A DNA stretch of 56,450 nucleotides from positions 1-56,450 of the forward strand of contig JAHFBE010000003.1 of assembly GCA_023250205.1 (NCBI GenBank). The letters are read 5' to 3'. The notes beneath the pieces were generated by a model. That model did no database searches and was not told the DNA's origin. It was given only the letters and a program-made list of their open reading frames with translations. The translations under genes and the position numbers were made by a program. Shown one piece after another: positions 1 to 56,450 of this stretch. Every line of letters begins with the position of its first letter. The stretch's first letter is position 1. Source of the stretch: Candidatus Melainabacteria bacterium (lineage in GTDB: Bacteria; Cyanobacteriota; Vampirovibrionia; 2-02-FULL-35-15).

Positions 1-827
1 GTTTTGGAACAAAAGCAGGTCTTGCTCCAATGCACACATGGCTTCCTGATGCCCACAGTGAAGCTCCTACACCTGTAAGTGCCTTGTTATCCGGAGTACT
101 TTTAAAGTGTGCTTTATATGGAATTATCCGATTTGCAATTTTAATTAATCTTGCTGTTGACAGTAATTTTACAAGTCATCTTCTCTTGTTCTTTGGGCTC
201 TTGTCAATAATAGTTGCAACCCCGTTTATTTTAGTTCAGAAAAACATTAAACGTCTTTTGGCATACAGTTCTCTTGAACATATTGGAATAATAACAACTG
301 GTCTGGCATTTGGAAATTCGCTTTCTGTTTTTGGTGCATTTATTCACATTATTAATCACGCAATTGTTAAATCACTTATGTTTTTTACGGCAGGAAATAT
401 TTCATTAAAATTCCACACTAAAGATATGGATCATATTAAAGGAGCAGCTCAAATTGTTCCGCTTAGTGCTTTTGCTCTTATTCTTGGAGGGCTTGCGCTT
501 GCAGGTGCACCACCATTTTCAATTTTTATAAGTGAGTTTTACATTCTTGCCGGTGGAATTAAAGAAAATCATTTAATTGCAAGCGGACTGATTATTTTTC
601 TCCTTACAGTAATCTTTGGAGGGCTTCTTTATCATTTCCTTAAAATTACTATAGGACCGATTAATGGTCTAACAAATCTTTCTAACGCACAACTTGGAAG
701 GTCAAGCAACTTTCCTGTTCTTATATGTCTTTTTGTTATTGTTTTACTTGGAGTTTCAATACCATCTCCACTATTCCGTCTTGTAAATGAAGCAGTAAAA
801 ATATTTAGCATGGGAAATACGATATGA
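1..827 (+). CDS. hyfF: Hydrogenase-4 component F / NuoL-M-like antiporter-type membrane subunit (5'-truncated)
   Basis: The frame is open from the window start: FGTKAGLAPMHTWLPDAHSEAPTPVSALLSG and KRLLAYSSLEHIG are proton-conducting subunit motifs; very hydrophobic; overlaps the next gene by 4 nt. Confidence 0.9.
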   Translation, partial: FGTKAGLAPMHTWLPDAHSEAPTPVSALLSGVLLKCALYGIIRFAILINLAVDSNFTSHLLLFFGLLSIIVATPFILVQKNIKRLLAYSSLEHIGIITTGLAFGNSLSVFGAFIHIINHAIVKSLMFFTAGNISLKFHTKDMDHIKGAAQIVPLSAFALILGGLALAGAPPFSIFISEFYILAGGIKENHLIASGLIIFLLTVIFGGLLYHFLKITIGPINGLTNLSNAQLGRSSNFPVLICLFVIVLLGVSIPSPLFRLVNEAVKIFSMGNTI

Positions 828-2440
828 AGATATTAGTTGAAAAAGATATAGAATTTTTAGTCGAATGTCTGAAAAAGACACTTAATGTTAATGTCAAGAT
901 AAATGGAGTTAACCATCTTCAAATTACCCTTGAAAAGAACTATTTACTTTCTGCTGTAGAATATATTTCTCAAAATTCTGAATTCAATGCACATTTAATT
1001 ACAATGCTTGCATCTGATGAAAGGGAGTTAAACGGGAACTTTAAACTCTATATAATATTTTCAGTTATTCAGCCAAGGACAATTCTTACTCTTGAAATTT
1101 TATTAGATAAAGATAAACCTTCTTATCCAGCCCTTTCTGAAAAAATCCCTTCGTTAAACTGGCATGAAAGAGAAATTCATGATTTGTTTGGAATTGTACC
1201 CGATGGAATTGAATTAGATCCGTTGGTATTGCACAGAGACTGGCCTCATGGAAAATATTTTCCTCTGCGAAATGATTTTCTGCTTAATAAGCAGTTTCCA
1301 TTTGGAGAAGTTAATCATGAATTTAGTCAACCTCATGGAGAAGGTATGCACCAGATTGCAGTAGGACCTATTCATGCAGGAATAATTGAGCCTGGGCATC
1401 TTAGATTTTGTGCAATTGGGGAAGAGATTTACAAATTTGATGCTCAGCTTTTTTATACACATAAAGGGCTTGAAAAAATGGCTTATGGAAAAAGTGTTGA
1501 AGAAGTTCTTGTTCTTGCAGAACATACCTGTGGTATGTGTGCTTTTTCTCATTCAAGTGCATTTTGCCAGGCAGTTGAAAATCTAGGAGGTATTAAAATT
1601 CCCCGGAGAGCGGCTTACCTTAGAACAATTGGCCTTGAAATGGAGAGAATTAGCAATCATATGGCAGATCTTATGGCTATCTGTTCTGCTGGTGGACTTA
1701 GTTTTGGGGCTAGTCATGCCGGAAGACTTAGGGAATTTCTAATGGGACTAAATCATGACTTTGCAGGACATCGTTTTTTTCGAAACTTAAATACAATTGG
1801 CGGATTGAAAAGAAATATTTCTGATGAGTTCTGTAAACTACTCCTGGAAAAACTTGAAAAATTTAAACCTCAATTTCAGGAATGGGAGCAACTAATAACA
1901 AATAATGATAGTCTTCTTGACAGACTTGAGCTTACAGGATTTTTATCTAATGAAAATGGACTTAAACTTGGGATTGTTGGTCCTGCTGCAAGAGCTTCAA
2001 ATATTGACAGAGATGTTAGGCGTGATTATCCTTACTTTGCTTATGAAGATTATGTTGTTAAAGTGCCGATATATGAAGATGGAGATGCTTTAGCACGCAT
2101 GCAGGTCAGAATTGATGAAGTATATGAATCTTTAAGGCTTATTAAAAATTTAATTAACAATCTTCCTTCTGGAAGCATCTTAGATCATAATTCTCTAAAA
2201 TACCCTATTCATACGCCTTCTATATCAATAGTTGAATCTGCCAAAGGTGAACTGTCCCATTTTATTATGCTTGGTGAAGAAAATAAAGTTTTTCGCTGGC
2301 ATGTAAGAAGTGCTTCATATATGAACTGGAGAGGAGTAGTACAGGCAACTATGGGGCAGGACAGATTTAAAAATATTGTTCCAGATGGACCACTTGTAAA
2401 TAAAAGCTTTAATTTATGTTATGCCTGTGTGGATAGGTAA
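824..2440 (+). CDS. hyfG: Group 4 [NiFe]-hydrogenase-like / Ehr large subunit (NuoC+NuoD-like fusion, HycE/HyfG type)
   Basis: WHEREIHDLFGI, VGPIHAGIIEPGHLRF, YTHKGLEK, EHTCGMC, ELERIxNH-like EMERISNH, C-terminus NKSFNLCYACVDR. Confidence 0.9.
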   Translation: MKILVEKDIEFLVECLKKTLNVNVKINGVNHLQITLEKNYLLSAVEYISQNSEFNAHLITMLASDERELNGNFKLYIIFSVIQPRTILTLEILLDKDKPSYPALSEKIPSLNWHEREIHDLFGIVPDGIELDPLVLHRDWPHGKYFPLRNDFLLNKQFPFGEVNHEFSQPHGEGMHQIAVGPIHAGIIEPGHLRFCAIGEEIYKFDAQLFYTHKGLEKMAYGKSVEEVLVLAEHTCGMCAFSHSSAFCQAVENLGGIKIPRRAAYLRTIGLEMERISNHMADLMAICSAGGLSFGASHAGRLREFLMGLNHDFAGHRFFRNLNTIGGLKRNISDEFCKLLLEKLEKFKPQFQEWEQLITNNDSLLDRLELTGFLSNENGLKLGIVGPAARASNIDRDVRRDYPYFAYEDYVVKVPIYEDGDALARMQVRIDEVYESLRLIKNLINNLPSGSILDHNSLKYPIHTPSISIVESAKGELSHFIMLGEENKVFRWHVRSASYMNWRGVVQATMGQDRFKNIVPDGPLVNKSFNLCYACVDR

Positions 2441-2447
2441 ATTTTTT

Positions 2448-2999
2448 ATGCTGAATATTTTAAAAATGATAGCCAAGACAAAAATTGTGACAGAGAAATC
2501 TCCTCTAATTGAGTCAATTGATTTTGAAACTTTGCAAAAAGATCTATCAAGGTTTGAGAAATTAGATTATGAGGTTAAAAGAGCGCTCAGTAAATCATTG
2601 ACTATTCGTCATTTGGATAGTGGTTCTTCTAATGCCGAGGAAGCAGAACTTCTTGCCCTTTCAAACCCTGTTTATGATATTACTCGCTTTGGAATTGATT
2701 TTACAGCTTCACCACGTCATGCAGATGTGCTTACTATAAGTGGTCCTGTTACAAGACAGTTAAAAATTGCAATGGACAGAACTTATAATGCAATGCCCTA
2801 TCCAAAAATTGTCGTAGCAGTTGGTGATGGTGCATGCAATGGTTCTGTTTATCAAAATACATATGCTTGCCTGGGAAGAGTAGATCAATTTTTACCCGTT
2901 GATATTTATATTCCGGGAGATCCACCAACACCAGAGGTAATTTTAAAAGGACTTTTAATGTGTAAATTGATTTTAATTGAAAAGAAGGGTAGGTTGTGA
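2448..2999 (+). CDS. hyfI: NuoB/HycG/HyfI-like small subunit lacking the canonical Fe-S cysteines
   Basis: RHLDSGSSNAEEAEL, FGIDFTASPRHADVL, GPVT, VAVGDGAC, IYIPGDPPTP. ATG 2448, just after the hyfG stop, is preferred over 2421. Confidence 0.85.
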   Translation: MLNILKMIAKTKIVTEKSPLIESIDFETLQKDLSRFEKLDYEVKRALSKSLTIRHLDSGSSNAEEAELLALSNPVYDITRFGIDFTASPRHADVLTISGPVTRQLKIAMDRTYNAMPYPKIVVAVGDGACNGSVYQNTYACLGRVDQFLPVDIYIPGDPPTPEVILKGLLMCKLILIEKKGRL

Positions 3000-3589
3000 A
3001 AATGGATAAAAAAGATAGTTTATTAAAAGTTGATGTCTTGTCAATCGGATTATTTGGATTGGCAGTGGGTGCTTTGACTCTAGGACTTGTGCAGATTGGA
3101 ATTATTCCACATAATGACGATCTGGCTATATCAATCATCTGTCTTATTTTTGGTGGTATTGTTCAGATTATAGCTGGCATGATTGATGTAAGGTATCATG
3201 ATCAGCTTGGTGGAACAGCATTGACTATGTATGGATTTTACTGGACAACTGTTTTTACAGTTAAGATTCTTGGTTTAGTAGAGGGATTTCACTGGGATAA
3301 TGTGCTTTTCCTGCCACTTGTGGTAATCTATGCAATGTTTTCAGCGATAATGATTTACTTAACGGGTCATAAATCCAAGGCTTTAATGATACTTCATGTT
3401 TTCATTACTGTAGTTTTTACTATTGATATTTTTATTAAATTAAATTATCCATTTGAATATTATGCAGGTATAGATCATATTATTATTGGTCTTCTTGCAC
3501 TTTATCATGCAATGGTTACACTGATAAATAAATTCACTGGCAAAGCAGGATTTTTATTAGGAAACCCTCCATTCAAATTCAGGAATTAA
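2996..3589 (+). CDS. satP: GPR1/FUN34/YaaH (SatP-like) acetate/carboxylate channel
   Basis: IGLFGLAVGALTL, FGGIVQIIAGM, GTALTMYGFYW; about 6 hydrophobic helices; overlaps hyfI by 4 nt. Confidence 0.75.
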   Translation: MKMDKKDSLLKVDVLSIGLFGLAVGALTLGLVQIGIIPHNDDLAISIICLIFGGIVQIIAGMIDVRYHDQLGGTALTMYGFYWTTVFTVKILGLVEGFHWDNVLFLPLVVIYAMFSAIMIYLTGHKSKALMILHVFITVVFTIDIFIKLNYPFEYYAGIDHIIIGLLALYHAMVTLINKFTGKAGFLLGNPPFKFRN

Positions 3590-4136
3590 TTATATAAAGT
3601 TTATTGTCTTCTATGTTATATAACATAGGCACAAAGATAATCGGAGGGTATTTCTCTTTTAATCTTTTACTTTCACTTACTATAAATTCTTTTTCATTCT
3701 CTATTTCAAAGAAGGGAGCAAAAGAATTAAAGTGATTTTCTGCCTGTTCTTTAGTCCAGCTAGCATTTTTAACAAGTCCATCTACAAATTTTTCTTTTTT
3801 GCTGGTTAGATTTACCATTCCACAGTTTGTATGAGCTATAAGTGCTACAAATTTAATATCAGCAAAGCCAATTGCAAAGGAGAGCTTGAATTCATTACCA
3901 GTAATCCTTGCTCCTGCCGTCCTTAAGATATATGAAAATTTACCAGGTATGTTAAGCTGCTTTCTATTATCCATGCACATTACTATAGCCATCTGTGCAG
4001 TATCGTAATCTTTAAATGGCATTTCAAGATTATGATATTTAAGTAAATCAGCAATTGGAGTATTTAAAAGATTATTAGGAATATCTTTTTCATTACAGAT
4101 ATCTATAAGCTGATATTTTGAAGTAACATCTTTCAT
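3579..4136 (-). CDS. Beta-class carbonic anhydrase
   Basis: Zn-binding motifs CMDNR (CxDxR) and HTNC (HxxC), plus RTAG. Confidence 0.85.
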   Translation of the reverse strand: MKDVTSKYQLIDICNEKDIPNNLLNTPIADLLKYHNLEMPFKDYDTAQMAIVMCMDNRKQLNIPGKFSYILRTAGARITGNEFKLSFAIGFADIKFVALIAHTNCGMVNLTSKKEKFVDGLVKNASWTKEQAENHFNSFAPFFEIENEKEFIVSESKRLKEKYPPIIFVPMLYNIEDNKLYIINS

Positions 4137-4150
4137 AATAAATTAAAACA

Positions 4151-4558
4151 TTATGCCCAGAAAGAAATAATCTCTGAATAAGTAGATAAAAGCTCGCTGT
4201 TTATAGCTAACTGATAGCCTATTAAATGAAGTGCACTGATAAGTACCTTTGAAATCTTTTTTGACTCAGTAAGATAGTAATATACTTCTTTACCCTTTCT
4301 TTCTTCAACAACAAGCTTATTTACTTTTAAAAGTGAAAGATGTTGTGAAACATTTGACTGGCTTATGTATAGTTCATCTTGTATTTGATGAACGTTTAAA
4401 CTTTTTTTCTTTTTTAATAACCATAAAATTTTAACCCTTATTGGATGTGAGAGTATTGAAAATAAATTCGAAACAGAATTAATTTGTTCCTCAGGGGTTT
4501 TATATACAACTCTTTTTTTACTTTTCATTATGGGTTCTATTATATCAGCTAGTAACAT
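4151..4558 (-). CDS. ArsR/SmtB family transcriptional regulator
   Basis: LFSILSHPIRVKIL...SQSNVSQHLSLLK...EERKGKEVYY winged HTH. Confidence 0.9.
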   Translation of the reverse strand: MLLADIIEPIMKSKKRVVYKTPEEQINSVSNLFSILSHPIRVKILWLLKKKKSLNVHQIQDELYISQSNVSQHLSLLKVNKLVVEERKGKEVYYYLTESKKISKVLISALHLIGYQLAINSELLSTYSEIISFWA

Positions 4559-4595
4559 ATTCTAATATTCGAATGTGTTAAAATCTTCAGGTATC

Positions 4596-6131
4596 ATGAA
4601 TCTAAATCGTAAAAATTACTCTATTGACAAATTTAAAGCTGACTTTTTCTCATCTATAGTTGTATTTCTTGTTGCGCTTCCTTTATGTCTTGGAATTGCT
4701 ATAGCTTCAGGAATGCTGCCAGCAGCAGGTTTAATATCTGGAATTATTGGTGGAATAATTGTTGGTAGTTTATCTGGTTGCCCTCTTCAAGTAAGCGGAC
4801 CAGCTGCTGGTCTTGTAGGTATTATTTATGAAGTAATTCAAGAACATGGTATTGAAAGTCTTGGAGCTATTGTTTTGTTTGCGGGTGTTCTACAAATAGT
4901 TGCCGGTATTTTAAAACTTGGACCATGGTTTCGAGCTGTTTCTCCACCAGTTATTCATGGAATGCTTGCTGGTATTGGAATCCTTATATTTTCCAGTCAG
5001 TTCCATGTAATGGTTGATGATCTGCCAAAAAGTTCTGGGATTGAAAATATACTATCTCTTCCTACCAGCTTTCTTAAGGGAGTAACTCCGCTTGATACTA
5101 CCAGCCATCATTTAGCTGCATTAATTGGATTAATAACTATTTCCAGCATGATTCTCTGGAGATTTATGCCAAAGAAGTTAAAAACTATACCTTCTGCTTT
5201 AGTTGGAGTCTTGATGACTACTTTATTAGCACATTACTTACATTATCCTATTAAGCATGTTTTAGTTCCTGAAAATATTTGGAGTGCTATTAAACTTCCA
5301 TCATTAGAAAGTTTTTCTTGTCTTTTAAGCTGGGAGGTATTGGTTGAAGCTTTAACAGTGGCATTTATTGCTAGTGCTGAGACTTTGCTTACTTCCTCTG
5401 CAATAGATAAAATGAAATCAAGTCACAGGACAAATTATAATAAAGAAATTATTGCTCAGGGTATTGGTAATTCTTTAGCGGGCTTAATTGGAGCAATTCC
5501 AATAACAGGTGTTATTGTACGTAGTGCAGCAAATGTTACTGCAGGTGCTAAGACACGCGCTTCAGCAGTCTTTCATGGAGTATGGATCTTGTTGTTTGTT
5601 GCTTATTTTTCTCGGTTACTAGAAATGATTCCTACGGCTGCCCTTGCTGCTGTTTTAGTTTATACAGGGTATAAATTAGTAGATTTAAATGCAATAAAAA
5701 ATCTAGCTAAGATTGGTAAGAGTGAAATAGTTATATATTTTGTAACATTATCTGCCATTGTTATGACTAGTCTGCTTGAAGGAATTCTTATTGGAATAGT
5801 ATTTTCTGTGATTAAACTACTCTATGATTTCTCAAAACTGGAATTAAGAATTGAAAAAGAAAAAGAGGAAAATATAGTTCATTTCTATATTAATGGAAAT
5901 GCTACTTTTATTAATCTTCCAAAGTTTGCTGATGCTCTGGAAAGTATTGTTCACGGGAAAGAAGTTTTTGTTCACTTTGAAGGACTTGTTCATATTGATC
6001 ATGCAAGTCTGGAATTTATAATGAACTGGGAAAAGCAATATGAGTCTGCAGGGGGAGTTGTTTCAATTAGATGGAATGAACTTGAAGCAAAGTTTAACAA
6101 ATCAAAAGCTATTAGTCGATCAAAAGTTTAA
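4596..6131 (+). CDS. SulP/SLC26 anion (bicarbonate/sulfate) transporter with short STAS-like tail
   Basis: VVFLVALPLCLGIAIASG, QVSGPAAG, EIIAQGIGN, TGVIVRSAAN. Start is either ATG 4596 or GTG 4575. Confidence 0.92.
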   Translation: MNLNRKNYSIDKFKADFFSSIVVFLVALPLCLGIAIASGMLPAAGLISGIIGGIIVGSLSGCPLQVSGPAAGLVGIIYEVIQEHGIESLGAIVLFAGVLQIVAGILKLGPWFRAVSPPVIHGMLAGIGILIFSSQFHVMVDDLPKSSGIENILSLPTSFLKGVTPLDTTSHHLAALIGLITISSMILWRFMPKKLKTIPSALVGVLMTTLLAHYLHYPIKHVLVPENIWSAIKLPSLESFSCLLSWEVLVEALTVAFIASAETLLTSSAIDKMKSSHRTNYNKEIIAQGIGNSLAGLIGAIPITGVIVRSAANVTAGAKTRASAVFHGVWILLFVAYFSRLLEMIPTAALAAVLVYTGYKLVDLNAIKNLAKIGKSEIVIYFVTLSAIVMTSLLEGILIGIVFSVIKLLYDFSKLELRIEKEKEENIVHFYINGNATFINLPKFADALESIVHGKEVFVHFEGLVHIDHASLEFIMNWEKQYESAGGVVSIRWNELEAKFNKSKAISRSKV

Positions 6132-8317
6132 TCTCTAAATCCTTCTTTAAGATTATTTGCAAATTTTAATATATTGTTCTTTATTTCTTCAGTAACTTTT
6201 TTTGCATTTTCAACAGCATCTTCAAGAGCTTCTTGTTTAGACTTCTTAGCTTCTTCCATTTGTTTTTGCTCGGCTTTAGCTTGTTCTTCAGCAGCTTTCT
6301 TTGCATTTTCAATAGCTTCTTGTTTAGACTTCTCAGCTTCTTCCATTTGTTTTTGCTCGGCTTTAGCTTGTTCTTCAGCAGCTTTCTTTGCATCTTCAAT
6401 AGCTTCTTGTTTGGATTTCTCAACTTCTTCGGCTTGTTTTTGCTCAGCTTTAGCTTGTTCTTCAGCAGCTTTCTTTGCATCTTCAATAGCTTTTTGTTTG
6501 GATTTCTCAACTTCTTCAGCTTGTTTTTGTTCAGCTTTAGCTTGCTCTTCAGTAGCTTTTTTCTTGGCTTCTTCCATAGCATTTTTTATTGCTTCTATGG
6601 CTTGTTTGATATTTCCTTGATTGTTACTAGCAGTGTTTAAGACTTCTGGTATTGAAGGAAGAGGATTAGCCATTATGACTGGCTGAGTAGTGGTAGTAGT
6701 TGCAGGAAGAGGATCAGCCATTATGATTGGTTGAGTGGTAGTAGTAGTTGCAGGAAGAGGATCAGCCATTATGATTGGTTGAGTGGTAGTAGTAGTTGAA
6801 GGAAGAGGATCAGCCATTATGATTGGTTGAGTGGTAGTAGTAGTTACAGGAAGAGGATCAGCCATTGTAGTTGGTTGAGTTATTGTGTTTGCAGGAGAAG
6901 AAGAACTGATATTTGTTATTACTGGACTTGGGGATGGATTAAAATTAATTACAGTTGGGATTTGGATAGTGTCTGTTGAAGTTGTTGAAGCTGTAGTAGT
7001 TGGCTTATTAGATGCATTATTATTTGAAGGACTATTGGACATAGAGCCTCCAGTATCCAGATTTAAAACAACATTATTATCAGAGGTAATGCTTCCTGTA
7101 GGTGCAATATATAAACCTCTAAGAATAGGTGGATTTTCCAGATCATTTGTAGTTAATCTTATTCTTAATTGAATATTACTGCTTGGAGCTATATGAAAAT
7201 TTTGAAATGTAGGAGTTCCATCTCCAAAAGTCTCTATGGTGGATTTAAGTTTGTTTTGTTTGTCTTTTTCTGCAGAATAGATTAGGATATTTTGTTTATA
7301 TGATTCAGTGGTGTATAAACCTAGTTCACAGCCATTTAAGCAGAGACTCATATCAGGGTTTAAATAAAACTCAAGTCCATTGCTTCCCTTTGGTCCTGCC
7401 ATTCCTTGTAAAACTTTGAAATTATAAAAATCTTTATTTTTTAGTGATAATGGGAACTCATAACCAGTTGATGTTGCATACTTAATCATGCCTACACTTA
7501 ATTGAACTAAATCATCATTTTCTGATTCTTCTTTTGATCTTGGCGACCATATTACTGTACTGGAATCAACTCTTTGAGACCAGGTAGGTGCACTTACTTT
7601 CTCAGGTCCAACATAGGTAATCCTTAAATCACTTTCTCTTCTTGGTTCACTCCAAAAAATGCCACTGATCGCTGCTTTAGAATTGTCCTGTGGAGCTATT
7701 TCAATTGTTAGTGTTCCAACTGAGCGAGGATCGGGTGATTTTACTAATAAGTTTAAATAACAACCAACTTTAAATTTTGTATTTTGAATATAAGTAATAT
7801 CTCCTAGAGCACTATTTGCATAAGATAGTTTTAATTTAATTTGTTCAGCAGGATTATTAATAACAAAGGGATCAAAATATAAATTTAATGGGATCCAGGT
7901 AATGAAATCATTATTGTTTTGTAAATCTATCATTATGGAAAGAGTTTCTCCATCAAGTGAAGAAGATAAATAATATTTATTTCTTTCACCATTTTTAGAA
8001 GCACTTTCTGGAGTACTTATACTAATTGAGCTGCTTTCCTGAATAACACCGGAGTAAGTTAGGTTTGTTATATATGGAGGTAATTTTGTTTGCGTATTTG
8101 ATGGGTCAGCAAGCCAATAATATGAATACTCTGTACTCCATGCTCCGTTTAAATCACAATTTGTTTTTGGGGCTGATTCCTTTATATATGATGGATTTAG
8201 GTAAGTAGCATTTGAAATTTCTGGGGCAGTTTGAGCTAATACTTGGCCAGTACAAACTGCTGTAAGCAATAAAAGAATGTATAAGATATTTAAGTTTGAC
8301 TTTGTTTTAGTTTGCAT
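6128..8317 (-). CDS. Secreted hypothetical protein with a Thr/Pro-rich linker and a TolA-like Lys/Glu/Ala coiled-coil tail
   Basis: 729-aa ORF with an N-terminal signal-like segment (ILYILLLLTAVCTGQVLA) and two internal repeat arrays. Confidence 0.75.
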   Translation of the reverse strand: MQTKTKSNLNILYILLLLTAVCTGQVLAQTAPEISNATYLNPSYIKESAPKTNCDLNGAWSTEYSYYWLADPSNTQTKLPPYITNLTYSGVIQESSSISISTPESASKNGERNKYYLSSSLDGETLSIMIDLQNNNDFITWIPLNLYFDPFVINNPAEQIKLKLSYANSALGDITYIQNTKFKVGCYLNLLVKSPDPRSVGTLTIEIAPQDNSKAAISGIFWSEPRRESDLRITYVGPEKVSAPTWSQRVDSSTVIWSPRSKEESENDDLVQLSVGMIKYATSTGYEFPLSLKNKDFYNFKVLQGMAGPKGSNGLEFYLNPDMSLCLNGCELGLYTTESYKQNILIYSAEKDKQNKLKSTIETFGDGTPTFQNFHIAPSSNIQLRIRLTTNDLENPPILRGLYIAPTGSITSDNNVVLNLDTGGSMSNSPSNNNASNKPTTTASTTSTDTIQIPTVINFNPSPSPVITNISSSSPANTITQPTTMADPLPVTTTTTQPIIMADPLPSTTTTTQPIIMADPLPATTTTTQPIIMADPLPATTTTTQPVIMANPLPSIPEVLNTASNNQGNIKQAIEAIKNAMEEAKKKATEEQAKAEQKQAEEVEKSKQKAIEDAKKAAEEQAKAEQKQAEEVEKSKQEAIEDAKKAAEEQAKAEQKQMEEAEKSKQEAIENAKKAAEEQAKAEQKQMEEAKKSKQEALEDAVENAKKVTEEIKNNILKFANNLKEGFRD
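6216..6564 (-). repeat. Four intragenic 87-bp repeats (KKAAEEQAKAEQKQ[A/M]EExEKSKQEAIEDA)
   Basis: The 29-aa unit appears 4 times in the translation; the DNA copies are near-identical. Confidence 0.9.
6654..6880 (-). repeat. About five intragenic 48-bp repeats (QPIIMADPLPxTTTTT)
   Basis: ggaagaggatcagccattatgattggttgagtggtagtagtagtt recurs every 48 nt. Confidence 0.9.
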
Positions 8318-8546
8318 AAGGAACCGGTAGTGCGAGTAAGCGCAAGGCTATTAACCGGGATTTAGGTAAAGATTCAATTAAAGTAGATTGGAAAAAGGTT
8401 AAAAAATGCAATTGAAATCTAAAAACTTTTTAATAAATCTAAGAAAAGCTCAAAAAATGCACTTTATTAAGTTACTTTAGAATGAAAATGGGTAAGCCCT
8501 ATAAGTGCTTTTTATACCATTTGTGGAAATCAATCCAACACTTCAT

Positions 8547-8629
8547 GTCATTGCGAGCCGAATGAAATAAGGCGTGGCAATCTCCTAACGTTTTGGAGAT
8601 TCCCACGTCGCTTTGCTCCTCGGAATGAC
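8547..8629. repeat. REP-like palindromic element, GTCATTGCGAG family, copy 1
   Basis: gtcattgcgag...ggcaatctc...gagattccc...ctcggaatgac; intergenic, downstream of rpe. Confidence 0.85.
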
Positions 8630-8661
8630 GTGATATGTTGGTTTATTTTTCGCGTTCGGTA

Positions 8662-9330
8662 TTAGGTTCTCATTTGAGCTATTGTTTTTTGAATTTCAGA
8701 TTGTGATTTAAGACTATAAATAGCATTACCAGCCACCAAGACATTAGCACCTGCTGATCTAACTATTGGAGCAGTTTGTGTGTTTATTCCACCATCTACT
8801 TCTATATGTTTATCATTTAAATTTGCTTCTTTAAAAAGCTTTTTTACTTCTGAAATCTTTGGGACAACAGAACTAATAAATCTTTGCCCACCAAAACCTG
8901 GATTTACTGTCATCACTAATACAAGATCAACAATTTCTAAAACATATTTTAAAGAATCTATAGGCGTATGAGGATTAAATGAAACTCCAGCCTTACAACC
9001 AAGTTCTTTTATATAGGTAAGAGTTCTTTGAAGATGTGTACACGCTTCAGCATGAATAGTAATAATATTTGCTCCGGCACTTGCAAAATCTTTTATGTGT
9101 TTGTCGGGATTAACTATCATTAAATGAACATCGAGTGGTAATTTGGTGATTTGTCTTATACACTTAACGACAGGTGCACCAATAGTAATATTAGGTACAA
9201 ATTGCCCATCCATTACATCTACATGAATCCAGTCAGCACCAGCATCTTCTACTTTTTTAATCTCATTCTTTAAATCTGAAAAATCTGCAGACAGGATAGA
9301 TGGGGCAATTAGTATTTTTGAGTTTGACAT
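8662..9330 (-). CDS. rpe: Ribulose-phosphate 3-epimerase
   Basis: IAPSILSAD, IHVDVMDGQFVPN, LVMTVNPGFGGQ, IEVDGGI. Confidence 0.97.
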   Translation of the reverse strand: MSNSKILIAPSILSADFSDLKNEIKKVEDAGADWIHVDVMDGQFVPNITIGAPVVKCIRQITKLPLDVHLMIVNPDKHIKDFASAGANIITIHAEACTHLQRTLTYIKELGCKAGVSFNPHTPIDSLKYVLEIVDLVLVMTVNPGFGGQRFISSVVPKISEVKKLFKEANLNDKHIEVDGGINTQTAPIVRSAGANVLVAGNAIYSLKSQSEIQKTIAQMRT

Positions 9331-9390
9331 ATAAATATTTTAGCGCATAAATAAGGGTGTGCTAACAAATCGAGGATAAACAGTATAAAT

Positions 9391-9519
9391 GTCATTGCGA
9401 GGAGACACGAAGTGTCGACGCGGCAATCTCATTTTGCAATACTGTTTATGAGGGAACCTTGCGAGCGGTATCTTAGTGTGAGATTGCTTCGTCAGGACTT
9501 TGTCCTTCCTCGCAATGAC
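9391..9519. repeat. REP-like palindromic element, copy 2 (expanded loop)
   Basis: gtcattgcgagga...cggcaatctc [~50 nt] gagattgcttcg...tcctcgcaatgac. Confidence 0.88.
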
Positions 9520-9552
9520 AGATCGGTTTTATAGTCTGCTAACATTTTAAGC

Positions 9553-10455
9553 ATGAGAACTTATAAACTTCTTCAAGTAGATGCTTTTACTGACAAATTA
9601 TTTGGTGGAAACCCGGCTGCTGTGGTTTTTAATGCAGAAAGCCTTTCAGATATTGAAATGAAGCAGATAACTAGAGAAATGAATCTTTCAGAAACCGCAT
9701 TTATATTACCAAGTGAAATCGGGAATTTTTGCTTAAGATATTTTACTCCTTCTGGAAATGAAATAAAGTTTTGTGGACATGCAACTGTTGGTGCTTTACA
9801 TGCAATTGCTTCAGAGAATGAGTTTGGAATTACTAAAGCAGGAACTTATCCTTTAAAAGTAGAAACTAATTCAGGTTTAATGGATATGTTAGTTGATTAT
9901 AAAAAAGAAAATGAAATCTCTATTCAGTTTAATTCTCCAGAAATTGATTTAGTGATTGATAAATATAGTCATGAAGTAAATGGAGAAGCATTGGGAATAG
10001 ATATTCAATTAATAGATAAGAGTGTTCCAGTAATGCGTGATAGAACAAATAATTATGTCTATTTAAAAGTTAAGTCGCTTAAAGATCTTGAAAGAATAAA
10101 TTATGATGTAAAAAAAGCATATGACTTTGCATTTAAAGATGGAACAATAATATTTTGCATAATGGTAAATGAGACATTCGATAAAAAAAATCAAATTCAC
10201 TCAAGGTGTTTTGCACCACTTGTCGGTGTAAGTGAGGACCCTGCTACAGGTTCAGCTCAAGGAGCGCTTGCTGCATATGCACTGTTAAATAAACTTATTT
10301 CAGAAAATGGGGAAATAATAGGATTAGAACAAGGACATTTTATTAATAGACCAAGCCAGATTAATGTAAAGCTTATAAAAGAAAAAGAGAAATTTAAAGC
10401 AACTGTATTTGCAAGAGCTATTTCTGTTTTTAAAGCAGAATTAAAAATTAATTAA
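9553..10455 (+). CDS. PhzF family isomerase/epimerase
   Basis: QVDAFTDKLFGGNPAAVV, MNLSETAF, FCGHAT, EDPATGSA. Confidence 0.93.
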   Translation: MRTYKLLQVDAFTDKLFGGNPAAVVFNAESLSDIEMKQITREMNLSETAFILPSEIGNFCLRYFTPSGNEIKFCGHATVGALHAIASENEFGITKAGTYPLKVETNSGLMDMLVDYKKENEISIQFNSPEIDLVIDKYSHEVNGEALGIDIQLIDKSVPVMRDRTNNYVYLKVKSLKDLERINYDVKKAYDFAFKDGTIIFCIMVNETFDKKNQIHSRCFAPLVGVSEDPATGSAQGALAAYALLNKLISENGEIIGLEQGHFINRPSQINVKLIKEKEKFKATVFARAISVFKAELKIN

Positions 10456-10580
10456 GGTCGTTTCTTCTTTTCACGGTCTGGATAAAAAGAACGCATTAGT
10501 TTGTTCCACATAAAAAAAAGGGCAGAATATCCTACTAATAATCCAATGATTCCTACTTTATCTGCTTCTGTTATTTCCAT
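10452..10580 (-). CDS. 42-aa single-helix membrane peptide (absent from the ORF track)
   Basis: Manual translation MEITEADKVGIIGLLVGYSALFFMWNKLMRSFYPDREKKKRP; AAGGA just upstream; hydrophobic core and basic tail. Confidence 0.5.
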   Translation of the reverse strand: MEITEADKVGIIGLLVGYSALFFMWNKLMRSFYPDREKKKRP

Positions 10581-10592
10581 ATGTGTTTATCC

Positions 10593-10808
10593 TTATTTTT
10601 TATCAAGTGTAGCACGGGCTATTTCTATATGATGGAATCCATAATATGCAGAAATTAATGCGACTACAGTATAAGTGATGTTATAGGTTAAATCATGTTC
10701 CTGGTAGAAAATAATAGGATCTATAAGTATTTTTCCTAAAGGTGTAAGAAGTACAACCCCAAACATCCTAAATGTATCAGCTCTAAATTTCTCTTCTTCA
10801 GAAATCAT
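10593..10808 (-). CDS. Small two-helix membrane protein
   Basis: 71 aa with two hydrophobic stretches; co-oriented with the 42-aa ORF at a 12-nt gap. Confidence 0.55.
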   Translation of the reverse strand: MISEEEKFRADTFRMFGVVLLTPLGKILIDPIIFYQEHDLTYNITYTVVALISAYYGFHHIEIARATLDKK

Positions 10809-10906
10809 GCCTGAATTGTATCAATAACACTATTAACATTATGTAACCGTGGGTTACATAAAAAATTAAATTTGTGGAGGCATAATTCTAGTAATTTTTA
10901 ATTAGA

Positions 10907-11572
10907 CTATTTACTATGGCTTGGCATCTTTAGCATTACTTCATTCCAGTCAGCTAAGAATTTTTCCAAACCTTTGTCTGTAAGCGGGTGTTGAATCATT
11001 TGTTTGAAAATAGGATAAGGAATAGTTGCTACATGTGCACCAGCTTTTGCAGAATCCATTACATGTGCTGGATGTCTTATGCTTGCAGATAAAATCTCTG
11101 TTTTAATTTTTTGAATTGAAAACACCTGTGCTAAATCTCTGATTAATGACATCCCATCCTGGTTTATATCATCCAATCTTCCGACAAAGGGACTTACATA
11201 AGTAGCGCCAACACTTGCGCATAAAAGAGCCTGATTGACTGAGAAGCATAGAGTCATGTTTACTTTGATGTTTTGGCTTGTAAGTGCTTTGCATGCTGCA
11301 AGGCCATTTGGAATAGTTGGGAGTTTTACTACTACATTCTTATGCCAAGTGCTAACTTCTTTCCCTTCTTTAATCATAGAATCTACATCAGTACTGATTA
11401 CTTCTGCACTAATTGGCCCATTAACTAATTCACAAATTTGCTGGACTACCTGTTTAAAGTCTTTTCCTTCTTTAGCAACCAGAGAAGGATTAGTAGTTAC
11501 ACCAGATAAAATGCCCCAGGAAGCAATTTCTTTTATGTGTTCAATATTTGCAGAGTCTATGAAAAATTTCAT
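10907..11572 (-). CDS. tal: Fructose-6-phosphate aldolase / transaldolase (TalC-FSA type)
   Basis: [42 protein letters not shown]. Confidence 0.93.
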
Positions 11573-11618
11573 CTTTTATCTCCAATAATAATTCCTGTAA
11601 TTATAGCTTTAAATTAAC

Positions 11619-11750
11619 GTCATTGCGAGGAGCCCGTTTAACGGGCGACGAAGCAATCTCATAAACGTCACAGGTCATTCTGAGAATTAGCGAAGAATCT
11701 TCTAATGTTTTGGAGATTGCCACGCCTCACTTTACTTGGCTCGCAATGAC
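11619..11750. repeat. REP-like palindromic element, copy 3, with a nested half-element (gtcattctgag...gcgaagaatct, 11674-11700)
   Basis: Outer arms gtcattgcgag / ctcgcaatgac; inner arms gcaatctc / gagattgc. Confidence 0.88.
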
Positions 11751-11791
11751 GTGTTACAAAATATTATTGGTTTGCCATATAAGTAATTCAT

Positions 11792-11819
11792 GTAAAGGCA
11801 ATTCATGAATTGCCTTTAC
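11792..11819. repeat. GTAG-type short palindrome gtaaaggcaattcatgaattgcctttac
   Basis: Perfect 28-bp inverted repeat upstream of secD; resembles GTAG-tagged REPs. Confidence 0.7.
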
Positions 11820-11848
11820 GATTTAAAATTATGATATCCTAAAATCTT

Positions 11849-13354
11849 ATGAGCTTTTTAAAACAAAATTTTCGTTTTTTTATAATAATAATTACTCTTG
11901 TTGTTTCTTTCTTTTCATTCTTTTCAATTTATTTTACAAGCTCATATAAGCACCTAAAGCAATTAGAATCAGAACTTTCAAAAGCTAGAGAACAGAAAGA
12001 GTTAATCTTAACTAATAGTGTTGTTGGTTTAAATGAAACACCGATGGAAGATCCAATACAAAAGTTTAAGCAGGAAAAGAATGCTTCCAATCAAACAATA
12101 AAAGAAATTGATACAAAAATAAAAGGATCACAAGTAGTTTTTACAAATCCGATTTTTACAGTCCTAACCCAATTAAAACTTGGCTTGGATCTTGTAGGAG
12201 GAGCACAATTAACCTTTCAGGCTTTAACAGGGAAGGATGTTCAGGAAGTAAATAAAGATACTATTGCAGGGCTAATTAAGGTTTTTGAAAATAGAGTTAA
12301 TGCTTCAGGTACTACAGAAGCAATTGTCCAGCAAGTTGGAAAAGATCGAATTCTTGTTGAAATTCCAGGGGCAGATCCTGAAATAGTAAAAAGAAGACTT
12401 TTAAAAACAGCATATCTTGAATTTAAAGAGCCTGCAAAGTTTGTAGATGGTAAGCCCGGTGCACCTGTTGATCTTAGTAAATCAGAGCAGTACATTTGGT
12501 ATGAAAGTGGGATTACTGGTAAAGATCTTAAAAAAGCACAGGCAATTACAGATGGGGCAGGGAACTGGTTGATTGCGTTTTCACTTAAGGGACCAGCTAT
12601 TGAAAAATTTGGTAGATTAACAGAAAGATTAATTGGTAAGCCTCTTGCAATTTTCCTTGATGGAAAATTAATTTCAAGCCCTACAGTTCGTTCTGCAATT
12701 ACTGGTGGTGAAGGTCAAATAGAAGGCAGATTTACAGCAGAAGAAGCTCAGGATTTAGCAGTTCAGTTAAATGCAGGTGCACTTCCAGCACCTGTAAAAA
12801 TTATTGAAGAAAGATCTGTTGGTGCTACGCTTGGTCAGGATTCTATCGATAAGAGTCTAAAAGCAGGTATTTATGGGATATTGATTGTGATTTTATTTAT
12901 GATTCTCTTTTACAGGTTGCCTGGTTTAATTGCAAGCTTTGCCCTTCTTTTATATACTTTGGTTACTATTGCTATATTCGAACAAACAGTTACTCTAACA
13001 ACAGCAGGAGTTGCAGGTTTTATATTGAGCATTGGTATGGCAGTTGATGCAAATATTCTTATATTTGAAAGAACAAAAGAAGAACTTAGAGCTGGAAAAA
13101 GTTTCTTTAATGCTATTGATGCTGGTTTTGATAGAGCCTTCACTAGTATATTTGACAGTAATATAAATACTCTCATTGCATGTTTTGTCCTTTTAATTTT
13201 TGGAGCTGGAATTGTACGAGGCTTTGCTATTACTCTTGCAATCGGTGTTTTAGTTAGTATGTTCTCAGCAATCTTTGTTACAAAAACTCTTCTTTCACTT
13301 ACTACAAAGATCCAGGCATTTAGAAACCCTGTTTTGTTTGGGATAAAGCTTTAA
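11849..13354 (+). CDS. secD: Protein translocase subunit SecD
   Basis: LGLDLVGG, VGATLGQDSI, IGMAVDANILIFER, RAFTSIFDSN, GFAITLAIG. Confidence 0.96.
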   Translation: MSFLKQNFRFFIIIITLVVSFFSFFSIYFTSSYKHLKQLESELSKAREQKELILTNSVVGLNETPMEDPIQKFKQEKNASNQTIKEIDTKIKGSQVVFTNPIFTVLTQLKLGLDLVGGAQLTFQALTGKDVQEVNKDTIAGLIKVFENRVNASGTTEAIVQQVGKDRILVEIPGADPEIVKRRLLKTAYLEFKEPAKFVDGKPGAPVDLSKSEQYIWYESGITGKDLKKAQAITDGAGNWLIAFSLKGPAIEKFGRLTERLIGKPLAIFLDGKLISSPTVRSAITGGEGQIEGRFTAEEAQDLAVQLNAGALPAPVKIIEERSVGATLGQDSIDKSLKAGIYGILIVILFMILFYRLPGLIASFALLLYTLVTIAIFEQTVTLTTAGVAGFILSIGMAVDANILIFERTKEELRAGKSFFNAIDAGFDRAFTSIFDSNINTLIACFVLLIFGAGIVRGFAITLAIGVLVSMFSAIFVTKTLLSLTTKIQAFRNPVLFGIKL

Positions 13355-14069
13355 AAACCATCCACATAAATTTAGGCAGGGATTTTAAAATTCTTGTTGT
13401 TCTTTTTGGTTGTGAAACTGCTCTGTAAAACCATTCAAGATGATTATCTCTAAACCACTTTGGAGCTCTTTGTACTTTTCCTGCCCAGACATCAACACTT
13501 CCACCTACCCCAATAAGAACACTTTTTGGGAATAAGTGGGAATATTTATTTATCCATACTTCCTGTTTTGGGCTTCCAAGAGCAACAAGAATCAAATGAG
13601 GATTTTCATTTGCTATTTCATCTGCAATTTCTGAATCCCTTTCTACACCTTTGTACCCATCAATTGCTTTTACAATATTCAAATTTGAATATTTATTTTG
13701 TAAATTAAAAACAGCTCTTTCAAGAGATAATGGGTGACTTCCAAATATTGCAACACTCTTTTTTAGTTCACTAGCATATTCTAAAATTTTCTCTGCAAGT
13801 TCAATTCCCGGGACACGTTCAATTTTTATTTGTTCTTTTTTGTTTAATGTTTTATATGCCCAGACAATTCCTGTCCCATCTGGGACTATCAAATTAGAAT
13901 TATTTATAGCTGCCTGAAGTTCTATATTTTTTATAGCATTGACAATCATTTCTGGATTTAAAGTAACTATTTTTAATTGCTTTGGATTTAAAAAAGCTCC
14001 TCTTGCAAGTGCTGCTACTTCGTCCAAATTAAAAGTATCTATGGGTTGATTTAATACACTTTTTCTCAT
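13320..14069 (-). CDS. tagA: WecB/TagA/CpsF family glycosyltransferase
   Basis: VTLNPEM, LIVPDGTGIVWA, ERVPGIEL, LVALGSPKQE, RAPKW...LEWFYR. Confidence 0.92.
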   Translation of the reverse strand: MRKSVLNQPIDTFNLDEVAALARGAFLNPKQLKIVTLNPEMIVNAIKNIELQAAINNSNLIVPDGTGIVWAYKTLNKKEQIKIERVPGIELAEKILEYASELKKSVAIFGSHPLSLERAVFNLQNKYSNLNIVKAIDGYKGVERDSEIADEIANENPHLILVALGSPKQEVWINKYSHLFPKSVLIGVGGSVDVWAGKVQRAPKWFRDNHLEWFYRAVSQPKRTTRILKSLPKFMWMVFKALSQTKQGF

Positions 14070-14167
14070 AAGTAGTATTATAACCGTTTAATATTAAATA
14101 GATTTAGTCGTTGAATCCAAATTCAAGATTTCTTTAAAAACTAATTTACTAATGTTATTGGAATGAG

Positions 14168-17100
14168 TTAGTTGCCTTGTGAACATTGTGGGGCACAGCT
14201 ATTTGTGCACTGACATTTATTTGAATCAGGATCAATGCCATTACATCCAGCATTTGTACAGCAGGTACTGAGTAAATTAATGTTGCAATTGTTAGGGTAA
14301 GAACCCGATGAACTACTTGAAGAATTTGATATGCATACACCATCGATGCATTTATTACAGTCAATCTGTTCTTCCGTAATCTCTCCCATACTGCAGAAGT
14401 TCTCCATCAATTTGCAGCCTTGTCCTTCGCAAGAATTAACTTGGGTAATTGTATTATTATAGGAATAGCACTCATCATGTGACGTTTGTATATTAGAGTT
14501 AAGTGCTCTTGTAACACTTCCTTTAGTTCTATAATTTCTGCCACCATCAGTATCAATGCAGGAGTTTACGGTATTAATGCAGGAGTTTATAGTATCAAAG
14601 CAGGGTTTTTGGCTTTGGTTGTAGCATGGAATGTATATAATAGTTCCTTGATTAACAGCCAATGCAGAAGTTACATTTTTCTCAATATCCCATGAATATG
14701 AAAATACTTGGTAAGTATTATTGTTATACTCAATCGAAGGAAACAATGGATTAGTGACGAAGCCCTGACTATCAATTAGGGGAGTTCCAGAACCCGGGAC
14801 AGAAGGATCAGGCAGATAAGTTTGAAGTTGCCCAAATGATTGAGTCTCTGGATCATATTCATAAGCAATTATATTTGCACTGTTAGGAATTCTTCTATAG
14901 AAGTATCCTACATTTCTAACTGTATCCCATCTCGTGCTGTATGGTATCCAATAATTTTGTTGAACCCATGCCTCACTATCTAATGATCCTGCTATAGTAA
15001 CTGAGTTTGTAAGGGGATTAAATTCCCAGATATTTGTATCGTAACTATCTACTCCATGCCTATATCCATCGTAGCCAGTGTATGAAGTGGAAGTTTTACC
15101 ACCAAAAATATAAAATACTTTTTTAACATGATTCCAAAGTACATGATGGGATTCCATTGGTATAGGCAGTCTGCCAATGATATTTGAATCTCCTGTAAAA
15201 AAATTGCTTTCTATAATTTCATCTGAAACAGGAGGTGGATCTCCTATCCCTATGTCGCCAAAAGTATAAGATACATTTTTGTCCGGGTTCCAGGCTCCAC
15301 CTGAATATGATGGAAGTACTGTTATTTCACCATTGCACTCGTTTTGTTTACAGCTACCATCCATGCATTCACTGCAACTATGTTCTTCATATGTAAGCAT
15401 TCCATCAGGATCGCAATAATATTCTCTTAAAGAACAATTTGTACCAGAGCAGTAATCATCTGGCTGACCGTAACATCTATCTATATGCTCACCTGTAGTT
15501 GATGTTGTAACTGAACCTCTTGTTTCATAGTTTACCCCGCCATCTGTATCATTGCACATAGAACCGGAAAGAGGAGATACCATGCCAAGATTAGAAGGAG
15601 AACGATTACCTGTTACAGCTATTGGCTGGCTGCATATATTGGGATAGTTTGTATAACAAAGTTTGATAAGTGAACCATTTTGAACACCTGGATCTAAATA
15701 ATCTAGAGCTAAAGTGTAAGGAGTGCTACCTGTATCTTGACGAGAAATATTATATTCATAATAAGGACCACCAGGATAGTAAGTACCAGAAGAACCAGAA
15801 GTATACGAAGAGTAGATTTCAGTACCAGAAGCTGATTTGAGAACAGTTCCCAAAGTATTGTTTTTTGCATATCGTAGAGTTAAGTAATATGGAATATTAA
15901 AATCTGCACTGATTAAAACAGGAGGCAATGGTGGAGAACCAGAAGAAGATAGTCCACCCGATGAAGAACTGCTTGAGGAAGATGAACTTGATGAACTACT
16001 ACTCGATGACGAGGAACTGCTTGAGCTAGATGACGAACCAGTATTTAGAGAACAAGGAGAAGTATTTAAAATTACTGAAACATCTCCAGCATTATTAAGA
16101 AGCACCACATCTAATTTATTATCAGAATTAACATCACTTGCAAGAATTGAATTGACTTGATTATTTACTAACCATACTCCTCCTGAAAAGGTTCCATCTC
16201 CATTACCAAGGGTTATTGCTGCACTATTTGGAGTACTAGTTACAAGATCTATTTTACTGTCTGAATTAAAATCACCTGTAGCGATTGTTGATATAGCGCC
16301 AAAATTATAGTTTGGACCTGAAAAAGTACCATTCCCATTCCCTAAAAAGAGTGCACTGTTATTATATCCACTTCCAAGGATAGGTGCGCCGTTCAAAACA
16401 ATTAAGTCTATAGAATTGTCAGAATTAAAATAACCAGAAATTATATCGGTAGGATAAAAAGGAAGATTTATATTACTGGTATTAAAAGTACTATTTCCAT
16501 TACCTAAAAAGATTAAAAGTCTTTTGTTTTCATAACTAATTGTAGCTAGATCCTGTTTGCCATCTTTGTTATAGTCGTTGGTAATTATTTTTGTAGCAGT
16601 AGTCCCTAAAATAGTGGGGGCTGAAAATGAACCTAATCCATTACCTAGATATCTTGCGATGCTTCTATTGCCGGAATGAGCAACAATCAGATCTATATTG
16701 TTGTCAGAATTAAAGTCACCGGCAACAATTGAAGAAGCCGAGAGATCTGCTGTAAAATTGTGAACATTTCCAAATGTACTATCTCCATTTCCAAGTAGTA
16801 CAGAAATGTAGTCACTGTTTGCATTAGTAACAGCAAGATCAGGTTTGTTATCGTTGTTAAAGTCACTGCTTACAATTGAAGAAGGGTTTGTTCCTACAGT
16901 AAAGTTAAGTTTATTTCCAAAAGTACCATTTCCATTGCCAAATAGTAATGAAATATTGCTACCTCCTATATTTGCAACAGCCAGATCTATTTTATTATCA
17001 GAATTAAAGTCTTTGGCAACTGCTGAAAATGGATTAGTACCAGCTGTAATGTTGTTAATATTTCCAAATGAAAGGAGACACGTTGCACCTGATGATGAAC

Positions 17101-20100
17101 TAGAAGAAGATGTGCTAACTAAAGGACAGGTTTTAATCTTACCTATTTTATTTCCAAAAGTTTCAGTAAACCATAGATTTCCATCTAGTCCTGAGGTAAT
17201 ACCATATGGACCATTACTGGCCGTAGGAATAGTGTACTCAGTAATAGTACCGGTAGTTGTAATCTTACCTATTTTATTTGCACTGTGTTCAGCAAACCAG
17301 AGACTCCCATCTGGTCCTGAGGTAATATAATACGGATAACTACCGGCAGTAGGAATAGTGTACTCAGTAAATGTACCAGCAGTTGTAATCTTACCTATTT
17401 TGTTTTTATAAGTTTCAGCAAACCAGAGGTTCCCATCTGGTCCTAATGTAATACCATGTGGACTACTACTGGCAGTAGGAATAGTGTACTCAGTAAATGT
17501 ACCGGTAGTTGTAATCTTACCTATTTTGTTTCCAGAGTTTTCAGTAAACCATATATTTCCATCTGGTCTTGAGATAATACCCCTTGGGGAGCTGCTGGTA
17601 GTAGGAATAGTGTATTCAGTAATAGTACCGGTAGTTGTAATCTTGCCTATTTTATTTCCACCTTGTTCAGTAAACCATAGATTTCCATCTGTTCCTGGGG
17701 TAATATCATTTGGATAACTACCAGCAGTAGGAATAGTGTACTCAGTAAATGTACCGGTAGTTGTAATCTTACCTATTTTGTTTCCAGAGTTTTCAGTAAA
17801 CCATATATTCCCATCTGGTCCTGAGGTAATACCATATGGACCACTATTAGCAGTAGGAATAGTGTATTCAGTAATAGTACCAGCAGTTGTAATCTTACCT
17901 ATTTTATTTCCATTATATTCAATAAACCAAAAATTTCCATCTGATCCTGAGGTAATACTCTGTGGATTACTATTAGCAGTAGGAATAGTGTACTCAGTAG
18001 TGGTTGTACTACATCCAGAGGATGAACTTGATGAAGAGCTAGGGCAAGCTAATATACATCCTGTGCAACCGTTGGAAAGAGTAGGATATTGATAACTACA
18101 TCCTGGTTGTAGTTGAGGGCAAGCTGGTGCAGCACATACTATTCCTGAGCTGGAAGAAGATGACGAACTGCTAGAGCTAGAAGAAGAGCTGGAAGATGAA
18201 CTGGAAGAGGAGGAAGAACTAGAGCTTGATGAACTGTTAGATGAGCAAGAACTAGTACTTAAAGAACAAGGAGAAGTATTTAAAAGGACTGAAATATTAT
18301 TGTTTTCTGGATTAGTAACTGCAAGGTCTACTTTACCATCATTATTAAAGTCACCTGCAATTACTGAATAAGAACTTGAACCAACAGAGAAGTTAATAGC
18401 ACTGCCAAATCCTCCGGTTCCATTTCCTAAAAGAACTGAAACATTACCTGTACGATTAACAACAGCAAGATCTACTTTGCAATCATTATTAAAATCACTA
18501 CTAGTTATTGATGAATATGAATCAATAGGAAAGTTAGTAGCACTGCTAAATCCACCCGTTCCATTTCCCAAGAGTATTGAAACATTATTACTTAGAGCAT
18601 TAGCAACAGCAAGATCTACGTTACCATCATTATTAAAATCATTGCTGGTTACTGATCCAGGACGTGAACCAACAGGAAAGTTAATAGCACTACCAAATTC
18701 ACCTGTTCCATTTCCTAAGAGTATTGAAATATTGTTATCAGTATAATTAGCAACAGCAAGGTCTGCTTTGCCATCATTATTAAAATCACTGCTAATTACT
18801 GATATGGGAAATGAACCAACAGGAAATGGATTAACTAGATAATTCCCTGTGCCTGTTCCCATTCCTAAAATTATTGAAACATTATTGCTGCCTGCATCAG
18901 CAATAGCAAAGTCTGCTTGTCCATCATTATTAAAATCACGACTAATTATTGATGTAAGAGATGATCCAACATAAATAGGAGGGAGACTAACAGAACCTTG
19001 GAATCCGCTTACTCCTAGTCCTGAAACAAAACCACTGCCTGCAATAGCAAGGCTTCCTATATTAAAACTGGTTATTGATGAAGGATATGAACTATATGAA
19101 CTAACAGGATAGCTAGTAATATCGCTGAAGCCTAGTGCACTTCCTAAAAGTACTAAAATACTATTGCCACATGTAACTGCAAGGTCTGCTTTGCCATCAT
19201 AATTAAAATCACTGCTAGTTGCGGATGTAGGATATGAACCATATGAACCAACAGGAAAATCAATAGCATCGCTAAATGATGGAGTGTTACAAGATATACC
19301 AGATGAGCTGCTTGAAGAAGTTGAAGGAACAGTAAAAGAAAAAGTTTTTTGAGTAGTTTGACTCATAGAATCAGTAACTTTAATAGTAGTAGAGAAATTT
19401 CCTGCTTGTAATGGAATGCCAGTAATAATACCTGTATTTGATACGATGCTTAAGCCATTAGTTAGAACGCTAGTACCAGAAATAGAAGACCAAGAATAAG
19501 GAGAGGTACCACCCGTAGCTTGTAAAGAATAATTGTAAGAGGTATTTAATATGCCATTAGGAAGGGAGGAGTTACTAATAATTAAAGGTGTTCCACTTGA
19601 AGAAGAGCTGCTGGAACTTGAAGAAGAAGATGATGACCCAGAAGAAGAACTAGTAGAGGAAGCCCCAGAGCAACGAATTTGAACAGCATCGATTCCAGAA
19701 TAGTAAGATTGAGGAGTAGTGTTGATTAAAACTTTAGCAACAGGGGTAGAAGTTAAAGGGAAAGAAACAATGAGGTCATAATTACTAGGACAAGAAGAAG
19801 TATCATTTACATTTATAATATTTCCAATCTGATTTCCACTTTGATCTTTGAGAATAATAGATTTAACAAAGCCCGAATAGTAAGCTTCTTTGATAAGAAT
19901 GGAATCAGCAATAGCAGGATTAGGGAAAGAAACTTCAACAGTAGCGGATTGACCAGCAGTAGCATTTAACCAGACATTGGTAGTTTGGTCAGGGCAGACA
20001 CTACAGCCAGTACATTGAGGAGCACCAACTATATTAGAGGCAGGATAGGAATCATAGGAATTGCTTGCAGTTGCATTACTAGCCCATTGAGTGGCTATAC

Positions 20101-22555
20101 AACTTTGAGAGTTTCCAGAAGAAGAACTAGAAGAGGAAGAACTTGAGGAAGATGATGATGGAGTAGAGCATGGATCAATAAAATAATTTATTTGGATACA
20201 CTGCCCGTTTGTACAATTATATCTTTGATAAGTTATTCCATTTTGGCAAGTACCTAATGGACAGTTTGAGTTTGATGTACATGTAAGTCCACTGCTTGAA
20301 GAAGACGATGAAGAAGAACTTGAAGAGGAAGAGCTTGATGATGAAGAACTCGATGATGAGGAACTAGAAGAAGAAGGTAATGAGCATGTGACAGATGTAC
20401 AGGCACCATTTGGATAACAACATCTATTCCATTGACAATCAGGACTAGAACCTGTTTGACAACTGGGGATTAAACCGCTACTGCAGCTTATCATTATGCA
20501 GCCGGAAGAGCTTGATGAAGAAGAAGAACTACTGGAGGAGCTAGAGGAAGAAGCTTGAGGAGGACAAATCCCAGCGCGAAGAGTTTGAGAAGAGGAATTA
20601 AGACAGAGAACTTCAGAGTTGTTATTCATGCTGGAGCAAAGTTTTAAGTCAGTAGCTTCATCACACATGAAGGAGGCACCATTATTACAGACTGGCATGC
20701 TATCAACACAGGTAGGAATGTTAGAAGGATTTACATTTCCACAGCGAGCAAAGGTAATCTGTTGAGTAGTTGAATTAAGACAGATAGGCTCAGAATTGTT
20801 GTTCATAGCAGTACAGAACATAGAGGAGCCAGTAGGACAAGAAGGAGTAAGAGCAGAATTAGAACACATACTCATGCCATCCTCACAAAAAGCTCTGTTA
20901 GTATCAGCAAGATGGAAGGAGAAGGATTTAGAGAGAGAAGATTTAAACTTATTAAAGGAACGAGAGCTTAAAGAAGAAGAAGATTTAGGAAGACAAGAGG
21001 GAGTCTCTTGAAAAGATTGTTTACCAGTATTAAAATCAATATTAAAACATCCAGGTTTACCAGAATCAATATCACAGCTAATAAAAGTACCATCAGGACA
21101 ATGAAGGTCAAAACCATCACTACAATATGCATCGCCATCTTTACAAGCAGGTTCTAAGGTAGCTGAATCAAGAGAAGAAGATTTTTCATTAACAAAAAAC
21201 CTGATTTTACCACTAGAAGTAACAAAGACAAGGTCATCTAAGGAATCATTATTAAGATCTCCTCTGTTGACTGAGAGAGGAGAAGAATTAAGATCAAATT
21301 CAATAGAAGGAGCAAAAGAACCATTGCCATTTCCCTTAAGGACAGAGAAGTTATTGGAAGAAGAATTAGCAGTAATAATATCTAAATTGCAGTCATTATT
21401 TAGATTAGCAAAGGTAAAGCCATTAGCTATCCCAGCAATAGGGAAGTATTTAATGTTTCCAAAGGTCCCATCACTCTTACCTAAAGAAACCGCAATATTA
21501 TTTAAATCCTCATTACTTACAGAAGCTATTAAATCTAAGACACTATCGTTATTCAGATCAGCGGTAGAAAGAGAGAGAGGCTTAGAGTTAAGGGAGATAA
21601 CATTACTACTAACAAAAGAACTATTCCCATTACCAGTAAACAAAGTAATGTTATTGTCATTTGATGCAATAGCAAGATCAAGATTGCCATCGTTATTAAA
21701 ATCAAGAGAAGTGAGAGAGGTAGGAGCAGAATCAGAATCTAAATCAACGTTTTTAACATTACTATTTAAATCTAGAATTAGTGAGGTACCATCACTATTA
21801 ATAACTAAGATATCGGAAGTACCACTGTTATTAAAATCCCCAACAGTAAGAGATTTGGGAGAAGAACCAACTTTGAAGTGGAGAGGTTCAGAGAAGTTAT
21901 TGTTCCCATTATTTAAAATGACAGCAAGAGTCTCAGAATCTTTACTAAGTAGAATAAGATCTAACAAATCATCATTATTCAAATCATAAACAGATAAATC
22001 ATTGTGAGAAGAATCAGAGTTAATTGATTTGCTATTTGAGAAGGAACCATCAGAATTACCCAAGACAAGAGAAATAAACTTAACTGAGGAGTCAAGGACA
22101 AGTAAATCAGAAAACCCATCGTTGTTGATGTCAGAAGTAGTAACAGAGGATGGAACAATACCAGAGATATCGAAGGATTTATTTGTAAAATCTATTGAGC
22201 TATTTCCATTATCAGGGGAGTTGCATGAAAATGAATCAAGTATCTTTTGATTGTGATTAATGATTTGAGAAGGAATGAGAGGTTTTGTGTCATCAAGAAC
22301 ACTTGTAGGTTCTTGTTCTGGAAGAGGTTCAGGAGTAACAGAAGGTTCAACAGTATCTTGAAGTTCTGGGACTTTATTAATAGATTGAGAGGGGATATCT
22401 TGAGAGATAGTAGTTACTGAAGTTACATCAGAAGGGAATTTAAAGAGGTTGGGATAATTAAAGTCAAAAGCAGCGAGGGTGGGGAGATTAAACAAGAAAA
22501 TAGAGAGAACACTGAGGAGTGATCTAAGGAGTTTTAATTTACCGATTTTCTTCAT
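14168..22555 (-). CDS. Giant (2795 aa) secreted modular protein: FG-GAP/VCBS propellers, Cys-rich modules, discoidin-like domain, He_PIG-type Ig domain, Vgb-like 7-blade propeller, DTDGG modules, poly-Ser linkers
   Basis: N-terminal signal; many DFNxDGxxDLAV motifs; LPNGILNTSYNYSLQATGG; seven TEYTIPT...GPDGNxWF repeats; at least six long Ser tracts. Confidence 0.88.
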   Translation of the reverse strand: MKKIGKLKLLRSLLSVLSIFLFNLPTLAAFDFNYPNLFKFPSDVTSVTTISQDIPSQSINKVPELQDTVEPSVTPEPLPEQEPTSVLDDTKPLIPSQIINHNQKILDSFSCNSPDNGNSSIDFTNKSFDISGIVPSSVTTSDINNDGFSDLLVLDSSVKFISLVLGNSDGSFSNSKSINSDSSHNDLSVYDLNNDDLLDLILLSKDSETLAVILNNGNNNFSEPLHFKVGSSPKSLTVGDFNNSGTSDILVINSDGTSLILDLNSNVKNVDLDSDSAPTSLTSLDFNNDGNLDLAIASNDNNITLFTGNGNSSFVSSNVISLNSKPLSLSTADLNNDSVLDLIASVSNEDLNNIAVSLGKSDGTFGNIKYFPIAGIANGFTFANLNNDCNLDIITANSSSNNFSVLKGNGNGSFAPSIEFDLNSSPLSVNRGDLNNDSLDDLVFVTSSGKIRFFVNEKSSSLDSATLEPACKDGDAYCSDGFDLHCPDGTFISCDIDSGKPGCFNIDFNTGKQSFQETPSCLPKSSSSLSSRSFNKFKSSLSKSFSFHLADTNRAFCEDGMSMCSNSALTPSCPTGSSMFCTAMNNNSEPICLNSTTQQITFARCGNVNPSNIPTCVDSMPVCNNGASFMCDEATDLKLCSSMNNNSEVLCLNSSSQTLRAGICPPQASSSSSSSSSSSSSSSSGCIMISCSSGLIPSCQTGSSPDCQWNRCCYPNGACTSVTCSLPSSSSSSSSSSSSSSSSSSSSSSSSSSSSGLTCTSNSNCPLGTCQNGITYQRYNCTNGQCIQINYFIDPCSTPSSSSSSSSSSSSSSGNSQSCIATQWASNATASNSYDSYPASNIVGAPQCTGCSVCPDQTTNVWLNATAGQSATVEVSFPNPAIADSILIKEAYYSGFVKSIILKDQSGNQIGNIINVNDTSSCPSNYDLIVSFPLTSTPVAKVLINTTPQSYYSGIDAVQIRCSGASSTSSSSGSSSSSSSSSSSSSSGTPLIISNSSLPNGILNTSYNYSLQATGGTSPYSWSSISGTSVLTNGLSIVSNTGIITGIPLQAGNFSTTIKVTDSMSQTTQKTFSFTVPSTSSSSSSGISCNTPSFSDAIDFPVGSYGSYPTSATSSDFNYDGKADLAVTCGNSILVLLGSALGFSDITSYPVSSYSSYPSSITSFNIGSLAIAGSGFVSGLGVSGFQGSVSLPPIYVGSSLTSIISRDFNNDGQADFAIADAGSNNVSIILGMGTGTGNYLVNPFPVGSFPISVISSDFNNDGKADLAVANYTDNNISILLGNGTGEFGSAINFPVGSRPGSVTSNDFNNDGNVDLAVANALSNNVSILLGNGTGGFSSATNFPIDSYSSITSSDFNNDCKVDLAVVNRTGNVSVLLGNGTGGFGSAINFSVGSSSYSVIAGDFNNDGKVDLAVTNPENNNISVLLNTSPCSLSTSSCSSNSSSSSSSSSSSSSSSSSSSSSSSSSSSSSSGIVCAAPACPQLQPGCSYQYPTLSNGCTGCILACPSSSSSSSSGCSTTTTEYTIPTANSNPQSITSGSDGNFWFIEYNGNKIGKITTAGTITEYTIPTANSGPYGITSGPDGNIWFTENSGNKIGKITTTGTFTEYTIPTAGSYPNDITPGTDGNLWFTEQGGNKIGKITTTGTITEYTIPTTSSSPRGIISRPDGNIWFTENSGNKIGKITTTGTFTEYTIPTASSSPHGITLGPDGNLWFAETYKNKIGKITTAGTFTEYTIPTAGSYPYYITSGPDGSLWFAEHSANKIGKITTTGTITEYTIPTASNGPYGITSGLDGNLWFTETFGNKIGKIKTCPLVSTSSSSSSSGATCLLSFGNINNITAGTNPFSAVAKDFNSDNKIDLAVANIGGSNISLLFGNGNGTFGNKLNFTVGTNPSSIVSSDFNNDNKPDLAVTNANSDYISVLLGNGDSTFGNVHNFTADLSASSIVAGDFNSDNNIDLIVAHSGNRSIARYLGNGLGSFSAPTILGTTATKIITNDYNKDGKQDLATISYENKRLLIFLGNGNSTFNTSNINLPFYPTDIISGYFNSDNSIDLIVLNGAPILGSGYNNSALFLGNGNGTFSGPNYNFGAISTIATGDFNSDSKIDLVTSTPNSAAITLGNGDGTFSGGVWLVNNQVNSILASDVNSDNKLDVVLLNNAGDVSVILNTSPCSLNTGSSSSSSSSSSSSSSSSSSSSSSSSSSGGLSSSGSPPLPPVLISADFNIPYYLTLRYAKNNTLGTVLKSASGTEIYSSYTSGSSGTYYPGGPYYEYNISRQDTGSTPYTLALDYLDPGVQNGSLIKLCYTNYPNICSQPIAVTGNRSPSNLGMVSPLSGSMCNDTDGGVNYETRGSVTTSTTGEHIDRCYGQPDDYCSGTNCSLREYYCDPDGMLTYEEHSCSECMDGSCKQNECNGEITVLPSYSGGAWNPDKNVSYTFGDIGIGDPPPVSDEIIESNFFTGDSNIIGRLPIPMESHHVLWNHVKKVFYIFGGKTSTSYTGYDGYRHGVDSYDTNIWEFNPLTNSVTIAGSLDSEAWVQQNYWIPYSTRWDTVRNVGYFYRRIPNSANIIAYEYDPETQSFGQLQTYLPDPSVPGSGTPLIDSQGFVTNPLFPSIEYNNNTYQVFSYSWDIEKNVTSALAVNQGTIIYIPCYNQSQKPCFDTINSCINTVNSCIDTDGGRNYRTKGSVTRALNSNIQTSHDECYSYNNTITQVNSCEGQGCKLMENFCSMGEITEEQIDCNKCIDGVCISNSSSSSSGSYPNNCNINLLSTCCTNAGCNGIDPDSNKCQCTNSCAPQCSQGN
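17129..18006 (-). repeat. Seven intragenic 126-bp repeats (Vgb-like propeller blades)
   Basis: 42-aa unit TxTEYTIPTAxSxPxxITxGPDGNxWFxExxxNKIGKITTxG; DNA blocks gtaggaatagtgta(c/t)tcagtaa and gttgtaatcttacctatttt recur. Confidence 0.92.
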
Positions 22556-22794
22556 TTAGTGGTGAAATGCTGGCCGATTAAGAGTTCTCTTATTTTATGA
22601 ATAAGAAGGACAAATAATAAAGGGTAGAGCGAGAATAAAAATACAAGCCCTAATAGCCAACCCTATAGTTTTATTCCCTTAGAATTAATCTGAAATTAAA
22701 GTAGTGATTAAAAACATAGTAAAAATGATAAAATTGACTACATTAAATAGGGGATAAGAGAACTTTAACCTTTTTAATAGCTTAGTTCTTATGT

Positions 22795-23892
22795 CTAAAC
22801 CAGAAAATCTCTAAGCATTTCAATATTTCTTTTATTTAATTCGTGAACTTTCTTTTTTACCAGCTTTGCTTTGTCAATTGAATGTTGCATATTTTGCCAG
22901 AAGTAGTTCCATGGTTGTTCTAAATCATCTTTCAGTCCAATCCCTACTTGGGCAGCAAAGTCAATTAATGATTTTACTTTTTGATCATAAATTAATCCAA
23001 AAACAGGTTTTTCATTTGCCAGTGGAACTAAAAGAGCATGATATCTCATAGCAACCATTGCATCACAACTTGCTAGAACTCCTGCTTGTTGTTGAATGGG
23101 GAGGTATGGAAAAGTTTCAAGCATTATTATTCTGTTTGGTTCGGAGACTTTTTTTGATGTAAGATCTTGCAATTCATATAAGAGATGAGCATCTTGTTGT
23201 GGCATGCAAGGAATTAGAACTACTTGCCAGTCTTTCATGGCATTAACTATCCTTGATAGTCTATCAGCTATAGCAGAAATATGATGACTTCTAAAATATT
23301 TATCATTTCTAATTGATACTCCAAGAACAGGCAACTTCCAGTTAACTTCTTTTATTGAGGTTTTAAAAGAGAAATCAGGCTCCATTTCCCATACAGGATC
23401 GCAGGTTACAAATACATTAGTACTATGAGGGACATACTCTGAAGAAAGAGAATCTCTTACAGTTATTGTTTTAACTGACTTCATCCCAAAATTAAATAAT
23501 TTTTGTGAAATGTTTCTCTGAAATGGACCAATACCAGCTCCAAATAAGGTCACATCTTTCCCAAAAAATTGTGCAAGAAACAGTTGTGCAAAATAATACA
23601 AAAAACTTTTTAAACTGGTTTTGTCTTGGAATACCCCTCCTATAAAAATTAACTTATCAGCACTTAGTACAGCCTGAAATACTTCAAAGAAACTCCATCT
23701 GTTTGTAACAGGAACACTATAAGCGTTGGAAGTGATATCTGGTTTGTTTGATAAAACATTTATATTTTGTCTTTGTATACCAAGCTCTAAAAGGTGCTTT
23801 ATTAAAATATGTAACAGTGCTTCATCACCAAAATTCTCATAGCCAATATATCCGCTGATTAAAACTTTTTTCATCTGTAGGTTTAGCCCCAT
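22795..23892 (-). CDS. csaB: Polysaccharide pyruvyl transferase CsaB
   Basis: LISGYIGYENFGDEALL, GGVFQDKTS, GAGIGP, ITVRD, AMRYHAL. Confidence 0.92.
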   Translation of the reverse strand: MGLNLQMKKVLISGYIGYENFGDEALLHILIKHLLELGIQRQNINVLSNKPDITSNAYSVPVTNRWSFFEVFQAVLSADKLIFIGGVFQDKTSLKSFLYYFAQLFLAQFFGKDVTLFGAGIGPFQRNISQKLFNFGMKSVKTITVRDSLSSEYVPHSTNVFVTCDPVWEMEPDFSFKTSIKEVNWKLPVLGVSIRNDKYFRSHHISAIADRLSRIVNAMKDWQVVLIPCMPQQDAHLLYELQDLTSKKVSEPNRIIMLETFPYLPIQQQAGVLASCDAMVAMRYHALLVPLANEKPVFGLIYDQKVKSLIDFAAQVGIGLKDDLEQPWNYFWQNMQHSIDKAKLVKKKVHELNKRNIEMLRDFLV

Positions 23893-24019
23893 TTGCAGTT
23901 TGACTGCTTGTTTGATTTTAAGCTTTTTGTGGCAGGTTTATCAAGAGAAGCTCTATTTTTATTACTATTAAATAATAAAATAGTAACTTTGATTTTATCA
24001 ATTAGGCCAGAAATACCTT

Positions 24020-24670
24020 ATGGAAACTGCAACTCAACAAGTTTTAACATCACCAGTACTCGTTGGTGAGCTATCGGAGTTTAACTTAGTTCATATACTC
24101 CAGTTGCTTAATGAGTGTAATGCAAATGGTGTTTTGCAGGTAAAAAAAGGTGCATTATATGGAATTATGTATTTTGAGCATGGACAAATAATAGATGCTC
24201 ATGTACTTACATATGATGGTGAAGATGCAATATATGAAATATTTCTATGGTTGACAGGTAAGTTTGCATTTTATTCTTTACCGGTTCAAAGACCAAAAAC
24301 GATTAAAAGACCTACTGAAGATTTAATACTTACTGGTGCACGATACGATGAAAGATGGAGAAAGTTGTGTAAATTAGGAATTAACTCAAAAACAATTTTA
24401 AAAGCAAAATCTCAAGAAGAAATTTCAAGAATGATCGCTGAAGAAGAAGAAGGAACAATACATCTTGCTCAGGCAGATCAGGAATTTCTTACGATCGTAG
24501 ATGGTACAAAGACTCTTGGTGAAATTGCAAATCAACTTGGATATAATAGAAGAAAATTAGTTACTATCCTGTCTTTTTTACTTACAAACAACTTTTTAGA
24601 CATTGTTTCAGTTGATAATGCTTCTCCATTTAGTGATGGTAGCCAGGCTTTTATGCCGGAATTAGATTAG
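24020..24670 (+). CDS. DUF4388 domain protein with probable C-terminal winged helix
   Basis: LVGELSEFNLVHILQLL...GIMYFEHGQIIDA...W..GKFAF pattern. Confidence 0.8.
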   Translation: METATQQVLTSPVLVGELSEFNLVHILQLLNECNANGVLQVKKGALYGIMYFEHGQIIDAHVLTYDGEDAIYEIFLWLTGKFAFYSLPVQRPKTIKRPTEDLILTGARYDERWRKLCKLGINSKTILKAKSQEEISRMIAEEEEGTIHLAQADQEFLTIVDGTKTLGEIANQLGYNRRKLVTILSFLLTNNFLDIVSVDNASPFSDGSQAFMPELD

Positions 24671-25638
24671 AAGTGATTCTTTAAAAGAATAATGATTCCA
24701 ATTAGACTACAAATTATCTGAAAAACAAAAAATTTCTTTACTACATCTGTTTCTTTCCATCCGATTAACTCAAAATGATGATGTAAAGGTGCCATTTTAA
24801 ATAGTCTTTTATCCTTTCCTAAAAATCTTTTGGAATATTTAAAACTTAGAACCTGAAGGATTACTGATAAAGCTTCTAAAATAGGAATAGTTGCAAAGCA
24901 AATTAAGAATAAATCAGCTTTAGATACAATTGCAAGGGTTCCTATAGCCCCACCAATTGCAAGACTTCCTGTATCTCCCATAAAAACTTTGGCTGGATAT
25001 CTATTAAAATATAAAAATCCAAGCAATGCACCAGAAAATATTATTGAGAAGGCTAAGAGTTCAAATCTTCCAGTGGAATAAAGTAAAACGATAAATCCAC
25101 ATAAGCCTGCTAAGGTTACAGATCCTACTAGCCCATCTAAACCATCCGTCAGATTATATGAGTTACTTGCACCAGAAATTATAAAGAAGTACCAGGCTAG
25201 ATATAAGTAGTTATTCCCTTCCTTATATAAGTAAAAGATTGAGATGCTTAAGAGAAGCTGTATTAACAACTTGCTCCACCCGGATATTCCTTTATTATGT
25301 TGTTTTCTTACTTTTAGGTAGTCATCTGTAAATCCAAGAATTGAGAGTACAAGCATTGTACTTAGTACAACAACCAGATCAAGAGTGAAAAACTCTTTTT
25401 TTATTCCACAAAATATTAATGTAATAAGAAATATAGGAATTAAAAAGATAATTCCACCTATTGTTGGAGTAGATGATTTCTTTGTTATGTGAGAAGAAGG
25501 TCCATCTTCTCGTATGGTTTGTTTTACATTTATAAGTTTTAGTATTGGTATTAAGAATATTCCAATAATAAATGACAAACTCAAGGATATTGTAAATAAA
25601 ATTAGATAACAGTAATTCATTTCATAAAAGTCGCCCAA
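24667..25638 (-). CDS. mraY: Phospho-N-acetylmuramoyl-pentapeptide transferase
   Basis: IREDGP..H..K..TPTIGG, GFTDDY, NLTDGLDGL, FMGDTGSLAIG, MAPLHHHFE. Confidence 0.96.
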   Translation of the reverse strand: MGDFYEMNYCYLILFTISLSLSFIIGIFLIPILKLINVKQTIREDGPSSHITKKSSTPTIGGIIFLIPIFLITLIFCGIKKEFFTLDLVVVLSTMLVLSILGFTDDYLKVRKQHNKGISGWSKLLIQLLLSISIFYLYKEGNNYLYLAWYFFIISGASNSYNLTDGLDGLVGSVTLAGLCGFIVLLYSTGRFELLAFSIIFSGALLGFLYFNRYPAKVFMGDTGSLAIGGAIGTLAIVSKADLFLICFATIPILEALSVILQVLSFKYSKRFLGKDKRLFKMAPLHHHFELIGWKETDVVKKFFVFQIICSLIGIIILLKNHF

Positions 25639-25873
25639 GTAACGTAGTTATGAGCTGTAACACAAAAAAACCTAAGATTGGGGAAATATCAATGCCGTTA
25701 ATTGGGGGAATAATCCTTCTAAAAGGTTCAAGATATGGGAGGCAAAGTCCATCAAGAAACCGATAAAACTTTGAATATCGCAGATCCGGTATCCATGATA
25801 AAACAACCCATACGAACATAAGGAAGGTATATCCCTGAACCAAAGTTATTAAAATCATTATTATTGAAGACAT
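25622..25873 (-). CDS. yggT: YggT family membrane protein
   Basis: LSWIP...PYLEPFRRIIPPINGIDISPILGF. Confidence 0.9.
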   Translation of the reverse strand: MSSIIMILITLVQGYTFLMFVWVVLSWIPDLRYSKFYRFLDGLCLPYLEPFRRIIPPINGIDISPILGFFVLQLITTLLGRLL

Positions 25874-25987
25874 AAATCAATTAATCTTTATATTTAAATT
25901 GCACTTTATCATTATATAATTTCTTATTTATTTATCTGTTTAAAGTTGAATTTGCTTAATAATCAGCAAGTTTCTGTTAAAAAAGAC

Positions 25988-26032
25988 TCAACCGTAGAGG
26001 TATCTCTTAGATAAAGAAACCTCTACGGTTGA
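25988..26032 (-). terminator. Strong inverted repeat, probable terminator of the Lys-rich micro-ORF
   Basis: tcaaccgtagaggt / acctctacggttga are perfect 14-bp arms; on the minus strand they are followed by gtctttttt-like T-rich sequence. Confidence 0.55.
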
Positions 26033-26055
26033 AAATTAAGCAAAGCAGCTTGCAG

Positions 26056-26118
26056 TTATCTTTTTTTCTTTTTTGCTGTTTTCTTGCTGGCTGCTTTCTT
26101 TTTAGTTTTTTTTGCCAT
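26056..26118 (-). CDS. 20-aa lysine-rich micropeptide MAKKTKKKAASKKTAKKKKR (absent from the ORF track)
   Basis: Manual translation; strong SD aaggag about 6 nt upstream; hairpin downstream. Confidence 0.6.
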   Translation of the reverse strand: MAKKTKKKAASKKTAKKKKR

Positions 26119-26148
26119 TGTTTTCTCCTTTCTTTTTTACAAAAACTT

Positions 26149-26331
26149 TTATCTAAACTTGTAAGATTCCCTCAAACTAAACGTAGGTTTTGATTTATTT
26201 TCACGTGAAAATTTTAATCTGGCCAGCGTTTGATTAATTAAAATAGAAGTTGGTACTAGTGTAAAAGCCGCTTCATGAGTGCGCTTATAAATAATTTCAT
26301 CTTTTACTTTTATTTGTTTTTTTATTGACAT
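26149..26331 (-). CDS. Possible small basic hypothetical protein
   Basis: 60-aa ORF filling an otherwise empty interval; no recognisable motif. Confidence 0.3.
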   Translation of the reverse strand: MSIKKQIKVKDEIIYKRTHEAAFTLVPTSILINQTLARLKFSRENKSKPTFSLRESYKFR

Positions 26332-26554
26332 TATGCTTGCTTTTATTTTTTTTGTTACTTAGGTTCTTAACAACATCCTTTTGCTATCTCTAATAATTTC
26401 CCAGATATCTATACCCTACCTTAATAGCAAAATAACGTTTTTTCTGAATTTAGTCAATTACACTTTTAGAAAAATAACATCATGATCAAAAATAAAGTGC
26501 AAGAGATAAACCTAAATTACATAAATAATGACTTGAAGAAAGCAAAGTTGTTTC

Positions 26555-27313
26555 TCAAAAACTCTTTTTTGTAAGTTTAATTGCTTCTTGCAGGTCGATT
26601 TTTTGTTTGTAGAGTGCCTTGCCAAGAATTATTCCGGAAATATTCCTGTGCCTGTCTTTCTTTAGTTTCATAACGGCATGAACATCTTCAATGCAAGAGA
26701 CTCCTCCAGAAACTATTATTTGTGACTTCAAAGAACTTGCAATTGCTTCCAGAGATTTGATGTTTGGACCACTTAACGTGCCATCTTTTGAGACATCAGT
26801 GTAGATAATCTGGTTAATTTTACCGAGATGTTCTTCTAGGTTATTAAGATTAATTTCAATTGTTTCCTGCCATCCTGATAAGGCTATCTGATTATTTTTT
26901 AAATCCAACCCAAGGATTATCTTTTCACCATGTTCTTTAACCACTTCTTTATAAAAATCTTTATCTTGGAATGCTTTTGTTCCTAAAATTATGAAACTGA
27001 TTCCCTCATTCAGATATTTACTGATGGTCTCTTTTGTTCTTATGCCTCCTCCGACTTGCACTTTGATTCCAGGAATCTTTGCAATTTTGTAAATGACCTT
27101 AAAATTTACAGGTAATCCTTCTTTTGCTCCGTCCAGATCTACAAGATGTAACCTTTTTGCTCCACAGGCAATCCATTTTTTTGCAATTTCTTCCGGATCT
27201 GTAGAAAATTCTTCTATTTTGTCATATTGCCCTTGCGTTAGGCGTACACATTTCCCATCCAAGATATCTATTGCTGGAATAATTTCAAAATTATTTGTCA
27301 TGTTCTCTTCCAT
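26555..27313 (-). CDS. hisA: ProFAR isomerase HisA
   Basis: IIPAIDILDGKCVRLTQG, LHLVDLDGA, QVGGGIR, TDVSKDGTLSGPN. Confidence 0.95.
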   Translation of the reverse strand: MEENMTNNFEIIPAIDILDGKCVRLTQGQYDKIEEFSTDPEEIAKKWIACGAKRLHLVDLDGAKEGLPVNFKVIYKIAKIPGIKVQVGGGIRTKETISKYLNEGISFIILGTKAFQDKDFYKEVVKEHGEKIILGLDLKNNQIALSGWQETIEINLNNLEEHLGKINQIIYTDVSKDGTLSGPNIKSLEAIASSLKSQIIVSGGVSCIEDVHAVMKLKKDRHRNISGIILGKALYKQKIDLQEAIKLTKKSF

Positions 27314-27317
27314 AATG

Positions 27318-28031
27318 CTAATGAATGGTTATTGCTTCTTCGGTTTTAATAGACTTTACTTCTGGATAAACATATTTAAAGTTGTATTTGTTACCTTCTT
27401 CTTTATAACCTATTACATTGAGTCTCACATCATTTGTCTTTAAGAGTATTGATTCATACTTTGAAATAGGGTCAAATGCGTTTGTATCAAATTTAAGTCT
27501 TGTTATAAATGTTTCATCAGGAATACAGTGTACAAAATAAAAAACCCCTTTTAGTCGATTTAAATTACTGGTTCTGATCACTTTTTTTAAGCAAAGCATA
27601 AATTCACTAGTGTTTTTATTCTCATCAATTATTACAGAAATGCAAGGATGTTTTGGGTCTATAAAGAAATCAACTATACAGGTGTTCAAATCACATTTTT
27701 TAAATAACCCTCGTTGTAGTCTGAAAACAGATATTGAGTTTATTTTTGCAAGAGATTTCCATAACTTAAACTGTCTGTTATATAGACCAGTCTGGTGCAT
27801 TTGAATGAATAAATCCTTTAAAAGATACTCAATAGATTTGGTAACTATTTCAGGGAGAATATTCTCCTCTATGTTGGTAAGTAAAATATTTTCTGTAGCA
27901 CTTTTGATTTGTGTTGTGCTGTATGATCTGGGTATTTGAGTAATCTTTTCACAGCTTAAAGCTAGGGGATTCTTTTGACTTACGCTGAATTTTCCTAGTA
28001 ATTTCTTAGAAATAAAAACAGTTTCAAGCAT
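27318..28031 (-). CDS. Hypothetical protein
   Basis: 237-aa ORF co-oriented and adjacent to hisA; no motif recognised. Confidence 0.65.
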   Translation of the reverse strand: MLETVFISKKLLGKFSVSQKNPLALSCEKITQIPRSYSTTQIKSATENILLTNIEENILPEIVTKSIEYLLKDLFIQMHQTGLYNRQFKLWKSLAKINSISVFRLQRGLFKKCDLNTCIVDFFIDPKHPCISVIIDENKNTSEFMLCLKKVIRTSNLNRLKGVFYFVHCIPDETFITRLKFDTNAFDPISKYESILLKTNDVRLNVIGYKEEGNKYNFKYVYPEVKSIKTEEAITIH

Positions 28032-28153
28032 GTTTTTAGGTTATCAGAAATTCTGACTTTAGAACAACTAGCAATTAATACTTTCAATGAGTAAGACTTT
28101 ATACATAGTCTTATTGTTTATTACTTTGTACTTCATTGATATAATTAGTAAGT

Positions 28154-28837
28154 ATGACAAAATTAGATTTTTATGGATTACACTCATATAAACTGGAAGC
28201 ACAAACATCTCCAGGTAAGCTAATTGTTATTGAAGGGACTGATGGTGTTGGTAGGACTACACAAGCATTAATGCTTAGGTCCTATCTGGAAAGTCAGGGG
28301 TATGCTGTAGTAGATACGGGTGCGGCAAGATCAGAATTAGCTGGTAAGGGGATTAAAAGAGCAAAAGAAGGCCATACCTTAGGTCCTATAACATTGAGTT
28401 TGTTTTATGCAACAGATTTTGCAGATCGATTAGAAAAACAAATTTTACCGGCATTAAAAGCAGGGTTTATTGTATTGAATGATCGCTATATTTACTCTTT
28501 AATAGCTAGAGCTATTGTTCGGGGAGTTGACAGAGGGTGGTTAAAGGAAATTTATGGTACGGCTTTAAAGCCAGATATTGTTTTTTACTTAAAAATTACG
28601 CCAAAAGATTTAATCCCAAGAGTACTTGGGTCAAAAGGATTTAACTATTGGGAAGCTGGTATGGATCTTAAGCTTGGGCAAGATTTATATGAAAGCTTTG
28701 TTAATTATCAGACAAAGTTAATTGGTACATTGGATGAAATGGCAAAAGAATATAATTTTATTGAAATTGATGCTACTAAAGAGCCTCAGGATGTATTCCT
28801 TGACATAAAAAACAAGTTAAGTGATATTTTGGTTTAA
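28154..28837 (+). CDS. tmk: Thymidylate kinase-like protein
   Basis: LIVIEGTDGVGRTTQ, LFYATDFADR, VLNDRYIYS, KPDIVFYL. Confidence 0.8.
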   Translation: MTKLDFYGLHSYKLEAQTSPGKLIVIEGTDGVGRTTQALMLRSYLESQGYAVVDTGAARSELAGKGIKRAKEGHTLGPITLSLFYATDFADRLEKQILPALKAGFIVLNDRYIYSLIARAIVRGVDRGWLKEIYGTALKPDIVFYLKITPKDLIPRVLGSKGFNYWEAGMDLKLGQDLYESFVNYQTKLIGTLDEMAKEYNFIEIDATKEPQDVFLDIKNKLSDILV

Positions 28838-28891
28838 GACCATTTCTGTGGAAACTATTTCTGATTTCTGATACTCTAATTCTCTGAAATT

Positions 28892-28964
28892 GCCGATGTA
28901 GCTCAGTTGGTAGAGCAAGTGCTTCGTAAGCACTGGGTCGCAGGTTCAATTCCTGTCATCGGCT
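28892..28964 (+). tRNA. tRNA-Thr(CGT), CCA not encoded
   Basis: gccgatg/catcggc acceptor stem, agctcagttggtagagc D-arm, agtgc-ttCGTaa-gcact anticodon arm, ggttcaattcc T-loop. Confidence 0.95.
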
Positions 28965-29085
28965 TGAAAAAGATTTTAAGCGAAGATTTTCTGAAAACGA
29001 AAATCTGAGCGTAGTGAAGGAAGTAGACTGTAGATCTGTGCAAAGCTGATTTTAGTCTCTGCTAAAATCAGCGGTGTATAAAAAC

Positions 29086-29137
29086 AGCAAGTGCTTCGTA
29101 AGCACTGGGTCGCAGGTTCAACTCCTGTCATCGGCTT
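29086..29137 (+). repeat. 52-bp direct repeat of the tRNA-Thr 3' part (att-like duplication or pseudo-tRNA)
   Basis: Matches 28914-28965 with one mismatch (aattcc vs aactcc). Confidence 0.92.
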
Positions 29138-29144
29138 TGAAAAT

Positions 29145-30731
29145 ATGCTTACCCGTCGCCAATTTAACAAATTATTATTAGCTACAGCTTTATTCCCTAC
29201 TGTTGCGTGTACTCAATTAAGAAAAACAAATTTTATTCCTGGTGTTCTTAGATTAAATCTAGGTTTTGAACCAGATACACTTGATTGGTTAAAGGCTACA
29301 GACTCTTACTCATTTGATGTGATTACAAATATAATGGTTGGACTTACAAAGTACAACAATGAATTAAAATCCATTCCTTCTTTAGCAAAAGGCTGGAAAA
29401 TATCAAATGACGGAAGGACTTATCATTTCTTGCTGGATAAAGATGCTAAATGGTCAGACGGAAGACCGCTGCTTGCTGAAGACTTCATCTATAGCTGGGA
29501 AAGAATTTTAAATCCAGAAACTGCAGGACCATACGCATACTTACTTTACCCAATAAAAAATGCTGCCTTATATAATACTGGAAAAATCCAAGATCCAAAA
29601 CTGCTTGGGTTTAAAGCGATTAACGATGGTGTTATTGAAGTAAATCTAGAATCACCGCTTGCATTTTTTTTAAATCTCACGTCATGGGCAGTATATTTCC
29701 CTCAAAGAAAAGACATTGTTGAAAAATATAAAGATGACTGGACGGAGCCGCAGAATATGGTGACTTGTGGTCCTTTCTTACTTGACAAATGGAAACATGA
29801 GTATAAGTTGTCCCTTAAAAGAAATCCTTATTATTTAAATCCAATTCCACTCCTTGAGCAAATTAGATATTATATGGTTCCTGAGCAATCCAGTGCATTC
29901 TCTCTTTATTTAAACAATGAGCTTGATTTTATTGACAATAGATCTATTCCAATTAGTGAGATTGAAACAGTAAGGAAAATGCCTGAGACAGAAATCTACC
30001 CCTTGCTTCGAGGAACTTATATCGGTTTTAATGTAAATAAACCCCCATTTGATAACAAATATGTTCGAGCAGCATTTTCTCATGCAATTAACAGAACGGT
30101 TTTCCCAAAAATATTAAAGCGCGAGGAAGCTCCAAGTTCTACCTGGATACCTCCTGGCTTAAAGGATTTCTACTCTCCTGATATAGGTTGTAATTTTGAT
30201 GTGAATAAGGCACGTGAGTTTTTAGCTAAAGCTGGTTTTCCAAATGGAAATAATTTTCCTAAAGTGACAATGCATTTCCCAACCAGAGAAGATGCAAAAT
30301 TAATTGCTGAGTCTGTACAGGCATTATGGAAAAAAATATTAAATGTTGATGTGGAGATCGTTAATCAGGAATGGAAGGTTTACCTCTCTACACTTCAAAG
30401 AGATCCTCCACATATGTTCAGGATGAGCTGGGGAGCTGATTTCCCTGATCCAGATACCTTTATGACTTTATTTACAAGTACTTCAGGAAACAACCATGGC
30501 AGATGGAAGAATAAAACTTATGATGAATTAGTCTTGCAGGCTGCTACTACACTGGACTTATCAAAAAGAAAAATTTTATATAAAAAAGCTCAACAACTTC
30601 TACTGGAAGAAGATATTGCAATTGCACCATTGTTTTTTAATACTCAGGTTTTATTAAATAAGCCATGGGTCAAGAATCTTAAATTTAATGCAATGGATTT
30701 AGTTTTTTGTGAAGATATCGCTGTTAAGTAA
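29145..30731 (+). CDS. oppA: Oligopeptide ABC transporter substrate-binding protein with Tat/lipoprotein-type signal
   Basis: MLTRRQF...FPTVAC signal; EPDTLD, AKWSDG.P..AEDF.YSW.R..NP, GPFLLDKW, WGADFPDPDTF. The ORF-track GTG at 29091 lies in the tRNA repeat, so ATG 29145 is preferred. Confidence 0.92.
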   Translation: MLTRRQFNKLLLATALFPTVACTQLRKTNFIPGVLRLNLGFEPDTLDWLKATDSYSFDVITNIMVGLTKYNNELKSIPSLAKGWKISNDGRTYHFLLDKDAKWSDGRPLLAEDFIYSWERILNPETAGPYAYLLYPIKNAALYNTGKIQDPKLLGFKAINDGVIEVNLESPLAFFLNLTSWAVYFPQRKDIVEKYKDDWTEPQNMVTCGPFLLDKWKHEYKLSLKRNPYYLNPIPLLEQIRYYMVPEQSSAFSLYLNNELDFIDNRSIPISEIETVRKMPETEIYPLLRGTYIGFNVNKPPFDNKYVRAAFSHAINRTVFPKILKREEAPSSTWIPPGLKDFYSPDIGCNFDVNKAREFLAKAGFPNGNNFPKVTMHFPTREDAKLIAESVQALWKKILNVDVEIVNQEWKVYLSTLQRDPPHMFRMSWGADFPDPDTFMTLFTSTSGNNHGRWKNKTYDELVLQAATTLDLSKRKILYKKAQQLLLEEDIAIAPLFFNTQVLLNKPWVKNLKFNAMDLVFCEDIAVK

Positions 30732-31029
30732 TGTTGATAAGAATTGCTAATTTATACTTCTTTGAAGTAAATATCTGTACGACTAAAGATAAGTCTATGG
30801 TACAAATAGTGCTACCCCTAATGAATGTTTTTTAAACATAGAATTTTCATTTTTTTATTAAAGCAGCAAGTGTATTTTAATCAGTAAACATATGCTTTTT
30901 GGCAATATTGCGAATGTTAAGAATATCAACTAAAAATATGAACAATTTTTTTATGATTGCATCTTTGTATTAGATACCATTGTATGGTATGAATAATGTA
31001 AGGTTAATTAAGAGCAGGTAAAGAAAATT

Positions 31030-31443
31030 ATGGCATTGCAAACTCAAACAAAAAGATATAGAGAAGTCACTGATGAATCCGGCAAAGGGAGACAATTATC
31101 CGGTTTGTTCAGTATTATTAGTAACAATCTTTTACTTGCAACAGAAGTCTTAAGAGCTGATTACAAAGTAAAAGCAATCTCAGAATTAGAGTTTCTTTCA
31201 TATGAAGCAAGACTACTTGCAAAAGAATTAGCTTCTCATACATGTAACTTAAGTCATGAGGATTTAATAGAAAAGATTTCTTTTCTTAAAAATAAAATGT
31301 TAGCACTGGTTGGAGATTTGACAAATGAACTTGCAAAATTAGATGCAAATAAAAATTCTGATAAAAGAGCTATTGAAGATTTGATCTTAGCAAAGAGATT
31401 ATTGAGAGACTCCCAAAGAGGATTGGTTACAATTCAGTATTAA
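31030..31443 (+). CDS. Hypothetical alpha-helical protein
   Basis: 137-aa ORF after an AT-rich promoter-like gap; heptad-like leucine pattern. Confidence 0.6.
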   Translation: MALQTQTKRYREVTDESGKGRQLSGLFSIISNNLLLATEVLRADYKVKAISELEFLSYEARLLAKELASHTCNLSHEDLIEKISFLKNKMLALVGDLTNELAKLDANKNSDKRAIEDLILAKRLLRDSQRGLVTIQY

Positions 31444-31448
31444 TATTG

Positions 31449-34400
31449 TTATTGTACGCTTTCTAAAAGCAGGCTTTCTGGTGTGGTGGTTGCTTCTAGT
31501 TTTCCATCCTGAATTTCTTCAGGGAAAACTATTCCCCCAATATCTGCTCCTTTTGGAGTAATAATATTAAATAGTTTTACTCCAGGCTTGAGGTTGTTAC
31601 TATCAATATTTGCATTTAATGAAAGTTTCTTTCCTGTAACTTTAATCCTTGTAATTGTAATTCCATCACTTGGGACAAAAGTAACATTTGTGAAAAAGTT
31701 ACCTTTACCAAAAAGTTTTTGAAGATTTCCGTCGATGCTAGCAACTCTTCCAATAAAGCTCTTTCCGGTTATAGTTAATTTTAATTTTGTACCATTATTC
31801 TTTATTTCCGAAAGAATTGGTTCTTTAATTTGAGGTCTGCTGACAGATTTATTCTTTACTTTAACTTCTGGAGGTGGAGTTATGTTAAGTGCAATAGAAG
31901 CAAGAGAGTCATTGTTATTAATTATTGAGGCATTAGCATTTCCTTCATTTGCATCACTTGGAACGGTAAGTGTAGTTATTAAATCAAGAGGAGTACCGTT
32001 AGTTGTCTGAAATTTGTAAAAATTTCTTGTACTTATAGTCTTATCAATTGTTTTTAGAAAAGCAAAACCAACAATAAATGTTCTTCCTGCTGAGTCAGTT
32101 AAAACTACTGTATATAAAGTCTGTTCATTATCTACAGTGATCACGCTTCCGTTTTCATTATTAAAAGTAACCCCGGATGCAAAAGAAAAACCTTTTGAAA
32201 TAATGGATTGATCTGGATCAGTGTTTGTAACACCTTCTACTGTTGGAGGTTCAATTGTTGCCGGTTCTCCTTCTGGTATAGGCGGTGGGTTTGCAAGCTC
32301 AATGGATGAAGTCTTTCCAATATTTAGGATGTTGCCATTTGTATCAGTTAACCCATCTAAAAGAGCATCATTTAAGTTGTCAAAAGAAGTAGGTAGGGTG
32401 ATGACTTCTTTCGTATTTTGGAAATCAGAACTAGAATTCATTCCTCCAGAGCTTCCTGAGACAGGAGGAGTATATGAAACTTTTATATTTGTAGTGGATT
32501 TATTCCCCACAGAATCTGATGCAATAATTGAAATTAAATTTTCCCCTGGCTTTAATGTTAGATTCTGAGAATATTGATTATTGGCTGATACAGAGAGATT
32601 TTTTCCATTTAATGTAACTGTATCAACTGAAGAATTATCTACTACAGTAAATATTAGTGTAACTATTGAGTTATCTTTGAAAATTTGTCCATTTGATGGA
32701 TTTGTAATGCTGATTGTTGGAGGTGTTGTATCTGCAAGAGTTGGGCTTGAAATCTGCACCTGGCTTTTATTACCTGCTTTGTCGATTACTACAATGCTGA
32801 CAGGGATTGAGGTTACTGTAGTACTGAAATTTACACTTTCACCCTCTGTAAAAGTTACAGGAGTTGAATTAACTATGATAGATGAGATGTTGGTTCCTGT
32901 TCCATTTGCAATACCGGAAACTTTAAATTGTGTTCCACTGCTTTCTATATTTGCTGATACTGTAGGAAGTATAGTATCTAAAATTACCTGAATAGTTTTT
33001 TCTGCAGTATTATTAGTTTTATCTTTAGCAGTGATAGTAATTTGAGCTGGTCCATTAGTAGAAAGTTCTATCTCGCTTGAAAAGTTAACTATATTTGAAA
33101 CTGAGGTAGTATCAGTAGTTAAGGTAGCATTGTTACCACTAACTAATACGCTACTTACTTGAGAACCTGTCCCATCTACTTTTCCTAACACTCTGATTCT
33201 TTTTGTATTGTAAGCAGAAGAATCTTTAGGGGCTAAAACAGTAATTTCTGGGGGGAAAGTATCACTAATAGAACTAGCATCTTTAACAAACTGGAAAAGA
33301 TCCTCGTATTTGCTTGAAGATAATAAACCGCCTGTTATTGATTTTGCAGTTAAAGTAATATCACTTAAACCAGTTTGTGGAGTCTTTGGTGTTACACCGA
33401 TAATAATCTGTCCGGTTCTTGAAATACTAGTAGAAGGAGAACAGACAGAGCCGCCTTTAAAACAAACTTTTACATCATTTGAAAATCGAGTAAGATCAAT
33501 AAAACCGTTAATAGTATAAGAAGTGTCTCCATTAATAGAACCGGTATTCGGTAAAATACTTTTTAATATTGGACCAGAGTTTAGATCAGAAATTATGCTA
33601 ATAGAAGCCTCCGTGTTTGTATTTGGAGTGATAGTATAACGACCAAACGGATCAATTGTTAAAAAACTCTGAGCATTATCAGAAGAAACAGCTAACTCGG
33701 CAATTTGTGATAGATCCTTATAGTTTAAAATCCTCAGCTGTTTCAAACCATTTTTCAGTTCAAGAATATAAATCTTATTTTGATCAGGAGAAATATCTAT
33801 ATCTAATGCAATGCTCTCATCAAGGAATATTGAAGAAGCAGATTGTGAAATAGAATTATCACTTGCAATAATAGATTTATATACTTTAAATCCCGTTGAC
33901 TTTTTAAATACCCCACCAACTGAAATTATTGTTTTTCCATCAGGGCTTATTGTAGAAATTGTAGGACCATCCTGACTTTTATCAAGAATAGAAGGTATAA
34001 GCTTGTTATTAAGCAAATCTACATAATATAGAACATGAATTCCGCCAAAAGAAGAGAGAACAGCTTTATTTCCAGAAAGATCAAAATCAATTCTGTCAAG
34101 AAAATCATCTACTGCAAATCCAAAATCCTCATTAATGCTAAGAGTGGATAATGAATTATTTGCAAGATTATATATAGAAACTGATTGACTCAGATCTGAG
34201 CTATAAGTAATAACTGCTTGTTTTAGATTTGGGGATACACGTACAGACTGTACTTCATCAAATAAAGATGTTCTGTTAGATATAGAATCTGAATCTATAT
34301 CAATGATGACTAATTCTGGAGAAGAAGAGTTTAGTGTTCCTGCAATTAGTTTCTTTCCTTCTGGGGTTAAAAAAACAGGTATGCTAATTTGTGTACTGTT

Positions 34401-34892
34401 TGAACTTATACTTAAAAGTTCTTTTGAAGTATTACTTACAAGGTCTACAACTTGAACTAATGTATCTTCTCCCTCAGTTGCTTCTCTATAGACAAGGGCT
34501 TTAGAATTATTCTGGCTTAAAGAGATATTTAAAAGAGGTGAAACTGATGAATTTTTTTGAGCTAATGGTATGGTTAAAACATCAGTAAAAACCCCAGCAT
34601 TAAAATTGAATTTTCTCAAACTAATAGGACTTTGAGACTCTGCTATTAAAATAAATGAACCGTCACTAGAGATAACAGCATCATTTGGTCTTTTAAAGCA
34701 AGCATTTGTAGTGCATGGCAAGGTAGCTACTTTTTCAAATCTTATATTGCTTATTGTTGAATAATGCTCGTTCAAAAGGATTTTGTCTGTAAATTCTGCT
34801 CTAGCTCCGGAAAACAAGCTGCTTAAAATTATAATTATGGCTAGTAACAAATTAATACTTACAGAATCTTTTATTTTATTTACGGATTTCAT
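31449..34892 (-). CDS. Secreted protein: N-terminal beta-propeller, IPT/TIG domain, several Ig-like (DTxPP) domains
   Basis: Signal-like N-terminus; ISPDG(K/Q)-type blades; GPILKSILPNTGSING; DTFPPEITV, DTILPTV, DTTPPTISI. Confidence 0.8.
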   Translation of the reverse strand: MKSVNKIKDSVSINLLLAIIIILSSLFSGARAEFTDKILLNEHYSTISNIRFEKVATLPCTTNACFKRPNDAVISSDGSFILIAESQSPISLRKFNFNAGVFTDVLTIPLAQKNSSVSPLLNISLSQNNSKALVYREATEGEDTLVQVVDLVSNTSKELLSISSNSTQISIPVFLTPEGKKLIAGTLNSSSPELVIIDIDSDSISNRTSLFDEVQSVRVSPNLKQAVITYSSDLSQSVSIYNLANNSLSTLSINEDFGFAVDDFLDRIDFDLSGNKAVLSSFGGIHVLYYVDLLNNKLIPSILDKSQDGPTISTISPDGKTIISVGGVFKKSTGFKVYKSIIASDNSISQSASSIFLDESIALDIDISPDQNKIYILELKNGLKQLRILNYKDLSQIAELAVSSDNAQSFLTIDPFGRYTITPNTNTEASISIISDLNSGPILKSILPNTGSINGDTSYTINGFIDLTRFSNDVKVCFKGGSVCSPSTSISRTGQIIIGVTPKTPQTGLSDITLTAKSITGGLLSSSKYEDLFQFVKDASSISDTFPPEITVLAPKDSSAYNTKRIRVLGKVDGTGSQVSSVLVSGNNATLTTDTTSVSNIVNFSSEIELSTNGPAQITITAKDKTNNTAEKTIQVILDTILPTVSANIESSGTQFKVSGIANGTGTNISSIIVNSTPVTFTEGESVNFSTTVTSIPVSIVVIDKAGNKSQVQISSPTLADTTPPTISITNPSNGQIFKDNSIVTLIFTVVDNSSVDTVTLNGKNLSVSANNQYSQNLTLKPGENLISIIASDSVGNKSTTNIKVSYTPPVSGSSGGMNSSSDFQNTKEVITLPTSFDNLNDALLDGLTDTNGNILNIGKTSSIELANPPPIPEGEPATIEPPTVEGVTNTDPDQSIISKGFSFASGVTFNNENGSVITVDNEQTLYTVVLTDSAGRTFIVGFAFLKTIDKTISTRNFYKFQTTNGTPLDLITTLTVPSDANEGNANASIINNNDSLASIALNITPPPEVKVKNKSVSRPQIKEPILSEIKNNGTKLKLTITGKSFIGRVASIDGNLQKLFGKGNFFTNVTFVPSDGITITRIKVTGKKLSLNANIDSNNLKPGVKLFNIITPKGADIGGIVFPEEIQDGKLEATTTPESLLLESVQ

Positions 34893-34961
34893 ATTTAATT
34901 GGTTAAAAACCTATAGGAATGCATTTGCTTATGTTCTACCAGTCTGTTTAATTTTTCCTAT

Positions 34962-35065
34962 CGCCTTCCTTGCTCATTCTTCGCTTGTCAGGCTTTGCAT
35001 AGTGCATCTAGAGAGCTTCTTGTAATGTTATCCAGATTTTACCGAATAAATCGGATAAAATCTTA
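34962..35065 (-). repeat. 104-bp structured dispersed element, copy A
   Basis: Its reverse complement aligns with 42026-42129; contains the hairpin agattttatccga-tttat-tcggtaaaatct. Confidence 0.88.
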
Positions 35066-35156
35066 TTTTATAAACAGCTTATTTCGAAATGTTACACTAG
35101 CTAGGTAATAACATTTGTGATCCCTGACACTTTAATATTAATATAAAAATTTCTTT

Positions 35157-35840
35157 ATGAACAATCGCACAGCTGCAAGAGAAATAGTGATTTTGGCCCT
35201 CCCACAATTGCCAAAAGATAATACTAAACTGTCAAAATTAGGATTTGAAGAAATTATCCTTTCGTTAAGCAGATCATTAGGTGACTATGCGAAGAAAAAT
35301 TTGACCTCCGTGTCATTAGATCTTCAAAAAATAGATAAGTTCTTATTAAATGCTGAAATAGAGCATCCTGACAATGAAGAGCGTACTTCACAGATAAAAC
35401 CAGTTTTAATTCCGGATACGAAAATCTTAAAAGAGCAAGTCGAAGCAATTAAATTTGCTGCTACTGAGCTTGTTAATATTCTAGAACTTCCTGAGTTAGT
35501 TATTCATATAGGGCAAAAGCCAACAATAGAATATGCAATGTTGCTTTTTGAAAATTATTTAAACAACAAAGATAAAGTTAATGAAACTATTGAACAGGCA
35601 GCACAACACCGAGATAAAGATAAAAAGTGGAAATTAAGTAGAATGGTTCGATTAGATAGAGACATTTTAAGAATCGCATCAATAGAGCTTTTGTTTTTAA
35701 AAGATACTCCTACTGAAGTTATTTGTGATGAAGCAGTAAAAATTGCAGATAAGTATGGTGGCGATGAGAGTAAGAAATTTGTTAATGGTGTTTTGAGAGA
35801 TATTGTTGAGCTTTCTAGGGGTCAAAAAGCAGCTTTATAA
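35157..35840 (+). CDS. nusB: Transcription antitermination factor NusB with long internal insertion
   Basis: MNNRTAAREIV; WKLSRMVRLDRDILRIA, CDEAVKIADKYGGDESKKFVNGVL. Confidence 0.9.
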   Translation: MNNRTAAREIVILALPQLPKDNTKLSKLGFEEIILSLSRSLGDYAKKNLTSVSLDLQKIDKFLLNAEIEHPDNEERTSQIKPVLIPDTKILKEQVEAIKFAATELVNILELPELVIHIGQKPTIEYAMLLFENYLNNKDKVNETIEQAAQHRDKDKKWKLSRMVRLDRDILRIASIELLFLKDTPTEVICDEAVKIADKYGGDESKKFVNGVLRDIVELSRGQKAAL

Positions 35841-37048
35841 ATGCTCTCTACCATTTCTTTTGTAACAGGCTGAAGAGGATTTGTTATGGCTGCAATGTCA
35901 TTTATTGCATTAGGTACCATTACTGCAATGTCACTTTCCTTTACTCCACACTCGCTAAGTCTTGCTGAAATCCCAATATCTTTATTTAGCTTCTCAATTT
36001 CTGAGATAAATTTTTCACTTGCACCTGCTTCATCACTGGAAAAAGGATCAAACCCAAAAGATGTAGCCATTATGGCATATTTTGGTGCTGCAACTTTTTT
36101 GTTTGCTCTTAAGACGTGTGGGAGCATTATTGCATTTGCAAGTCCATGAGGAAGATTACACTGAGCTGATAACTGATGTGAACATGCGTGTACTAAGCCA
36201 ACTGACTTTTGGTTAAATGCCATTCCGGCAATGGTAGCTGCAAGAGACATATTGATTTTGGGAATTGCATCTTGCCCGTTTAAATATGCTTTTTTAAGAT
36301 TTTGATAGATGAGCGCAATTGCCTGAAGCGAAAACATGTCAGCGACAGGATTTACTCTAAGAGAAATAAAAGCTTCTATTGCATGCGTTAGTGCATCCAT
36401 TCCGCACATAGCTGTAAGTTTCTGAGGACATGACATGGTGAGCTGAGGATCTACAAGAGCAATTGTGGAAATCAGTGGGTAACCTAAAATAGTAATTTTT
36501 TCGTGTTCACTTGAAATCATTGCAACTATCGAGACTTCAGAACCAGTTCCACTTGTAGTTGGAATACTGATTTGTGGTGGTAACATTTCATGAATAGCCA
36601 TTATTGTAGATTTTGTTGCATTGTAATCAGAGGGCTTTCCTCCTTGCTTGGCTATAAGTCTTATAATTTTTGCTGCATCAATAACGCTTCCACCGCCAAT
36701 TGCAATTACTGTGTCTGAGTTTGTACTTTTAAATCTTTCAGCTCCTTTAATAATTGTTTCTTCATTTGGGTTAGGTTCAATTTCATTAAATATGGTAGAT
36801 TTAACCCCACTTATTTCTAAATATTTTTGAATTTTAGAGGGAAAACCAAGTTTTTCAATCTCTAAATCTGTAACTATAAAAACATTTTTTGCTTTTAAAA
36901 ACAGAGATAAAAACCCTACTCTGTTTAAGCAGCCATATCCAAAAATAATTTGCGGTGCAAAACTAAAACCAATTACTCCTGTGTCCAGAATCTGACCTTT
37001 AATAGAAGGATCAATTAATGGAAGATTTATTTCATCTGTAACAGGCAT
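35822..37048 (-). CDS. Iron-containing alcohol dehydrogenase
   Basis: IGGGSVID, PTTSGTGSE, GMDALTHAIEA, GLVHACSH...HGLANA. Confidence 0.93.
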   Translation of the reverse strand: MPVTDEINLPLIDPSIKGQILDTGVIGFSFAPQIIFGYGCLNRVGFLSLFLKAKNVFIVTDLEIEKLGFPSKIQKYLEISGVKSTIFNEIEPNPNEETIIKGAERFKSTNSDTVIAIGGGSVIDAAKIIRLIAKQGGKPSDYNATKSTIMAIHEMLPPQISIPTTSGTGSEVSIVAMISSEHEKITILGYPLISTIALVDPQLTMSCPQKLTAMCGMDALTHAIEAFISLRVNPVADMFSLQAIALIYQNLKKAYLNGQDAIPKINMSLAATIAGMAFNQKSVGLVHACSHQLSAQCNLPHGLANAIMLPHVLRANKKVAAPKYAIMATSFGFDPFSSDEAGASEKFISEIEKLNKDIGISARLSECGVKESDIAVMVPNAINDIAAITNPLQPVTKEMVESIYKAAF

Positions 37049-37090
37049 AGGATATATTCTAACCGTACAGGCAGCAAATTTTATGAAAAC

Positions 37091-37561
37091 TTATATTTCC
37101 AAATACATCCTTGCATCGTCAAGCTCAGTTAAAGATCGCTCATCTGTAGAGAAATCTGCTGCAATAGTATGTTTTGCTGCAGGAAACCCACCCCATGGAC
37201 CCTGGAATAAGCGAGCTAATGCAGCACCAGTTTTATTTGATGTATCTATTAAGAAAATGATTTTAGGATCTGTTTTCCCTTCTGTTGGTACTCCTATAGT
37301 ACTATCTCTTCCAAGCTCTCTACTAACCGCAACATTGTAATTTTTATCAATTGCTTTTACTAATGGTCCAAGTGTTTCCATTAAATCCTCTGTACTATCA
37401 CTATCTTTAACTGTATATGTATCTGTAGAAATTACTAAGACAGATCCTTTTTCTTGAGCTTTACTTGTTTGAAGAAATTTTTGTGCCACCAAAACTGGCT
37501 GTGAAAGACTGCTTCCATGTGCAATAACAACGACATCCTTTAACGAATTAAGGTTAATCAT
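37091..37561 (-). CDS. Hypothetical protein
   Basis: 156-aa ORF with aaagga SD upstream; alpha/beta-like pattern; family not recognised. Confidence 0.6.
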   Translation of the reverse strand: MINLNSLKDVVVIAHGSSLSQPVLVAQKFLQTSKAQEKGSVLVISTDTYTVKDSDSTEDLMETLGPLVKAIDKNYNVAVSRELGRDSTIGVPTEGKTDPKIIFLIDTSNKTGAALARLFQGPWGGFPAAKHTIAADFSTDERSLTELDDARMYLEI

Positions 37562-37776
37562 ATTAATATTGTCCTTTCAATAACTGTATTAAAACATAGG
37601 ATACAGTATTTGTTTATTTTTGTGGTTAAGAGATTAATAGAGAAATGTCTTCAGTTGTTTTTTTATCGGAGGTTATAAGAACATCATCTATATAATTTTT
37701 GTGATTTATTTAAATACATTTTAAATATTAAGATGATCTGTTAGTTTATTCTCAATATAAAAACACTAAGGATTTT

Positions 37777-39390
37777 ATGAACACACTTAGGATCAATAAT
37801 ATTGGTGAAGAAAGATCTTTTGGAAGGCTTTTTTCAGAGCTTGCTGAATCTTCCGGTAGAAAAACATTTGCCAGGCCTATATATAAAAAATTTGAAGATA
37901 GTAATGAAATCTCTTCTAGTTCTGGAGGAAATAGTGTTTTGCATGAACCAGCTATTGCTAGCAGTGTTTTTATGACGAGGAATGTTCCTTCTGGAATGAC
38001 TTTAGAAGACTTTGCAATAGCTACTGAAGAATTTCGTTTGATAAAAGATTCTAGATTAGGTGAATATGATCAAATCTCTATTCAGGATTTTATGTTGGAA
38101 AAAATGATTTGTGAAATATTAACAAAAAAACGTCAATGCCCCGAAAACTTACAGGAAGATCAAATATTTGCACTGAAAGATTATTTTTTGGGAGTAAAGA
38201 CTTTTAAAGATGTTGGCTTGGATCTTGCACAAGGAGGTTATATTAGTCGTAAAGAGCCGAAAGGCTCAAGAGATACAGCAAGTTTCCGTGTAAGTGAAGG
38301 GATAAATGGATTAGTAGAGTGGTTAAAACCCTGCGGAGCTGATATTGAATCAATTGCAAAAGTTTTAAAAAGTTTAAGAGGAAAGCAGATTAAGCAGGAA
38401 CATGATAAATGGCTTGACTCCCTTGAAAAATGGTTTAAGAATCCAATGGATATTCCGGAGAAATTTGAATTTGATAAAGGAACCTTTAAAGATAAGCTTT
38501 TCATAGATAGTTTTCTTAAAAGACTGAATGTGTTTTTTGTAAGATCTTCTTCTAAAGGTGTTATAGAACCGGTAATTGAAAAGCATGGTTTTGTTTTAAA
38601 AGTAGGAGAAGAGAGATATCTTGTTGCAACTAACAAAGGAAGGAAACTTCCATTGCCAGAGAGCGGTAGCGTAGATGAATATTTAACTCAAAGAGTAAGA
38701 AAAGGAAAGATGAACTTAATTATGCTTCTTCTAGGGTACTCATGCGAATTAAATAAAGCATTTAGACCGATTACAGTATTCGACCATGCGCCATATTTAG
38801 GCAAACATGTGGATCTTCGTTTTGGTGCTAATAATGCTAAAGACTATAATAACGGGGCAGAAATAGTAGTCCCGAATTCTTTTAGAGGAAGTAAATTGTT
38901 TCCTTATGTTTCTCCTGAAGATATTAATTCAGGAAAAATGAGAGTATTGTTTTATGAACCAAAAGAGAAAGATCAAACGAAACCAGATTTTAATAAGCCA
39001 GTCCTTGAAGTCTTGCTTAAAAGTAGAGATGAAGGTGATTATGAATCTAATTATCTGGGAAGTCATGCAGATTTTGAATTTAACCGTGGGGCAAGAAATA
39101 AAGTACCCCATGATCTTTTAGGATACTTATTAGCTAAAAGACAAACACTTCCACCATTACCGCAGGTTTGTAATGTTGCTGATGCTCGTGGATATAAGTC
39201 TGTGTCTCTTGCTCATAATCAAATTGGGATTCCTTCCGGATTTTCTCATGAAAAAGTTAAAATTGATATTTATGGTTCAAATGGAGAAAAATTCCTTGGG
39301 TTCTGGTCTCCTGAGCAGGATACGAAAGAGTCAGAACCATTTCTTTTAGTAAGAGCTACACAGTCAGGGTTTGTAAAAGCTTTAAATTGA
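37777..39390 (+). CDS. Hypothetical protein, paralogue 1 of a tandem pair
   Basis: 537 aa; collinear motif matches to 39480-41039. Confidence 0.75.
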   Translation: MNTLRINNIGEERSFGRLFSELAESSGRKTFARPIYKKFEDSNEISSSSGGNSVLHEPAIASSVFMTRNVPSGMTLEDFAIATEEFRLIKDSRLGEYDQISIQDFMLEKMICEILTKKRQCPENLQEDQIFALKDYFLGVKTFKDVGLDLAQGGYISRKEPKGSRDTASFRVSEGINGLVEWLKPCGADIESIAKVLKSLRGKQIKQEHDKWLDSLEKWFKNPMDIPEKFEFDKGTFKDKLFIDSFLKRLNVFFVRSSSKGVIEPVIEKHGFVLKVGEERYLVATNKGRKLPLPESGSVDEYLTQRVRKGKMNLIMLLLGYSCELNKAFRPITVFDHAPYLGKHVDLRFGANNAKDYNNGAEIVVPNSFRGSKLFPYVSPEDINSGKMRVLFYEPKEKDQTKPDFNKPVLEVLLKSRDEGDYESNYLGSHADFEFNRGARNKVPHDLLGYLLAKRQTLPPLPQVCNVADARGYKSVSLAHNQIGIPSGFSHEKVKIDIYGSNGEKFLGFWSPEQDTKESEPFLLVRATQSGFVKALN

Positions 39391-39479
39391 TTTGATTATT
39401 AAACTTTGCTTAGTAACTTGTAAATAGATTATTTTGTAAGAAGTTTGTAAGTATAATATAAATCAATTATAAGTAACAA

Positions 39480-41039
39480 ATGACAAGAATAGAAAAAAAC
39501 CTGGGAGTCTTGGAGCCATTTATATTAGTTGCTGCACTTAATCAAAGTTCAGCTAATGGCAATGGAGCTTCTCCTTTACAGACAATTCCTGATTCAAGTA
39601 TTACTTTTCCTGATAATTTAACATCTCAGCAGGCAGAGGTATTAGGAAAAGAACTTAGATCTATCCCTGTGAATGGAGCACCAATAGATCTTGAGCATCT
39701 TTATTTGGGGCAACTTTTAAGAGAAATATTCTCTGGTAAAAGGGATGATCTTTTAAAGAGTCTTCATATTAATGATGAAAGTAGAACGATCCTTCAAAGA
39801 AGGTTTGTAGAAGGTATATGGTGGAGAGATATTAATGAAGGGCTTGGGAAGGTCCCTGTTTCAGCTGATGCTAATAGTTCTTATGATGGTCGCCAAAATG
39901 CTGAGGGAAGAGCAAAGTATGCTATTGCAAAAATAACCCACTGGTTAGAACCTCTTGGTGCTACACCAGAAACAATGAAAAAAGTTTTGGATAATTTGTC
40001 TGAGGTTAAAGCAGAGTCCAGGAAAAATCTATCAAAAGCTGAAAATTATATAAAAAGATGGCTTGAATCTTTTCATCAGTGGATTGATGGAAAGATAAAG
40101 AGATTGAGACCAATAGAGTTTAACTTATATGATAAAGATATAGCCTCTGCTTTTGTTGGACTAATTGAGAAATTAAAAATTAAACTACCACGATTATTAG
40201 AAGAAGGGAAATTAAGACCATCAAAAGATAAACTTGGTTATGTCCTTGAAGTACAAAATGATTCTGGTGACAAGATTTTACAAAGACAATTAATGGCTTA
40301 TAATACAGGGCGTTTATTGGAACCTCCACGAGAAGGTAGTCCTCTTGATTTTTTAATTGATAGAACGGGGGGGAAGAAATTTTCACTTCATACATTGATT
40401 AATGGATTTGGACCTGTAAACTTGCTGCAAGCTCTTGATACTGTGACAATTACTATTCAGGACAGAGGAGATAAGCAAGGAACCAGAGTTATAGATTTTA
40501 GAGTTAGGAAAGATAGAACAAAAGCTGATTTAGACTTTGGCTATCAAATCCCAATTCCTAGTATTTACAGTGGGAGTTCATTAAAACCACAGATATCCGT
40601 TGATGACTTAAAAATAGGAAATAGCAAAATAACCTTTTGTGATCCAAAATCAAATAAACCAGTTATAGAAGTCATTTTTACTGAAAAGGGATATGAAACA
40701 AATTATCTTGGGAAATATGCAAATCCTGATTATTGGAGAGGGGCAACTAAAAAAGTCTCATATGAAGCAAAAAGGTTTTTGCAGGGGAAAAGAGTTACTA
40801 AACCCTTATTGCATGAACTGAATATTAATAAGTACGAAGGACATTCTTATCTTCGTTTTCTGGGTATATCGGTAGATCTTGGGAAAGATTTCTTAAAAGA
40901 CAAAGTCTCTCCTGCTTTTCTAGCGACTCATGATGGTGAGAAATCTATTGGAATATATCTAAATAAATCAGACTCTGAGCCATATCTTATTTTAAAGATG
41001 GATGGTGAAGAAGTTAAAGTAGAATCTAATAAATTATAA
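39480..41039 (+). CDS. Hypothetical protein, paralogue 2 of a tandem pair
   Basis: 519 aa; collinear motif matches to 37777-39390. Confidence 0.75.
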   Translation: MTRIEKNLGVLEPFILVAALNQSSANGNGASPLQTIPDSSITFPDNLTSQQAEVLGKELRSIPVNGAPIDLEHLYLGQLLREIFSGKRDDLLKSLHINDESRTILQRRFVEGIWWRDINEGLGKVPVSADANSSYDGRQNAEGRAKYAIAKITHWLEPLGATPETMKKVLDNLSEVKAESRKNLSKAENYIKRWLESFHQWIDGKIKRLRPIEFNLYDKDIASAFVGLIEKLKIKLPRLLEEGKLRPSKDKLGYVLEVQNDSGDKILQRQLMAYNTGRLLEPPREGSPLDFLIDRTGGKKFSLHTLINGFGPVNLLQALDTVTITIQDRGDKQGTRVIDFRVRKDRTKADLDFGYQIPIPSIYSGSSLKPQISVDDLKIGNSKITFCDPKSNKPVIEVIFTEKGYETNYLGKYANPDYWRGATKKVSYEAKRFLQGKRVTKPLLHELNINKYEGHSYLRFLGISVDLGKDFLKDKVSPAFLATHDGEKSIGIYLNKSDSEPYLILKMDGEEVKVESNKL

Positions 41040-42002
41040 AAAAGTTTTAAGTCTGCTTAAATCTAGGTTTCCACCGCTAAGTACAACAACAGTATTTTTC
41101 CCCACAGGAATCTTTCTTTCAAGAAGCGCAGCTACTGTACATGCTGCAGAAGGTTCAACTAATATCTTTTGCCTTTCAAGAAGCATTAGAATGGCATCTT
41201 TTGTTTTCTCGTCAGAGATTGTAAAAATATCATCTACATAATTTTTGGTTAAATTAAAAGTAATATCACCGACTCTACATGCAGAAAGTCCTTCAGCAAA
41301 TGAAGTGATTTTGGGGAGGGGTACGATTTTGCCTGATTTAAAACTTTGGTACATAGAATCAGCGCCAACAGTTTCAACACCAAAGATTTTTACATCTTTT
41401 TTAATTTGTTTAATAGTACTTGCAAGTCCTGAGATTAATCCGCCTCCGCCAATTGAGCAGATAATTGTATCTACTTCAGGTAGATCTTTTATAATTTCAA
41501 GTGCTACTGTACCTTGTCCGGCTACTATATCTATATCGTTAAATGCATGAACGTGTTCGTATCCTAACTCTTTTTGTAATTCGAAAGAATAATCAAGAGC
41601 ATGTTGCAGTTCTGTTCCATGAATGACGATTTCTGCTCCATAACTTTTACAGGCGTCGATTTTACAGTCAGGAACACCTTGAAACATTACGAGCTTTGCT
41701 TTAAGTCCAAGCTTCTGAGCCGAGTAAGCTACCCCCTGAGCATGATTTCCACCACTTGCTGCAACAAGACCTTTTATTTTTTTTGTTCTCAAAACTTTTA
41801 GAGTTTTATTTAATGCACCACGTGGTTTGAATGAACCAGTTTTTTGAAAATTTTCAAGTTTAAAGAAAATATTCGTACCGATTAATTCAGTAAAAGTAGC
41901 TGTAGATATTAAAGGGGTCCAGACTAAATAGGGGCTTATAATTTCATGAACTTTTTTAATCTCAGTTAAATTTAATTCATTATAGGATACTGTGGGTGAC
42001 AT
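41034..42002 (-). CDS. ilvA: PLP-dependent threonine/serine dehydratase, short form without regulatory domain
   Basis: FFKLENFQKTGSFKPRGA, AASGGNHAQG, SIGGGGLISG, LVEPSAA, VLSGGN. Confidence 0.88.
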   Translation of the reverse strand: MSPTVSYNELNLTEIKKVHEIISPYLVWTPLISTATFTELIGTNIFFKLENFQKTGSFKPRGALNKTLKVLRTKKIKGLVAASGGNHAQGVAYSAQKLGLKAKLVMFQGVPDCKIDACKSYGAEIVIHGTELQHALDYSFELQKELGYEHVHAFNDIDIVAGQGTVALEIIKDLPEVDTIICSIGGGGLISGLASTIKQIKKDVKIFGVETVGADSMYQSFKSGKIVPLPKITSFAEGLSACRVGDITFNLTKNYVDDIFTISDEKTKDAILMLLERQKILVEPSAACTVAALLERKIPVGKNTVVVLSGGNLDLSRLKTFL

Positions 42003-42025
42003 GTCTAAATAAACTCCTTTTGAGG

Positions 42026-42129
42026 TAAGATTTTATCCGATTTATTCGGTAAAATCTGGAAAACATTATTGAAAACAGTTCAGATGCACTATGCAAAGCC
42101 TGACAAGCGAAGAATGAGCGAGGAAGGCG
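42026..42129 (+). repeat. 104-bp structured dispersed element, copy B
   Basis: taagattttatccgatttattcggtaaaatctgga...agatgcactatgcaaagcctgacaagcgaagaatgagc(g/a)aggaaggcg, shared with copy A. Confidence 0.88.
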
Positions 42130-42229
42130 GATTAGAAATAAATTCTAACTCGGGATATAATACTGTGGCTTCTTTGCTCATAGGGATTATAATAGCAAAG
42201 AAAAGCTAGGAAAATATAAGAGCTTGGGT

Positions 42230-43603
42230 ATGAAAAAAAATATAGCTGAAATATTAAAGAAAATTGACAAGGATCATTACTCTTTACTTATTGATATTGG
42301 GAATGTATCTAAAGAATTAGGATTGAGATCTTATCTTGTAGGTGGGATGGTTAGAGATCTTTTACTTAGTTCTAATAATTTGGATATAGATATAGTTGTT
42401 GAAGATCATGCAAAAGATTCTCCGGCAAAACGATTGGCTGATGGGCTTGTTCGAAAGTCTTCAAATTATGAACTATCAGCAAAGCATGATCGATTTCATA
42501 CTGCCAAAGTGATTTTTAATGTTAATGGAAAAAAGATTCCAATTGATTTAGCTTCTACAAGAGAAGAAAACTATAAAGAGTCAGCTGGACTTCCTGACAT
42601 TACACTTACAAATTTAAAAAACGATCTAAAAAGAAGAGATTTTACTATAAATGCTCTAGCTGTTTCACTGATGCCAGATGATTTTGGGGAAGTTGAAGAT
42701 TTCTTTAATGGCTTAGAAGATCTTGAATTAAAAAAAATCAATATTGTTCCAAATGAAGGAAGACTACAAAACAATACATTTATTGAAGATCCTACCAGAA
42801 TGATAAGAGCTGTACGATTTGCTTGTAAACTGGGTTTTAAGATTGAGGAAAATACATGGAAGCTTCTTAAAGAGACCATGGATTCAGGAGTTTTTGATAA
42901 TTTAATTGAAAAAATCAGGGGTGATAGAGTAAAAATTGAAATCAGGTATTTGTTTAACCTGTCTAATGTAGAAGAGGCAGTTAAAGAATTTTTTGAATCC
43001 GGAATTTATAGGATGGTGTCAACGGAATTGAATTCCCGTAGTGACGCGATCAATCGCGTTACTATTGGCAATGATATGCCAAATCAATGGCTCATTTATC
43101 TTGCCATTGTTATGAAGGATTTAAATCCTGGTATGCAGGAGCAAATAATGAAAAATCTACAAATGCCCGGGGATGAGATAAAGGTTATACGGTCTGGGTT
43201 TAATGTGTTAAATAAATTGAATGGAAACAGTTCAATTAATCCTATGCTTGTTTATAGAGAATTAAAAAATTTATCTATGGAAAGCATAGTAATGGTTAAA
43301 ATGTTAAGTGTCATTGCGAGGAGTGAAACGACGAAGCAATCTCAAAATCGAGAAGAAGTTAATGAGATTGCTTTGGACTCGCGTCCTCGAAATGACATGA
43401 ATGAGTTAGCTTTGTTAATTGATGAATATCTCTCAAAGACCTCAAAAATAAAACTAGAAATCACAGGTCAGGATTTAATTAATATTGGTGTTCAAGAAGG
43501 CAAGAAAATAGGTGAAATTTTAGATAAAGTCCTTGAAATGAAAATCAAAAATCCAAATATGAGTAAGCAGGATGAGGAAAGAGAAGTAAAGAATTTAATC
43601 TAA
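42230..43603 (+). CDS. cca: Class II tRNA nucleotidyltransferase (CCA- or A-adding) with two in-frame palindromic insertions
   Basis: VGGMVRDLLL..DIDIV, RRDFTINALA, EDPTRMIRAVRFA, C-terminal ITGQDL..G..G..IG.IL. Confidence 0.9.
   Translation: MKKNIAEILKKIDKDHYSLLIDIGNVSKELGLRSYLVGGMVRDLLLSSNNLDIDIVVEDHAKDSPAKRLADGLVRKSSNYELSAKHDRFHTAKVIFNVNGKKIPIDLASTREENYKESAGLPDITLTNLKNDLKRRDFTINALAVSLMPDDFGEVEDFFNGLEDLELKKINIVPNEGRLQNNTFIEDPTRMIRAVRFACKLGFKIEENTWKLLKETMDSGVFDNLIEKIRGDRVKIEIRYLFNLSNVEEAVKEFFESGIYRMVSTELNSRSDAINRVTIGNDMPNQWLIYLAIVMKDLNPGMQEQIMKNLQMPGDEIKVIRSGFNVLNKLNGNSSINPMLVYRELKNLSMESIVMVKMLSVIARSETTKQSQNREEVNEIALDSRPRNDMNELALLIDEYLSKTSKIKLEITGQDLINIGVQEGKKIGEILDKVLEMKIKNPNMSKQDEEREVKNLI
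43038..43065. repeat. GTAG-type palindrome within cca (gtagtgacgcgatcaatcgcgttactat)
   Basis: 12-bp arms with one mismatch; GC-rich in an AT-rich gene; encodes part of RSDAINRVTI. Confidence 0.65.
43310..43396. repeat. REP-like element, copy 4, in frame in cca (87 bp = 29 codons)
   Basis: gtcattgcgagga...gaagcaatctc...gagattgct...tcctcgaaatgac encodes VIARSETTKQSQNREEVNEIALDSRPRND. Confidence 0.93.
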
Positions 43604-46600
43604 TCTTCAGATTTAGGTACAAATTTGTACTCTTTTCTTAAGCGATTTCCTTTTAACCATTTAAAGCTACGTCTGGCTTTACTTGTGATTTTCTTTGGAT
43701 CTTTAATATTCCCTTTTATTTCAAATTTAAAGTGTCTTGGAGAATTAGAAGATAAAAACGGAATAAAAAATCTTTTCTTTCCAATTGTATCTGGAATTAT
43801 TGAAATTGCTCCTGTGAATGGATTAACTGGTTTTGCTAATTCAGTTCCCGGGGTAATTTGTTTTGTAGGGATTTTTGTAGGTAGGTATCCATAAAAAGAT
43901 AATCCGATGAATGAATTATTTAAATCTATAAAACCAAAGGAATTTAAAAATAAGTCTTTTGCACGATAGATAATCTCATTTGCTTTGATTATTCCATCTT
44001 TTAAATCCAGACTCCCTTTTATTTTGTTAAAGCTACCATCTTGATATTTGAAGAATAATGAAAACACATTTTTTAAATTGAATCCAAAAATTCCCTGAGT
44101 GAAAATACTTGCAACCTGTAAACCTTTTTGTAAAAGAGCTACTTGTCCAAGCTTTCCATCAACTACGGAGAATGATAGCTGTCCTGCACTCCTTGAGATA
44201 AATTCATCCTTTGTCTTTCCTTTGCCGTCAACCATAAGAGAAAAATTTGTTCTGCCTGATAATTTATCAGGATCAAGAAATATAAATGCTCCAAGACTTG
44301 TAAGTTCAAGATCTGATGCATTTATATTAAAGTTTATTCCATTGTCTCTTGGGTCATATGAGCCAACCGCAAAAATATTTCCTGGGTTTGCATCTAAAGC
44401 AATCTCATTAAAATAAATTACTGGATTTGAATAACTTAAAGAAGCAGAAAGCGAGTTTGCATTTAATGAAGCATATTTAATATTGTTTATTTTTGAATTT
44501 GCAATACCTTGCTCAGTATCTAAATAAAGACTCAATGAACCATCCGAAGCAGTAAGCTTTTTATTAAACAATTCAGGTAATTCTAATTCTGTTACGGAGG
44601 CATTACTTGAAATTGCATACATTGAGGGAGTTCCTGAAATAGAGCCTTGAAATTCAATCTTTCCCCATGCTTTAAGCCCCATTAGTGGAATGATTGGTTC
44701 AATAATCATAAATAAACCGCATGGTTCATCTGTCATAAAATAAAGCATTAGTTCAGGATCTTTTGAATCTATCTTTTTAATACTTCCACCCGTAGTAAGA
44801 GATAGTTTATTAGCTTTGATATTAAAATCATTTATATAAAGATCCATGTTTTCTACATTGTAATCTAGCTTTGTAGATATTGCATAAGCTTTGTCTATAG
44901 GCTTTCTAATATATGGCTGTACTTCAAGCATTAGCATTTCATCTAATGTTGAGTAAACTGATAAATTAACCCAGGGAAAGGTTATGTCAAAGTTTGCAAT
45001 TGTTGGGATGAAGCCATCGGTTGTTATTTTATTTAGCTCAGGGGCGTTTATGGCTTGTAGAAGTGAAGGTATATTTAAATCAGTCCATAGCTGTCCCTGA
45101 ATATTAAAATTAGGCTTTAAATAATTTGAAACAGTTAAATTACAATTGAAATTATTGTTTTCATTAAGTGAACCCTTTAAATCATATAAGTTTAAATCCT
45201 TCTCCCCAATTACAAGTCTGCCGGCTAAGTTCTTTAATCCAAATGGAAGTAATTTATATTTTAGTTCTACATCTTTAAAATAAATATTTCCAAGGACAGT
45301 ATCAGGATGCAAAAATATATCTAGCGCAGCAATTCCTTTAAACTTTTCAAGAGCTTCTGATTGTGTACTAAGAGAGGTGGTTTTTAATTGCTCTTTTATA
45401 AAATCCCATAAATTACCCAGTTCTATATCATTAGTAACTAATCTAATCCTTGGTTTTGGGGATGATAGGAGATCCTGAATATATCCGGCAATAGCAAAAT
45501 CAGAGTTTTGAATTTTGCCATTTAAATCATCAATAATTAACTCAGTCCCCTGAAAGCTCAGACTTCCCTCTATATTTTGAATTTTGTCTGGAAACTTAGG
45601 AATGTTAAATGATATGTTGTTTAGTTGTAGCATTCCATATAAAATAGGCTTTGTTAGGGAGCCTAAAATATTTAAGCTCAAATTATTAGCTTCACCTGTA
45701 ACAGTCTCAGCAATTGGCTTAAATGGTGTTTTTGAAGTTATTAGTGACAACACATAAGGAATTACTTTTAAATGCTTTGCTTCAACTAAAAGATTTAATT
45801 TTTCATCTTCTTTCAGAGATAAATCTCCGTGAATAAAAAAGCTTTCATTATTAATTAAGCCGTTTAAATTATTAAAAGCAATTTTAGTTCCATCCAGTAA
45901 AAGCTCTCCAATTAAATTTTTAATTTCTAATGGTTCATCATGAAGTAGAAAAAGTTCAACATCATGAAAACTTAGTTTACCCATTATGTCAGGAGCAGTG
46001 TTTGGAGCATTTGCTACGGTAAGATTTACATCAAGTTTTCCGTCTGAGCTTATTCCCTCTAAGATTGAAGATTGAAACCCGGCTTCAATTAGCAAACTTA
46101 ATATACTTCGAATACTAAGAGCTTTCCCACCTATACTAAAATTACTTTTCCCATTTTCACTATTTATTTCACCTTGTACTATAAGTGGGGAACCCTCAAT
46201 TGGAATATTTAAATGATCAATAGTTAATATTTGATCATTTAAAATGAGCTTTCCTTCTACGCCATTAATTGCACTTAAAAATCCGGATTCCGCAGTTAGA
46301 TTAAAATCACTAAGTATGACTGTACCATTATATTTTGGAGCAATTAAAGGTCCATCTAGCTTTATATCGAGTTGGGCATAACCTTCATCATTGATAGGCT
46401 CAATTCTTTCTCTTGTACTTGCAGGTAATAAAGAAAGTGGTAAATATGGTTTTACAGCTTTAAAATTAAATCTATTTGTGTCTAATTTAAGATTTACTTC
46501 TGGTAGAGGCTTTGACCAGTTATAAATATAACCATTAAGAGAGTAGCTTAATTCATCGATGTTTGATCTAAATGACTTTAAGAAAATTTTATTTTGATCA

Positions 46601-47505
46601 ATAAAAGCATTTACATACAAATCTGTTTTTGGTATTTCTATAACTTGTGCTGCCTCTTTATTCTGAAAGCCAATAACAAAGTTATTTGTATCAGTTTTTA
46701 TTCTAAGCTTAATTTGTTTTTCTTTTTTGTTCTTTTTAATCCGTCCTGTACCAGTGAATTCTCCTGATACCTTTGTAATTTGAGGTTCTTTTACCAGATC
46801 ACAAAGATAACCGTACCAGTTTGAAAGCTCTAAATTATTTGCTGTGAAAAATAGATTAAGTTCACTGTTTGCCCAGGTAAACTTTTTCTTTTCGCTATAT
46901 TTCCCCTTGATTTTTATAAATGAATTATTTTTCGGTGAACCTATTTTTGTTGTTAAATCAATTTTTCTTCTTTTTGAAAAAATATTTTTTTCAAAAGTGA
47001 GATTTAGATCTTTGTATAGGATCTTTTGAGTGATTGGATTTAACTCATCAATTGAATAAATGATGCTGTTATGAAGCCTTAGATTGTCAACTTTTGGAGG
47101 TGGTCCTGTTGGAAAGACTGTTATTATGTTCCATTCTCCCTTTTTATTTCTAATCAGGTTTAAATAAAGATTTGTTGAATCTATACTGTAAAAATGTGAA
47201 GAAGAGCCAGTGATTATATTTCTTAAATGCCAGACAAATCTTGTTGGTCCACCCTGTAAAACAATGTTATTTTCTTGATCATATAAAGTGATTTTTGAAG
47301 TAGTTACTCCAAGTTTTAACTTATCCCAGTCCCATTGAAGCTCTCCAAGTTTAACAGTACAGGTAAGTTGATTCTTTAAGTTTCCTTCTACTGCACTTTT
47401 AAATTTGTTTATGTTATTTAGAAAAAAAAGGAAAAAAGTAATTAAAATGCATAAAGCAATGAATGACCATACAAGGATTCTCGTAATTGTTTTTATTGAA
47501 ATCAT
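43600..47505 (-). CDS. AsmA-like / DUF3971-type envelope protein
   Basis: Single N-terminal membrane anchor, repeated beta-rich segments, AsmA-like C-terminus (FNKIKGSLDLKDGII...GFIDL). Confidence 0.78.
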   Translation of the reverse strand: MISIKTITRILVWSFIALCILITFFLFFLNNINKFKSAVEGNLKNQLTCTVKLGELQWDWDKLKLGVTTSKITLYDQENNIVLQGGPTRFVWHLRNIITGSSSHFYSIDSTNLYLNLIRNKKGEWNIITVFPTGPPPKVDNLRLHNSIIYSIDELNPITQKILYKDLNLTFEKNIFSKRRKIDLTTKIGSPKNNSFIKIKGKYSEKKKFTWANSELNLFFTANNLELSNWYGYLCDLVKEPQITKVSGEFTGTGRIKKNKKEKQIKLRIKTDTNNFVIGFQNKEAAQVIEIPKTDLYVNAFIDQNKIFLKSFRSNIDELSYSLNGYIYNWSKPLPEVNLKLDTNRFNFKAVKPYLPLSLLPASTRERIEPINDEGYAQLDIKLDGPLIAPKYNGTVILSDFNLTAESGFLSAINGVEGKLILNDQILTIDHLNIPIEGSPLIVQGEINSENGKSNFSIGGKALSIRSILSLLIEAGFQSSILEGISSDGKLDVNLTVANAPNTAPDIMGKLSFHDVELFLLHDEPLEIKNLIGELLLDGTKIAFNNLNGLINNESFFIHGDLSLKEDEKLNLLVEAKHLKVIPYVLSLITSKTPFKPIAETVTGEANNLSLNILGSLTKPILYGMLQLNNISFNIPKFPDKIQNIEGSLSFQGTELIIDDLNGKIQNSDFAIAGYIQDLLSSPKPRIRLVTNDIELGNLWDFIKEQLKTTSLSTQSEALEKFKGIAALDIFLHPDTVLGNIYFKDVELKYKLLPFGLKNLAGRLVIGEKDLNLYDLKGSLNENNNFNCNLTVSNYLKPNFNIQGQLWTDLNIPSLLQAINAPELNKITTDGFIPTIANFDITFPWVNLSVYSTLDEMLMLEVQPYIRKPIDKAYAISTKLDYNVENMDLYINDFNIKANKLSLTTGGSIKKIDSKDPELMLYFMTDEPCGLFMIIEPIIPLMGLKAWGKIEFQGSISGTPSMYAISSNASVTELELPELFNKKLTASDGSLSLYLDTEQGIANSKINNIKYASLNANSLSASLSYSNPVIYFNEIALDANPGNIFAVGSYDPRDNGINFNINASDLELTSLGAFIFLDPDKLSGRTNFSLMVDGKGKTKDEFISRSAGQLSFSVVDGKLGQVALLQKGLQVASIFTQGIFGFNLKNVFSLFFKYQDGSFNKIKGSLDLKDGIIKANEIIYRAKDLFLNSFGFIDLNNSFIGLSFYGYLPTKIPTKQITPGTELAKPVNPFTGAISIIPDTIGKKRFFIPFLSSNSPRHFKFEIKGNIKDPKKITSKARRSFKWLKGNRLRKEYKFVPKSED

Positions 47506-47512
47506 TTTTTGT

Positions 47513-48655
47513 TTACGTTAATTTAAGGAGAATCTCATTATTTACAAATAATCCTTTGTCAGTAAGATGAATTTTATTGTTTAAAAGTTCTAAATAACCA
47601 TCATTTGATAGGTCATTTAGCAGGGTTGATATCTCTTTCTTACTTCTTGAGGATATCTCTTTTATTAAATCTAGCTCAAAACCTGTATTTAGCCTTGAAT
47701 TCAACATAATTTTTTCAAATTTTAGGTCTGTATGAAAATCAATTATATTTTCTATATTTGGATATGAAATATATGTTTCGAGATCTTTATGATTGCTAGT
47801 GCGTAAGTTATTTAAGCATCTATGAGCTCCAGTTCCAAATGCAAAAAAATCTTTGGCCAACCAATAATTTATATTGTGTTTTGATTCATATCCGGGTTTT
47901 GCAAAATTACTTACTTCGTAGTGAGTGAAATTATTTTCTTTTAAGATTGAACATAGTTCAAAATATAAGTCAAAAGAAAAATCATCAGTAGGTAATAGCT
48001 TTGGATTTTTGTAAATAAGCTCAAAAGGAGTATTGGGTTCTATTGATAAAGAATATGAAGAAATATGTTTTGGTTCAAATTCAAGTGCTCTTAGAATAGT
48101 TTCTTTCCATATTTCTTTTGTTATTCCAGGAACTGCGTAAATAAAATCAAGATTAAAATTTATTATCCCTGCTTTTTTAATTTTAAAAATTGCTTCAATG
48201 GTCTCATCTACAGAGTGTTTCCTGCCAAGAGTTGAGAGAATATTTTCATTAAAACTTTGAGCTCCAATGCTTATCCTGTTTATCCCAAGATTTGTATAAC
48301 CTTCAAGGAAATCATCCCTTGCAGTCCCTGGATTTAATTCCATTGTTATTTCACAGGCTTTGTCAAAAGTAAAAAATTGATTTAGTTCAGCAAATAATTT
48401 TTTATAATATTTAGGTTCTACTAGTGATGGAGTTCCACCGCCAATAAATATAGTTTGAATATTTTTTTTACTATAAGATCCTGTAGGAGATATAAAATAA
48501 GCTTCGCACTTTGTTCTTATCTCAGAAATTAATGATTCAAAGTATTGATCAATTAAGTGTTCTTTTTTTGCCCAAGAGGCAAAGTCGCAATATGGACACT
48601 TTGTCTTGCAAAATGGAATGTGGATATAAATGCTTTCAGCTTTAATATTTTGCAT
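47513..48655 (-). CDS. hemW: Radical SAM heme chaperone HemW (HemN-like)
   Basis: YIHIPFCKTKCPYCDF, IFIGGGTPS, NRISIGAQSF, HYEVSNFA. Confidence 0.92.
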   Translation of the reverse strand: MQNIKAESIYIHIPFCKTKCPYCDFASWAKKEHLIDQYFESLISEIRTKCEAYFISPTGSYSKKNIQTIFIGGGTPSLVEPKYYKKLFAELNQFFTFDKACEITMELNPGTARDDFLEGYTNLGINRISIGAQSFNENILSTLGRKHSVDETIEAIFKIKKAGIINFNLDFIYAVPGITKEIWKETILRALEFEPKHISSYSLSIEPNTPFELIYKNPKLLPTDDFSFDLYFELCSILKENNFTHYEVSNFAKPGYESKHNINYWLAKDFFAFGTGAHRCLNNLRTSNHKDLETYISYPNIENIIDFHTDLKFEKIMLNSRLNTGFELDLIKEISSRSKKEISTLLNDLSNDGYLELLNNKIHLTDKGLFVNNEILLKLT

Positions 48656-50071
48656 CTATTTACTTTCTCTGCTTAAAAGGTAAGCTGCATGTGTCGTGGC
48701 ACCGACATCCAATTTTACTACTACTTGTTTAAGGCTTAAATCTATTATTGATATTACATTTGTTGTTTCGCTTGTAACAAATAGCCATTTATTGTCAGGA
48801 GTGATCTTTAGATCGCTTGGAAATTGTGTTTCAACTGGTAGTGGGATAGCATCTGTAACAATCTCATTCTCAAGGTCAATGATATTTATAGTATTTGATT
48901 TTGCATTTGCTACGAATAAAAATTTATAATTTGAATCAAATATAAGAGCAGTTGGAGTTTCACCAACTGGAATAGTGTTTCTAACTTTTTTATTAATCAG
49001 GTCTAATATTGTAATGCTGTTTCCTGTTCTATTTGCAATATAAAGAAAATTATTTATAGGATTATAAATTAATTTTTGAGGATTTCCTTCTCCGAGCATC
49101 AATTGATTTTTAACGGAAAAATCAATTGAACTTAAAAATTCTAAGGAGTTTAAACTTGGACATGATATTGCAATTAAATCCAGATTTTTTATTATGGAAA
49201 ATCCTGCAGGATTTGGAGAAACCATAACGGAAAATAAAACTTTTGACTCAGCAGTTTTATATACAGTAAATTTATTTGTCAGGCTTTCAAGTATGTATAT
49301 TAGAGAGCCATCTTCTGACAGATCAATGTCTACAGGAGATGACATCGCAGAAAATTTAAGAGTATTGTGAATTGAGTTTTCTAAGGGTTTTAGAGTGTAA
49401 ATTAGATCTTTTGCAAAATCACTTACATAGAAAAGTTTGTTTACTCTGTCAAATGAAATATCCCAGGGAGCCCCTTTTGTTTGAATCTTATAAATCATTG
49501 AACTGTCACTTAGATCTAAATAAACGACTTTTCCTGTATCAGGACTTGTAAGATACAAGTATCCACTTAAGTTTAATGAAGAGAGTGGATTTGGATCTTT
49601 TTCGATTTTTATTTGTAGTCCATTAGCTAATATTGATAAATCTTCTTTCAAGGTAAATCCTTTTGGAATAACGAGATCTTTTGGGAATCTCGTGCTTAAA
49701 AAGCTGTTTCGAATTGATTCTGAAACAGCTTGTAGATCAATAATGGAGAAGCCTCCGTCTTTTTGTTTTATTAATTTGGCAAAGAACCATCCATTTGAAA
49801 GTTGAATTAAAACTGGAAAATTTTTATCAGATGGATCTTCTATAGTTGATACAATCTCAACCTTTCTGGATATATTTGGATCTTGTGTAATAAGAGGGAG
49901 ATAGATGACTTTATCATTAACTGTAAATGAATTGTCAATTTTATAAGAGATGCCTACAAATTTTTTCTTTAAAATCTCTTTTGTTGCAGGAGAAAGCTCG
50001 GTTGCATTAGCAGAAACATTTAGTAACATTAAAAATAAAATAGTTGTTAAGCAATATCGAAAACAGTTCAT
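48656..50071 (-). CDS. Secreted YncE/YVTN-type beta-propeller protein
   Basis: Signal peptide; repeated LYIAN..GNSITILD, IPVGETP, LFVANAKSNTINIID. Confidence 0.8.
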   Translation of the reverse strand: MNCFRYCLTTILFLMLLNVSANATELSPATKEILKKKFVGISYKIDNSFTVNDKVIYLPLITQDPNISRKVEIVSTIEDPSDKNFPVLIQLSNGWFFAKLIKQKDGGFSIIDLQAVSESIRNSFLSTRFPKDLVIPKGFTLKEDLSILANGLQIKIEKDPNPLSSLNLSGYLYLTSPDTGKVVYLDLSDSSMIYKIQTKGAPWDISFDRVNKLFYVSDFAKDLIYTLKPLENSIHNTLKFSAMSSPVDIDLSEDGSLIYILESLTNKFTVYKTAESKVLFSVMVSPNPAGFSIIKNLDLIAISCPSLNSLEFLSSIDFSVKNQLMLGEGNPQKLIYNPINNFLYIANRTGNSITILDLINKKVRNTIPVGETPTALIFDSNYKFLFVANAKSNTINIIDLENEIVTDAIPLPVETQFPSDLKITPDNKWLFVTSETTNVISIIDLSLKQVVVKLDVGATTHAAYLLSRESK

Positions 50072-52575
50072 ACTTCAATACCAAAGGTGAGAATTTGAAA
50101 TGGTTTAGCTTGAAATGCAATCTTGGTTTGTTTAAAAGTATCAAGGATTTCTTCACTGAGGGTTAAGGAGGATATTTTTTTATAGTCAAAATTAACTTTG
50201 ATTTCACAATTACTTAACTGTTCATTTGTAGGATTGAAAACTCTTAATATGAATATATTTTCCTTGTCTTCAGCTCTTTTTAATGAGCTTATTGTGAGTT
50301 TTGGGGAAACGGTAATAAATGAATCTAAATTAAAACAGGAATCTGATTGACTTATATTTAACGGAGTTTGATAAATCAAAGATTCATCCTGGATTAAACT
50401 TGTTTCCCAGCAATCAGCGTGTGGCAAAATTGAATAGGAGAATTCAATTTCTCTATTACATTGTGCCTCAGGTGTTTCAATCAATGAGTGGGATTTTACT
50501 GTAGAAAGTCTTTCTACTGCTCTAATTAACGTTATTGCAAAACCATTTCCATCTTTATATAGTTCGTAATCAGCAAGCCCACCGCCAAAAAATGCAAGTC
50601 CACTGAGGTCATTATTATGATCTATCCAGTTATATAAGGGTTGTGAATTCGCATAATTTATCCAATCAACAGGTGGACGAGATCTTCTTATAATTCCAAA
50701 AGGTGTGTCTGCAGTAATATAGTTTGTTTGAAGATGTGTGGGGATATGTAATCTGATCCTTTTATTTTTTAAAGTATTTTGAATATTGGTTTTAATGTCA
50801 ATCCTTCTTGAATTGCTATAACATGTAATTTCATGCTTAATATTAACTACTTCATTTGAGGTTAATAAAATCTTTTTTCTAAGATTATTTTCTTCAATGA
50901 TTCTTATATTCCACTTCCAATTTGTAGATAAAACGATTTCTCCAAGTTCATTCGGTACAAAATTATATTCATCTCCTTTATCATCTTCAATTGATAAGAA
51001 ATGAATATCTTCAAATTTGTGATTAGCTTCTTTTAGATGAACAGAAAAAGAGCCATTTTTATTTATATCTAACTTGTATTGTTCGTTTTGAAAGACCTCT
51101 CTATTACTTCCGAACATTGCTTTTCTTTCTTTTTCATCAGTAGAAATCTCATAGCTAATTATTGAATAGGGTTTAATATTTGCTTCAAACAAAATTTTAA
51201 TCTTTTGAAATGCTTGTAGTAATGGTACTTCATGTTTTGAACGCACCATTCTATAGGTCTGATAACTTTCAAGTATTTCAGGATGTATCTCCCTACTGTC
51301 ATGCTTTAAAGTTATATTTTTTATTTCTGGTTTGTTTATAGTAGGAGTAGCAGAAGCGTGCTCTGCTACTGGACCAAGTGGTAGCTCCAACTCTGCTTCA
51401 ATTACCTCTTTTCTGTAGTAATTAGTTAGATTTGTTACTTGAAGATATTGTTTTGTGCTGTCATTTGAGAATGTGGATAATAAATTTTCTTTAAGTTTAT
51501 CTAAGACCTGATTTACTTTTAAAAAACGAATTTCCATTTCTCTGTGCACTTCATCAAGAGAACATCCGCAGATTGAATCATGTGCATGGTTTTGGATTAA
51601 TAGTTTCCAAGCATATTTAATTTCATCAAATGGATAATTAAGCTTATTTTGAATGCTTAATATTGTGGCTAATGGTTCAATAACTTTTTCTAATAATGTT
51701 TGACATTTGTAATTCATGAGTTTTAAATAAACTCTGCTGGAAAGGGTACCCGCAAGAATATATTTGTTATTGTCAGAACGCAGTTCACCAAAGCAAATCG
51801 GATAGTTTTCACTATTTGGATTTGAAATTATGTTTTGAATAGCTTTAGGTAGTGTGTCCTGTTTTAATTGCCATTTCTGATTTGAATCTAAGGATTTTAA
51901 AATCGTAGGGAGATCTTCCTGTGCATAAAGATGATCACAGCCATTCATTAAAAGAATATGATTCGATAATGTTGTCTTCGAATGTGTTTCAAAAATCTTA
52001 TCTATATATTTGTGAGTATCTTTAGCTGGAACGTTTTGTGCATTGTTATACCAGTGTGTAAGAGAAATAGCTAGAATATTTTCACCATTTAATCCCACCC
52101 ATTTGTGTTCAGCAATACTATCCTGAATACCACGACCTAATATAGCGGAATTAATATTAAAACTTCTAAAAATTTGAGGAAGTTGTGCTATTTGTCCAAA
52201 CTGATCAGGACAATAACCTACAAGCATCGCATTTCCAAATTCTTTTGTGTCTCTAATACCATAGAGCAAATTTCTAATAGTGGCTTCTCCGCTGGATAAA
52301 AATTGATCTGATAAAACATACCAAGGTCCAATTAAAAGATTTCCTGACTTTACAAACTTTTTAATTTGCTCTTTTTTATGAGGTTTTATTTCTAAATAAT
52401 CCTGCAAAATAATTGTTTGACCATCCAGATGAAAGATGAAATCTTTATTCTTTTCTATGAGATTTAATAATCTATCTATTAGTTCTACAAGTTCCAGTCT
52501 AAATACTTCAAATGGCAAATACCATTCTCTATCCCAGTGAGTATGTGAAATAACATGAAAAACGGTTTGCTGCAT
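50068..52575 (-). CDS. Glycoside hydrolase family 38 (alpha-mannosidase-like)
   Basis: HVISHTHWDREWY, FHLDGQT, IGPWYVLSD, DQFGQ, QNHAHDSICGCS. Confidence 0.94.
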   Translation of the reverse strand: MQQTVFHVISHTHWDREWYLPFEVFRLELVELIDRLLNLIEKNKDFIFHLDGQTIILQDYLEIKPHKKEQIKKFVKSGNLLIGPWYVLSDQFLSSGEATIRNLLYGIRDTKEFGNAMLVGYCPDQFGQIAQLPQIFRSFNINSAILGRGIQDSIAEHKWVGLNGENILAISLTHWYNNAQNVPAKDTHKYIDKIFETHSKTTLSNHILLMNGCDHLYAQEDLPTILKSLDSNQKWQLKQDTLPKAIQNIISNPNSENYPICFGELRSDNNKYILAGTLSSRVYLKLMNYKCQTLLEKVIEPLATILSIQNKLNYPFDEIKYAWKLLIQNHAHDSICGCSLDEVHREMEIRFLKVNQVLDKLKENLLSTFSNDSTKQYLQVTNLTNYYRKEVIEAELELPLGPVAEHASATPTINKPEIKNITLKHDSREIHPEILESYQTYRMVRSKHEVPLLQAFQKIKILFEANIKPYSIISYEISTDEKERKAMFGSNREVFQNEQYKLDINKNGSFSVHLKEANHKFEDIHFLSIEDDKGDEYNFVPNELGEIVLSTNWKWNIRIIEENNLRKKILLTSNEVVNIKHEITCYSNSRRIDIKTNIQNTLKNKRIRLHIPTHLQTNYITADTPFGIIRRSRPPVDWINYANSQPLYNWIDHNNDLSGLAFFGGGLADYELYKDGNGFAITLIRAVERLSTVKSHSLIETPEAQCNREIEFSYSILPHADCWETSLIQDESLIYQTPLNISQSDSCFNLDSFITVSPKLTISSLKRAEDKENIFILRVFNPTNEQLSNCEIKVNFDYKKISSLTLSEEILDTFKQTKIAFQAKPFQILTFGIEV

Positions 52576-52685
52576 TATTTTATTCAGAATGTCTTTGAAA
52601 TTGTATACATTTATAGTTTACTTGATATCGAAGCTTTATGGTATTGCTTCTTTAAAGAGGTGTGTGTAAAGCTTTTACATATAAC

Positions 52686-52753
52686 GTCATTGCGAGGAGG
52701 TACCTTAGTACCGACCCGCTCCGCCCGCGGAACGAGGCGAGCGCGGCAATCTC
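52686..52753. repeat. Left half of a REP-like element with a GC-rich insert
   Basis: gtcattgcgagga...cggcaatctc is present; no matching right half follows directly. Confidence 0.7.
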
Positions 52754-52849
52754 ATAACGTTAAAATATTGTCACATCTCAGTGTAAACAATATTTCTTTA
52801 ATACAAAATAATTTATGAAGATAAAACTAAACTTATTGTAACTATTCAC

Positions 52850-52944
52850 GTCATTGCGAGGAGGCTCTAAAAAAGCCGACGCGGCAATCTCCTAACGTTC
52901 TTGAGATTGCTTCGTCACAACTAAAAGTTGTTCCTCGCAATGAC
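52850..52944. repeat. REP-like element, copy 5
   Basis: gtcattgcgagga...cggcaatctc ctaacgttctt gagattgcttcg...tcctcgcaatgac. Confidence 0.9.
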
Positions 52945-52987
52945 ATTATGAGCTAGCAATTTAAAAGACTGAATAGTTACAACTTAT

Positions 52988-53320
52988 TTAAGCTACTCTC
53001 ATTCCCCGAGCTCCAGCAGTTAGAGCTAGTGCAACATCATAGAAACCAAGCCATCCATCACCATTAAGGTCACCACGTACACCGGTTTGTTGATTAACAA
53101 AGTTTTGATCGTTTAATGTATGTGCCACATTATTTAATCCAAGTTGTGTCACTGGAATATTAAAATCACGACCTATTAATTGTGCTAATCCTAAAGCTAT
53201 TGGTCCACTGATATTTCCAAAATTGACTAATTGATTGGTTCCTGTTTGTCCAAATGCAGTTAACTGAGGATCTCTTTGTTGAGCCATCATTTGCATCCAC
53301 ATTTCTTCTGGGCTAGGCAT
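52988..53320 (-). CDS. Small protein with C-terminal EF-hand/dockerin-like loop
   Basis: Strong ggagga SD; GDLNGDGWLGFYD motif. Confidence 0.65.
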   Translation of the reverse strand: MPSPEEMWMQMMAQQRDPQLTAFGQTGTNQLVNFGNISGPIALGLAQLIGRDFNIPVTQLGLNNVAHTLNDQNFVNQQTGVRGDLNGDGWLGFYDVALALTAGARGMRVA

Positions 53321-53424
53321 AAATACTCCTCCACTTGTGTCTATTAAAAATTAATTGAAGATTGCTTCAATCTGCCGAGATTGTAAGTAATAATGATTAA
53401 AGCAAAGTTAAACATTAGTTAGAT

Positions 53425-54861
53425 TTAATGATTTAAAGAGTAGTCACTATGGTTTAAAAGGGTTCCGGGAACATTGTCTTTTAAACTAACAAGCCAGTTT
53501 TTAATAAAGTTCAAAGCTAAACAATCATCATGATTATATTCAATACTTAAGTCTAAGTATTTCTTGTCTTTTGTTTCTAAATAGCTGCTATACCAGCACA
53601 TTGACTGTATTGCGTTTGCGTCTTTATTTCTCCATTTAAATCCAAGTGTTTTTGCAATATTTTTCAATGAATAGCTACTGACTGGTAATATTACTGAATC
53701 TCTGACTATCTTTTCAACATTGATTAAATTTACTTTTGGAAGATGTTTCCATTTTTCTTCAAAGATTGATTGTTCGTAATGTCCGTAGTGATAAAAAGTA
53801 TAATCTTTATGCTTATCTAAAAAATTAGCCAGATCATTTGAAAGTTGCTCTTCTGATTCTTCTAGTAGTAAAGAAATAAATTCACTTTTTTCTCCAGTAA
53901 TTTTTAATAGTCCAGCCAGATAATCAATTCTTAGTAGCTCAGTCCCTTTTTCATTTAGAACCATATCACTTTCAAAATCTATGTAGATCTCTTTTTCCTC
54001 TTGTTTTATTTCAGGAGTAGATTTTATGTAAATCTTTTTTTCTTTTAGGCATTTTGCTTGTATTAATACTGTTTTCTTTTTTTCTCCTGCTAATTCTTCT
54101 ATTTCAGAGAAATCATCTTCTGTGCAGTTTGCCAGCTCTGCATAATTTTTAATTGGAATATTTAAAAGCTTTTCTTTTAGTTTTTTATTTATGCCATATA
54201 TTAATGATAAATCCTCTTTTTTATTTGCTTCTGGGAGGCAAACGTTATACCACTGACAGGTTTGACAATTTGAATCTATAAATAAATCAGGCATAGATTC
54301 AGGATCATTTAAGATTTTTCTGCTTTCAATAATTCCATTAATTACCTGTTTCATTAATGAGTAAAAATGCTTAATCTGCAAATCCATATCAAGAAGTAAA
54401 AGCCCACCGTACAAAGGGGTAAATCCTTGAATCTCTCCAAGTAGATATGAATAACAGGCAAGTTGGAATAAATATCGCTCTCTTGATGTTGATGCACTTT
54501 TAACATCAACAGGATAGTAATAGTAATCACCAAGCAGTGAGTGTCCAGGGGCTTTGATTAGAAAATCAGGAATCCCCCGGAGATCATCGTTTTTTAAGAC
54601 CCCCTGATAAATAGTTTCAACACCAGCTTTCATAAACTTTAGTGTTTCTTCAAGCCCTTTTTCGTAATCTCCAATTTTATATTTGGGTTTTTCATATTGA
54701 AAGAAATCTATAACATTTGACTCATAGGTGCGTCCAAATTTCCATAAGCGCTTTAAAAAATCACTTGGTGCAAGTTCTAGATTTTTGTCACCATATTGAT
54801 TTAAAAAAAGAAGCCTTGGGCAGCGATAATAATTTAATAGCTCTGAAACGCTAAATTGCAA
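53425..54861 (-). CDS. TM0106 family RecB-like nuclease with C-terminal RNase H-like domain
   Basis: YYRCPR, IYQGVL, GIPDFL...VDVKS, QLACYS, CxxCxW..VC, YIDFE, YSLKNIA..LGF.W, YNHDDC; TTG start. Confidence 0.9.
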   Translation of the reverse strand: MQFSVSELLNYYRCPRLLFLNQYGDKNLELAPSDFLKRLWKFGRTYESNVIDFFQYEKPKYKIGDYEKGLEETLKFMKAGVETIYQGVLKNDDLRGIPDFLIKAPGHSLLGDYYYYPVDVKSASTSRERYLFQLACYSYLLGEIQGFTPLYGGLLLLDMDLQIKHFYSLMKQVINGIIESRKILNDPESMPDLFIDSNCQTCQWYNVCLPEANKKEDLSLIYGINKKLKEKLLNIPIKNYAELANCTEDDFSEIEELAGEKKKTVLIQAKCLKEKKIYIKSTPEIKQEEKEIYIDFESDMVLNEKGTELLRIDYLAGLLKITGEKSEFISLLLEESEEQLSNDLANFLDKHKDYTFYHYGHYEQSIFEEKWKHLPKVNLINVEKIVRDSVILPVSSYSLKNIAKTLGFKWRNKDANAIQSMCWYSSYLETKDKKYLDLSIEYNHDDCLALNFIKNWLVSLKDNVPGTLLNHSDYSLNH

Positions 54862-54862
54862 A

Positions 54863-54889
54863 CTACTTTCCTAATCTTCGGTGAAATGC
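54863..54889 (-). repeat. Imperfect duplicate of the last nine codons of the 55011-55217 ORF (both read AFHRRLGK*)
   Basis: gcatttcaccgaagattaggaaagtag versus gcatttcacagaagattagggaaataa, 148 nt apart. Confidence 0.8.
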
Positions 54890-55010
54890 TTCTTTATAAC
54901 GCTCGGTGACTGCTACGCAGATCACTTCGCTATTTTTCTGTAGCGTGACACCGACGTTGCGGTTTGTCGTATATGACAAACCTCTACTTGATTCCATTAA
55001 AACACCCATA

Positions 55011-55217
55011 TTATTTCCCTAATCTTCTGTGAAATGCATTGAAAGATTGCCCTGGGTTTCCACCTTTTGATTTCCCTGGATTTGAGAACTGCTGAAAAGG
55101 TTTTGGTGGTGGAGGCTGAAATCCTTTTTTCTTGTTTTCTGCATTTGTTTTATTTTCTGTATTTGTTTTATCCTGTGGATTGTCTTTTTGACGTTTTTGA
55201 TCTTTATTTGCTGACAT
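55011..55217 (-). CDS. Small basic low-complexity protein (68 aa)
   Basis: aaaggaa SD; K/Q/N/P-rich; ends FNAFHRRLGK. Confidence 0.6.
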   Translation of the reverse strand: MSANKDQKRQKDNPQDKTNTENKTNAENKKKGFQPPPPKPFQQFSNPGKSKGGNPGQSFNAFHRRLGK

Positions 55218-55278
55218 AGTTTTAATTCCTTTTGATTTATTATACCCAAATCAATAATTATTTATAATCTGCCTAAAA

Positions 55279-55638
55279 CTACTGCCTCTTTATTCTATTA
55301 ACAGCATAATAATCAACTATTTCACCAATTGACAGTGAACTTTTATCTTCCCAATCTCTTACTACTGCAGGATCAATTTCTCCAATAAGTCTTTCAAGGG
55401 GAGCTACTATTTTATAACCAATCGTGGCACTTTCAGTAAAGAATATATCCCCATCTGGATCCCCAAGAATACTATCTTCACTTAGCTCAGTGCTTGGAAT
55501 GTTCATCACTTTAGATACAATTCTTATAACATTATGAGATAACTCTTCTCTGCTGGAAAAGAATCGTTCTTTGGGATGAACAAGTTTACGTTCAAGATAG
55601 TTATTCAAGCCAAATAAAGATTTAAGACATTTCAGCAT
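55279..55638 (-). CDS. Hypothetical protein with weak acyl-carrier-protein-like pattern
   Basis: VIRIVSKVMNIPSTELSEDS.L ... SIGEIVDYY resembles ACP helix 1 and the C-terminus; no canonical DSL. Confidence 0.45.
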   Translation of the reverse strand: MLKCLKSLFGLNNYLERKLVHPKERFFSSREELSHNVIRIVSKVMNIPSTELSEDSILGDPDGDIFFTESATIGYKIVAPLERLIGEIDPAVVRDWEDKSSLSIGEIVDYYAVNRIKRQ

Positions 55639-55780
55639 AGTAATAACAATTATAGAACTACTAAGTTAAGGAATTTACTAAATGAAACTTAATCAAAATT
55701 CACATTTCATGTTTGAAAAGTTGATTTATAATTTAAATAATCATTATTAAATTGGTTTATAAAAAACAAAGGGAGGTTTT

Positions 55781-56450
55781 GTGACTACTCAACCTGTTAG
55801 TAGAATATCTTTACCAGTGCATCAAAGCAGCTCAATTGCTTCTTATAGAAAAGAAGATCTTGATAGGCTTAATGAAACACTTAGTTTGTTTAATCAAGAT
55901 CAAAAGTCCAGAAAAATCCCTTCTGCCTGGTATACAGATCCTCAAATTTATAAAGCGGAGCTTCAGGAAGTATTTGGAAGAAACTGGATAGGAGTTGGGC
56001 ATGTAGAGCAAGCTCCTAACCCATTAACATTTTTTCAGGAGAAGATTGATAAAAAACCTCTGCTTGTTTTAAAAGATAAAGATGCAAATTTACGAGCTTT
56101 TGCAAATGTTTGCCGTCATAGTTTGTATCCTGTAGTAAAAGGAGCTAGCGGTGTTCTGGAAAAGGATAAAGATGGAAATGGAATACTAGAGTGTAAAAAT
56201 CATGGTTGGTGTTATGAGCCTTCTGGAGGACAAGTTTGCTATATCCCGGAACCAGGGAAGATGCCTGGAATTAATAAAAAAGATCTTAGTCTAATTCCAT
56301 TTGAAGTAGATAAATGGGGTCCACTTGTTTTTGTGCGTATGGAAAAAGATGATGATTCTCCTTCTCTTGCGTCTGTATTAGCACCTCTTATAGAGCAAAC
56401 AGCGAATAGGGATTTGTCTGCATTTAAATGGAGAAAGCGAATAGAGTATA
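55781..56450 (+). CDS. Rieske non-heme iron oxygenase alpha subunit (choline-monooxygenase-like), 3'-truncated; absent from the ORF track
   Basis: gggagg SD then GTG; manual translation gives PSAWYTDPQIYKAELQEVF, ANVCRH and CKNHGWCY (Rieske CxH...CxxH), WGPLVFV. Confidence 0.88.
   Translation, partial: MTTQPVSRISLPVHQSSSIASYRKEDLDRLNETLSLFNQDQKSRKIPSAWYTDPQIYKAELQEVFGRNWIGVGHVEQAPNPLTFFQEKIDKKPLLVLKDKDANLRAFANVCRHSLYPVVKGASGVLEKDKDGNGILECKNHGWCYEPSGGQVCYIPEPGKMPGINKKDLSLIPFEVDKWGPLVFVRMEKDDDSPSLASVLAPLIEQTANRDLSAFKWRKRIEY

Follow-up and report, generated by a model that had tools for sequence, protein, structure and literature searches.

A group 4f-like [NiFe]-hydrogenase relative in Vampirovibrionia that keeps its four metal-ligand cysteines and is probably no longer a hydrogenase

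The window, a stretch of 56,450 nucleotides from Candidatus Melainabacteria bacterium (contig JAHFBE010000003.1, here C26), begins within the operon of a HyfBCEFGI-type complex that seems to derive from a group-4 (4f-like) [NiFe]-hydrogenase and, with a probability of roughly 0.6, is no longer a hydrogenase, functioning instead as a non-redox, ion-coupled complex in which the pocket formed by the four former Ni–Fe cysteines (Cys4) holds a non-NiFe ligand. Hydrogenase chemistry is very unlikely, judging from sequence. The four Ni–Fe cysteines alone are no proof that an organism produces or consumes hydrogen, because this clade keeps all four and yet seems to have lost everything else that a hydrogenase needs. 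In metagenomes, the presence of the L1/L2 CxxC motifs is routinely read as hydrogen metabolism, in the manner of HydDB, and by this practice the clade would be called group 4f and a false H2 metabolism would be assigned to Vampirovibrionia/Melainabacteria, which are relatives of cyanobacteria, since the cysteine motifs are perfect despite the lack of maturation genes, the missing electron path and the altered canopy of the active site.

Operon and membrane arm

The operon has the order hyfB-C-E-F-G-I, with the large subunit as its fifth gene, and is split between the window and another contig, C50. The end of C50 and the start of C26 lie about two codons apart within hyfF, the two halves of which match residues 4-221 and 224-501 of the orthologue at locus L121. 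C50 holds hyfB, hyfC, hyfE and the 5' part of hyfF, with an ECF sigma/anti-sigma pair ahead of them. The same gene order is found in 14 orthologous loci, and the architecture of the complex is complex-I-like, without NuoEFG. The parts of the complex that lie in the window are as follows:

3-827, + strand: HyfF-like antiporter-like subunit, C-terminal 274 residues, the N-terminal 217 residues being at the end of C50 (PF00361; NCBIfam 'hydrogenase 4 subunit F').
824-2440, + strand: large subunit of 538 residues with fused NuoC and NuoD/HycE-like domains (Pfam Complex1_30kDa, Complex1_49kDa and NiFeSe_Hases).
1520-1552, + strand: L1 motif EHTCGMCAFSH, with C236 and C239 kept and His234 replacing the Arg before the first Cys (column table: Cys in 17/17 clade sequences at both positions, H14/N3 at position 234; Arg in 56/57 4f-like relatives).
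2243-2245, + strand: Lys474 where hydrogenases have the canopy arginine, R478 in HycE (aligned to HycE and MbhL; Lys in 17/17 clade sequences, Arg in 52/57 4f-like and 38/38 Ehr sequences).
2399-2440, + strand: C-terminal motif NKSFNLCYACVDR and stop, with C532 and C535 kept and Asn530 replacing the canopy Asp/Glu, HycE D529 (alignments).
2448-2999, + strand: HyfI/NuoB-like small subunit, without canonical [4Fe-4S] ligands or a fused ferredoxin domain (PF01058; alignments to MbhJ and HycG).

The charged residues expected to translocate ions in the HyfC E-channel and in HyfB are intact and match those of E. coli Hyd-3. In the alignment to the Hyd-3 structure (7Z0S), HyfC retains the equivalents of HycD Y102, R108, E130, E138, E189, E199, E203 and E206, the sole difference from the HycD E-channel being the change of E201 into His. 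HyfB, aligned to HycC of the same structure, retains the Glu of TM5, the Lys of TM7 and TM8, the His/His/Lys of TM11 and the Glu of TM12.

The former Ni–Fe pocket and the electron path

HycE is the best solved relative of the large subunit (7z0s_E; E 6.5e-84, 31% identity), and an AF2 model (pLDDT 86.7; TM 0.88 against 7z0s_E) suggests that the fold is intact. In this model, pLDDT drops below 50 in the beta1-beta2 loop (residues 182-190) and at the C-terminal CxxC (527-538), and because of the latter the Cys4 geometry is without model support. As the original prediction held, both CxxC motifs are kept: C236, C239, C532 and C535 align with the Ni/Fe ligands of HycE and MbhL, and His234, in EHTCGMC, takes a position that is Arg in both of these hydrogenases. 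The product stops right after PLVNKSFNLCYACVDR, the stop codon coming next (nt 2399-2440), at the site where HycE gets cleaved; the predicted lack of a cleavable extension is therefore correct, but it is true of the whole family. In addition, Glu189 of the beta1-beta2 loop and the proton-path residues H279, R390 and E432 are conserved, aligning with the beta1-beta2 Glu and with H284, R395 and E437 of E. coli Hyd-3 (PDB 7Z0S; PMC9474812).

Conservation was followed within a clade that is specific to Vampirovibrionia and spans three families, through a column table of 17 sequences and a wider alignment of 65 cluster representatives with pairwise identities of 43-89%. The four cysteines are invariant in 65/65 of these representatives, and only 77 of the 538 columns (14%) are invariant in the same sequences, which points to selection rather than chance; the former Ni–Fe ligands are under strong purifying selection. 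The other five cysteines of the large subunit are kept in 25-92% of the 65 representatives. Around the pocket, the catalytic canopy is altered, with Arg changed to Lys and Asp/Glu to Asn. In hydrogenases the canopy Arg is a conserved residue and the Asp a strictly conserved one (PMC9474812); this canopy acid, which precedes the third Cys ([DE][PL]C), is Asp in HycE and MbhL. Whereas the 4f-like relatives read R/R/E at the position before L1, the canopy Arg and the canopy acid (Glu in 55/57 at the position of Asn530), the Vampirovibrionia clade has His or Asn at 234 (65/65; H53/N12), K474 (64/65) and N530 (65/65). This near-invariance beside the site, throughout the clade, suggests that the pocket has been remodelled rather than merely kept. 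The two canopy substitutions, which the original prediction had not mentioned, argue against hydrogenase catalysis.

The open reading frame of the small subunit extends from an ATG at 2421, and its orthologues begin at the Met of MLNILK, nt 2448. This subunit had been described as free of cysteines, which is inaccurate as to the count, since three are present, but right as to its meaning, as all four canonical cluster-ligand positions are substituted. GSSNAEE (nt 2622-2642), GDGAC (2823-2837) and GDPPTP (2916-2933) stand in place of the GSCNGC, GxC and GCPP of MbhJ and HycG, so that ligand positions 1-4 read S, E, G and D. Among 110 small subunits of the clade, the second ligand is replaced by Glu in 110/110 and the fourth by Asp in 89 and Asn in 20 (D/N in 109/110). 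The small subunits of relatives have an N-terminal fused 2x[4Fe-4S] domain (CxxCxxCxxxC(P), twice), which is deleted in the clade.

Neither the operon nor the upstream DNA, in the window and on contig C50, encodes a ferredoxin, and no recurrent redox partner was found among 15 loci. The separate ferredoxin gene that had been looked for is indeed absent, but it was the wrong thing to expect, the ferredoxin of relatives being the domain fused to the small subunit. With this domain gone and the proximal-cluster ligands replaced, the electron path is dismantled, and the description of the protein as a metal site with no visible electron wire holds: the Cys4 set is under purifying selection, the proximal-cluster ligands are gone and there is no upstream ferredoxin. 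On the route from membrane hydrogenases to redox-free complex-I-like machines, this would represent a different order of loss, with the wire going first and the cysteines staying, which implies that the cysteines have a second function. The three cysteines of the small subunit (GDGAC, TYAC and LxCK) are conserved clade-wide, and could form an unconventional metal site.

Ancestry, relatives and maturation genes

The large subunit had been taken for an Ehr-type protein, which does not hold by descent. In both trees, the window's clade is separate (100/100) and does not fall within the Cys-less Ehr clade (100/99), which comprises Nitrospira, CPR and Obscuribacter-type sequences ending in NKSFNLSYxGNDL. 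The LG+G4 quick tree nests it among Bacillota 4f-like sequences (96), whereas in the mixture-model tree the window's clade, Planctomycetota 4f-like sequences together with Ehr, and the other 4f-like sequences form a trichotomy. Cys-bearing relatives read NKSFELC; because the window's protein is outside the Ehr clade, the NKSFNL that both have in common looks like a parallel change of Glu into Asn. Small-subunit identity was discarded as a guide to the sister group, since it does not discriminate (55-60% to 4f-like and 58-61% to cluster-less Ehr).

Group 4f [NiFe]-hydrogenases (Ehf) are a putative, uncharacterised HydDB class found, for example, in Desulfosporosinus, Thermincola, Sporomusa and Methylocystis. 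The window's complex shares with them the hyfB-C-E-F-G-I order, the fused NuoC-NuoD large subunit ending in CxxCxDR with no extension, both CxxC pairs and 40-45% identity. Each of the four cysteines is kept in 55-57 of 57 4f-like sequences, so the motif combination that the original prediction regarded as unusual is, as far as the cysteines are concerned, routine among these neighbouring sequences, which partly counts against that prediction. Apparent 'Cys2' members of the 4f-like set proved to be a regex artefact caused by a His-to-Asn change after L1, the cysteines being present in the alignment. Unlike the window's clade, which has neither, these relatives keep GSCNxC / GxC / GCPP, many of them with the fused 2x[4Fe-4S] domain.

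Ehr complexes (PMC6349859; PMC10284858; PMC7304191) belong to the same superfamily, have the same operon architecture and Asn at the canopy Asp position (NKSFNL), and are presumably also non-hydrogenase. However, in their large subunits S/A, T/S, S and G occupy the cysteine positions (38/38 without Cys), and the canopy Arg is kept. Ehr has thus lost the large-subunit cysteines and mostly kept the small-subunit cluster, and the window's clade shows the reverse pattern. E. coli Hyd-3 differs in having HycB, HycF and FdhF partners, a proximal cluster, Hyp genes, and a C-terminal extension with HycI-type processing, as well as R478 and D529 where the window's protein has Lys and Asn.

HypA, HypC, HypD and HypE (the last at over cut-off) were found in 0/15 carrier genomes, and HypF was found neither in the window's genome nor in any of the 11 further carriers tested (0/12), whereas HypA/C/D/E all occur in three same-class control genomes. 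The carrier genomes are MAGs, mostly 87-98% complete, with two at 56% and 79%, so this absence is statistical and not absolute. The search for hyp genes had been proposed along with the wire-less reading, which it strengthens. Among genomes with other Cys-bearing 4f-like complexes, HypD is present in 16/26 of those sampled.

Neighbouring genes and possible function

No riboswitch, fluoride-responsive or other, was detected upstream of the operon in the window, at locus L007 or at six orthologous loci at Rfam gathering thresholds. Across 95 loci, there is no universal partner up- or downstream except regulators (ArsR, sigma-54 activators) and lineage-specific genes. In the window, the operon is followed by these genes:

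3002-3589, + strand: AceTr/GPR1-FUN34-YaaH-like channel (PF01184; NCBIfam AceTr_1).
3579-4136, - strand: beta-carbonic-anhydrase-like gene (CMDNR ... HTNCG), facing the operon convergently (Pro_CA match at E 2.4e-5, slightly below the gathering score).
4151-4558, - strand: ArsR/SmtB-family regulator without cysteines (profile matches).
4575-6131, + strand: SulP-family anion transporter, context only (PF00916; NCBIfam SulP, DauA and BicA matches all below cut-offs).

The AceTr-like gene, whose start overlaps the end of the small-subunit gene, is conserved as the seventh gene at the locus. It occurs in 10/15 carrier genomes, adjoining the operon every time, and is not beside the operon in the other 5; 286 non-carrier genomes of the class gave no match at E<=1e-20 and one fragment at E 3.7e-16. 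Some Nitrospira Ehr operons have such a gene as a neighbour too (L060 and L076, and L071 by clustering only), but no Bacillota 4f-like locus does. The idea of a universal Ehr/4f subunit was rejected, since 0/6 homologues outside the class (49-57% identity) adjoin Hyf-like genes. One AceTr-like homologue adjoins P-II/DabA/DabB. In 11/14 orthologous loci, the gene directly upstream of hyfB belongs to the ArsR family (31-40% identical).

Regarding mechanism, the complex would be a non-redox, ion-coupled machine working with the dedicated AceTr-like anion channel, and could either move ions as in an Mrp antiporter or draw on an ion gradient to power a non-redox event in the former active-site pocket. 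The contents of the Cys4 pocket are conjectural; the ligand might be simple and Hyp-independent, namely a mononuclear, rubredoxin-like Zn, Fe or Ni or else a dithiol/disulfide pair, and might act as a structural or regulatory charge centre atop the E-channel rather than in the activation of H2. Among the species that might be transported or converted, a small carboxylate and CO2/HCO3- rank first. The AceTr-like channel and the beta-carbonic-anhydrase-like gene provide the leads to a substrate.

A working group-4f [NiFe]-hydrogenase with a normal NiFe(CN)2CO centre, its maturation genes and electron donor having been missed or being otherwise supplied, would account for the four conserved ligand cysteines with Glu189, H279, R390 and E432, for the fold matching HycE and for the Pfam NiFeSe_Hases match to the L1 region. 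It is nevertheless highly improbable, given the Hyp proteins missing from the carriers and present in the same-class controls, the loss of the proximal-cluster ligands and of the ferredoxin domain, and the Lys and Asn in the canopy. Less credible still is a decaying relic whose cysteines are merely not yet lost: the cysteines are ancestral, being present in the outgroups HycE and MbhL and in the 4f-like relatives, but they persist in all representatives of three families at the identities given above, and the reading frames are all intact and the operon conserved in 15 genomes. Conserved antiporter-like and E-channel residues, the disappearance of all redox cofactor sites and the cofactor-free Ehr complexes that occur in CPR bacteria (PMC7304191) agree with an Mrp-like cation/proton antiporter in which the peripheral arm is a structural cap and the cysteines only stabilize the fold, for instance through a structural Zn. 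Such an antiporter is unlikely, since the CPR loci L063, L087 and L135 lost the wire and the cysteines together, so that the fold does not need them, and since K474, N530 and H/N234 suggest a remodelled pocket.

DAB (DabA/DabB), cyanobacterial NDH-1/Cup complexes and Mrp antiporters resemble the complex as functional analogues only: DAB and Mrp use PF00361 antiporter-like subunits without a full redox chain, and carbonic-anhydrase-like proteins and anion transporters may be a further point in common; however, the window's complex has no DabA or Cup homologue and keeps a complete NuoH/NuoB/NuoCD-type coupling module. The antiporter-like subunits of DAB and Cup systems can reportedly energize CO2 hydration. 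By this precedent, ion flow through the membrane arm could power the vectorial hydration of CO2, or the handling of HCO3-, in or close to the former active site, with Zn possibly in the pocket and the AceTr-like and/or SulP protein carrying the anion, an explanation that has a small probability. The beta-carbonic-anhydrase-like and SulP genes near the operon, a SulP gene also 3' of the operon in L133, the AceTr-like homologue beside P-II/DabA/DabB and, in 23 family f3 genomes, carbonic-anhydrase-like paralogues less than 7 kb from the large-subunit gene of a Cys-less Ehr complex are in its favour. On the other hand, it is uncertain whether the carbonic-anhydrase-like gene is linked to the complex: its orthologues in family f1 lie elsewhere in the genome, and of the window's own family only the window's genome has it beside the operon, 9 carriers having it at another place; a genome without the complex (G007) has an orthologue too, and carriers of families f9 and f11 have no match. 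Moreover, a fully Cys4-ligated Zn leaves no open water site, and residue 234 varies between His and Asn.

The preferred reading, a non-redox complex with a non-NiFe ligand, can be extended into a bolder proposal, rather doubtful as a whole. The Ni–Fe pocket would have become a Hyp-independent non-redox site (a Cys4 metal or thiol switch, with Lys474, Asn530 and His/Asn234 as its new second sphere) that replaces electron transfer as the trigger of complex-I-type ion translocation; a small anion, an acetate-like carboxylate or CO2/HCO3- arriving via the AceTr-like channel, would be bound or converted, and this step would be coupled to ion movement. More broadly, 'group 4f' may, in part or as a whole, not consist of NiFe hydrogenases, their CxxC pairs perhaps binding a different centre throughout, because HypD and HypF are both missing in 10/26 of the other Cys-bearing carriers. 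Ectobacillus funiculus JCM 11201 and Sulfoacidibacillus thermotolerans Y002, both in culture, carry Cys-bearing 4f-like complexes but have neither HypD nor HypF, and they make the question of the cysteine ligand directly testable.

Large subunit, operon and membrane arm

The source genome (2.09 Mb, 83 contigs, 86.5% complete) carries, in the leading 56 kb of contig C26 (the window), a large-subunit gene whose product is closest to those of 'Candidatus Melainabacteria'/Vampirovibrionales MAGs. The product is most aptly seen as the core of a probably ion-coupled complex that derives from a hydrogenase and lacks a redox wire, and its invariant Cys4 pocket would have to hold something other than NiFe(CN)2CO. 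As originally predicted, both CxxC motifs are kept, and a stop codon directly after the second leaves no C-terminal extension; the reading first given to this pattern is partly borne out.

Features of the window and of C50, the contig carrying the 5' half of the operon
824-2440, +, large subunit, 538 aa; Pfam Complex1_30kDa, Complex1_49kDa, NiFeSe_Hases (match at N-terminal part)
1520-1552, +, N-terminal CxxC motif (L1) EHTCGMCAFSH, within ORF 824-2440
2399-2440, +, C-terminal motif NKSFNLCYACVDR, stop immediately after; end of large subunit
Likely start 2448 (ORF open from 2421), +, small subunit, directly after large subunit
3002-3589, +, AceTr-like gene; start overlaps small-subunit stop
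3579-4136, -, beta-carbonic-anhydrase-like (beta-CA-like) gene, 3' of AceTr-like gene
4151-4558, -, ArsR gene, beside beta-CA-like gene
4575-6131, +, SulP gene, downstream of ArsR gene
C50, in order: ECF sigma factor, anti-sigma factor, HyfB-like (653 aa), HyfC/NuoH-like (331 aa), HyfE-like (229 aa), first 217 HyfF codons

This motif pair recurs in all of the first 65 cluster representatives listed for the clade of orthologues, which share 43-89% pairwise identity (median 53%) and 77 invariant columns out of 538. C236, C239, C532 and C535 are each invariant in this alignment, the remaining five cysteines of the window's protein being retained in 25-92% of the sequences, and the four motif cysteines are, on sequence evidence, under selection.

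The truncated antiporter-like gene at the extreme end of C50 (PF00361 matches) is the 5' half of hyfF. Contigs C50 and C26 abut with about two codons missing, because its 217 residues map to residues 4-221 of an orthologous HyfF and the 274 residues encoded at 3-827 of the window map to 224-501. The reported lack of a NuoI/HyfH-like ferredoxin gene extends to C50 once this contig is located, and no HyfH/NuoI-like or HyfA-like gene occurs in the operon across both contigs.

HyfC keeps the equivalents of HycD Y102, R108, E130, E138, E189, E199, E203 and E206, differing only at E201, and HyfB keeps the antiporter-like-subunit residues (TM5 Glu, TM7 Lys, TM8 Lys, TM11 His/His/Lys and TM12 Glu). 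The large subunit conserves the proton-path residues H279, R390 and E432 and the beta1-beta2 Glu189. Its AF2 model has high confidence (pLDDT 86.7, pTM 0.91) and is HycE-like (TM 0.88); the tail at the C-terminus and the beta1-beta2 loop are poorly placed. Given these residues and this model, the complex looks able to translocate ions and to couple to the peripheral pocket.

Maturation genes, electron path and second sphere

Orthologues (E < 1e-150) were found in 15 of 301 sampled genomes of the class, in families f1 (that of the window), f9 and f11. The hyp gene search envisaged in the original prediction detected HypD in none of the 15 carriers and in 8 same-class control genomes; HypC, HypA and HypE (above the curated cut-off) in 0/15 carriers versus 3/3 same-class controls each, all the same-class controls, those for HypD included, having other hydrogenase-type genes; and HypF in 0/12 carriers tested and in three Bacillota controls.

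The small subunit had been called Cys-less, which holds for its four cluster-ligand positions (S, E, G and D when aligned to MbhJ and HycG) and not for the whole protein, since three other cysteines are present. Across the clade, ligand 2 is Glu in 110/110 small subunits, ligand 4 is Asp or Asn in 109/110, and ligand 1 is Cys in only 73/110. Moreover, 4f-like relatives (cysteine-bearing and resembling group 4f [NiFe]-hydrogenases) and Obscuribacter-type Ehr complexes (Cys-less relatives) often have an N-terminal 2x[4Fe-4S] ferredoxin domain in the small subunit, whereas the clade has it deleted; this fusion in relatives explains six-gene operons without a separate ferredoxin gene. No recurrent redox partner was found around the 15 carrier loci.

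The second sphere of the metal site is also altered. The FHL structure paper (PMC9474812) describes the canopy Arg (HycE R478) as conserved among hydrogenases, and D529, the canopy Asp, as strictly conserved. The former position is Lys in 64/65 clade sequences versus Arg in 52/57 4f-like relatives, the latter Asn in 65/65 versus Glu in 55/57, and the Arg before L1 (56/57 in relatives) is replaced by His (53) or Asn (12). Although the four cysteines would fit a hydrogenase, the missing Hyp genes, the lost electron path, the altered second sphere and the lack of a recurrent redox partner make hydrogenase chemistry in the clade very unlikely.

The remaining small-subunit cysteines lie at 2823-2837 (GDGAC, 109/110 clade members), 2859-2870 (TYAC, 106/110) and 2952-2966 (LxCK, 108/110); those of TYAC and LxCK were not found in the relatives examined, and GDGAC is not so limited. 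Two Cys-less, cluster-less Ehr operons (L135, L063), with the small-subunit gene shifted to the front (I-B-C-E-F-G), have the NxEE / GDGAC / GDPP pattern in common with the clade.

Descent and the wider 4f-like group

The clade forms a monophyletic group (100/100) in large-subunit trees of 114 sequences and of 54 sequences (mixture model, rooted on MbhL and HycE). The designation 'Ehr-type' is wrong by descent, because the Cys-less Ehr clade of Nitrospira, CPR and Obscuribacter-type Vampirovibrionia, also monophyletic (100/99), excludes it in both trees. Relative to cysteine-bearing 4f-like sequences, the mixture-model tree gives a three-way split (the clade; Ehr with the 4f-like sequences of Planctomycetota; all other 4f-like sequences), and the quick LG+G4 tree nests the clade among those of Bacillota (96). 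The NKSFNL shared with Ehr looks like an E to N substitution that arose in parallel. The literature on Melainabacteria describes Ehr complexes devoid of the metal ligands along with a single putative 4f enzyme, and does not report this combination of motifs and losses (PMC6349859); the Ehr of Nitrospira (PMC10284858) and of CPR (PMC7304191) are described as Cys-less, and group 4f as uncharacterised (bioRxiv 10.1101/2025.08.29.672306).

Among 26 further genomes that encode cysteine-bearing 4f-like complexes, HypD is missing in 10, and HypF in the same ten (L019, L021, L040, L065, L073, L018, L029, L045, L054, L082); two of these hyp-less carriers are isolates, Ectobacillus funiculus JCM 11201 and Sulfoacidibacillus thermotolerans Y002. 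The large subunits of the Chloroflexota L065 and L073 retain the four Cys and a normal R/R/E canopy, and the small subunits have lost the ligands (GSDNSTD / GSENSCD, GAEAC / GDEAC, GDPP) and keep part of the ferredoxin domain, a second case of ligand loss, independent of the clade. Thus, cysteines that persist in the absence of Hyp or of the proximal cluster are also seen outside the clade, which is the extreme case, with everything gone except the cysteines. The ten hyp-less carriers also cast doubt on the classification of the entire group 4f as NiFe hydrogenases. The clade matters mostly as a caution against motif-based hydrogenase calls and as a starting point for finding out what the 4f/Ehr superfamily does.

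Genes around the operon

A carboxylate or inorganic-carbon link for the complex is a testable lead. The AceTr-like gene occurs in 10/15 carriers, adjacent to the operon every time, with identity across orthologous loci (65-84%) above that of the large subunit; the 286 other genomes of the class sample gave no match at E<=1e-20 and one fragment at E 3.7e-16. The gene also adjoins some Nitrospira Ehr operons, and none of six sampled homologues outside the class had Hyf-like neighbours. Within family f1, the beta-CA-like gene adjoins the operon only in the window's genome.

One of these six AceTr-like homologues (50% identity, on the P0344 contig of a JGI metagenome) has a cluster for a P-II / DabA / DabB inorganic-carbon pump ~1 kb away. 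The window's beta-CA-like gene belongs to a divergent family (CxD/ExR ... HxxC), paralogues of which lie <=7 kb from the gene for a Cys-less Ehr large subunit, and on its contig, in 23 genomes of the Obscuribacter type (family f3); at Ehr loci (e.g. L117, L119) they either follow the small-subunit gene directly or are divergent from hyfB. Numerous further beta-CA-like matches are domains in ~840-aa proteins, possibly transporter fusions.

An ArsR-type gene lies 5' of hyfB in 11/14 orthologous loci, occupying the place taken on C50 (locus L007, 6727-8001) by an ECF sigma factor and then an anti-sigma factor with HxxxCxxC (zinc-binding, ZAS-type), immediately 5' of the operon. At Rfam gathering thresholds, no riboswitch was found at the operon loci scanned (the window, L007 and six orthologues). 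Further downstream, 6128-8317 (-) encodes a secreted-looking 729-aa protein that has TTTQPIIMADPLP repeats in tandem, plus a long charged region of EEQAKAEQKQ-type repeats.

Follow-up and report, generated by a model that had tools for sequence, protein, structure and literature searches.

The locus at the start of the window, a stretch of 56,450 nucleotides from a Melainabacteria (Vampirovibrionia) metagenome-assembled genome, raises the question of whether hydrogenase-like, transporter and carbonic anhydrase genes that lie next to each other work as one system for inorganic carbon, as an earlier note had proposed. Our analysis favours a different answer. With a probability of about 70%, this 6.1-kb locus consists of two functionally independent modules, module A (hyfBCEFGI-satP) and module B (sulP divergent from arsR and a beta-carbonic anhydrase gene), which are adjacent through a lineage-specific arrangement beside rpe.

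Gene content and layout of the locus

All seven genes reported in the 6.1-kb stretch are present at their reported places (Table 1). The run ending in satP converges on the carbonic anhydrase (CA) and ArsR genes, as described before, and the 3' ends of satP and the CA gene overlap by 11 nt. The hyfF and hyfG genes overlap by 4 nt, and hyfI and satP either overlap by 4 nt or are separated by 2 nt, depending on the start chosen. The genes and tight packing of the previously described hyfF-hyfG-hyfI-satP run were thus upheld, but the window holds only the second half of the operon, as its start is a contig edge and the hyf operon is cut by the contig break. The first half, with the ECF sigma and anti-sigma genes, hyfB, hyfC, hyfE and the N-terminus of hyfF, is located on contig C50. 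The two pieces are contiguous, because both are spanned by a public contig of 112 kb, L088, whose HyfI is identical; its full-length HyfF has 493 aa. The order of module A in this genome is the ECF sigma/anti-sigma pair followed by hyfBCEFGI-satP.

The gap between arsR and sulP, given earlier as less than 40 bp on the basis of the longest open reading frames, is 67 bp when the ArsR start at Met11, taken from the orthologue alignment, and the sulP start set by the gene caller are used. A 729-aa ORF next to sulP accompanies module B both in this species and in G002, a genome of the same genus. An orthologue adjoins sulP in L118, and G001 has no such ORF between its sulP and rpe genes. It seems to belong to neither module.

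Table 1. Features at the start of the window, with their positions, strands and the basis of each assignment.
Feature	Position	Strand	Basis and remarks
HyfF-like antiporter-like subunit, C-terminal 274 aa	3..827	+	PF00361 and NF005044 matches
HyfG-like large subunit, NuoC/NuoD fusion	824..2440	+	profile matches; no C-terminal extension
HyfI/NuoB-like small subunit without the [4Fe-4S] ligand set	2448..2999	+	ligand columns, orthologue starts, AF2 model; longest ORF from 2421, orthologues begin at the Met encoded at 2448
SatP/AceTr-like six-TM anion channel	3002..3589	+	PF01184, NF038013; 4-nt overlap with hyfI if begun at the GTG at 2996
[quoted passage not shown]
Cys-free ArsR/SmtB-family repressor	4151..4528	-	NF033788, 79.2 bits; longest ORF to 4558; start at Met11 (4528)
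28-bp palindrome, candidate ArsR operator	4553..4580		overlaps both divergent promoter-like sites
SulP/SLC26-family anion transporter	4596..6131	+	PF00916, 221.8 bits; TIGR00815; ORF open from GTG 4575, start at ATG 4596
729-aa ORF, no assigned function	6128..8317	-	no Pfam match, weak TolA-like stretch only

Module B and its linkage to the hyf operon

The CA and SulP genes adjoin hyf in only one of the 11 hyf-bearing genomes of the family (f1), that of the window's species. The trio of sulP and the divergent arsR-CA operon was found in 11 of the 12 family genomes (11 loci), unlinked to hyf outside the window's genus. Moreover, hyf-satP is present and CA absent in G003, and the trio is present and the hyf operon absent in G002. 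Module A thus occurs without CA, and module B without module A. Synteny is not conserved in relatives, which by the earlier note's own terms counts against the inclusion of CA, SulP and ArsR in one system with Hyf; of the expected co-occurrence of CA, SulP and SatP with the clade of Cys-less small subunits, only the SatP part was retained. In the closest relative, satP is directly followed by rpe, and both modules lie beside rpe in genera g1 and g2. The g1/g2 sub-lineage may descend from an ancestor with the order hyf-satP-trio-rpe, which could have brought some co-regulation there. Among the top 25 matches with at least two members in the nearest neighbourhoods of 79 loci of the wider family, neither Pro_CA nor SatP was recurrent, and SulP was among the nearest neighbours in only 3 of 117.

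The regulators point in the same direction. The ArsR of the window is the orthologue of the trio ArsR (E 1e-47 to 1e-68). The hyf-linked ArsR that stands before hyfB in 9 of the 11 relatives is another protein and not its orthologue, with matches at E 1e-9 to 1e-12. The palindrome TAACATATTCTAATATTCGAATGTGTTA is kept in the sulP-arsR gaps of the orthologous trios and is the probable operator of this ArsR. No second copy was detected in the 2.09-Mb genome, even at 4 mismatches, including the region upstream of hyfB, which argues against the suggested control of the hyf operon by ArsR.

The CA scored 25.1 bits, just below the Pfam threshold of 25.7, and most of its orthologues pass PF00484. Residues C54, D56, R58, H102 and C105 are invariant, the CxDxR and HxxC motifs are present in 15/15 orthologues, and Clostridium homologues, 56% identical, bear the annotation carbonic anhydrase; the PDB relatives are the CS2 hydrolase 3TEN and the beta-CA Rv1284. 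The PDB relatives of SulP are SLC26Dg (5DA0) and BicA (6KI1). Its score for the BicA equivalog is far under the threshold, and it is probably a bicarbonate transporter. Module B would be a conventional unit of inorganic-carbon supply or pH control, composed of this SulP and a cytoplasmic CA, in which the Cys-free ArsR would bind the single palindrome between the divergent promoters and is predicted to repress sulP, the CA gene and arsR itself.

The pairing of SulP with CA is an established association (PMC6458275). Module B resembles the sulP-can pairs and SulP-CA fusions, such as Acidithiobacillus can2-sulP and M. tuberculosis Rv3273. However, its sulP and CA genes are divergent, with a Cys-free ArsR of their own and a 28-bp palindrome between them. 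The SulP partner is one or the other of two different paralogues, depending on the genome, and the CA is of the small Clostridium type.

Candidate metal sites of module A and its SatP-like partner

The HyfG large subunit retains two CxxC pairs, AEHTCGMCAFSH (CGMC...H) at the N-terminal site L1 and NLCYACVDR at the C-terminal site L2, the latter directly followed by the stop codon. None of the four cysteines varies among the 11 family genomes compared; within the clade, the L2 pair is present in 66/66 members and the L1 pair in at least 63/66. Throughout the clade, His or Asn takes the place of the L1 Arg, and Asn that of the L2 Glu, both of which are kept in the Cys-bearing relatives. Among solved structures, the best match is E. 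coli HycE (7Z0S_E, E 6.5e-84). As far as the alignments indicate, the strict conservation of the four cysteines suggests a cofactor, probably a simple metal ion, and an unconventional redox role may be considered.

In HyfI, the ligand columns read S70/E73/C139/D167, so that three of the four [4Fe-4S] cysteines are gone, whereas these columns are CCCC in 40 of 87 family members. In the AF2 model, the protein adopts the NuoB/MbhJ/HycG fold (Foldseek probability 1.00), with low confidence at the former CxxC loop (residues 71–85). The window and the f1 loci combine a [S/C]EC[D/N] small subunit with a CCCC large subunit, the reverse of most of the wider family, in which the small subunit has CCCC and the large subunit SSSG. 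CCCC was found in only 1 of 120 metagenomic relatives of the small subunit, and the C-E-C-D of most small subunits of the clade might bind some metal centre. The membrane arm looks functional: HyfF keeps the TM5 Glu, TM7 Lys, TM8 Lys and TM12 Glu, and the ion-translocation residues are intact in both antiporter-like subunits, HyfB and HyfF, as expected of the ion-motive arm proposed earlier.

In agreement with the earlier note, hyf has a true and conserved partner in the SatP-like gene. This gene occurs in 8 of the 11 hyf-bearing family genomes, always in hyf operons, and was not found in hyf-less genomes. The protein scored 44.4 bits with PF01184 (threshold 25) and 62.4 bits with NF038013 (threshold 50). 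Its mean identity of 82% is the highest in the operon, compared with 60–67% for the Hyf subunits. Better conservation than any Hyf subunit, together with the absence from any place outside the operon, suggests a functional integration tighter than mere co-regulation. The homology with the SatP/YaaH (AceTr) acetate-succinate channels is full-length, and their structures 5YS3 and 5ZUG are its only PDB matches. At the hydrophobic constriction of SatP, which we take to be F17/Y72/L131, the protein has the conservative residues L22/Y79/I137. The N-terminal signature, presumably NPAPLGL in the SatP family, reads DVLSIGL here, and unlike the genes of that family, this one sits inside a complex-I-like operon.

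Alternative explanations and related systems

A single ion-gradient-driven CO2/bicarbonate/carboxylate system made of HyfBCEFGI, SatP, CA, SulP and ArsR, analogous to DabAB or NDH-1/Cup, would fit the adjacency of all the genes in the window's species, the non-redox appearance of the Hyf complex with its intact pump residues, the position of both modules next to rpe in g1/g2 and the SulP genes that immediately precede the Ehr-type operons of a few unrelated genomes (L041, L054, L070 and L081). We regard it as very improbable in view of the independent conservation of the trio, the reciprocal presence of the modules and the restriction of the operator to the sulP/arsR gap. The likeness of module A to DabAB/MpsAB and to cyanobacterial NDH-1 with CupA/B (vectorial CO2 hydration) is one of concept only, that of an antiporter-like module with a non-redox metal subunit. 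No homologue of DabA (DUF2309) or CupA/ChpY was found among the genes of the region, CA and SulP lie outside the conserved unit, and four Cys make up the candidate metal site, a coordination that, by general chemistry, leaves no open position for water activation.

Module A itself could be explained in other ways. The invariant NiFe cysteines, the nearest named relatives of HyfG (large subunits of the group-4f type from Desulfosporosinus and other Bacillota, 42–46% identity) and a HyfG end at the mature C-terminal Arg, as in other protease-independent group-4 enzymes, would suit an H2-evolving or H2-oxidising group-4 [NiFe]-hydrogenase with an unrecognised maturation route and electrons taken directly from a soluble carrier. 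However, it is very unlikely that a [NiFe]-hydrogenase works here, because HypD, and HypF above the threshold, are missing from 12/12 family genomes, mostly 94–98% complete; both were found in class members with a different group-4 hydrogenase. The loss of the small-subunit proximal cluster, the clade-wide replacement of the L1 Arg and L2 Glu, and the lack of Fer4 or any other electron-input or Fe-S subunit in five gene-called hyf loci also speak against it, and the view that the complex is unlikely to perform H2 chemistry was therefore sustained. The same losses of Fe-S ligands, hyp genes and electron input, and the absence of the operon from G002, could indicate a decaying, functionless remnant, but this is extremely unlikely for six genes that are intact and free of stops in 11 genomes of 10 genera (g1–g9) at 55–86% identity, with invariant pump residues and cysteines and more than 60 distinct clade members in metagenomes. 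A Mrp-like cation/proton antiporter, gated by a hydrogenase-derived cap that would sense redox state or metal availability at the four-Cys site through thiol/disulfide chemistry or metal binding, with SatP as an acetate channel that shares its regulation but works by a mechanism of its own, would account for the pump residues, for cysteines conserved without any electron wire and for the regulators linked to hyf, which are a zinc-finger (zf-HC2) anti-sigma and an ECF sigma factor in genus g1 and a Cys-free ArsR in the other genera. This too seems unlikely, since the conservation and confinement of SatP are at odds with a separate role.

The comparison with described complexes places module A near the HydDB group 4f ('Ehf') putative hydrogenases, e.g., of Desulfosporosinus orientis. 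They share the HyfB/C/E/F-type membrane subunits and a large subunit with both CxxC pairs and a CxxCxDR end. They differ in that module A has no [4Fe-4S] cysteines in the small subunit, no ferredoxin domain, no hyp genes in its genomes, replaced L1 Arg and L2 Glu and a SatP-like gene in the operon. The E. coli formate hydrogenlyase (Hyc/Hyf, 7Z0S) has homologous membrane subunits, and the HyfI model matches HycG and NuoB, but module A lacks FdhF, HycB, HycF equivalents, HycI, hyp genes and the small-subunit cluster, and molybdopterin/FDH genes do not track the presence of hyf. The Ehr (energy-converting hydrogenase-related), Hyq (hyqRBCEFGI, Azorhizobium caulinodans) and Rv0081-Rv0088 (M. tuberculosis) loci, whose function is unknown or disputed (PMC6349859, PMC10284858, PMC2650096), have the same six-gene architecture, with the order B-C-E-F-G-I or I-B-C-E-F-G in 80/80 loci fetched and, likewise, no NuoI/HyfH-like subunit. 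Rv0081 is a metal-site-free ArsR in front of its operon (10.1101/465575), and a metal-site-free ArsR also precedes the hyf operon in 9 of the 11 relatives; in this genome, unlike in Ehr-type loci, the ECF sigma/anti-sigma pair replaces it. Classic Ehr/Hyq complexes show the opposite ligand pattern, with no Cys in the large subunit and four in the small one. In the tree, the Melainabacteria clade falls among the Cys-bearing sequences, outside the monophyletic Cys-less Ehr group (98% local support).

Module A would thus be a six-subunit complex-I-like membrane complex of group-4f-type [NiFe]-hydrogenase ancestry, in which the small-subunit iron-sulfur cluster has been lost in this Melainabacteria family and the strictly conserved four-Cys site of the large subunit remains. 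It is predicted to act as a non-redox H+/Na+-translocating device whose job would be tied to the dedicated SatP-like carboxylate channel. The gene content, the ligand states, the missing hyp genes, the synteny patterns and the conserved, unique operator are observations; what each module transports, and how the peripheral arm of module A is coupled to the pump, we infer. Module A belongs to the poorly understood Ehr/group-4f family, of which it is a new variant, while module B is of a known kind. Tentatively, and judging from its parts, module A may help a fermenting cell to keep acid anions, ions or pH in balance.

Gene content and arrangement of the locus

The genes of the window were identified from the ORF listing together with Pfam and NCBIfam scans, and the gene list of the earlier note was confirmed. 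The first base of the window is a contig edge, and the remainder of the operon was found at the end of another contig of the same genome, C50, which carries genes for an ECF sigma factor and a zf-HC2 anti-sigma factor, hyfB, hyfC (NuoH-like), hyfE and the N-terminus of hyfF. The two pieces are contiguous, as shown by a 112-kb public contig (L088) that encodes an identical HyfI and has the order sigma factor, anti-sigma factor, hyfBCEFGI, satP, beta-CA and ArsR on the opposite strand, and SulP. The genes hyfBCEFGI-satP, encoding a hydrogenase-derived membrane complex and a SatP-like channel, are called module A here, and the divergent trio of sulP and arsR-beta-CA is called module B. Close homologues carry 'Candidatus Melainabacteria' labels.

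Features of modules A and B located in the window
Feature	Position	Strand
HyfF-like C-terminus	3–827	
HyfG-like large subunit, fused NuoC/NuoD	824–2440	
NuoB/HyfI-like small subunit	2421/2448–2999	
AceTr/SatP-like protein	2996/3002–3589	
beta-CA-like protein	3579–4136	minus
ArsR	4151–4558 (longest ORF; start set to Met11, 4528)	minus
SulP	4575/4596–6131 (ATG 4596)	

The search for riboswitches and other RNAs gave no Rfam match at E ≤ 1 across 16.5 kb. No terminator was found between satP and the CA gene; the sole terminator-like site lies inside sulP, and the number of sites was below the shuffle mean. The 3' end of sulP is overlapped by 4 nt by the 3' end of a 729-aa ORF (6128–8317, minus strand), which matches no Pfam family and has a weak TolA-like low-complexity stretch. 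This ORF also adjoins sulP in the related genome G002 and is missing from the relative G001.

Distribution and regulation of the two modules

CA, SulP and ArsR had previously been joined with the hyf genes into one system, and this was contradicted by the synteny of the 11 hyf-bearing genomes in the window's Melainabacteria family (12 genomes). CA and SulP adjoin hyf only in the window's species. In the closest relative (genome G003, locus L090; 67% identity in HyfG and 77% in HyfI), satP is followed directly by rpe-tal-secD, so CA, ArsR, SulP and the 729-aa ORF constitute a 4.7-kb indel. An orthologue of CA occurs in 11 of the 12 family genomes, and the divergent trio was found around it in 11 loci, where it is located on other contigs or approximately 130 kb from hyf. 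The presence of the modules is also reciprocal: G003 has hyf-satP and no CA, and G002 (98% complete) has the trio and no hyf. Within the window's genus the trio always lies beside rpe, which makes its adjacency to module A a local arrangement. Based on synteny, reciprocal presence and absence and the uniqueness of the trio operator (described below), a single integrated CA/SulP/SatP/Hyf system was rejected, and a Ci pump composed of Hyf and CA/SulP, as the adjacency in this one species could suggest, is highly unlikely. The overall picture is one of two independent modules, to which we assign a probability of roughly 0.7.

In the wider family of Ehr/4f-type relatives, neither Pro_CA nor SatP recurred among the 117 nearest-neighbour ORFs, and SulP was found in only 3, which together with MetRS and tRNA_bind (3 each) was the highest count. 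As this Pfam tally revealed no recurrent family, a shared partner across the wider Ehr family was rejected. In a few unrelated Ehr/4f-type operons the gene immediately before hyfB, in the same orientation, encodes SulP (L041, Ectobacillus funiculus; L054 and L081, Methylococcales; L070, Betaproteobacteria), an arrangement that looks commoner than chance by a rough, uncomputed estimate and is far from a family trait. A DUF2490 gene recurs beside hyf/Ehr-type operons at two Melainabacteria loci (L007, i.e., contig C50, 6140–6985, minus strand; L091, 11160–11885) and at two further, unrelated loci of the wider family.

The ArsR protein of module B has a winged-helix HTH_5 domain (PF01022 and NF033788). 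The metal sites of alpha3 (CxC) and alpha5 (Asp/His/Glu) are absent from it, only one His being present in the C-terminal helix region, and Cys is absent from this protein and from 10 of its 11 orthologues. It thus resembles Rv0081, likewise an ArsR protein without a metal-sensing site (10.1101/465575). Between the true ArsR start and the sulP ATG, a 28-bp palindrome, TAACATATTCTAATATTCGAATGTGTTA, the probable ArsR operator, occupies positions 4553–4580 and overlaps promoter-like hexamers in both directions; near-identical palindromes are present in the same gap of the orthologous trios. As it occurs in a single copy in the 2.09-Mb genome with four mismatches allowed, the predicted ArsR regulon is the trio alone.

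The Zn ligands and the Asp-Arg dyad of CA (CxDxR...HxxC; C54, D56, R58, H102 and C105) showed no variation among 15 orthologues. The window protein reached 25.1 bits against the PF00484 threshold of 25.7, and most orthologues have a precomputed match to this family. Its PDB matches are CS2 hydrolase (best, E 1e-4) and beta-CAs, and by sequence it is assigned to a small beta-CA group common to Clostridium (56% identity). The relative G008 encodes another CA paralogue (C1:515589–516107; L129), which is more divergent (49% identity) and has no arsR or sulP neighbours. SulP contains the core domain Sulfate_transp (PF00916, 221.8 bits) and lies below the substrate-defining thresholds of BicA (NF050096, 144.9 vs 880 bits) and DauA (194 vs 614). 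Genomes differ in which of two SulP(+STAS) paralogue types the trio contains; both belong to the SulP family, and STAS is carried by the type tested. Compared with the window SulP, the proteins of L118, L120–L125 and L127 gave E-values of ~1e-30 to 1e-46, and those of the window's own type (L119, L126 and L128) 1e-187 to 1e-252. The trio exchanged its transporter and retained its repressor, CA and operator. SulP and CA are known to be paired, and the pairing has been connected with bicarbonate supply or pH control (PMC6458275); module B, being of this known kind, is predicted to form a tidy regulon under one operator.

In nine of the 11 hyf-bearing family genomes hyfB is preceded by another ArsR paralogue, of which no orthologue was found in the window's genome. 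The ArsR of the window is the orthologue of the trio ArsR, with its predicted operator only in the sulP/arsR gap; it was rejected as a regulator of hyf, and the control of the complex that had been proposed for it falls away. The pair of ECF sigma factor and zf-HC2 anti-sigma factor adjoins the hyf operon in each of the two hyf-bearing genomes of the genus (L007, 7727–9001; L104, 10386–11453); it lies upstream of hyf in the window's genome but downstream in G001. In the former it occupies the place of the ArsR that precedes hyfB in 9/10 of the other hyf-bearing genomes. The sequence before hyfB, read for an ECF-type promoter, contained no convincing candidate.

Cofactor sites, maturation genes and family placement of module A

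HyfG carries AEHTCGMCAFSH and ends with ...NLCYACVDR, so that both the N-terminal (L1, CGMC...H) and the C-terminal (L2, CYACVDR) CxxC pairs are present, without a C-terminal extension. The four Cys are invariant among the 11 family genomes compared, and in the large-subunit clade (66 members, 48–82% identity) L2 is present in 66/66 and the L1 CxxC in at least 63. The flanking residues, conserved in Cys-bearing relatives, are swapped clade-wide (ER to EH/EN in L1, FELC to FNLC in L2). Since the Cys are kept though their neighbours have been replaced, selection probably maintains the four-Cys site for a role other than that of a NiFe centre. In the proximal-cluster columns the four residues of HyfI are S70, E73, C139 and D167; the same columns read CCCC in 40 of the 87 aligned family members, which validates the mapping. 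Among 120 close metagenomic relatives the combinations were CECD (58), SECD (15), CECN (15), NECD (12), TECD (9) and CCCC (1). The only domain match of HyfI is PF01058, and its AF2 model (mean pLDDT 67, pTM 0.70) shows the NuoB/MbhJ/HycG fold; being of moderate confidence, with the former CxxC loop of low confidence, the model supports the fold but allows no firm statement on the pocket that once held the cluster.

A HyfH/HycF/NuoI-like ferredoxin, HyfA and FdhF are all absent from the operon, and no Fer4-type gene was found within it in five gene-called loci. HypD (PF01924) was detected in none of the 12 family genomes, i.e., the window's and 11 others, which are mostly 94–98% complete and of which ten have a HyfG orthologue; likewise, HypF (TIGR00143) was above threshold in none of the 12. 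Both proteins were found in control genomes and in class members that have another group-4 hydrogenase (32% identity to HyfG). As module A has neither a proximal cluster nor an electron-input subunit, and Fe(CN)2CO synthesis is missing, it is very unlikely to carry out canonical H2 chemistry, in agreement with the earlier note. The retained CxxC pairs would favour a cryptic hydrogenase, but given the missing HypD and HypF, the lost small-subunit ligands and the lack of electron input, this explanation is highly improbable. Formate hydrogenlyase was rejected: neither the operon nor its surroundings encode FdhF, and molybdopterin enzymes (possible FDH), present in only two of the eight hyf-bearing genomes searched and also in the hyf-less G002, are uncorrelated with hyf. 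A 1209-aa molybdopterin-family ORF lies on contig C41 of the window's genome (17985–20141, minus strand) and was found only in this genome, G002 and G006.

The six-gene core (B-C-E-F-G-I or I-B-C-E-F-G) was present in 80/80 loci fetched from many phyla, and matching stretches numbered at least 600 in the genome scan for Ehr/group-4f and came from many phyla of Bacteria and Archaea. It corresponds to the Ehr/Hyq/Rv0082-87 architecture (PMC6349859, PMC10284858, PMC2650096, 10.1101/465575), with which module A shares the six genes and the lack of a NuoI-like subunit. However, most of these loci have CCCC in the small subunit and a large subunit without Cys (SSSG or similar), the reverse of the Melainabacteria family. 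In the tree of 85 large subunits, built with a single quick method (FastTree), the Cys-less rows formed one clade (98% local support), and the Melainabacteria rows formed their own clade (98%) outside it, together with three CCCC/CCCC rows. The nearest named relatives of HyfG are Desulfosporosinus-type large subunits (42–46% identity). Based on both results, module A is best described as a putative 4f-derived lineage without the Fe-S wire and maturation pathway.

Both ligand sets are lost in some Ehr-type operons, with TECE, TEIN, SEID or DTCN in the small and SSSG or SESG in the large subunit. These are L015, L030, L034, L042, L045, L048, L072 and L079 (CPR, Bdellovibrionales and one gammaproteobacterial MAG) as well as L018, L028, L035, L047, L057 and L084 (methanogens and others). 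As they are predicted to have no redox cofactor, these operons independently suggest that part of the Ehr-type family has a role outside redox chemistry.

Predicted role of the complex and its SatP-like partner

HyfB and HyfF each retain the TM5 Glu (WE/IE), TM7 Lys (GTKAG...WLP), TM8 Lys and TM12 Glu, which we take to be the pump motifs of NuoL/M/N and Mrp, and the membrane arm looks competent for ion translocation. Unlike DAB and Cup systems, the region has no DabA or CupA/CupB beside the antiporter-like subunit: neither DabA (DUF2309) nor CupA/CupB was found in Pfam/NCBIfam scans of ORFs of at least 60 aa in window 1–9330 and C50:24000–37345.

The SatP-like protein exceeded the thresholds of PF01184 (44.4 bits, threshold 25) and NF038013 (62.4 bits, threshold 50) and its alignment with the SatP structures 5YS3 and 5ZUG spans the entire protein. 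It has conservative residues at the positions presumed to form the SatP constriction, and the segment aligned with what we take to be the AceTr N-terminal signature, NPAPLGL, reads DVLSIGL. Orthologues occur only inside hyf operons; genomes of the family and class that lack hyf lack them too. The gene lies within the operon in eight of the 11 hyf-bearing family genomes, after hyfI or, in G001, before hyfB; in G007 a contig end splits the gene. No conserved replacement gene was found downstream of hyfI in the satP-less G005, G008 and G010. Its mean identity to the window copy is 82%, compared with 60–67% for the six Hyf subunits. Thus, the carboxylate part of the earlier proposal stands in that a SatP-like gene is tied to hyf operons, and the share it gave to CA and SulP in the same system does not.

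Tentatively, we read module A as a non-redox ion-translocating complex that would serve acid-anion, ion or pH homeostasis together with its own carboxylate channel; the four-Cys site would hold a simple metal with a structural or gating role. That it is instead a sensor-gated antiporter is unlikely, and that it is a relic is extremely improbable. The tentative reading of a non-redox complex with its channel has a bolder form, which is quite doubtful: HyfBCEFGI-SatP would be a new non-redox ion-gradient machine in which the Cys4 site and the former quinone/H2 cavity handle a channel-delivered oxyanion (acetate, formate or bicarbonate) by binding or converting it.

Ehr/4f complexes of Melainabacteria have already been reported, with function unknown (PMC6349859). 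In the literature searched, we found no complex that combines a large subunit with the Cys4 retained, a small subunit without a cluster, an operonic SatP-like gene and a lack of hyp genes; module B is of a known kind. Motif-based classifiers would label HyfG as the large subunit of a group-4 hydrogenase, so inferences on H2 metabolism in Melainabacteria drawn from such labels could be wrong. If the bolder reading is true, it would be a further independent recruitment of complex I to non-redox work, after NDH-1/Cup and DAB, and in the sister lineage of Cyanobacteria. The carboxylate channel provides a concrete candidate partner for an Ehr/4f-type complex. In the Melainabacteria clade the scaffold has in effect been dissected by nature: the four "NiFe" Cys and the full pump have been kept, the iron-sulfur wire, the electron donor and the whole Hyp pathway have been lost, and a tightly conserved anion channel has been gained. 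This argues that at least some Ehr/4f complexes do not depend on hydrogen and may not depend on redox chemistry either.

Follow-up and report, generated by a model that had tools for sequence, protein, structure and literature searches.

The window, by which we mean the whole 56,450-nucleotide stretch of DNA analysed here, encodes a NuoB/HycG/MbhJ-like small subunit in which none of the four proximal [4Fe-4S] ligand positions holds a cysteine, together with a large subunit that keeps all four cysteines of the [NiFe] site. Our preferred reading, held with moderate confidence, is that the small subunit is a cluster-free structural protein and that the complex has ceased to be a hydrogenase and probably transports ions with no redox reaction involved. 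The small-subunit gene is the last of six in a hyfB-C-E-F-G-I-type operon, and its features are as follows.

2448..2999, + strand: NuoB/HycG/MbhJ-like small subunit without [4Fe-4S] ligands (profile and structure matches, AF2, Foldseek)
2484..2504, + strand: N-terminal IVTEKSP motif, matching the start of the group-4f fused NuoI/HycF-type ferredoxin domain (sequence comparison)
2622..2642, + strand: GSSNAEE, replacing GSCNGC[ED], with S61 at the ligand 1 position and E64 at ligand 2 (alignment to MbhJ/HycG)
2823..2837, + strand: GDGAC; G128 at the ligand 3 position, with the ancestral +2 Cys (C130) and a clade-specific D127 (alignment)
2913..2927, + strand: PGDPP, replacing PGCPP; ligand 4 is D158 (alignment)

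Lost cluster ligands in an intact small subunit

The ORF is intact and encodes 183 aa from an ATG at 2448, a start site shared by its homologues. It matches Oxidored_q6 (PF01058; 1.2e-23, 83.7 bits versus a cut-off of 27) and NCBIfam NuoB (NF005012; 116.1 versus a cut-off of 116), and its top solved relatives are MbhJ (6cfw_J, 1.2e-29) and HycG (7z0s_G, 5e-27). The AF2 model has a pLDDT of 87.8 overall and above 90 across the former ligand loops, and Foldseek aligned it with 6cfw_J at an rmsd of 1.5 Å and a TM score of 0.88. The subunit is thus predicted with confidence to keep the NuoB fold. Residue-by-residue alignment with MbhJ and HycG confirmed the loss of the canonical cysteines from an open frame, as first read from the motifs GSSNAEE, GDGAC and PGDPP. 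All four ligand columns are non-Cys: S61 (codon tct, 2628-2630) and E64 (gag, 2637-2639) occupy the first two, G128 (2829-2831) the third, where IGAC of MbhJ/HycG becomes VGDGAC, and D158 (2919-2921) the fourth. Canonical relatives carry the same +2 cysteine beside the true ligand (GDCGC in L020, GACAC in Desulfosporosinus) and, as judged from the alignment, C130 of GDGAC is an ancestral non-ligand cysteine and not a displaced ligand.

The N-terminus tells of a second loss. In the Desulfosporosinus group-4f small subunit (L009), Fer4 and Oxidored_q6 domains are fused, with two CxxCxxCxxxC motifs besides the four proximal cysteines, and the ferredoxin part reads 'KTGIVTTEYP...CLQCGKCEAVCP...CIFCGYCVEVC' versus 'KTKIVTEKSP' in the window subunit, which contains no CxxCxxCxxxC motif and retains an N-terminal stub of the domain. 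Because only this stub is kept and the proximal ligands are replaced, no Fe-S site is left in the small subunit. The operon (hyfB-C-E-F on contig C50, F-G-I on C26) has no other Fer4/ferredoxin-like gene. These data support the original prediction of an Fe-S-less subunit, with no plausible [4Fe-4S] site.

The signature GS[C/S/N/T]NAEE / GDGAC / PG[D/N]PP is common to 112 homologues with 50-93% identity, which come from many samples and, wherever the source is named, from Melainabacteria/Vampirovibrionia MAGs; the substitutions are not unique to one assembly, and the pattern far exceeds what chance would give. The dN/dS of the small subunit was 0.13 and 0.17, near the values of other operon genes. 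The clade-wide occurrence, the purifying selection and the confident fold support selection for the ligand replacement over decay, as had been proposed from the single sequence.

The large subunit, its maturation and the operon

The remaining features of the operon and its neighbours in the window are listed below.

3..827, + strand: HyfF/NuoM-like antiporter subunit, C-terminal 274 aa (PF00361 3.5e-48; NCBIfam hydrogenase-4 subunit F 2.5e-88)
824..2440, + strand: fused NuoC-NuoD/HycE-like large subunit, 538 aa (HycE 7z0s_E 6.5e-84; PF00329, PF00346, PF00374; groups with Bacillota group-4f)
1523..1540, + strand: N-terminal NiFe motif H234-T-C236-G-M-C239, both Cys present, His for the Arg of RxCGxC (alignment)
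2243..2245, + strand: K474 in ESAKGE, where [NiFe]-hydrogenases have the pendant active-site Arg (PRG motif) (HycE alignment)
2417..2428, + strand: C-terminal NiFe motif C532-Y-A-C535, both Cys present (alignment; 66/66 in clade)
2996..3589, + strand: AceTr/SatP (GPR1/FUN34/YaaH) family channel gene (PF01184 1.9e-11; NCBIfam AceTr_1 5e-17, above cut-off; SatP 5ys3 4.8e-10)
3579..4136, - strand: divergent beta-carbonic-anhydrase-like gene with CxDxR and HxxC zinc motifs (PF00484 25.1 bits, just below the 25.7 cut-off)
4151..4558, - strand: ArsR/SmtB-type HTH regulator without Cys (PF01022 1.2e-9)
4575..6131, + strand: SulP-family anion transporter with STAS domain (PF00916 1.6e-65)

The large subunit ends in ...CYACVDR, without a C-terminal extension. 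Its four NiFe cysteines (C236, C239, C532, C535) are kept in all 66 large subunits of the clade, down to 43% pairwise identity, and two hydrogenase arginines are not. At the Arg position of RxCGxC the clade has H in 53 members, N in 12 and Q in one, and Arg in 0/66, versus R in 54/54 Bacillota 4f sequences. At the position of the pendant Arg (HycE aeaPRGddihw versus window vesaKGelshf), 65/66 members have K versus R in 54/54 Bacillota 4f. The role of this pendant active-site Arg in [NiFe]-hydrogenases has been described, and the residue is strictly conserved in them (PMC10430524). HypA, HypC and HypD were each found in 0/16 carrier genomes, in a search that covered these three proteins; the carriers are MAG assemblies, 13 of them at least 90% complete, and same-class controls (G013, G049) were positive.

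Both subunit trees put the clade with canonical complexes that have NiFe and Fe-S sites, next to Bacillota 4f. In the large-subunit tree it lies inside the canonical set (SH-aLRT 99), beside the Desulfosporosinus/Desulforamulus type (88), and the Melainabacteria complex appears to be derived from a group-4f [NiFe]-hydrogenase. The best tree of each subunit separates the clade from the 'TEGCD' Ehr clade of the CPR, although a topology uniting the two was not rejected by the AU test (p 0.22 with the small subunit and 0.26 with the large).

The source genome is an 83-contig MAG, 86.5% complete, in which part of the operon lies on contig C50 and part on C26: the N-terminal part of HyfF lies at the end of C50, which ends in HyfB-, HyfC-, HyfE- and HyfF-N-like ORFs, and relatives share this gene order. 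A separate canonical NuoB-like gene is present on contig C37. The operon fits a six-gene cluster of the EhrA-D/L/S type, without a NuoI-like or NuoEFG-like input module. Our motif comparison of the membrane subunits was based on the conserved Glu/Lys motifs known for the antiporter-like subunits of complex I. As read from the sequences, HyfB and HyfF show the TM5 Glu, TM7 Lys, TM8 Lys and TM12 Glu motifs, the last three being visible in the HyfF part within the window, and HyfC shows NuoH-type acidic motifs.

Downstream, the SatP-like gene overlaps or abuts the small-subunit stop, with a likely start at ATG 3002. Its orthologue occurs in 8/81 related genomes, each time next to the operon, and in 0/69 non-carriers; of the nine family-level loci compared, six have it next to the operon, as do L022, L024 and L102, with 80-85% identity. 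In most relatives an ArsR gene immediately precedes the operon; an ArsR-like ORF stands next to hyfB in L010, L011 and L013-L018. We also considered a CO2/bicarbonate module made of the beta-carbonic-anhydrase-like and SulP genes by the operon, and rejected it as part of the conserved module. L102, the closest relative at the DNA level, has no beta-CA/ArsR/SulP block at this position, the beta-CA and SulP genes are not beside the operon in eight family-level loci, and a similar 185-aa/ArsR arrangement was found in one near-identical ENA contig only. The beta-CA-like gene and SulP are local neighbours outside the conserved module; ArsR is a conserved companion, though on the upstream side of the operon. 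Apart from ArsR and AceTr, the flanking genes (Bro-N, DUF2490, AbiEii, zf-HC2/LTXXQ) vary by locus. Neighbours of the ECF sigma/anti-sigma, LTXXQ and ArsR types suggest that the operon may be expressed under pH, salt or organic-acid stress.

What the complex may do

In the preferred reading, the small subunit would have a structural role, as the adaptor by which the large subunit is kept attached to the NuoH-like membrane subunit, and the former cluster pocket of the small subunit would be filled by the invariant Glu, the Asp/Asn and Asp127. With no path for electrons and with a NiFe(CN)2CO centre that could not be built, the complex would not be a hydrogenase. It may translocate ions independently of redox reactions, much as an Mrp antiporter does, with the SatP-like carboxylate channel as its partner and the ArsR-type regulator as its control. 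The translocator role is suggested by the conserved membrane residues and by the likeness to Mrp and to the cofactor-free Ehr of the CPR. Three observations sit uneasily with this proposal. A redox-free complex has no obvious energy source; the strict retention of the four large-subunit cysteines implies that some thiolate-dependent function persists, which a purely structural reading fails to explain; and C130, C141 and C172 of the small subunit, two of which are clade-specific, are each 96-99% conserved.

The large-subunit cysteines could be accounted for by a tentative alternative, in which they hold a different, Hyp-free metal centre (mononuclear Ni, Fe or Zn, or a small Fe-S cluster) that would work as a non-redox catalytic or sensing site gating ion translocation. 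The small subunit would then no longer have to wire this centre. Where that subunit is concerned the proposal agrees with the preferred reading; the two part ways over what powers the complex. It is consistent with the invariance of the four cysteines while both flanking arginines changed clade-wide and in concert (R to H/N/Q, R to K), and with the absence of HypA, HypC and HypD; CPR and archaeal lineages in which all four cysteines are missing imply that the retention here was not inevitable. However, four-thiolate sites typically hold structural and not catalytic metals, the compared loci share no metallochaperone or substrate-handling gene beside the operon, and the ArsR-type regulator, besides having no Cys, shows no obvious metal-sensing motif in its sequence. 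We see a minority chance that the clade discarded all Fe-S clusters and the Hyp pathway, kept the four thiolates under strict selection, and has a new Hyp-free metal centre that gates ion translocation in concert with a SatP-like carboxylate channel of its own. Possibly the clade preserves an intermediate on the way from a hydrogenase to a cofactor-free Ehr, in which the Fe-S wire was lost before the NiFe ligands.

The part of the original prediction that was not supported is a new metal site formed by the Ser/Glu/Asp replacements and a nearby cysteine. In its fullest form, E64, D127, D/N158, residue 61 and nearby cysteines (C130, perhaps C141) would make up either a novel metal site with O and S donors or an atypical cluster site. 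The conservation of E64 (112/112), of the clade-specific D127 (110/112), of C130 (111/112) and of C141 (108/112) could be taken to suggest such a site, as could the recurrence of acidic replacements elsewhere (TEGCD in the CPR; D-x-D-C-N in archaea and Dehalococcoidia). Nevertheless, we regard it as improbable because positions 61 (C, S, N, T, P or F) and 158 (D 90, N 21, S 1) are poorly conserved for ligands, leaving E64 as the only invariant replacement. In addition, C130 is ancestral and stands beside a real ligand in canonical proteins, and C141 and C172 are replaced independently. Pairing C141 with C172 as a new site was rejected as well: each is replaced singly (by N, or by I/Y) with the other one retained, implying that they are not an obligate pair.

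That the complex is still a working hydrogenase or another H2-dependent enzyme, with its NiFe site matured by unrecognised factors and electrons or hydride handed straight to a substrate or partner, bypassing any Fe-S relay, is very unlikely. All four NiFe cysteines are present, and in the tree the large subunit falls among genuine group-4f enzymes, but HypA, HypC and HypD are missing from the 16 carriers, the pendant Arg is a Lys, the L1 Arg (that of RxCGxC) is gone, and no Fe-S cluster site is encoded anywhere in the operon. Sequencing or assembly error or recent pseudogenisation, which might be suspected in an incomplete MAG with the operon over two contigs, has a negligible probability given the signature in 112 independent sequences, the intact ORF, the dN/dS of 0.13-0.17 and the confident fold model.

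Comparison with known complexes

MbhJ of the Pyrococcus furiosus MBH (6CFW) and HycG of the E. coli formate hydrogenlyase (7Z0S) match the window subunit best in sequence and rank among its best fold matches. Both have cysteines at the four aligned positions, which we took as the proximal [4Fe-4S] ligands, whereas the window subunit has none, and both partner with a NuoI-type ferredoxin subunit (MbhN, HycF). NuoB/Nqo6/PSST of complex I, which binds cluster N2, shares the fold and the family PF01058 and has NuoD-like and NuoH-like partners as in the window; complex I, however, has the N2 ligands and a nuo context, while the window subunit lacks these ligands and its context is hyf-type. Mrp-type cation/proton antiporters resemble the window complex in that they lack a redox cofactor and have a pair of antiporter-like subunits carrying the Glu/Lys set, a working analogy by which we do not claim membership, and to our knowledge they have no NuoH/NuoD/NuoB-like cap.

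A further comparison is with the uncharacterised group 4f ('Ehf') [NiFe]-hydrogenases, whose six-gene clusters are known for example from Desulfitobacterium hafniense (ACL22288-93; PMC9888536). The clusters of Desulfosporosinus orientis (L009) and D. hafniense have the same six genes in the same order as the window complex, and group 4f large subunits are 42-47% identical to those of the clade, with the same four NiFe cysteines and the same CxDR end without extension. The differences lie in the small subunit, where group 4f has a fused 2x[4Fe-4S] ferredoxin and four proximal cysteines while the window subunit lacks the ferredoxin core and has its ligands replaced, and in the two arginines, which group 4f large subunits keep and the clade, whose carriers lack HypA/HypC/HypD, has both replaced. 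The cysteine motifs of the large subunit are the usual test for a [NiFe]-hydrogenase, and by that test the clade scores as group 4f; a putative group 4f enzyme has been reported from one Melainabacteria genome (PMC6349859). As far as can be judged from sequences, "group 4f hydrogenase" calls in this Melainabacteria lineage probably do not mean H2 metabolism, because there is no Fe-S relay, no Hyp maturases were found among the three sought and both hydrogenase arginines have been replaced. The point matters for reconstructing hydrogen-based metabolism in the sister lineages of Cyanobacteria.

The Ehr (energy-converting or Ech-hydrogenase-related) complexes, described from Geobacter (EhrA-D, L, S; PMC7894505), the CPR (PMC7304191), and Margulisbacteria and Melainabacteria (PMC6349859), are like the window complex in being six-subunit, complex-I/hydrogenase-like membrane complexes with no input module and no assigned function. 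They are defined by a large subunit without NiFe ligands (PMC6349859, PMC4378227), and in CPR and archaeal Ehr the four Cys columns read S/M/S/G or S/E/S/G, whereas the window clade keeps all four strictly. Cysteine-less small subunits already exist among the Ehr of CPR (TEGCD) and of archaea/Dehalococcoidia (D-x-D-C-N), and the Melainabacteria form is a new variant. Some Ehr (Nitrospirota, Alphaproteobacteria) are the opposite of the window complex, with small-subunit cysteines kept and large-subunit cysteines lost. Complex I, Mbx and classic Ehr likewise retain the cluster of the small subunit after losing the NiFe ligands, whereas in the window clade it is the cluster that has gone and the NiFe ligands that remain. 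The clade also offers a compact six- or seven-gene system in which to ask what the peripheral arm of a complex-I-like machine does without electron flow, and what a Hyp-free four-Cys site binds.

Former cluster ligands of the small subunit

The small-subunit gene is an intact ORF:

2448-2999, + strand, 183 aa, start ATG 2448

By its sequence, the product clearly belongs to the NuoB/hydrogenase small-subunit family, matching Pfam PF01058 (1.2e-23, 83.7 bits) and scoring 116.1 bits against the NCBIfam NuoB subfamily (cut-off 116); among solved structures it is closest to 6cfw_J, the MbhJ subunit of the Pyrococcus membrane-bound hydrogenase (1.2e-29), and to 7z0s_G, the HycG subunit of E. coli formate hydrogenlyase (5e-27). 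ATG 2448 coincides with the start site of the homologues, and another ATG at 2421 runs into the preceding gene. We assigned ligand columns from HMMER alignments to MbhJ and HycG, whose four aligned Cys columns are known in this family to ligate the proximal [4Fe-4S] cluster. These alignments and the codon coordinates bear out the changed Cys motifs described in the original prediction. Searching 5.8 billion proteins, we obtained 2,645 matches at ≤1e-10, and the signature GS[C/S/N/T]NAEE ... GDGAC ... PG[D/N]PP was found in 112 of the 120 closest (46-100% identity), which come, where a source is named, from Melainabacteria, Obscuribacterales or cyanobacteria-labelled MAGs.

Former ligand positions (+ strand) and their residues in the 112 members of the melainabacterial clade
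C1: S61, codon 2628-2630, GSSNAEE replaces GSCNGC[ED]; clade C ~60%, rest S, N, T, P or F
C2: E64, codon 2637-2639, same motif; clade E 112/112
C3: G128, codon 2829-2831, VGDGAC replaces IGAC; clade G 107, A 5
C4: D158, codon 2919-2921, PGDPP replaces PGCPP; clade D 90, N 21, S 1
+2 Cys: position 130; clade C 111/112

The original prediction had offered, as one alternative, that the Ser/Glu/Asp replacements and the remaining nearby Cys form a new metal site. Two further cysteines, C141 (2868-2870) and C172 (2961-2963), are present in 108 and 110 of the 112 members, respectively, and are specific to this clade, with no counterpart in CPR, archaeal or Bacillota relatives. However, each of the two is substituted independently in a few members, E64 is the sole invariant position, and positions 61 and 158 alternate between ligand-capable and poor-ligand residues. 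C130 of GDGAC is not a displaced ligand either, because canonical relatives hold the true ligand and the +2 Cys together (GDCGC in the Nitrospirae MAG locus L020, GACAC in Desulfosporosinus), and on this alignment it is an ancestral Cys. We consider a new metal site very improbable. The L020 gene (JADGAE010000004.1, 10001-10513) encodes a four-Cys canonical small subunit (170 aa, 52% identity to the query) and lies solitary amid unrelated genes, without hyf-like partners.

Returning to simple loss of the cluster, the small-subunit dN/dS (Nei-Gojobori) was 0.13 in the comparison with L102, the closest relative at the DNA level (87% identical in amino acids, dS of 0.64), and 0.17 in that with locus L012; the neighbouring subunits gave 0.10-0.18 and housekeeping genes of the same contigs 0.03-0.07. 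An AlphaFold2 model (77-sequence alignment) reached a mean pLDDT of 87.8 and a pTM of 0.83, with pLDDT ≥90 across the three former ligand loops, and Foldseek superposed it onto MbhJ at 1.5 Å rmsd (TM 0.88). The clade-wide signature, the dN/dS and the confident fold model exclude sequencing error, decay and chance, and the ligand replacement is a lineage trait under selection among the compared genomes, all of them MAGs, as had been supposed from the concerted swaps.

The closest non-melainabacterial large subunits, at 42-47% identity, belong to Desulfosporosinus, Desulfitobacteriaceae, Phosphitispora and other Bacillota. A Desulfitobacterium hafniense cluster (ACL22288-93) has been classed as [NiFe] group 4f (PMC9888536), a group written ehfA-F and called previously uncharacterised (bioRxiv 10.1101/2025.08.29.672306). 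The Desulfosporosinus orientis locus (L009) has six genes in the same order as here, but its small subunit is a 236-aa protein with an N-terminal domain bearing two CxxCxxCxxxC motifs, behind which is fused an Oxidored_q6 domain that has the complete set of four ligands, whereas the window protein has none. Of the N-terminal domain, the window protein retains the first ~17 residues ('KTKIVTEKSP' vs 'KTGIVTTEYP') and neither CxxCxxCxxxC cluster motif. Because these motifs are absent, the proximal ligands are replaced and the operon has no ferredoxin gene, the complex has no Fe-S ligand set anywhere and is very probably Fe-S-free, in line with the Fe-S-less subunit originally proposed.

Operon, large subunit and maturation genes

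The window (G+C 33%) opens where contig C26 begins. The assembly has 83 contigs (2.09 Mb, 86.5% complete), and a contig break divides the operon between C50 and C26:

End of C50, in order: ECF sigma, anti-sigma, HyfB-like, HyfC/NuoH-like, HyfE-like, HyfF N-terminal half
3-827, + strand: HyfF/NuoM-like subunit, C-terminal half, preceding the large-subunit gene
824-2440, + strand: fused NuoC-NuoD/HycE-like large subunit (7z0s_E, 6.5e-84)

Intact relatives confirmed the order hyfB-C-E-F-G-I with no intervening genes, and no HyfA, HyfH, HycF or NuoI-type ferredoxin gene was found within the operon in this assembly or in those relatives. We compared 66 melainabacterial large-subunit cluster representatives (pairwise identity down to 43%) with 54 Bacillota 4f-like sequences. 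Each of the four NiFe Cys is kept in 66/66 and 54/54, respectively. The Arg of RxCGxC, R in 54/54 of the Bacillota set, is H in 53, N in 12 and Q in 1 of the melainabacterial set and never R; that of the PRG motif, again R in 54/54, is K in 65 and R in 1.

We sampled 401 genomes of the class, and six-frame whole-genome searches located the operon in 16 of them, namely 11 of the 12 members of the window's family and scattered members of three other families. HypD (PF01924), HypC (PF01455) and HypA (PF01155), the three Hyp proteins covered by our search, were each found in 0/16 carriers, 13 of which are ≥90% complete, and were detected in the same-class controls G013 and G049. In an 81-genome sample, HypD occurred in 15 other genomes, and most of these carry a small-subunit gene that is longer and canonical. 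The Hyp pathway makes the Fe(CN)2CO moiety only if HypC and HypD are present; as the carriers have neither, the canonical cofactor is very probably absent from the four large-subunit Cys. The strict retention of this four-Cys site is, to us, the most interesting point.

Neighbouring genes

Two features separate the operon from rpe:

2996-3589, + strand: SatP/AceTr-family channel gene (PF01184; NCBIfam AceTr_1 above cut-off; SatP 5ys3, 4.8e-10)
3579-6131: beta-CA-like/ArsR/SulP-STAS block, between the AceTr gene and rpe

The SatP/AceTr gene adjoins the operon in L022, L024 and L102 as well as in six of the nine loci compared at the family level. With 80-85% identity between loci, exceeding the complex subunits, and a dN/dS of 0.04-0.08, it is the most strongly conserved gene at this locus. 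Eight of 81 related genomes have an orthologue, all eight being carriers and the gene invariably lying beside the operon, vs 0/69 non-carriers; the copy in genome G009 has an in-frame TGA. The operon and AceTr module is dispensable and patchy even inside the genus, since all of it is missing from the congeneric, 98%-complete genome G002.

The beta-carbonic-anhydrase-like gene, which has CxDxR and HxxC zinc motifs and scores just below the Pfam cut-off, and the SulP gene were rejected as operon partners, not being conserved beside it. Because rpe directly follows the AceTr gene in the close relative L102, the block is a local insertion or rearrangement. Its ArsR, which is Cys-free, lies downstream of the operon on the opposite strand, whereas most family-level loci have an ArsR-type regulator directly upstream of hyfB. 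In the window's assembly, an ECF sigma and anti-sigma factor pair (C50:31726-32997) directly precedes hyfB, and downstream of the operon, genome G001 (locus L011) encodes a zf-HC2 anti-sigma protein and an LTXXQ/Spy-like one; these neighbours hint at envelope or ion-stress control. Beyond the block, an ORF at 6128-8317 (- strand, 729 aa) has an N-terminal hydrophobic stretch resembling a signal peptide, TTTTQPIIMADPLP units repeated in tandem and a long coiled-coil-like repeat rich in Glu and Lys (AEEQAKAEQKQ.EE.EKSKQEAIE.AKKA), and the opposite strand carries long spurious ORFs.

Proposed function and place among related complexes

We read the membrane subunits against established complex I motifs. 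HyfB and HyfF retain the Glu motifs of TM5 and TM12 and the Lys motifs of TM7 and TM8, HyfC retains NuoH-type acidic motifs and HyfE its membrane Glu residues. On this reading the ion path has kept its charged residues. The surroundings of the large-subunit active site are altered. Such a complex would be unable to reduce protons or oxidise H2, and we think it likely that it is not a hydrogenase. The small subunit may serve as a structural adaptor, with Glu64, Asp127 and Asp/Asn158 filling the former cluster pocket. By analogy with the proposal for cofactor-free Ehr complexes, ions could be translocated without redox input, possibly coupled with carboxylate flux via the SatP-like channel, although ion translocation as the function is a tentative assignment. 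Taken as a whole, a cluster-free structural small subunit in a non-hydrogenase complex acting as a redox-independent ion translocator is the best explanation and a somewhat probable one.

The large-subunit tree placed the melainabacterial clade (support 100) within the canonical set (99), beside Bacillota 4f (88), and a small-subunit tree built without the four ligand columns agreed (97/85). The C2-to-E, C3-to-G and C4-to-D replacements are identical in the melainabacterial and CPR-type clades, and since AU tests did not reject a joint clade of the two (small subunit p 0.22, large subunit p 0.26), they may be either shared or convergent. We sorted 85 loci, from a one-genome-per-species scan and earlier searches, according to the residues in the ligand columns of the two subunits.

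Ligand states of the two subunits
State 1, small-subunit ligands kept, NiFe Cys kept: Bacillota, Myxococcota, Acidobacteriota, others; some with fused Fer4 motifs
State 2, small-subunit ligands kept, NiFe Cys lost (SSSG): Nitrospirota, Alphaproteobacteria, Acidihalobacter
State 3, both lost (small TEGCD or D-x-D-C-N, large S-M/A-S-G or S-E-S-G): CPR/Patescibacteria; Methanosarcinales, other archaea, Dehalococcoidia
State 4, small-subunit ligands lost, NiFe Cys kept: melainabacterial clade; three Chloroflexota loci (ligand sets partial, one Fer4 motif)

State 3 is consistent with the report of CPR Ehr proteins without metal-binding cysteines (PMC7304191). In state 4, the Chloroflexota loci L036, L040 and L068 each pair a large subunit that has all four NiFe Cys with a small subunit (282-309 aa) in which one Fer4 motif and part of the proximal ligand set survive (ECECD, DCECD, DADCD), and may represent a second lineage in the course of losing its Fe-S relay.

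What the first reader, a model, noticed from the sequence alone, without database searches (positions are those of the whole stretch)
28892..29145. tRNA-Thr 3' duplication enclosing only 120 bp, directly before oppA
Seen: 52 bp (28914-28965) recur at 29086-29137. The 120-bp interval holds a perfect 11-bp hairpin (29045-29072) and a weaker one, and there is no integrase. The copy ends 7 nt before the oppA ATG. Inference A: an attL/attR scar of a deleted island or a minimal tRNA-targeting element. Inference B: the upstream gcggtgta resembles the tRNA 5' end gccgatgta, so the copy may fold as a D-arm-less tRNA-like leader that directs processing of oppA mRNA.
Basis: partly seen in the sequence, partly recalled or inferred. 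Interest (0 to 1): 0.62.

Follow-up and report, generated by a model that had tools for sequence, protein, structure and literature searches.

The report
Structured repeat flanked by duplicated gene ends
The half tRNA-Thr copy in front of oppA is real; it is the far-side footprint of a small, folded, apparently undescribed repeat element of one groundwater Melainabacteria family, which often sits between a gene (or tRNA) end and a second copy of that end that still looks functional.

Summary
tRNA-Thr(CGU) lies at 28892-28964, and its last 52 nt recur at 29086-29137 (51/52 identical). The recurrence ends 7 nt before the oppA ATG.

The 120-nt "insert" is not unique. It is one copy of a two-hairpin element, here called E.
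- E has about 22 copies in this genome and 0-57 in 12 genomes of the same family.
- E has none in 69 genomes of other families of the class, and no Rfam match.
- E sits at gene ends: 7 of 22 copies lie beside tRNA genes, against 0.16 expected.

At least 21 E copies in 7 genomes are bracketed by 19-90-nt direct repeats of the sequence to their left. These include 8 tRNA 3' parts, 11 protein-gene ends and 2 intergenic stretches. A second case lies in this window at 54863-55037.

The downstream copies are not decaying junk.
- Ten coding pairs differ by 31 synonymous and 6 non-synonymous changes, and all keep an in-register stop codon.
- One tRNA-Lys copy has a compensated T stem and is identical to another genome's working gene.

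Best reading: this is an insertion-duplication whose new joint is E's A-rich right end. The enzyme is unknown.

The "scar of a large island" reading and the "tRNA-like oppA leader" reading are not supported. The "minimal target-copy-flanked element" reading is partly supported.

The parts
28892..28964 (+). Intact tRNA-Thr(CGU), the functional gene
   Evidence: ARAGORN. Rfam tRNA 72.2 bits. Cloverleaf minimum-free-energy fold, z = -3.7.
28914..28970 (+). B1: first copy of the direct repeat (tRNA positions 23-73 plus about 6 nt of trailer)
28971..29085 (+). Element E, a member of the dispersed family. The left boundary is uncertain by a few nt because GAAAA is shared with the repeat.
   Evidence: Hits elsewhere in the genome. 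nhmmer and the covariance model R1 (R1 hit 28973-29016, 61.6 bits). Fold z = -4.27. No Rfam family.
28980..29010 (+). Hairpin 1: outer GC/GC pairs, a tandem G.A/A.G internal loop, an 8-bp stem AGATTTTC/GAAAATCT and a 7-nt loop. This is the family's signature.
   Evidence: Covariation over 16 copies: 94% of cells paired, 5 pairs changed on both sides, 0/500 shuffles reach the score, slid controls 22-49% paired.
29045..29072 (+). Hairpin 2: 11-bp perfect stem GCTGATTTTAG/CTAAAATCAGC. It is identical in the vanX-locus copy on contig C9.
   Evidence: Compensatory changes in orthologous and paralogous copies.
29073..29085 (+). A-rich right end GGTGTATAAAAAC (family consensus GCGTTATAAAAA). This is the new joint with resident DNA.
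   Evidence: Alignment of copies. In all repeat-flanked copies the second repeat starts directly after this motif.
29086..29143 (+). B2: second copy of the tRNA-Thr 3' part plus trailer. Its T loop (CAACTCC) matches the working tRNA-Thr of sister genome G001.
29145..30731 (+). oppA-like solute-binding protein gene (SBP_bac_5) with a Tat-type signal. Its native upstream context is kept behind B2.
   Evidence: Orthologues in 11 family genomes.
54863..55037 (-). Second repeat-flanked E copy in the window. It comprises the gene end B1 55011-55037 (..AFHRRLGK*), a spacer 54990-55010, E 54890-54989 and B2 54863-54889 (same peptide, 3 synonymous changes, TAA>TAG).
   Evidence: (R1 hit 54950-54994).

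Best explanation
What it is (shown). The 120 nt between the two tRNA-Thr pieces are one copy of 'E'. E is an 85-135-nt non-coding element confined to one family of groundwater Melainabacteria. It is built from four parts:
- a conserved hairpin with a G.A internal loop;
- a variable spacer;
- a second hairpin;
- an A-rich right end (GCGTTATAAAAA).
E copies lie at the ends of genes and tRNAs. Their left end often abuts or supplies the stop codon. Their right end often abuts the next start codon or a tRNA end.

How the half-copy arose (inferred). The 52-nt half tRNA is the product of an insertion-duplication. A DNA segment consisting of an intact gene end followed by E became joined, through E's right end, to a point inside the resident copy of the same gene. 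The gene therefore stays whole (A+B1). E follows it, and the resident 3' part (B2) with its native downstream context (here the 7 nt before the oppA ATG) is pushed behind E.

Why the two copies look like two working alleles (inferred). The far copy is either the displaced resident end or an imported end. Both copies are afterwards kept allele-like by homologous recombination with each other and with other strains.

Likely route and function (inferred). The most likely route uses host recombination: a single crossover or one-sided homology, plus an illegitimate joint at E's right end. A dedicated integrase seems less likely. The enzyme, if there is one, is not identified. E itself probably has no dedicated role for oppA.
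For: E is a family.
- The 120 nt hit 8 or more other loci in the genome.
- An HMM and the covariance model R1 find about 22 copies.
- The hairpin-1 pairing covaries, and hairpin 2 covaries.
- Copy number per genome in the family is 57, 29, 22, 18, 16, 12, 11, 5, 4, 3, 0 and 0. It is 0 in 69 genomes of other families.
- 7 of 22 copies lie within 200 nt of a tRNA, against 0.16 expected.

The same [end][E][end copy] build recurs at these loci:
- tRNA-Leu(caa) on C61, the vanX-like gene on C9, C70 and C36;
- window 54.9 kb and C54;
- G010 tRNA-Thr, with the same junction as here;
- tRNA-Met in G001 and G006;
- the vanX locus in G001, G006 and G011;
- G004 tRNA-Lys and tRNA-Ile;
- G003, and G002 gene ends including gyrB.

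Empty or remnant alleles exist.
- G001 and G009 at tRNA-Thr/oppA.
- G003 at tRNA-Met, where the flank equals what follows B2 in G006.

B2 looks like a working allele.
- Ten coding pairs show 31 synonymous against 6 non-synonymous changes, pN/pS 0.04.
- Every B2 keeps its stop codon in register. P = 3e-11 against 'B1 constrained, B2 neutral'.
- The tRNA-Lys B2 of G004 has a fully compensated, different T stem. Its acceptor strand does not fit the resident 5' half.
- That same B2 is 52/52 identical to the working tRNA-Lys of G002.
- B2 here carries the T-loop base of G001's working tRNA-Thr.

E's right end is the novel joint.
- In G002, E follows Leu-Lys and is joined into the 3' part of a second tRNA-Leu. 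The downstream flank of that copy matches the flank of the full tRNA-Leu in G000, which has a different gene order.

Tandem accretion occurs at one target.
- There are four copies of the EF-G-like gene end on C36, and one interval holds hicBA instead of E.
Against: - No enzyme or intermediate has been seen. No reads could be examined, and two metagenome scans gave nothing.
- About 70-90% of E copies have no flanking repeat. The duplication is therefore not an obligatory result of E's arrival, and how E normally arrives is unknown.
- The same junction is shared across genera at tRNA-Thr, tRNA-Met and vanX, while B1 and B2 cluster by genome. This needs either concerted evolution or horizontal spread of the whole allele, and I cannot tell which.
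- A single-crossover model needs a circular or one-ended donor, and none is shown to exist.
- Repeats as short as 19-27 nt are at the lower limit for RecA-type recombination (my own knowledge, not tested here).
- The synonymous bias could also come from allelic imports after an ordinary target duplication.
- The in-situ conservation of both hairpins may point to a host function that this explanation ignores.
Confidence: 0.55

Rival explanations
1. Integrase-made att repeats. E would be a gene-less miniature integrative element (CIME-like), or just the attP arms of one. It would be moved in trans by a tyrosine recombinase encoded elsewhere. B1 and B2 would then be attL and attR.
For: - Direct repeats of the 3' end of tRNA and protein genes flank the insert, and both copies look like working alleles. 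This is the known pattern for elements that bring a replacement 3' end.
- Tandem accretion of four gene-end copies on C36, with hicBA as cargo.
- Every family genome has 3-7 PF00589 recombinases.
Against: - One and the same E core sits between repeats of at least 12 unrelated target sequences, including two intergenic ones. A sequence-specific integrase would not serve all of them.
- The start of the repeat is at a different place in each target.
- Most E copies have no repeats.
- Genomes without E (G005, G008) have as many recombinases as genomes with 29-57 copies.
- There is no integrase on this contig.
Confidence: 0.15
2. True long target-site duplication. E would be a non-autonomous transposable element whose insertion makes staggered cuts 19-90 nt apart. 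The allele-like look of B2 would come later, from gene conversion and allelic exchange.
For: - Perfect 25-26-nt intergenic repeats occur at C54 and C70.
- The empty site in G003 equals filled site minus (E+B).
- Copy number varies from 0 to 57 among relatives.
Against: - About 70-90% of copies have no repeat of 18 nt or more, and no short fixed duplication is visible either.
- E has no terminal inverted repeats.
- No RVT_1 was found in the family genomes searched, and Y1 transposase does not track E.
- The G004 tRNA-Lys B2 does not fit the resident 5' half, and the G002 tRNA-Leu case involves a different gene order. Neither can be a simple duplication of resident sequence.
- pS between the copies is 0.37 with pN/pS 0.04.
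Confidence: 0.15
3. Functional tRNA-linked small RNA, as proposed for E. coli tRNA-linked repeats. E+B2 would be co-transcribed with tRNA-Thr, and the repeated tRNA 3' part would direct the same nuclease cut that matures the tRNA. This would release an E RNA and set the 5' end of the oppA mRNA.
For: - The build matches E. coli TLRs, which end in a copy of the upstream tRNA/rRNA 3' end. Three of these are processed small RNAs (PMC8144298).
- Both hairpins are kept by compensatory change, even at orthologous loci.
- E always has a fixed orientation relative to the upstream gene.
Against: - The same build occurs behind protein genes and in intergenic DNA, where no tRNA-type processing signal exists.
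- B2 behind tRNA-Leu on C61 is broken by a 32-nt insertion.
- G001 has lost E+B2 in front of oppA.
- No expression data could be obtained.
Confidence: 0.1
4. Assembly artefact of a metagenome-assembled genome: a false 172-bp tandem join at a repeat.
For: The genome is an 83-contig MAG, 86.5% complete. Reads could not be checked.
Against: - The two copies differ at one base and one indel.
- The same architecture, with lineage-specific sequence, is present in independent MAGs from other studies.
Confidence: 0.02

Closest known systems
tRNA-linked repeats (TLRs) of Escherichia coli (Egan & Landy 1978; Rudd 1999; PMC8144298)
   Same: Short non-coding units lie directly behind tRNA/rRNA genes, and each ends in a copy of the 3' end of the upstream RNA gene. 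They sometimes occur in tandem. Function is mostly unknown, though three are processed small RNAs.
   Different: - The copied part here is 41-82 nt, against 18-19 nt in TLRs.
- The unit between the copies is a dispersed family with two covarying hairpins.
- That family also occurs far from tRNAs, and it sits between duplicated ends of protein genes whose copies keep the amino-acid sequence.
- No sequence relation to TLRs was looked for beyond Rfam, which gave no match.
CIMEs and other integrase-less, att-flanked elements that accrete at the 3' ends of tRNA and protein genes (streptococcal ICE/IME literature, e.g. review PMC5704250; my own knowledge for details)
   Same: The insert is flanked by direct repeats of the target gene's 3' end. 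The gene is kept intact. Tandem arrays form at one target (C36). No recombinase lies inside the element.
   Different: CIMEs derive from one ICE/IME with one att specificity and are usually kilobases long. Here a 66-135-nt core is found at many unrelated targets with variable repeat start points. Most copies lack repeats.
Insertion-duplication (Campbell-type single-crossover integration) and homology-facilitated illegitimate recombination during natural transformation (my own knowledge: pneumococcal insertion-duplication; de Vries & Wackernagel 2002; Prudhomme et al. 2002)
   Same: These processes give [target][insert][target copy]. One copy is of donor origin and the other of recipient origin, which fits the allele-like differences and the one novel joint.
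   Different: They are known from laboratory constructs and rare events. They have not been described as the recurrent fate of a specific small natural element. Competence of these uncultured bacteria is unknown.
Small structured intergenic repeats (REP/REPIN, ERIC, Correia, RPE, IS200/IS605-derived PATEs)
   Same: About 100 nt long, non-coding, hairpin-forming and multi-copy. Copy number differs strongly between relatives, and they sit in transcribed intergenic spaces.
   Different: E has no terminal inverted repeats, no short fixed target duplication and no inverted-doublet build. There is no matching RAYT/TnpA distribution. E shows a strong tRNA-end bias and long flanking duplications.

Membership tests
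E. coli-type tRNA-linked repeat (TLR) | Lies directly downstream of a tRNA/rRNA gene, on the same strand | tested here: met
   E starts 6-8 nt after tRNA-Thr. However, only 7 of 22 family copies are next to a tRNA.
E. coli-type tRNA-linked repeat (TLR) | 3' end of the unit repeats the 3' end of the upstream tRNA | tested here: met
   The last 52 nt match 51/52. The same holds at tRNA-Leu, -Met, -Lys and -Ile in relatives.
E. coli-type tRNA-linked repeat (TLR) | Transcribed with the tRNA and processed to a discrete RNA | not testable with these tools
Integrase-made attL/attR (island scar, CIME) | Direct repeats of the target 3' end flank the insert | tested here: met
Integrase-made attL/attR (island scar, CIME) | A cognate site-specific recombinase lies in or next to the element, or tracks it across genomes | tested here: not met
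   There is no PF00589 hit on contig C26, and PF00589 counts are unrelated to E copy number.
Integrase-made attL/attR (island scar, CIME) | One conserved att core shared by all members of the element family | tested here: not met
   The same E core is flanked by repeats of 12 or more unrelated sequences, and the repeat starts at variable positions.
MITE / transposase-mobilised element | Terminal inverted repeats | tested here: not met
   The ends are no more complementary than shuffled ends in 10 copies.
MITE / transposase-mobilised element | Short target-site duplication of fixed length | tested here: not met
   Flanking repeats are either absent or 19-90 nt long. No short fixed repeat is seen at the boundaries.
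MITE / transposase-mobilised element | Dispersed multi-copy family with copy number varying among relatives | tested here: met
   0-57 copies per genome in 12 family genomes.
REP/REPIN with RAYT, or IS200/IS605-derived PATE | A Y1 (HUH) transposase gene co-occurs with the repeats | tested here: not met
   PF01797 is absent from G004 (29 copies), G003 and G006, and present in G005 (0 copies).
Retroposed (SINE-like) element | A reverse transcriptase is available in the genome | tested here: not met
   No PF00078 match in G000-G008. G000 is only 86.5% complete.
tRNA-like structure / tRNA pseudogene acting as an mRNA leader | A closed acceptor stem and a tRNA model score above threshold | tested here: not met
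   25.1 bits against a gathering score of 29. The minimum-free-energy fold has no acceptor stem and z = -1.65.
tRNA-like structure / tRNA pseudogene acting as an mRNA leader | The arrangement is conserved upstream of oppA in relatives | tested here: not met
   Absent in G001, G002, G009, G011 and G004. In G010 another gene lies between the copy and oppA.

The most novel reading that the evidence does not exclude
E and other small cassettes (for example hicBA on C36) may belong to an undescribed class of integrase-independent, homology-guided mini integrative elements.
- Each lineage would carry a 19-90-nt copy of the end of its own target gene.
- It would integrate by recombination within that end and move between strains.
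- Both the element-borne and the displaced gene end would then spend time as the working end. That would explain pN/pS of 0.04 between the copies and the tandem arrays.
- E's hairpin-plus-A-rich right end would be the defined DNA end or nick at which the new joint is made.
Probability: 0.2. Interest if true: 0.8.

Novelty: new variant of a known kind. Interest (0 to 1): 0.55.

Why it matters
If this holds, partial tRNA copies and duplicated gene ends in these genomes should not be read as integrase scars or pseudogenes by default. They mark a specific small element and a recombination route that keeps essential genes intact while inserting DNA at their ends.

The finding that the 'spare' gene ends stay protein-like (31 synonymous against 6 non-synonymous changes, stops kept) is unexpected for junk duplicates. 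It gives a testable handle on how DNA is exchanged in an uncultured, little-studied lineage.

It also extends the long-unexplained E. coli tRNA-linked-repeat architecture to a distant phylum and to protein genes. That argues the architecture reflects a DNA-level process rather than only RNA processing.

For annotation, the covariance model of hairpin 1 is specific: it gives 0 hits in 69 genomes outside the family.

Tried and rejected
- Rfam at permissive thresholds, on the window and on 10 related loci. E matches no family; only weak tRNA hits arise from the copied arms.
- tRNA-like fold of 29071-29137: rejected.
- Reverse transcriptase, Y1 transposase and tyrosine recombinase as partners of E. 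None is absent or present in step with E.
- Terminal inverted repeats: none.
- A distal repeat beyond a larger cargo, searched up to 30 kb downstream of every E copy in this genome. Found only on C36.
- A protein encoded through E into B2.
  - Long open frames, and ATG starts just after the first stop, exist at some loci.
  - However, the frame through E differs between orthologous loci, and several loci have no start. I therefore do not claim a gene.
- Gene conversion plus selection alone as the cause of the synonymous bias. I rejected this by argument, not by computation. Along a surviving lineage, non-synonymous differences in a neutral copy should persist at least as long as synonymous ones.
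- Two metagenome pattern scans for strain variants: 0 hits.
- Earlier-findings look-up by sequence: nothing.
- Literature searches for such elements in Melainabacteria, and for duplication by homology-facilitated recombination: nothing relevant.
Full report
**1. Observation**

tRNA-Thr(CGU) is at 28892-28964 (ARAGORN; Rfam 72 bits). Its 3' 52 nt (28914-28965) recur at 29086-29137 with one mismatch. With one indel the similarity runs on to 28970 / 29143.

The perfect 11-bp hairpin at 29045-29072 is there. The copy ends 7 nt before the ATG (29145) of an SBP_bac_5/OppA-type gene with a Tat-like TRRQF motif. Upstream lies a thymidylate-kinase gene.

The window is contig C26 of an 83-contig, 2.09-Mb MAG, 86.5% complete. 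Earlier notes of this scan assign the MAG to Melainabacteria. Its named relatives are groundwater 'Candidatus Melainabacteria' MAGs.

**2. The insert is a repeat family**

The 120 nt hit other places in the same genome. One match is nearly full-length (C9, 79%), and several cover the first 45 nt.

Reading those loci showed a common build:
- a left end (T)AAG(C/T)GAAG;
- hairpin 1;
- a 20-40-nt variable spacer;
- hairpin 2;
- a right end GCGTTATAAAAA.

Evidence that the family is real and specific:
- An HMM of the hairpin-1 module finds about 19 copies.
- A covariance model (R1) built on 16 copies finds 22 copies in this genome.
- Across the 12 genomes of the family R1 finds 57, 29, 22, 18, 16, 12, 11, 5, 4, 3, 0 and 0 copies.
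- R1 finds none in 69 genomes of ten other families of the class, at E <= 1e-5.

Evidence that the hairpins are under structural constraint:
- Hairpin 1 pairing is supported by covariation. 94% of cells are paired and 5 pairs changed on both sides. None of 500 shuffles reaches the score, and slid controls give 22-49% pairing.
- Hairpin 2 also shows compensatory changes, including between orthologous copies at the vanX-like locus of G000 and G001, whose spacers have diverged.
- E folds far better than shuffles (z = -4.3).
- E matches no Rfam family and has no terminal inverted repeats.

**3. Where E sits**

- 7 of 22 copies lie within 200 nt of one of the 34 tRNA genes. Random placement gives 0.16, with a maximum of 3 in 2000 trials.
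- In G001, 9 of 40 sampled copies have a tRNA in the 651-nt window.
- The left end often abuts or supplies the stop codon of the upstream gene (C7, C28, C36, C39, L102, L174).
- The right end often abuts a start codon (C28, C15, C66, L073), a tRNA 5' end (C65, C33, C81, G002 L124, G004 L126) or, inverted, a tRNA 3' end (C81, C49).

**4. The flanking duplication recurs**

The build [sequence B][E][copy of B] is found at the following loci.

tRNA targets:

| Genome / locus | Target | Repeat |
|---|---|---|
| G000 C26 | tRNA-Thr | 52 nt, 51/52 |
| G010 | tRNA-Thr | 51 nt, 100%; same tRNA position as in G000 although the tRNA sequence differs |
| G000 C61 | tRNA-Leu(caa) | 55 + 20 nt; copy split by a 32-nt insertion |
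| G001 and G006 | tRNA-Met | 41 nt, 100% within each genome; same junction; lineage-specific T stems |
| G004 | tRNA-Lys(ctt) | 52 nt, 87% |
| G004 | tRNA-Ile | 82 nt, 85% |
| G002 | tRNA-Leu(tag) | 58 nt, 93% |

Protein-gene ends:

| Genome / locus | Target |
|---|---|
| G000, G001, G006, G011 | vanX-like dipeptidase; same repeat start in all four |
| G000 C36 | EF-G-like gene |
| window 54863-55037 | small basic protein |
| G001 L102, L104 | gene ends |
| G003 L158 | gene end |
| G002 L172, L174 | gene ends (L174 is gyrB) |

Intergenic DNA: C70 and C54.

Two further points:
- In G000, tRNA-Thr and tRNA-Leu(caa) are the only tRNAs with a partial copy within 6 kb, and both copies lie just beyond an E copy.
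- Most E copies have no such repeat: about 15 of 22 here and 36 of 40 sampled in G001.

**5. Alleles in relatives at the focal locus**

- G001 (same genus) has tmk - tRNA-Thr - 30 nt - oppA. The 30 nt are homologous to the first 25 nt of E, with the left arm of hairpin 1 only. This looks like a deletion derivative.
- G009 has a 21-nt spacer.
- G011 and G004 carry other inserts.
- G002 is rearranged.
- At tRNA-Met, G003 is empty. Its flank equals what follows B2 in G006.
- G002 keeps only fused E termini at tRNA-Met.

**6. The second copies are not decaying**

Coding pairs:
- Ten coding pairs differ by 31 synonymous and 6 non-synonymous changes. pS is 0.37, pN is 0.016 and pN/pS is 0.04.
- All ten B2 copies keep a stop codon in register, and five of them use a different stop codon.
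- This rejects random change (P = 7e-18). It also rejects the mixed model 'B1 constrained, B2 neutral' (P = 3e-11).

tRNA copies:
- The tRNA-Lys B2 of G004 has a different but perfectly compensated T stem. Its acceptor strand does not fit the resident 5' half.
- That B2 is 52/52 identical to the working tRNA-Lys of G002.
- B2 at the focal locus carries the T-loop base of G001's working tRNA-Thr.

Meanwhile B1 and B2 mostly cluster by genome (vanX, tRNA-Met, tRNA-Thr). So either the copies are homogenised, or the whole allele spreads.

I conclude that each B2 is, or recently was, the end of a working allele. It is not a neutral relic of a simple duplication.

**7. Which joint is new**

- In every case B2 begins directly after E's A-rich right end, at a target position that differs from locus to locus.
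- The B1-E joint looks like the ordinary 'E behind a gene end' arrangement. B2 is followed by the native downstream sequence.
- In G002 the cluster is Arg-Leu-Lys-E-[Leu 3' part]-C. Here C is homologous to what follows the full tRNA-Leu in G000, whose gene order is Arg-Lys-Leu. So a segment ending in E has been joined into a resident tRNA-Leu.
- On C36 the EF-G-like gene end occurs four times: B1 - short E - B2 - hicBA - B3 - one small ORF - B4 - native flank. All four copies are still protein-like. This is tandem accretion in which E is only the smallest cargo.

**8. Mechanism**

Shown:
- the family, its structure and its positions;
- the recurrent duplications;
- their allele-like state;
- the position of the novel joint.

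Inferred: an insertion-duplication in which an intact gene end plus E is joined, through E's right end, into the resident gene. This could happen by a single crossover of a B-carrying molecule, or by one-sided homologous recombination with an illegitimate second joint. Later recombination between the copies and with other strains would follow.

I could not identify an enzyme.
- There is no RVT_1 in the family genomes searched.
- Y1 transposase and tyrosine recombinase counts do not follow E.

A strict transposase-type target duplication is disfavoured for three reasons. Most copies lack repeats. The G004 and G002 cases cannot be duplications of resident sequence. The substitution pattern also argues against it. 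A classical integrase is disfavoured by the many unrelated targets of one core.

**9.

- Inference A is half right. The repeats are att-like and the element is minimal, but it is not an island scar and is not tRNA-specific.
- Inference B is not supported.

**10. Comparison with known systems**

The nearest described architecture is the E. coli tRNA-linked repeat (PMC8144298). The nearest process-level analogues are att-site accretion of CIMEs and laboratory insertion-duplication. E differs from REP, MITE and PATE elements in the features tested.

That is a lead, not evidence.

**11. Limits**

- No reads and no RNA data were available.
- No close strains were found.
- Genomes other than G000 could only be sampled through fetched stretches.
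- Repeats shorter than 18 nt, or diverged below about 75%, were not scored.

Noticed in passing
G000 contig C36, reverse strand 295-1520 (not in the window): The 3' end of an EF-G-like gene occurs four times in tandem (..PIITGKKK*, PIITGKKK*, ..PIIMGKKK*, PIIIGKKK*). The copies are separated by a short E, a hicB-hicA toxin-antitoxin pair and a segment with one small ORF. This is an accretion hotspot at a protein-gene end.
   Followed up: partly
window 54863-55037 (- strand): A second E copy in the window is flanked by 27-nt copies of the end of a small basic protein gene (..AFHRRLGK*). The copies differ by 3 synonymous changes and TAA>TAG. An ATG one base after the first stop opens a 48-codon frame through E into the second copy.
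   Followed up: partly
L130 (G006), L129 (G011), L158 (G003), window 54890-55010: At several loci the frame of B2 stays open through the whole of E (41-87 codons). At some loci an ATG, and in G006 an AAGGTGGA ribosome-binding site, lies just after the first stop. The frame through E is not conserved between orthologous loci.
   Followed up: partly
L131 (G004, vanX-like gene end): The vanX-like ORF has no stop before E and reads through hairpin 1 (..EITSEDMPTSGMAEQR*). E therefore supplies a C-terminal extension and the stop codon.
   Followed up: no
G000 C29:2040-2150: A different 47-nt GC-rich insert (cgttatgagttccttcggctaaagcctcaggactccgcttcgctccg) is flanked by a 32-nt direct repeat (94%). 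Long flanking duplications are therefore not limited to E.
   Followed up: no
G000 C61:~400-432: The second tRNA-Leu(caa) copy carries a 32-nt GC-rich hairpin-like insertion (TCCGCCAGAGGCGGACCCGTCCTTTGGTGGGC) in its T loop.
   Followed up: no
window 28853-28891, and upstream of tRNA-Trp, -Lys, -His and -Arg in G000: A conserved motif (TTCTGATTTCTGATACTCTAATTCTCTGAAATT) precedes several tRNA genes. It is probably the shared tRNA promoter/leader. At C65, E lies between this motif and tRNA-Ala.
   Followed up: no
G000 C53:34327-34665 compared with L142 (G004), L171 (G002), L167 (G006): The gene order of a tRNA cluster differs: Arg-Lys-Leu in G000 against Arg-Leu-Lys in the others. E copies and partial tRNA copies lie at the changed joints. 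Two allele types of tRNA-Lys(ctt) are distributed without regard to genus.
   Followed up: partly
G001 L073 and L075; G000 C81: E copies also occur as partial tandem pairs. They also occur as inverted pairs bracketing a tRNA: tRNA-Ala(tgc) in G000, and tRNA-Met+E+copy followed by an inverted E in G001.
   Followed up: no
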